In this document: one piece after another, positions 1 to 15,272 of the stretch | How the letters are laid out: every line of letters begins with the position of its first letter | How positions within the stretch are numbered: the stretch's first letter is position 1 | DNA from: Octopus sinensis | Taxonomy: Eukaryota | Direction: 5' to 3' | Assembly (NCBI RefSeq): GCF_006345805.1 | Contig: NW_021825512.1 | Span: 1 to 15,272 of the forward strand | DNA: 15,272 nucleotides | Position numbers and translations under genes: made by a program | Notes under the pieces: model-generated | Database searches by the model: none | What the model was told of the DNA's origin: nothing | Seen by the model: the letters and a program-made list of their open reading frames with translations, nothing else

Positions 1-260
1 ATTTCTTTCTTCAGCTCAAATTCCTTGAATCGGATTTGGGACACTGGAAGTCGGGAGCATACCCTTTCGGCTTCTAATCACCTCTAGAATTCTGCTCGAC
101 TAAAAGTGCTATCAAATTCGAATATGCAAGCGAAGAATTTCTGCTCTCCCCTTTCCACGTTCTCAAATAACCTTTGCACTTGATTTTTTAATGTTTTTTT
201 CCCCCATACTTTTGGTGAGTAGTTTAGGCAAACACTATCTGAGAGAGATCTTCTTTAAGT

Positions 261-303
261 ATTAGAAATAGCTGAAGAAATTTCTTTAGCTGCTATTTCT
301 AAT
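261..303. repeat. Near-perfect 43-bp hairpin (second copy at 806-848)
   Basis: ATTAGAAATAGCTGAAGAAA / TTTCTTTAGC-TGC-TATTTCTAAT: 20-bp arms with one G-T pair, a 3-nt bulge and no loop. Confidence 0.85.
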
Positions 304-662
304 GAGTTCAGTTGTGGCAAAGTAATTTATTTTACTAAGCCCTTATATATAATGTAATATTTTGAATTCGCCTATAATGGTCCCTTTACATACTGAATAC
401 TGGTGAAATTGATTAATAATTAATTAATTTTACCCTCAATGTTGAAATTATAATTCATCATCTCTCTCTCGCTAAATCTACGTTAATACATGGTGTTTGT
501 CAATTTTAACCCACGCTGGTGGAAAGGGGAGAGAGCAGAAATTCTTCGCTTGCATATTCGAATTTGATATCACTTTTAGTCCGAGCAGAATCTAGAGGTG
601 ATTAGAAGCCGAAAGGGTATGCTCCCGACTTCCAGTGTTCCCAAATCCGATTCAAGGAATTC

Positions 663-714
663 TGAGCTGAAGAAAGAAATGTCGAATTGACTAATCTAGA
701 AACGTACGTTCTCA
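663..714 (+). ncRNA. Type I hammerhead ribozyme motif, intact core
   Basis: TGAG | CTGAAGA | A-AGA-AAT-GTC-GAATT-GAC-TAA-TCT-A | GAAAC | GTAC | GTT | CTCA. Stem I TGAG/CTCA; stem II AGA/TCT plus GTC/GAC; palindromic stem III AACGTACGTT; GUU triplet. Confidence 0.7.
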
Positions 715-887
715 ATAACCTTTGCACTTGATTTTTTAATGTTTTTCCCCCATACTTTTGTGAGTTAGTTTAAGGCAAACACTATCTGAGAGATCTTCTT
801 TAAGTATTAGAAATAGCTGAAGAAATTTCTTTAGCTGCTATTTCTAATGAGTTCAGTATGTGGCAAAGTAATTATTTACTAAGCCCT

Positions 888-893
888 TATATA

Positions 894-930
<37 letters not shown>

Positions 931-964
931 ACATACTCACACGCACACGCACGCGCGCGCACTC
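888..964. repeat. (TA)n followed by (CA)/(CG) mixed microsatellite
   Basis: Direct reading of sequence. Confidence 0.95.
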
Positions 965-1111
965 GCATAACTAGATAGAAGTGCTGACTTCCAATATAGA
1001 ATTGAAGCATATTTGATGAGATTAGTGAGAATCTTTTACTTCCTTCTTTTTCAACATGAAAAGTCAATTAGATTGTGTGAACAATCTGTATAGAATACCT
1101 CTTGGTGTTAC

Positions 1112-1163
1112 TGTTGTTGTTGTTGGTGTTGTTGTTGCTTGTTGTTGCTCTCATTGTTGTTGT
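1112..1163. repeat. Imperfect (GTT)n microsatellite
   Basis: Direct reading of sequence. Confidence 0.9.
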
Positions 1164-1376
1164 CTCTCCATAATCTACTATTTTCTCCCGCCACCTTCCC
1201 CGCCTCCCCCGTCATCCTCCTTCTAACATCGTCGTCCAAAACCGAACCAATTCCAAGAAATCACAAGCAATATAATATTTTAACATCTTTGCCATTCTTC
1301 ATAATATGTTTCCAATACTTTAATATTGAAATTCATCAAAAGGTGAATTTCATTTATTTACTTATTTTTTCTAAAT

Positions 1377-1380
<4 letters not shown>

Positions 1381-1418
<38 letters not shown>

Positions 1419-1737
1419 TATATATAGATATATAATATATATATATATATTATATAATATATATATATATGTATATTATATATATATAGAATATACACAC
1501 ATATGTATACATACATACGTATATGAATAGATACAAACATACATACATACATACATACATACATACATAATACATACATACATACACACATATTATATAT
1601 ATATACACACACACACACACCATATATATATAATATATATATATACATATATTTGTATGTATGTATGTACGTAAGTATATATATATATGAATACATATTG
1701 TGTGGGTTATATATTATATGGGATGTATGTATGTACG

Positions 1738-1798
<61 letters not shown>

Positions 1799-1800
1799 AT
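1381..1800. repeat. Compound (TA)n/(TACA)n/(CA)n/(TATG)n/(TG)n microsatellite block
   Basis: Direct reading; source of several spurious YIYI/VCVC ORFs. Confidence 0.95.
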
Positions 1801-3680
1801 CGTATGTATGTATTTATATGTATTATAAACAATTTTTTTCCGTTGATGTTTATACGAATGTGATATATATAAGTAATGTTTGGAAATGACATAAAACGAA
1901 GAAGAATAAAGAAATAGAAAGAAAAGAAAAGAAATTTCTATAAAATAATAAAAACATGAAAAGAATTCCTTGTAATATAGAGAGAACCATGTTTCTTGTT
2001 GTTCGCTAGTTTTATGTCTTGCTTTCTTGGAACCACCCACCCCTCACATCTACAGCCGTAACTACGTAACTACAATCATACATATATATATATACACACA
2101 TATACGTAGTTTCGATTTATATATACTCACACGCATACGCACTCACATATTTATTACTTTCTTTTAAATGTTTCCCAGAAAATGTATCAGAAGAAGGAAG
2201 ACATTTCAAGATTCTAGATTGAAATCACTTTTGGAATTAAGTTGAAATATGAGTCATTTGATTCCTGATATTTCTTGGTGCAGATTAATAAGGACAGCAG
2301 CAAATAAATTCTTTGTTTTCATTTGTCTCTCTCTTCTGCTTTATCAGAATATCTGCCTACACTGAAGAAATGTTTTTATATATATATTTTTTTATATATT
2401 TATATATTTTTTAATATATATATATTTTTTTTATACAACTTGAACTTATGACATGATAAAGCTTTGATATGTCTTTCGTGTGTGTTAGTTACTGTGTGTG
2501 ATATCATAAAAAGAGGAAAAAACTGTAAAAAGAAAAAAAGATAATTAAAAACCAAAATTCACACAAGTGACAATGTTAACAAAGAAATATGACAAATAAT
2601 AAAACAACAAAAAACATTTTGTTTTTTCTTGTTTTTTTCTTCTTCTTTTCTTTAATCTTTCATTGTTTCCGTTTTTTATTTCTGTCCACCATAAATCTTG
2701 GAGATAGTGGTGAAAATGTATGTTCTATAGAAATATATATCAATAATTAGTACAGTTAGGTAGCTGACAAGGTAGCACGGTGCTGGTCTTATCAACTTCC
2801 GATTACAAAGAGTTGAGTTCCAGCCTGGAGTTCTGTGACTGAAATTGGTACCTATACCTTTCTATCCTATTTACCGCATATGCCATATCTAAGTATTAAA
2901 AGTACCCTGTCACTGTTCCTTTCACCTTACCTAAAATGCATACTCCGGGTAGGCCAATTCTGCTCTTGCCCACCTGTTGTTCAACACACTAGAAGATAGT
3001 TCCTCCCTCTCTAAACCTAATCCCTGTCTTATTTTTACCTTCCTCCTCAAGTGGTTTTGCAAAGAGAAACAAAACTACAAACCTTTCAGAAAAAATATCG
3101 ATCTACGAGTGCACTATACAATTTCTTTTACTATAGCGGCGAAGGAGGGGAAGACTAGTCGCCCTTCTCAAACAAAGGAAGGAGGTGCGTCGATTCGTAC
3201 AATTTACTCGGTTGATAGCCAGATTGGGTCCTACACTTGACAACAGTAGCTAATGCAAGTACACAACTCGCTAATGCGAGGACACTGAACACGGCATGCA
3301 GGACGATCACTGTCTTGCATGTATTTCGGTCAGATTCGGTTATTCTTCTGTGCCTGGAGAGCATGTCTCGAACAGCTAATGGTCACCTGTAGCTTTCACG
3401 CTAATGACTTTTGGAAGTTGTCTATAGTCCTCGAATAGAAAGTTCCCCAGAAGAGACTGCTCTCGTCAATGCCCAGGGTTGCTCCTAGAACATCATCGCT
3501 CATACCCTCGACTGACTTGTTCTAGAATAACGAGTGTTGTATTCCTGCTGATGGCATTGCCCAGCTGATAGAATTCTGTGCTTGGCAACATTCCAAATGC
3601 TAAACATCCAACCTCAAATCTACGCCTGACACATCATTGTTGCTGTAGCTCAGTCAAATATATATATATATATATATATA

Positions 3681-3793
3681 TCACGTGATCACGTGACCGA
3701 CCTGGCTATCAGATGTTGCCTCACATCGCTGGTCAGGATGCGTTTCGCATTGTTTTAGCCTTCAAATGAGCCACCCCGCTGGCTAAGCGAGCA
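3681..3793. repeat. Short interspersed repeat between (TA)n runs, beginning with the palindrome TCACGTGATCACGTGA
   Basis: More GC-rich island flanked by (TA)n at 3658-3680 and 3796-3913. It resembles an abundant octopus repeat from memory (unverified). Confidence 0.5.
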
Positions 3794-3795
3794 AG

Positions 3796-3816
3796 ATATA
3801 TAATATATATATATGT

Positions 3817-3868
<52 letters not shown>

Positions 3869-3913
3869 TATATATATATATATATATATGTATGTATATA
3901 TATGTATATATAT
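3796..3913. repeat. (TA)n/(TATG)n microsatellite
   Basis: Direct reading of sequence. Confidence 0.95.
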
Positions 3914-4557
3914 GTCCTCCATTCTGACCATCCTTCCACTACCCGCCATTTGGAAGCTTTTGTATCGTCCATAGCTTCTTCCATATTTGTGCACTCACTG
4001 AAGAACATTTAGCTGTTATTTTTTTCTATTGGTTGAGCGTTTACACGGAAGCTGTGATAGTAGTTCACATCATAAATCAGTAATTTAGATTGGAGAGATA
4101 AACTGTCTTTATGAGAAGACACTAGAACGGAAATAAAAGAACAGATCGAAAATGAAAACCATTTTTCTATCTTCTTTCAACAAAGACATCAAAGGAGAAA
4201 ACCAAACTGGATTCCAAGAACACTGGTGATTGTGAATAAAGTTGACTAAGTTTGTGGTGCTATGAGGATAGGGAAAATATGAAGTTTCAGTCGAGAAAAT
4301 GAATGAGAAGTGTATTAGCTGGCTGTAAAAGAGGTTCCACCAACATCCGACATTCCCTCTCCCTACCTCCTCGCCGTCCCCTATTCTTGTCTCAAAGTTA
4401 CATAAACTTATGGTAAATTGGTTTAGTTAAACCAAATCTATGTCCCACCCTCCACAAGAGTTCAGAAACTGACCTTTTAGGAATTTTTCATCAAACTAAA
4501 ACGGAGATCGAAGTTCAATTATTGATTTATTGATTTGGTTTACTCTGGTTGCTGTTT

Positions 4558-5055
4558 TTGTTGTTTAGCTCCAGGCCAGCTCTGATTGAATAAACCTATG
4601 ATCAAAGACGTTCCACGCGTGACCTATCTCTTTAAAAGATATATTTTGTCTAGGGTTACATAATCCTGTGGGTTTCACTTTTTTAGGGTGCGAGAATTAA
4701 GGAACATTAGCTGATATTTTTAGCATGTGCACTTGTTTGATAGTTAGTGTTCTATTGTTGTTGAATTCCCAGATGTTCCATCCGTGACCAACCCATCTTT
4801 TTTTATAGCCATCGCGTACCTAGACCTACTATACAATACATCCTTCCCTAGGTCAGTCATCAATGAACAGACTTACGATCAAAGACTTTCCGGACATAAC
4901 CAAGCTTTCTTTTTGTTTTTTTTTTACATCAGGGACTTCATTGTTCAATGATTTTAATGTTTTTTTTCTTTTGCTGTTTGAAGACGACAGAATGTGGTTT
5001 AAAGGAAATTTGGTTGCCATTTCTCGCAGGTCAAATGACTACATAGAGACTTCCC
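4558..5055 (+). repeat. Cluster of diverged copies of an interspersed repeat (head ...GATCAAAGAC.TTCC..GTGACC..., tail ...TAGCTG.TATTT.TAGCA...)
   Basis: 4571-4614 aligns to 4847-4890 at 32/44 by hand; partial third head at 4755-4803; tail-like motifs near 4700-4730 and 5005-5050. Confidence 0.55.
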
Positions 5056-5464
5056 TTTCATATCTGTAATCCTTCTCATATGAAGCAAGTATATAACATT
5101 TCCATTTCGTGGTCAACACATCAGGTCACCCTTTGATGGATACCACTGATCTCTGAAAAGGCCAACGGGTCGCTTCTGTTTACCAGACAACGCCACAAGA
5201 TGGAAAAAACACGCATAGATTGGCTGGAAACCAATTCCCTGGCAAATTAATACAAGTAGAAACTTAAACCAAATTACCATTCTCGATTTGACATTCTTGG
5301 TCTTTACCAATCTCATTTGACATTTGCGTGTGTCAGGAATGGTTCCAAGATTAACTGGAAACCACTAGTTTCTTAGAGTCGAGATAGGCTACGTTATCTG
5401 AAGAATTGTTCTTGTAGTTTTCTTTAGATTTTAGCATCTTGAATTTCTTGATAACAGCATAATA

Positions 5465-5474
5465 TTACTACTAG

Positions 5475-5554
<80 letters not shown>

Positions 5555-5594
5555 ATAATAATAATAATAATAAGAAGAAGAAGAAGAAGAAGAA
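5465..5594. repeat. Compound trinucleotide run (TAC)n-(TAA)n-(GAA)n
   Basis: Direct reading of sequence. Confidence 0.95.
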
Positions 5595-5802
5595 ATGCTA
5601 TAAGTATCCGTGCTATTCCAGAGGAGTTAAAACTGAAATGCTGGCATTTCTAATGGAATCGCCAGTTCTTTCATAACTGACAATTGGTTCTGATAGTTGA
5701 AGAAATGGCATTTAACCAAAATCATTCCATATTTTTGTTTTCGTTTCTTTTTTTTCCTCCATATTTTTCTTTATTAATTTCTTTTTCCCTTCTCCTCTTC
5801 AG

Positions 5803-5925
5803 AAACTTAAGTGGCGGAACTGGGAAGAATATTGGACTCCAAACGAAAGAGGCGATGGTTCGAGTTTTGCTACGGCATTATATTCACGACTACATATCTC
5901 GCTGGCTGAGTTCACCTTTCAGTGA
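5803..5925 (+). other. Candidate internal or terminal exon (unverified)
   Basis: Strong pyrimidine tract ending CTCTTCAG at 5781-5802, followed by more complex sequence open in two frames (KLKWRNWEEYWTP...FTFQ*). No recognised homolog. Confidence 0.2.
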
Positions 5926-6070
5926 ATAGGAATCATCGACGTAATGAACGACTAGACTGGCTAGAGAGGCTTACGTTTACATACATACGAAAACATACGT
6001 ATATACATGTATACATATATATATACATATATACATACGTGCTGACATCTGTGTACTTGTCTATATATAT

Positions 6071-6178
6071 TCTTTGATTCTTTTACTTGTTTCAGACTGC
6101 AGCCATGCTCCCACGCAGTGCAACTGAACCCAGAACCATGTGGTTTGGAAGCAAGCTTCTTACCACACAACCACTCCT
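6071..6178 (-). mobile_element. Internally deleted tRNA-derived SINE (Pol III head fused to 3' tail)
   Basis: Minus strand has an A-box-like TGGTTGTGTGG (6163-6173) and a B-box-like GGTTCAGTTGC (6120-6130). 6077-6095 is identical over 19 nt to 14402-14420, the end of the longer SINE piece. Confidence 0.65.
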
Positions 6179-6195
6179 CCCTCTCTCTCTCTCTC

Positions 6196-6227
<32 letters not shown>
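6179..6227. repeat. (CT)n-(TA)n microsatellite, insertion site of the Tc1/mariner element
   Basis: Direct reading of sequence. Confidence 0.95.
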
Positions 6228-6230
<3 letters not shown>

Positions 6231-6306
6231 GGTCAGGCAAAATGATCTGAGACATTTGTAGGTTAAATAAAAGGCATTGTTTTTCGTTTCTTTTTCAGTT
6301 GCTGCC

Positions 6307-6531
6307 ATGAATTGGACTGGTGAGCATCGCGCTTTCATTGTGGAAACGTTTATCAAAACAAACGATTCTGTAACTGCAACACAAAGAGCGTTCCATTTGC
6401 ACTTCAATCTTGGTAGATATGATCCTGTACCAGCTCGAAACACGATCTTGTTATGGGTTACCAACTTCAGAGCTACTGGATCTGCATTGAAACGAAAATC
6501 AACCGGCCGACCTCGCACCGCCAGAACTTAA
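6307..6531 (+). pseudogene. Truncated transposase N-terminal helix-turn-helix (DUF4817-like), 74 aa, open with its own stop
   Basis: MNWTGEHRAFIVETFIKTNDSVTATQRAF...VPARNTILLWVTNFRATGSALKRKSTGRPRTART*. GRPR motif present; the stop TAA is created at the deletion junction. Confidence 0.85.
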
Positions 6532-6667
6532 AGATGCAATTCGTCAAGAAATTACTGCCATTCCACATGAAATGACCCGCCGAGTTATTGACAACTTTCG
6601 TGAACGCCTTCGACAGTGTGTGGACAATAATGGATCCCATTTGACTGATTTAATTTTTAAAACATAA
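6524..6667 (+). pseudogene. Transposase C-terminal remnant (different frame)
   Basis: ELKDAIRQEITAIPHEMTRRVIDNFRERLRQCVDNNGSHLTDLIFKT*, a typical Tc1/mariner C-terminal helix region. Confidence 0.85.
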
Positions 6668-6808
6668 TGAAACAAAATGGCATTATATGTACTTTTCAAA
6701 AATAAAAACACTTTTTTGTTTCTTTACTTCATTTGCCTTTTATTTAACCTACAAATGTGTCAGATCATTTTGCCTGACCCTATATATCCCTGTTTGTCGA
6801 CTTTTGCG

Positions 6809-7365
6809 ATGGCTGAATCGAAGGAATAGCATGTTGCCGTGAAATTCTGTTTTCAGCCGTGCTTCCGTGAAAAGGCGGCCGAAATAGTTGCCATGCCTCA
6901 AACAGCTTACAGGGACGCTGCCATCAGCAAGACACAAGTTTACGAGTGGTTTTCACTCTTTATGAATGGTCAGTTGCTGCTTGAAGACCGGCCTCGTTCA
7001 GGGCGACCATCCACCACCTGACGAACTTGATATGATTGATGTGTTCTTGGAGCTCCAGTCAACGAATTTTGAGCGAGGAATAGCGAATGAAAAGTGTTGT
7101 AGTAAAAATTGTGCCCCGCTCGCTCACGGAAGATCAAAAGTAGTCACGAATGGAAGCGTTTCATGAACTGAAAGAACAGTTGGAAGTTGATCCGGAACTT
7201 TTTTTTATTTCCGAAGCTCATCACTGGTGATGAAAGCTGGTGCTACGGAATTTGCAGATGTGGAAGAGATGAAGGGAAAAAACGGCGGAGGTGTTAAAAG
7301 GCATCACTTCGCAAGAGTTCCAGGACTGCTTCGAACAATGGAAAACGCGATTGGACGGATGCATT
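6809..7365 (+). pseudogene. Decayed mariner (DD34D-type) transposase with stops, frameshifts and internal deletions
   Basis: MAESKE*HVAVKFCF...AAISKTQVYEWFS...EDRPRSGRPST; KIVPRSLTEDQK; KLITGDESWCYG; then directly FADVEEMK...LKGITSQEFQDCFEQWKTRLDGCI. No TIRs found. Confidence 0.9.
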
Positions 7366-7786
7366 CTGCCTGAGCTTCAAATTTATATACCTGATTGTTG
7401 TTCCTTCACCTGTCTTCATCTTTTGCTTTCCGGAAATTTGGACTCCATCCATCCATCCACCCATCCATACATACATACATGTATGCAAGCATATACATTA
7501 AACATATTATAGTAGCACTAGAAAAGCACAAAGAGCTCGTCTGTGTGTCGGAGGTTAGCTTGGGTCCGTGTGTGAGTTTATGCCAATTACCGCATAATTT
7601 CTTTGTCTTCAACGTCGCGCGCGCGCGCACACACAGATTGAAGCGGAGAGATTTCCCTGTTAAGAAATTCTAATCGCAAGACAAACTCACAGCTTCAGTT
7701 CCACGAAAGAACTTATATCCGCTACAACACATACTGAGCACCGTTCATTCGTTCGACATTAAGTTATGTATATATATGTATATATA

Positions 7787-7972
7787 GGGAGAGTTTACGC
7801 AAAAATCAAAAGACGAAGACAGGTGGTGTACAAAACAAACAGATGTATTAGTATAACGCTCGGGAATAGAAAAAGTCTTTTACGTTTCGAGCCTACGCTC
7901 TTCTACAAAAAGGGACACAGAAAAAACAAGGAGAGAAAAATATGTGTAGTGGCTAACGATCTATCATGGCGA

Positions 7973-7975
<3 letters not shown>
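7787..7975 (-). mobile_element. Short (TA)n-flanked PLE-type non-autonomous repeat with a degenerate HHR
   Basis: Flanked by TA-rich runs on both sides; contains the HHR-like motif at 7875-7916. It shares GAAGAGC..GCTCGAAACGT and downstream GAGCGT..TAATAC with the element at 9419-10730. Confidence 0.6.
7875..7916 (-). ncRNA. Degenerate minimal type I hammerhead motif
   Basis: GTC(CC)TTT | TTGTAGA | A-GAGC-GTAG-GCTC | GAAAC | GTA | AAAGAC. Two core mismatches to CUGANGA; ACGT palindrome in stem III. Confidence 0.5.
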
Positions 7976-8058
<83 letters not shown>

Positions 8059-8102
8059 GTATATGTGTGGTGTATTATTATATATTGTGTGTGTGTGTGT
8101 GA
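7976..8102. repeat. (TA)n-(TG)n microsatellite
   Basis: Direct reading of sequence. Confidence 0.95.
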
Positions 8103-8539
8103 GTGTACATATAAACAGACGCACAATCTCGTCCATATATTTATTGTACTACGAAAAAAAAAATTGAAGATCCTCAAAGCCAAGTAAAAACAAAGGCAGT
8201 ACAGAAGCAGAAAGAGTAACTGAAAGTTCTCTGACGCAAATCTTGTGACACATCATCAGCCGCAGTCAGAAAATTAGCTTCTCCACTTTTGGACTCCCAT
8301 TTTATACACAGATTACACTCATCTCCGGTTAGTAACACTAAGAAGACACATTGACACACATCTCCATATATCGGCTTCTACTTTTGCTGTTGTTGTCTTT
8401 CTGCTCAGTGAAATGGTTTGTGGTTCGTCACAATTTTTTTATCCATTCTTGCGTGAGAGTGTTTAGTACCAGTTGGCTTGTTTACTGTTTCTCTCCGTAA
8501 TGTAGCCTCTATCTTTTCCACACAGATACATACGTAAAT

Positions 8540-8556
8540 CATACGCACGCACGCAT

Positions 8557-8588
<32 letters not shown>

Positions 8589-8624
8589 TCTCTCTCTCTC
8601 TCTATCTCTCACACACACACACAT

Positions 8625-8671
<47 letters not shown>

Positions 8672-8672
8672 T
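8540..8672. repeat. Alternating (CA)n/(CT)n microsatellite
   Basis: Direct reading of sequence. Confidence 0.95.
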
Positions 8673-8719
8673 ACAGAATATAAAACCAAACATACAGAAA
8701 GATATAGAAGGCATATAAA

Positions 8720-9112
8720 AATATATAAAAATACGTATAAATGCATATAAAATTACATATAAATACGAGAGGTGCAAAACGAATGAGAGGTTGATAAATA
8801 TAGGAATAAAAACGTCAGTTTTAAACTGACAAACCGCTTGAATCGTCTAAACATCAGTTATACACATAAATAATAAGACAGAAAATGTTCGAGGTCAGAA
8901 TTCTAAAACAAGTGATGACTAAATTTCGGGGTCGAAAACGCAAAAATTAAAGGATCCAAAATTGGAGGATGTCCCATATACGGCCGTTTCAGGAGTTCAT
9001 TACCGATCAAGGTTAAAAAATTATATAATCTATTTATGCAGTATCCCCTTCATCAGGATGATGTCCTCCTTGATTCAAATGTCATATTATTCTCCCTCGT
9101 TTGTACTTGGGG
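8720..9112 (-). mobile_element. PLE pseudo-LTR-like fragment with HHR (boundaries approximate)
   Basis: Lies between microsatellites and contains the HHR at 8964-9069. It has an 18-nt motif (9092-9109) shared with the PLE piece at 11774-11791. Confidence 0.5.
8964..9069 (-). ncRNA. Type I hammerhead ribozyme motif, intact core, long stem II and extended stem I
   Basis: GGAGGA-CA-TCATC | CTGATGA | AGGGG-A-TACTG...CGGTA-ATGAA-CTCCT | GAAAC | GGCC | GTA | TATGG-GACA-TCCTCC. Palindrome ACGGCCGT; the first stem I pair is a C-U mismatch. Confidence 0.7.
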
Positions 9113-9121
9113 TGTGTGTGT

Positions 9122-9154
<33 letters not shown>

Positions 9155-9216
9155 ATATATATATATATATATATATATACTAACTTCATTAAAAGGCAGC
9201 AAAATAATCACAAAAA

Positions 9217-9250
9217 CTATTACTCAGAGTGTCACGTTCCCGTTCGTCGG
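9217..9250 (-). ncRNA. Degenerate HHR motif (left palindrome arm)
   Basis: CCGACGA | ACG-GGAA-CGT | GACAC | TC-T-GA | GTA | ATAG. GAAA is mutated to GACA and the 5' strand of stem I is lost. Confidence 0.45.
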
Positions 9251-9252
9251 AA

Positions 9253-9290
9253 CTGTTCGACGAACGGGAACGTAAAACTCTGAGTAATAG
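9253..9290 (+). ncRNA. Degenerate HHR motif (right palindrome arm)
   Basis: CTGT | TCGACGA | ACG-GGAA-CGT | AAAAC | TC-T-GA | GTA | ATAG. All three stems pair, but the core has substitutions including G12A. Confidence 0.55.
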
Positions 9291-9390
9291 TTTTTGTGAT
9301 ATTTTTGGTGTATTTTATTAAACATATTACTCTACTTATAGTATTCGAGTACTATTTTTTCCACCTTGTTTCGCATTTATGTGCTTACCC

Positions 9391-9425
<35 letters not shown>

Positions 9426-9495
9426 ATCTCTTGAGCACCACCAGCTCAAATATTTTCTCCTCTGTCTTCCCTCCTTGGGATCTTTCCTTCTCCTT

Positions 9496-9530
9496 GTTTC
9501 CGACGAAGAGCTCCGCTCGAAACGTTAAAC
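9496..9530 (+). ncRNA. Minimal type I hammerhead motif with U4C core variant
   Basis: GTTT | CCGACGA | A-GAGC-TCC-GCTC | GAAAC | GTT | AAAC; palindrome AACGTT. Confidence 0.6.
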
Positions 9531-9572
9531 CCTCCTTCCCTTCTTTCCTGAGCGTCAATAATACTTTAATTG

Positions 9573-10660
9573 GGTTAATATCTAGATCCGCACCCGGTGG
9601 AAAAAATGGAAACGCAAATGTGTAACAGTTGTAAGGCATCGTATATTGACGGAATAAGACGTAAAAAAGGGCGTGACGAACTGGGGTGGGGTGGGGGGTC
9701 GGAAAATTCCCAGGATCAACCGTACAGGATCCACGCCCAGGTGGCAAAAATGGAAAAAATATGTGTAAGAGGTGTAAGGCATCGTATTTGAAGGAATATG
9801 ACGAAAAAAAAGCGCGCTGACAAACGGGGTGGGGGGTGGGGGGGCTCGGAAAATTGCCCCCGATTTAAAGAAAAATTTACCATCAATTTTCACCATTTAA
9901 AACGCATTGTTGGCATAAGGGAAGTAACTCTCTAAAAATCTCTATATATAAACGGCAGTTTTTCTGTGTGTCTGTCAGGTTTTACCCTCACCCTGACCAC
10001 GGCTTTCAACCGATTCTGATGAAACCTTGACACCAACATAGCCCAATGTCATAATTCAAAACTAACGCAGAGCGAAACTTTTGAAAAGTTCCCCCAGTTC
10101 TGAAAAAAATCGATAAATTCGACATGGGGTCGAGAATTTCAATTTTTTTGCTATTTCACATATTTTTCAATATTTTTGCTAAAAATGCTTTATAGTTATT
10201 TCCCTTACAAACCCGAGCAACGCCGGGCGATACTGCTAGTCTATATATATTTTTTTTTCCGAGCCCCCTCCCCCCCCGTTTGTCAGCGCGCTTTTTTTTC
10301 GTCATATTCCTTCAATATATGATGCCTTACACCTCTTAACCACACATTTTTTTCCATTTTTGCCACCTGGGCGTGGATCCTCTACGGTTGATCCTGGGAA
10401 TTTTCCGACCCCCCCCCCCCCCCGTTCGTCAGCGCCCTTTTTTTACGTCTTATTCCGTCAATATACGATGCCTTACAACTGTTCACATTTTAGATTCAGG
10501 TTGATCCTGGGAATTTTTCGACACCCCCACTCCCCCCTCCCCCACCCCCGTTCGTCAGCGCCCTTTTTTTCCGTCTTATTACGTCAATATACGATGCCTT
10601 ACAACTGTTACACATTTGCGTTTCCATGTTTTCCACCGGGTGCGGATCTAGATATTAACC
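9573..10660. mobile_element. Non-autonomous foldback-type DNA transposon with long modular TIRs and 8-bp TSD (superfamily uncertain: Merlin- or MULE-like)
   Basis: The terminal 32 bp are a perfect inverted repeat (GGTTAATATCTAGATCCGCACCCGGTGGAAAA); arms 9573-9853 and 10255-10660; TSD TTTAATTG at 9565-9572 and 10661-10668. Confidence 0.85.
9939..10239 (+). mobile_element. Non-autonomous Helitron (301 bp)
   Basis: 5' TC start after host A9938; subterminal hairpin CCCGAGCAACGCCGGG (10212-10227); 3' CTAG followed by host T10240; no TSD. Confidence 0.8.
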
Positions 10661-10985
10661 TTTAATTGTTCCACGTCCTGCGTTGCTGTGTTTTTTTCTC
10701 TCTTTTTTTTCTGTGTTTTCTGTTTGGATTAACTATATATATATACATATATAATATATATATTATATATATATTATATATATATATATATTATACATAT
10801 ATATATTATGTTTCTTGTTTTTTGTTTTTTTCTGTTTCTAGTCTTATTGTGATGTCCTGTACTTCTTCCGTATATTTTTATATATGCATGTATATATACA
10901 TGTAGATGTAGGTACGTACATATATGTTTGTATGTATGCATATATTTTTATTTATCTCCTATAAGATATATATATATAGATAAAA

Positions 10986-11178
10986 ATTCCCCAAAACAGA
11001 AAAATAGCTTTTAGCCAACACATAGATACTTTGCGCCAACAAAAAAACACCAAACTTCAGAATTTTCCCCCTCTACCAATTTAGGGACGATACAACCTCG
11101 AGACAACGAATAAGTAAAGAAAATCTCTTTATTACAAAATACAAGCCACTTCTTAACGGGTCTACGACAAACAATTAA
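10986..11178 (+). pseudogene. C-terminal fragment of a PLE GIY-YIG endonuclease, one frameshift
   Basis: IPQNRKIAFSQHIDT (+1 at 11031) CANKKTPNFRIFPLYQFRDDTTSRQRISKENLFITKYKPLLNGSTTNN*. Matches the HI..C..F.IFP.Y...R..KE..FI.KYKP.LN pattern ending PLE ORFs (recognised by eye; not in the ORF track). Confidence 0.7.
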
Positions 11179-11308
11179 TACCTCAACTTTAGAATAAAAG
11201 AAAAAATATATATACACACACAATACTACACTCAATAGAATCCATTACAATCAGCCCCTTCATAGCTATATTTACATTCATATTCTCCTCCTTTCTCTCT
11301 CTGTTTTT

Positions 11309-11310
<2 letters not shown>

Positions 11311-11341
<31 letters not shown>

Positions 11342-11542
11342 ATCATCATCGTTATCATCATCATCGGCATCATCATCATCGCCACCATCATCACCCCATC
11401 TTCTCCTTCTCCTCCTTCTTCTTCATCATCATCGTTATCATCATCATCGTCGTCATAATCATCACCACCATCACCATCATCGTCATCTTCTCCTTCTCCT
11501 TCTCCTTCTCCTTCTTCTTCTTCTTCTTCTTCTTCTTCTTCT
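11311..11542. repeat. Mosaic (CTT)/(CAT)/(CAC)/(CTCCTT) repeat with an 83-bp higher-order duplication
   Basis: CATCATCATCGTTATCATCATCATCG occurs at 11341-11366 and 11424-11449. Confidence 0.9.
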
Positions 11543-11890
11543 CCACCCCCTACCCCTTAAGTTTGTCACTAATGTTTTTTAGTATAACACCTACGCTAAT
11601 TCTATAAGAAGCCTGTCAATATAAATATTCTCCTGAATTGAACTGAGACTGCCAGCCGCCACTGACCATTCAAAATACGACCATCAGGGCACCTCCCAGA
11701 TTCTCCCACCCCCCTTTCCTCACCAGCCTTCTTTCTACTACCCTACCAAGAGCTCACACCTACCTCGAACACACAAGTGCAAACAAGGGAGTCAGAGAAA
11801 GGCAGAATGCCACTTAAATCTGAACACTACTATAGAAATTTCTTTTAAAAAAACTTTTCTTCTAATTTTTCTAAATTAATTATTTAATCG

Positions 11891-11934
11891 TTACAGTTGA
11901 AAAGGTCTCAAAATGACCGAAACCGGTACTGAAA
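11891..11934 (+). ncRNA. Degenerate minimal type I hammerhead motif
   Basis: TTACAG | TTGAAAA | GGTC-TCAAAAT-GACC | GAAAC | CG | GTA | CTGAAA. Core substitutions C3U and G8A; palindrome ACCGGT. Confidence 0.6.
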
Positions 11935-12154
11935 TGTTCACTATAAAATTATTTTAGCATTTCTATTTTTTACTTGTTTTTTCATATATATATATATATA
12001 TAATTTATATATAGAGGGCATAATTATACATACATGCCAGGAGGCATTATATATACCTGCCAAACGCTAAGAGGGACAATCAGTCATTTCTACCAAAAAT
12101 ATTACTAATCCATCCCACCGAATGGCTTTTTCAAGTAAGACATTAAAAATATAT

Positions 12155-12202
12155 AGGCCTGTATCACAGTGATTTCATACTTACGTAATCATCAGCAGGC
12201 CT
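12155..12202 (-). ncRNA. Type I hammerhead ribozyme, unit 1
   Basis: AGGCCTG | CTGATGA | T-TAC-GTAA-GTA-T | GAAA | T-CAC-T-GTG | ATA | CAGGCCT. 7-bp stem I, intact core, GUAA tetraloop, AUA triplet; predicted cut between 12162 and 12161. Confidence 0.85.
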
Positions 12203-12654
12203 GAATGTATTATAAATAAACAACGACCCTGCTCGCTTAAGCCGAACAGCTAACTGATCAACATCAACGAAGCACATGGGTGAGTTTATATATATTACAT
12301 CCGGGTGAATGGCAACTTTTACAAAAATGGCAAACTTTTACAAAATTGCATTTCGGGAGAGGAAAAGTTTTTTCGGAATAAAAATTTTTGCAATTAAGGA
12401 CACCTACTTAATAAGGAAAACTTAACAAGAAATTGTCAGGTAGATACGTAAAAACCTCATAAGAGAAAAAATTTCGAAAATATTATTTCTTATTGAACAT
12501 ATTAATTTATATATAGAGGGCATAATTATACATACATGCCAGGAGGCATTATATATACCTGCCAAACGCTAAGAGGGACAATCAGTCATTTCTACCAAAA
12601 TATTACTAATCCCACCGAATGCAATTTTTCAAAGTAAGACATTTAAAAATATAT

Positions 12655-12702
12655 AGGCCTGTATCACAGTGATTTCATACTTACGTAATCATCAGCAGGC
12701 CT
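12655..12702 (-). ncRNA. Type I hammerhead ribozyme, unit 2
   Basis: Identical to the unit 1 motif, offset +500. Confidence 0.85.
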
Positions 12703-13152
12703 GAATGTATTATAAATAAACAACGACCCTGCCTCGCTTAAGCCGAACAGCTAACTGATCAACATCAACGAAGCACATGGGTGAGTTTATATATATTACA
12801 TCCGGGTGAATGGCAAACTTTTACAAAAATGGCAAACTTTTACAAAATTGCATTTCGGGAGAGGAAAAGTTTTTTCGGAATAAAAATTTTGCAATTAAGG
12901 ACAACTACTTAATAAGGAAAACTTAACAAGAAATTGTCAGGTAGATAGCGTAAAAACCTCATAAGAGAAAATTTCGAAAATAATTATTTCTTATGAACAT
13001 ATTATTTATATATAGAGGGCATAATTATACATACATGCCAGGAGGCATTATATATACCTGCCAACCTAAGAGGGACAATCAGTCATTTCTACCAAAAATA
13101 TTACTAATCCCACCGAATGCAATTTTTCAAAGTAAGACATTTAAAAATATAT

Positions 13153-13198
13153 AGGCCTGTATCACAGTGATTTCATACTACGTAATCATCAGCAGGCT
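13153..13198 (-). ncRNA. Type I hammerhead ribozyme, unit 3 (two 1-nt deletions)
   Basis: Core intact; one base missing in loop II and one in stem I (possibly sequencing error). Confidence 0.75.
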
Positions 13199-13649
13199 GA
13201 ATGTATTATACATAAACAACGACCCTGCCTCGCTTAAGCCGAATAGCTAACTGATCAACATCAACGAAGCACATGGGTGAGTTTATATTATTACATCCGG
13301 TGAATGGCAAACTTTTACAAAAATGGCAAACTTTTACAAAATTGCATTTCGGGAGAGTAAAGTTTTTTCGAATAAAAATTTTGCAATTAAGGACAACTAC
13401 TTAATAAGGAAAACTTAACAAGAAATTGTCAGGTTAGATAGCGTAAAAACCTCATAAGAGAAAAAATTTCGAAAATAATTATTTCTTATTGAACATATTA
13501 ATTTATATATAGAGGGCATAATTATACATACATGCCAGGAGGCATTATATATACCTGCCAAACGCTAAGAGGGACAATCATTCATTTCTACAAAAATATT
13601 ACTAATCCCACCGATGCAATTTTTCAAAGTAAGACATTTAAAAATATAT

Positions 13650-13697
13650 AGGCCTGTATCACAGTGATTTCATACTTACGTAATCATCAGCAGGCCT
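13650..13697 (-). ncRNA. Type I hammerhead ribozyme, unit 4
   Basis: Identical to the unit 1 motif. Confidence 0.85.
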
Positions 13698-14022
13698 GAA
13701 TGTATTATAAATAACAACGACCCTGCCTCGCTTAAGCCGAACAGCTAACTGATCACATCAACGAAGCACATGGGTGAGTTTATATATATTACCATCCGGG
13801 TGAATGGCAAACTTTACAAAAATGGCAAACTTTTACAAAATTGCATTTCGGGAGAGAAAAGTTTTTTCGGAATAAAAATTTTGCAATTAAGGACAACTAC
13901 TTATAAGGAAAACTTAACAGAAATTTGTCAGGTAGATAGCTCGAAAAACCTCATAAGAGAAAAAATTTCGAAAATAATTATTTCTTATTGAACATATTAA
14001 TTATATATAGAGGGCATAATTA

Positions 14023-14030
<8 letters not shown>

Positions 14031-14095
<65 letters not shown>

Positions 14096-14132
14096 ATATA
14101 TTATGATATATTTATATTATATATATATATAT
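14031..14132. repeat. (TA)n microsatellite
   Basis: Direct reading of sequence. Confidence 0.95.
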
Positions 14133-14282
14133 TTGTAGCGTCTTACACTCATGTAAGTATATATTTGCACTCATGTATACATACGTACTCACACAAACAT
14201 ATCTCCATTCTTTTATTCTTTTCCATTGGAGCGTGGCCCACCCAGCACTTAATTTTAAATTCCTGAATATATTCTAAAAGGG

Positions 14283-14315
14283 TCTTTTGCCGAACCATTA
14301 AGTTATGGGGCGTAA
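14283..14315 (-). mobile_element. Small diverged SINE fragment
   Basis: TCTTTTGCCGAACCATTAAGTTATGGGGCGTAA matches TCTTTTGCCGAACCGCTGAGTTACAGGGACATAA at 14524-14557. Confidence 0.6.
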
Positions 14316-14401
14316 CTGGGTCGACAGTGATGTATACGTGTATATAAAAGCATGTACGCTTAAGTCTTTATATCTACATAAATATATTTTTATTTTCTTT
14401 T

Positions 14402-14622
14402 ATTCTTTTACTTGTTTCAGTCATTTGACTGCAGTTATGGTAGAGTGCCGCCTTAAAGGGTTTTAGTCGAAGAAATCGACCCCAGATTTATTCTTTGTAA
14501 GGTCAGAACTCATTTTATCGGTTTCTTTTGCCGAACCGCTGAGTTACAGGGACATAAACACACCAGCATCAGTTGTCAAGCGATGGTGGTGGTTGGGGGA
14601 CAAACACAGACATATACACACT
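14402..14622 (-). mobile_element. 3' half of an abundant octopus-type SINE
   Basis: Shares its terminus with 6077-6095 and an internal stretch with 14283-14315. Family and orientation recalled from memory of cephalopod repeats, not database-checked. Confidence 0.7.
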
Positions 14623-14671
14623 GATATATATAGTATATATATTATATATATATTAATATATAATATATAAT

Positions 14672-15272
14672 GGGGGGCAAAGGAAAGTGATTGCGTCTCT
14701 CATAGCCTCTCCTCTCCAGGTGTAATGATCGCTGCAGAACTTCTACCTGGCTGCGCCTTGCGGAAAGTTCTTGCTAATGGCCTCTGCCTGCACTGTGTCC
14801 ACAGCAGCACCTTCACGCGGTAACCCCCCTGTTCTCACTGAGCCTGCTTGTGGCGCGACCGGGTGCTTGGCGGTATAACCAGGTGGGCAGACTGGCTCGT
14901 TAGCCTTGGTTGGCAGCCAGTCTAGGAGAAGGAAAACTCTGACTCCAACCTCGCTCCGCTGCCTTGCGGATGCTCTTGGGAGAGGGAAAGGCTATGGGAG
15001 TAAACCCACGACAGAAAACCGGAGTGGAGCCCCGAAGGCGGTAGGGTGTCGAATCTCGAACCCTTCCGGCAACTCCTGCAGCCAACCAGACTCCAAACGT
15101 ACTGCACTGCATTCCTTTGGATTATGTCTGGGGGGGCCGAGAGGGAGATTCTGGTGTCTGGGCAGCCCAGTGTCTTCGTTTCTACCGCGCCAGGCTTGCG
15201 CCATGGAGAAACTACTCCATCGATGGAACAACTGAGATGGCAGTTACGAGTTATAAGCCAGGGTGAATTGGC
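14672..15272 (+). mobile_element. 5' UTR of an RTE-clade LINE (continues beyond the window)
   Basis: Abrupt GC-rich block after (TA)n. CCAGTCTAGGAGAAGGAAAACTCTGA (14917-14942) is a motif I recall from RTE 5' UTRs. No endonuclease/RT ORF inside the window. Confidence 0.6.
14687..14785 (+). ncRNA. Candidate degenerate HDV-like ribozyme
   Basis: Elements in HDV order: P1 GTGATTGC/GTAATGAT (one G-G mismatch), P3-L3 GCCT-CTCCTCTCC-AGGT, P4 CAGAACTT/AAGTTCTTG, J4/2 GCTAAT. P2 and P1.1 are weak. Confidence 0.4.

What the first reader, a model, noticed from the sequence alone, without database searches (positions are those of the whole stretch)
12001..14032. ~500-bp tandem array with one intact-core hammerhead per unit: candidate retrozyme / circular-RNA generator
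Seen: four near-identical units, each with minus-strand AGGCCUG-CUGAUGA-U-UAC-GUAA-GUA-U-GAAA-UCAC-U-GUG-AUA-CAGGCCU; no credible ORF; (TA)n on both sides; ~35-bp terminal redundancy. Predicted cuts 3' of positions 13657, 13160, 12662 and 12162 release 497-, 498- and 500-nt monomers. The array ends lie ~160 nt from the cut site, i.e. circularly permuted relative to the monomer. Established: HHR-bearing tandem repeats occur in newt satellite 2, schistosome Sm-alpha and cave-cricket pDo500, and type I metazoan retrozymes yield circular RNAs. Inference: a cephalopod retrozyme-like family copied from a circular RNA by PLE RT and primed at (TA)n. Caveats: U-U at the base of stem II and an AUA triplet are suboptimal; I cannot confirm this family is undescribed.
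Basis: partly seen in the sequence, partly recalled or inferred. Interest (0 to 1): 0.93.

Follow-up and report, generated by a model that had tools for sequence, protein, structure and literature searches.

The report
Octopus hammerhead-ribozyme tandem repeat (retrozyme)
A four-unit, ~500-bp tandem repeat in an octopus genome carries a complete self-cleaving hammerhead ribozyme motif in every unit, and fits the known animal "retrozyme" class (non-coding mobile repeats that give small circular RNAs), so it is a new member of a known kind.

Summary
Window 11996-14032 is a 4.1-copy tandem array with a period of about 499 bp. Each unit carries, on the minus strand, a type I hammerhead with every catalytic core base present. 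The predicted cuts give monomers of 497, 498 and 500 nt.

The motif is not a chance match. A strict descriptor finds only these four sites in the window, against 1 hit in 200 shuffles. A model built from four experimentally validated retrozyme hammerheads ranks them at the top of the window. The unit is non-coding and 33% GC. As a circle it folds far better than shuffled sequence (z about -7.7).

The host is an Octopus, O. sinensis or a close relative. I found two more hammerheads of the same variant at unrelated O. sinensis loci. They share the U.U at the base of helix II, a 3-bp helix II and A17, with compensatory changes in the helices. Both are also embedded in microsatellites.

This meets the published structural definition of a metazoan non-LTR retrozyme. 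Four things were not shown: that the 500-bp unit is dispersed, that it is transcribed, cleaved or circularised, and that a Penelope-like reverse transcriptase copied it. Rfam gathering thresholds miss these ribozymes.

Verdict: new member of a known kind, moderate interest.

The parts
11996..14032 (-). Tandem array, 4.1 units of about 499-503 bp. The ribozyme-sense RNA is the minus strand.
   Evidence: TRF. Unit alignment and consensus of 503 nt.
13657..14032 (-). 5' partial unit (376 nt, consensus positions 126 to the end), ending at the first cleavage site.
13160..13656 (-). Monomer 1, cleavage site to cleavage site, 497 nt.
12662..13159 (-). Monomer 2, 498 nt. MFE -138 kcal/mol, z = -7.1 against shuffles.
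12162..12661 (-). Monomer 3, 500 nt.
11996..12161 (-). 3' partial unit (166 nt, consensus positions 1 to about 163).
13650..13697 (-). Type I hammerhead 1. Helix I is 7 bp, the core is CUGAUGA/GAAA, helix II is U.U plus 3 bp with a GUAA loop, helix III is 4 bp. Cut after A at 13657.
13153..13198 (-). Type I hammerhead 2, with two 1-nt deletions (helix I reduced to 5 bp, loop 2 GUA). Cut after 13160.
12655..12702 (-). Type I hammerhead 3, identical to hammerhead 1. Cut after 12662.
12155..12202 (-). Type I hammerhead 4, identical to hammerhead 1. Cut after 12162.
11984..12002 (.). (TA)n at the 3' junction in ribozyme sense. It is shared with the tail of the neighbouring dispersed repeat and is probably target DNA.
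14031..14132 (.). (AT)n at the 5' junction in ribozyme sense, about 100 bp.
12308..12345 (.). 19-nt internal duplication (AATGGCAAACTTTTACAAA, 2.1 copies) present in every unit, also at 12809-12847, 13303-13341 and 13803-13840. It therefore predates the array.

Best explanation
This is a metazoan-type (non-LTR) retrozyme array in an Octopus genome: 4.1 head-to-tail copies of a non-coding, AT-rich unit of about 500 bp, each carrying a type I hammerhead ribozyme on the minus strand.

Proposed mechanism:
- A minus-strand multimeric transcript cuts itself after A17 of each ribozyme (AUA|C). [quoted passage not shown]
- Helix II is weak (U.U plus 3 bp) and helix III is a quasi-palindrome (AUCAC-U-GUGAU). 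Cleavage is therefore probably slow for a lone motif and better when two ribozymes pair through an extended intermolecular helix III, a 'double hammerhead'.
- A host RtcB-type tRNA ligase closes the monomers into highly base-paired circular RNAs.
- The circle, or the concatemer, is copied by the reverse transcriptase of an autonomous retroelement, most likely a Penelope-like element. Priming is by TA microhomology at a nicked (TA)n microsatellite. This gives a multi-unit cDNA whose ends are circularly permuted relative to the cleavage site.

Shown here: the array, the complete ribozyme motif in every unit, the lack of coding capacity, the low GC content, the strong predicted self-pairing, the octopus host, both ends lying in the unit's most TA-rich 40 nt and abutting (TA)n, and recurrence of the same ribozyme variant at other octopus loci.

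Inferred from the published behaviour of the class: transcription, cleavage, circularisation, reverse transcription and the identity of the reverse transcriptase.
For: Array and ribozyme motif:
- Array. Cut sites and monomer sizes.
- All core positions are present (C3 U4 G5 A6 U7 G8 A9, G12 A13 A14, A15.1-U16.1, A17), with three helices and helix I open.
- The strict descriptor gives 4 hits in the window against 1 in 200 shuffles.
- Rfam HH9 aligns the core and all helices at 17.3 bits, E = 0.035 in a 101-nt search space.
- Covariance model R1 was built only from the coral, mussel and two axolotl retrozyme ribozymes tested in PMC7229834. It ranks the four array motifs 1, 2, 3 and 5 among all positions of the window: 14.8 bits, E about 0.017 for three, and 9.6 bits for the indel copy.

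Properties of the unit:
- The monomer and the circular consensus fold with z = -7.1 and -7.7, with 63% of bases paired. The ribozyme is not sequestered by distant sequence.
- GC is 0.32-0.33.
- No ORF exceeds 56 aa in the consensus.
- Two ribozymes cofold through a 5+5-bp intermolecular helix III, at -33.7 kcal/mol against 2 x -13.0.

Host and related loci:
- The host is an Octopus.
- Two further hammerheads lie at unrelated O. sinensis loci, L002 13029-13085 and L003 11338-11386. They share U.U at positions 10.1/11.1, a 3-bp helix II and A17, and differ by compensatory changes in helices I, II and III. That is 2 hits in 123 kb, where shuffles predict about 0.04.
- All three elements are bounded by microsatellites, while a random point lies within 5 bp of a (TA)>=6 run with P = 0.055.
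- The left (TA)n belongs to a dispersed 157-bp repeat that also ends in (AT)n at L008.

Literature:
- Definition and life cycle of non-LTR retrozymes, and the U.U variant HHR_Amex2 that works better as a dimer: PMC7229834.
- Unit lengths of 51-972 bp, with most families having at most 7 units, and descent from PLE pLTRs: preprint 10.64898/2026.07.22.740005.
- PLE bias for (TA)n targets: PMC8557442.
- Young Penelope-like families in O. vulgaris: PMC13282606.
Against: - No Rfam hammerhead model reaches its gathering score: the best is 17.3 bits against 52.
- R1's E-value is only about 0.02 and its calibration is rough.
- In isolation the hammerhead fold (-11.0 kcal/mol) is 2 kcal/mol less stable than an alternative pairing, and helix III has almost no probability in the ensemble.
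- The U.U at 10.1/11.1 and the AU-rich 3-bp helix II predict weak activity.
- No second copy of the 500-bp unit was found in the window or in 123 kb of O. sinensis DNA, so mobility of this particular unit is unproven.
- There is no RT or PLE in the window.
- (TA)n also flanks other element types here, namely the DUF4817 element and a foldback element. The TA association is therefore not specific to PLE-type integration.
- No target-site duplication can be read.
- Differences between units are mostly 1-nt indels in homopolymers. This suggests long-read assembly noise, so the unit count and the fine sequence are uncertain.
- At 500 nt the unit is longer than the 170-400 nt reported for invertebrate retrozymes in PMC7229834.
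Confidence: 0.7

Rival explanations
1. An inert local satellite. A single hammerhead-bearing insertion, or any 500-bp segment holding a relic ribozyme, was amplified at the DNA level by unequal crossing-over or replication slippage. No circular RNA or reverse transcription was involved in making the array, and it may no longer be transcribed.
For: Only one locus with this unit was found. The region is full of slippage-prone microsatellites, with 20 (TA)>=6 runs in 15 kb. The (TA)n at the ends could have grown out of the unit's own TA-rich segment. The two other octopus hammerheads are single copies, not arrays.
Against: The ribozyme core is intact in all four units, and the units are nearly identical (0.4-1.6% substitutions), so the array is young. 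The unit has the strongly self-paired fold typical of retrozyme circles. The left (TA)n is shared with the neighbouring repeat's paralogue and so was probably there before. The sample of 123 kb is far too small to exclude dispersal. Where satellites of this kind have been examined (newt, axolotl), they are expressed and circularised (PMC7229834).
Confidence: 0.17
2. A remnant of a Penelope-like element: tandem pseudo-LTRs left after loss of the RT/endonuclease ORF, rather than a separate non-autonomous element.
For: PLE pLTRs carry type I hammerheads, insert as partial tandems and favour (TA)n (PMC8557442). Retrozymes are reported to be derived from pLTRs (10.64898/2026.07.22.740005). A hammerhead-like relic lies 60-110 bp from the array on the other strand.
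Against: There is no RT or GIY-YIG coding remnant anywhere in the window. The array consists of four regular units with no interspersed ORF-derived sequence. PLE ribozymes are usually minimal variants with a 1-bp helix III (PMC7229834), whereas this one has a 4-bp helix III. The relic belongs to a separate dispersed repeat whose two known copies both lack C3 and G8.
Confidence: 0.06
3. An assembly artefact in copy number. The locus really holds fewer or more units, and the 4.1 copies with their small differences come from a noisy long-read assembly.
For: Differences between units are dominated by single-base indels in homopolymers: 12-15 gap columns against 2-8 substitutions per pair.
Against: Units also differ by true substitutions, and the two ends are anchored in different unique flanks. 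Even a single unit would still carry the ribozyme.
Confidence: 0.1
4. A chance match to the hammerhead consensus in AT-rich repetitive DNA.
For: Rfam scores are below threshold. The minimum-energy fold of the isolated motif is not the hammerhead fold.
Against: The strict descriptor gives 1 hit in 200 shuffled windows. The motifs are top-ranked by an independent model. The same unusual variant recurs at two other octopus loci with compensatory helix changes.
Confidence: 0.01

Closest known systems
Metazoan non-LTR retrozymes (Cervera & de la Pena 2020, PMC7229834), for example Mytilus galloprovincialis repeats of 350-390 bp and Acropora millepora repeats of 220-245 bp
   Same: Both are head-to-tail repeats with one type I hammerhead per unit. 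Both lack LTR, PBS, PPT and ORFs, have GC below 50% and give a strongly self-paired predicted circle. The ribozyme is free to fold, and both coexist with PLEs in the genus. Mytilus is also a mollusc, and its ribozyme also lacks the classic loop 1-loop 2 contacts.
   Different: The unit is longer (about 500 nt). There is no sequence similarity outside the catalytic core. Helix II has U.U at its base and only 3 bp. Expression and circularity are untested, and only one locus of this unit is known.
Axolotl retrozyme Rtz_353 with ribozyme HHR_Amex2 (PMC7229834)
   Same: Both ribozymes have U.U at the base of helix II followed by 3 bp, the core CUGAUGA, A at the cleavage position 17, and a (quasi-)palindromic helix III that allows a double hammerhead.
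   Different: The axolotl helix III is 2 bp plus a tetraloop (ACACGUGU), whereas the octopus one is 4 bp plus a triloop. Helix II is GC-rich in the axolotl and AU-rich here. The axolotl has about 60,000 copies, and the copy number here is unknown. The similarity may be convergent.
Classical hammerhead satellites: newt satellite 2, Schistosoma Sm-alpha, cave-cricket pDo500
   Same: All are tandem genomic repeats with a type I hammerhead that is transcribed into multimers and monomers. pDo500 has a similar unit size (from my own knowledge).
   Different: These have Rfam-detectable canonical ribozymes with conserved loops. The octopus motif scores far below the Rfam gathering thresholds.
Penelope-like element pLTR hammerheads (Cervera & de la Pena 2014; PMC8557442)
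   Same: Type I topology, dimer-capable helix III, tandem arrangement and integration at (TA)n.
   Different: There is no RT/endonuclease ORF here. The helix III is longer than in the minimal PLE variants.

Membership tests
Hammerhead ribozyme, type I | Invariant catalytic core CUGANGA ... GAAA ... UH | tested here: met
   CUGAUGA, GAAA, U16.1 and A17 are present in all four units.
Hammerhead ribozyme, type I | Three helices around the core, with helices II and III closed by loops and helix I open | tested here: met
   Helix I is 7 bp (5 bp in one copy), helix II is 3 bp plus a GUAA loop, and helix III is 4 bp plus a CUG loop.
Hammerhead ribozyme, type I | Watson-Crick pair (usually G-C) at 10.1/11.1 closing helix II | tested here: not met
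   It is U.U in the window and in both other octopus motifs. The same natural variant exists in the active axolotl HHR_Amex2 (PMC7229834).
Hammerhead ribozyme, type I | Match to a curated covariance model at its gathering score (Rfam clan CL00010) | tested here: not met
   No match at the gathering score. The best match is HH9 at 17.3 bits against 52.
Hammerhead ribozyme, type I | Recognition by a model built from experimentally active retrozyme ribozymes | tested here: inconclusive
   R1 puts the motifs at the top of the window but with modest scores: 14.8 bits, rough E of 0.017.
Hammerhead ribozyme, type I | Helices kept by compensatory changes among related copies | tested here: met
   Three independent octopus loci have different but pairing helices I, II and III with an identical core. 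With n = 3 this is suggestive, not statistical.
Hammerhead ribozyme, type I | Site-specific self-cleavage | not testable with these tools
   Needs in vitro transcription of one- and two-unit constructs.
Non-LTR (metazoan) retrozyme | Head-to-tail tandem repeats of roughly 50-1000 bp | tested here: met
   4.1 units of 499-503 bp.
Non-LTR (metazoan) retrozyme | A type I hammerhead in every repeat unit (the operational definition of an 'active' element in 10.64898/2026.07.22.740005) | tested here: met
   Four of four cleavage-site-bearing units pass the strict descriptor.
Non-LTR (metazoan) retrozyme | No LTRs, PBS or PPT and no protein-coding capacity | tested here: met
   No ORF above 56 aa in the consensus. 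No terminal long repeats other than the units themselves.
Non-LTR (metazoan) retrozyme | Low GC content (below 50%) | tested here: met
   GC is 0.32-0.33 across the array.
Non-LTR (metazoan) retrozyme | Monomer predicted to form a stable, highly self-paired circle | tested here: met
   Circular MFE -128.7 kcal/mol, 63% of bases paired, z = -7.7. Linear monomer z = -7.1.
Non-LTR (metazoan) retrozyme | Dispersed multi-copy family (evidence of mobility) | tested here: inconclusive
   No other copy in the window or in 123 kb of O. sinensis DNA. No whole animal genome can be searched with these tools.
Non-LTR (metazoan) retrozyme | Expressed as linear and circular monomer RNAs | not testable with these tools
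   No RNA data are available.
Non-LTR (metazoan) retrozyme | Coexistence with autonomous PLEs in the host genome | not tested
   From the literature only: 31 young Penelope-like families in O. vulgaris (PMC13282606) and Naiad remnants in Octopus spp. (PMC8557442). None is in the window.
Penelope-like element | ORF with RT and GIY-YIG endonuclease between pseudo-LTRs | tested here: not met
   Six-frame ORFs and Pfam find only DUF4817 and a weak HTH_48 match at 6271-7018.
Viroid-like or deltavirus-like RNA replicon integrated as DNA | Self-cleaving ribozymes in both polarities | tested here: not met
   No ribozyme match on the plus strand of the array at E up to 10, and no plus-strand descriptor hit.

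The most novel reading that the evidence does not exclude
Octopus genomes may carry a large, so far unannotated population of variant type I hammerheads (U.U at 10.1/11.1, 3-bp helix II, A17) that Rfam thresholds miss. Two were found in 123 kb of O. sinensis DNA, which would extrapolate very roughly to tens of thousands per genome. On this reading, this 500-nt unit is an active retrozyme that yields abundant circular RNAs in cephalopod tissues. Its junctions have both ends in the unit's TA-rich 40 nt and lie inside a pre-existing (TA)n. They would then be direct sequence evidence that rolling-circle cDNA is primed by microhomology at microsatellites by the young Penelope-like elements of Octopus.
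Probability: 0.25. Interest if true: 0.6.

Novelty: new member of a known kind. Interest (0 to 1): 0.4.

Why it matters
It would extend ribozyme-made circular RNAs (retrozymes) to cephalopods. That lineage draws attention for unusual RNA biology and repeat-rich genomes, yet a detailed 2026 O. vulgaris repeat annotation does not mention ribozymes or retrozymes (PMC13282606).

In practice, standard Rfam-based annotation misses this ribozyme variant entirely, so counts of hammerheads in cephalopod genomes are probably underestimates.

The clean junctions in (TA)n, with a paralogous 'empty' neighbour, offer a testable handle on how such elements integrate. It does not change the concept: the class, its life cycle and its link to Penelope-like elements are already published.

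Tried and rejected
- **Rfam at gathering thresholds.** Nothing was found in the window or in the O. sinensis loci.
- **Exact or gapped ribozyme pattern in the metagenome, viral and prokaryote-genome collections.** There were 0 hits, as expected, because none holds animal genomes.
- **A spurious unit ORF as a protein handle to find other copies.** The query was 13749-13988; no protein shares words with it. The consensus unit has no ORF long enough to be called, so protein-indexed resources cannot find the family.
- **Looking for the orthologous locus.** I fetched O. sinensis loci through the DUF4817 transposon ORF. L001, L002, L003 and L008 are paralogous transposon copies, not the orthologue.
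- **ENA contigs L004-L007.** They share only the DUF4817 element with the window and hold no hammerhead. They probably come from other taxa.
- **A relaxed-descriptor hit at window 667-710 (+).** This is chance level (22 hits in 200 shuffles) and no Rfam model recognises it. Rejected.
- **The HH9-like hit at 11883-11947 (+).** Its core is UUGAAAA, and its paralogue in L008 is equally non-canonical. It is not an active ribozyme and not part of the array.
- **MAFFT alignment of the seven ribozymes.** It was out of register, so pairing was tabulated by hand-defined segments instead.
- **A poly(A)-like tail or target-site duplication at the junctions.** There is only an A-rich flank typical of this AT-rich genome, and no duplication can be read beyond (TA)n.
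Full report
**1. The observation**

Tandem Repeats Finder reports one long-period array at 11996-14032: period 499, 4.1 copies, 95% matches, 3% indels. On the minus strand every unit contains AGGCCUG-CUGAUGA-UUAC-GUAA-GUAU-GAAA-UCACUGUGA-UA|CAGGCCU.

Cutting after the A of AUA gives sites 3' of 13657, 13160, 12662 and 12162 and monomers of 497, 498 and 500 nt. There is a 376-nt partial unit upstream and a 166-nt partial unit downstream, both in ribozyme sense.

Against the 503-nt consensus, the array begins at position 126 and ends near 163. It is therefore circularly permuted relative to the cleavage site, with about 38 nt of terminal redundancy. The second ribozyme (core at 13192) has two one-base deletions, one in helix I and one in loop 2.

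Differences between units are mostly single-base indels in homopolymers: 12-15 gap columns against 2-8 substitutions per pair. That pattern is typical of long-read assembly noise.

**2. Is it more than chance?**

- All invariant hammerhead positions are present: C3 U4 G5 A6 U7 G8 A9, G12 A13 A14, A15.1-U16.1 and A17. Helices II and III are closed by loops and helix I is open, so the topology is type I.
- My strict descriptor requires helix I of at least 5 bp, helix II of at least 3 bp (a mismatch at its base is allowed) and helix III of at least 3 bp. It finds only these four sites on both strands of the window, against one hit summed over 200 dinucleotide-preserving shuffles.
- Rfam finds nothing at gathering thresholds. 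On a 101-nt slice, the HH9 model aligns the core and all three helices at 17.3 bits, against a gathering score of 52.
- As an independent test I built a covariance model from four retrozyme ribozymes shown to cleave in PMC7229834: coral Amil224, mussel Mg353, and axolotl Ax353 and Ax330, with sequences taken from that paper's supplement. Searched without filters, it ranks the array motifs 1st, 2nd, 3rd and 5th in the window: 14.8 bits with a rough E of 0.017, and 9.6 bits for the copy with deletions.

The motif is real, but it is a divergent, thermodynamically weak hammerhead. In isolation the catalytic fold (-11.0 kcal/mol) is 2 kcal/mol above an alternative pairing.

**3. Properties of the unit**

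- *Coding capacity.* The only ORF of 70 aa or more in the array occurs in one unit only. The consensus read as a trimer has no ORF above 56 aa in any frame.
- *Composition.* GC is 0.32-0.33.
- *RNA folding.* The ribozyme-sense monomer folds at -138 kcal/mol, z = -7.1. The circular consensus folds at -128.7 kcal/mol with 63% of bases paired, z = -7.7. The antisense strand is also structured (z = -5.9). In the predicted circle, helix I and helix II form and no distant segment sequesters the ribozyme. PMC7229834 describes the same for most metazoan retrozymes.
- *Other ribozymes.* No ribozyme of any Rfam family matches the plus strand of the array at E up to 10.
- *Dimer potential.* Two ribozymes cofold through an intermolecular helix III, because AUCACUGUGAU is a quasi-palindrome. 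The energy is -33.7 kcal/mol against 2 x -13.0. This is the double-hammerhead geometry known for newt and axolotl repeats.

**4. Host and context**

The window holds no RT, endonuclease or other real gene. Pfam finds only a DUF4817 helix-turn-helix domain (6271-6528) and a weak Mos1-type HTH (6830-7018), which are remnants of a DNA transposon.

The DUF4817 ORF is 95% identical to Octopus sinensis proteins. The window also shares many other dispersed repeats with O. sinensis chromosomes, seen in loci L001, L002, L003 and L008 from GCA_006345805.1. None of these loci is the orthologue of the window.

**5. Related sequences**

The 500-bp unit has no second copy in the rest of the window or in the 123 kb of O. 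sinensis DNA I could fetch. No tool here searches a whole animal genome, and because the unit is non-coding, protein-indexed look-ups cannot reach it.

The ribozyme variant does recur. L002 13029-13085 and L003 11338-11386 pass the strict descriptor. R1 ranks the L003 motif first in its locus at 19.2 bits and the L002 motif fourth across L001 and L002 combined at 10.6 bits. That is two hits in 123 kb, where shuffles predict about 0.04.

Both share the unusual U.U at 10.1/11.1, a 3-bp helix II and A17 with the window ribozyme. Their helices differ by compensatory changes:

| Locus | Helix I | Helix II | Helix III |
|---|---|---|---|
| Window | AGGCCUG/CAGGCCU | UAC/GUA | AUCA/UGAU |
| L002 | CUUAG/CUAAG | UCU/AGG | AUCA/UGAU |
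| L003 | GCUUC/GAAGC | UUC/GAA | ACAG/CUGU |

These two are single, short, non-tandem segments with no similarity to the window unit outside the ribozyme, and their isolated folds are weak. Rfam gathering thresholds see none of them.

**6. The junctions**

Both ends of the array fall inside the unit's most TA-rich 40 nt (AUGUAUGUAUAAUUAUGCCCUCUAUAUAUAAAUAAUAU) and directly abut (TA)n runs at 11984-12002 and 14031-14132. A random point in the window lies within 5 bp of a (TA)>=6 run with P = 0.055, so two ends by chance have P of about 0.003.

The L003 ribozyme segment sits between (TA)88 and (TA)18. The L002 segment sits between (TAA)n and (TA)n.

The left flank of the array (11829-11985) is a separate dispersed repeat. 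Its paralogue in L008 (17996-18152, 84% identical) also ends in (AT)n and then continues into unrelated sequence. The left (TA)n therefore probably predates the array. This works as a paralogous 'empty site'.

This fits the microsatellite, and especially (TA)n, target bias described for Penelope-like elements (PMC8557442), and priming of reverse transcription by TA microhomology. There are caveats. (TA)n also bounds the DUF4817 element and a foldback element in this genome. No target-site duplication can be read. The unit's own TA-rich stretch could also seed a microsatellite.

**7. Explanation and rivals**

The structure meets every sequence-level criterion published for metazoan non-LTR retrozymes:
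- tandem units;
- a type I hammerhead in each unit;
- no LTR, PBS, PPT or ORF;
- GC below 50%;
- a self-paired monomer (PMC7229834; 10.64898/2026.07.22.740005).

The second source reports unit lengths of 51-972 bp and at most 7 units for most families, so 4 units of 500 bp is ordinary. The ribozyme closely parallels axolotl HHR_Amex2 (U.U at the base of helix II, A17, palindromic helix III). HHR_Amex2 cleaves 22% in one hour as a monomer and much better as a dimer (PMC7229834). I predict the same behaviour here.

Transcription, cleavage, ligation by an RtcB-type ligase, and reverse transcription by a PLE are inferred from the class, not shown. Young Penelope-like families are reported for O. 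vulgaris (PMC13282606).

The main rival is an inert, locally amplified satellite. It cannot be excluded until the genome is searched. A PLE pseudo-LTR remnant is unlikely without any RT trace. Chance is excluded. The copy number may be affected by the assembly.

**8. Novelty and score**

In the searchable library, no paper links retrozymes to cephalopods. The giant squid genome paper only counts 235 Rfam 'hammerhead 1' hits, and the detailed O. vulgaris repeat annotation does not mention ribozymes.

The class, its circular-RNA life cycle and its PLE connection are established, including in another mollusc. This is a new member of a known kind, with a useful side result: an octopus hammerhead variant that Rfam cut-offs miss and that sits in microsatellites. 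Interest 0.4.

Noticed in passing
window 11829-11985 (+), hammerhead-like motif at 11890-11935; L008 17996-18152: The left flank of the array is a dispersed repeat of about 157 bp, 84% identical to a copy in O. sinensis locus L008. Both copies end in (AT)n. It contains a hammerhead-like motif (helix II GGUC/GACC, GAAAC, palindromic ACCGGU) with a non-canonical core: UUGAAAA in the window and UUUAAAA in L008. Rfam HH9 scores it 19.7 bits and R1 10.1 bits. It may be a decayed PLE-type minimal hammerhead or a coincidence.
   Followed up: partly
L002 13029-13085 (+) and L003 11338-11386 (+), O. sinensis GCA_006345805.1: Two single-copy type I hammerheads with intact cores share the variant features of the window ribozyme (U.U at 10.1/11.1, 3-bp helix II, A17). 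They lie in short segments bounded by (TAA)n/(TA)n and (TA)88/(TA)18. Rfam gathering thresholds do not detect them.
   Followed up: partly
window 6199-6787: An element of about 590 bp encodes a DUF4817 helix-turn-helix ORF, has inverted termini and is flanked by (AT)n. Copies 94-99% identical occur on several O. sinensis chromosomes. The 90%-identity protein cluster also contains a protein attributed to the amphipod Trinorchestia longiramus (KAF2346732.1). That could reflect horizontal transfer or contamination.
   Followed up: partly
window 9573-10660: A large inverted repeat has arms 9573-9671/10562-10660 and 9684-9759/10348-10423, each pair 96% complementary. It contains long G or C runs and a 126-bp internal tandem duplication (10386-10617). 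It looks like a foldback element.
   Followed up: no
window 212-452 and 744-916; L002 13308-13687: Two copies of a hairpin (foldback/MITE-like) repeat are also present in O. sinensis, again bounded by (TA)n. So (TA)n flanks are common to several element types in this genome.
   Followed up: partly
window 14369-14669: A repeat of about 250-300 bp has at least ten diverged copies (71-78% identity) in the 60-kb locus L001 alone, so it is probably an abundant SINE-like family.
   Followed up: no
window 11996-14032: Differences between units are dominated by 1-nt indels in homopolymer runs. This looks like long-read assembly error rather than divergence.
   Followed up: no
window 12308-12345, 12809-12847, 13303-13341, 13803-13840: Every unit contains a 19-nt direct duplication (AATGGCAAACTTTTACAAA, 2.1 copies). 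It is older than the array and contributes to the long-range pairing in the predicted fold.
   Followed up: no
L001 46617-46735 (+): A full-length 5S rRNA match (98.7 bits) lies in an intron-sized stretch of an O. sinensis locus. It is either a 5S gene or a 5S-derived repeat.
   Followed up: no
window 11286-11560: A long imperfect trinucleotide tract (TTC/TCA/TCT, about 270 bp) with strong negative GC skew lies about 450 bp from the array.
   Followed up: no
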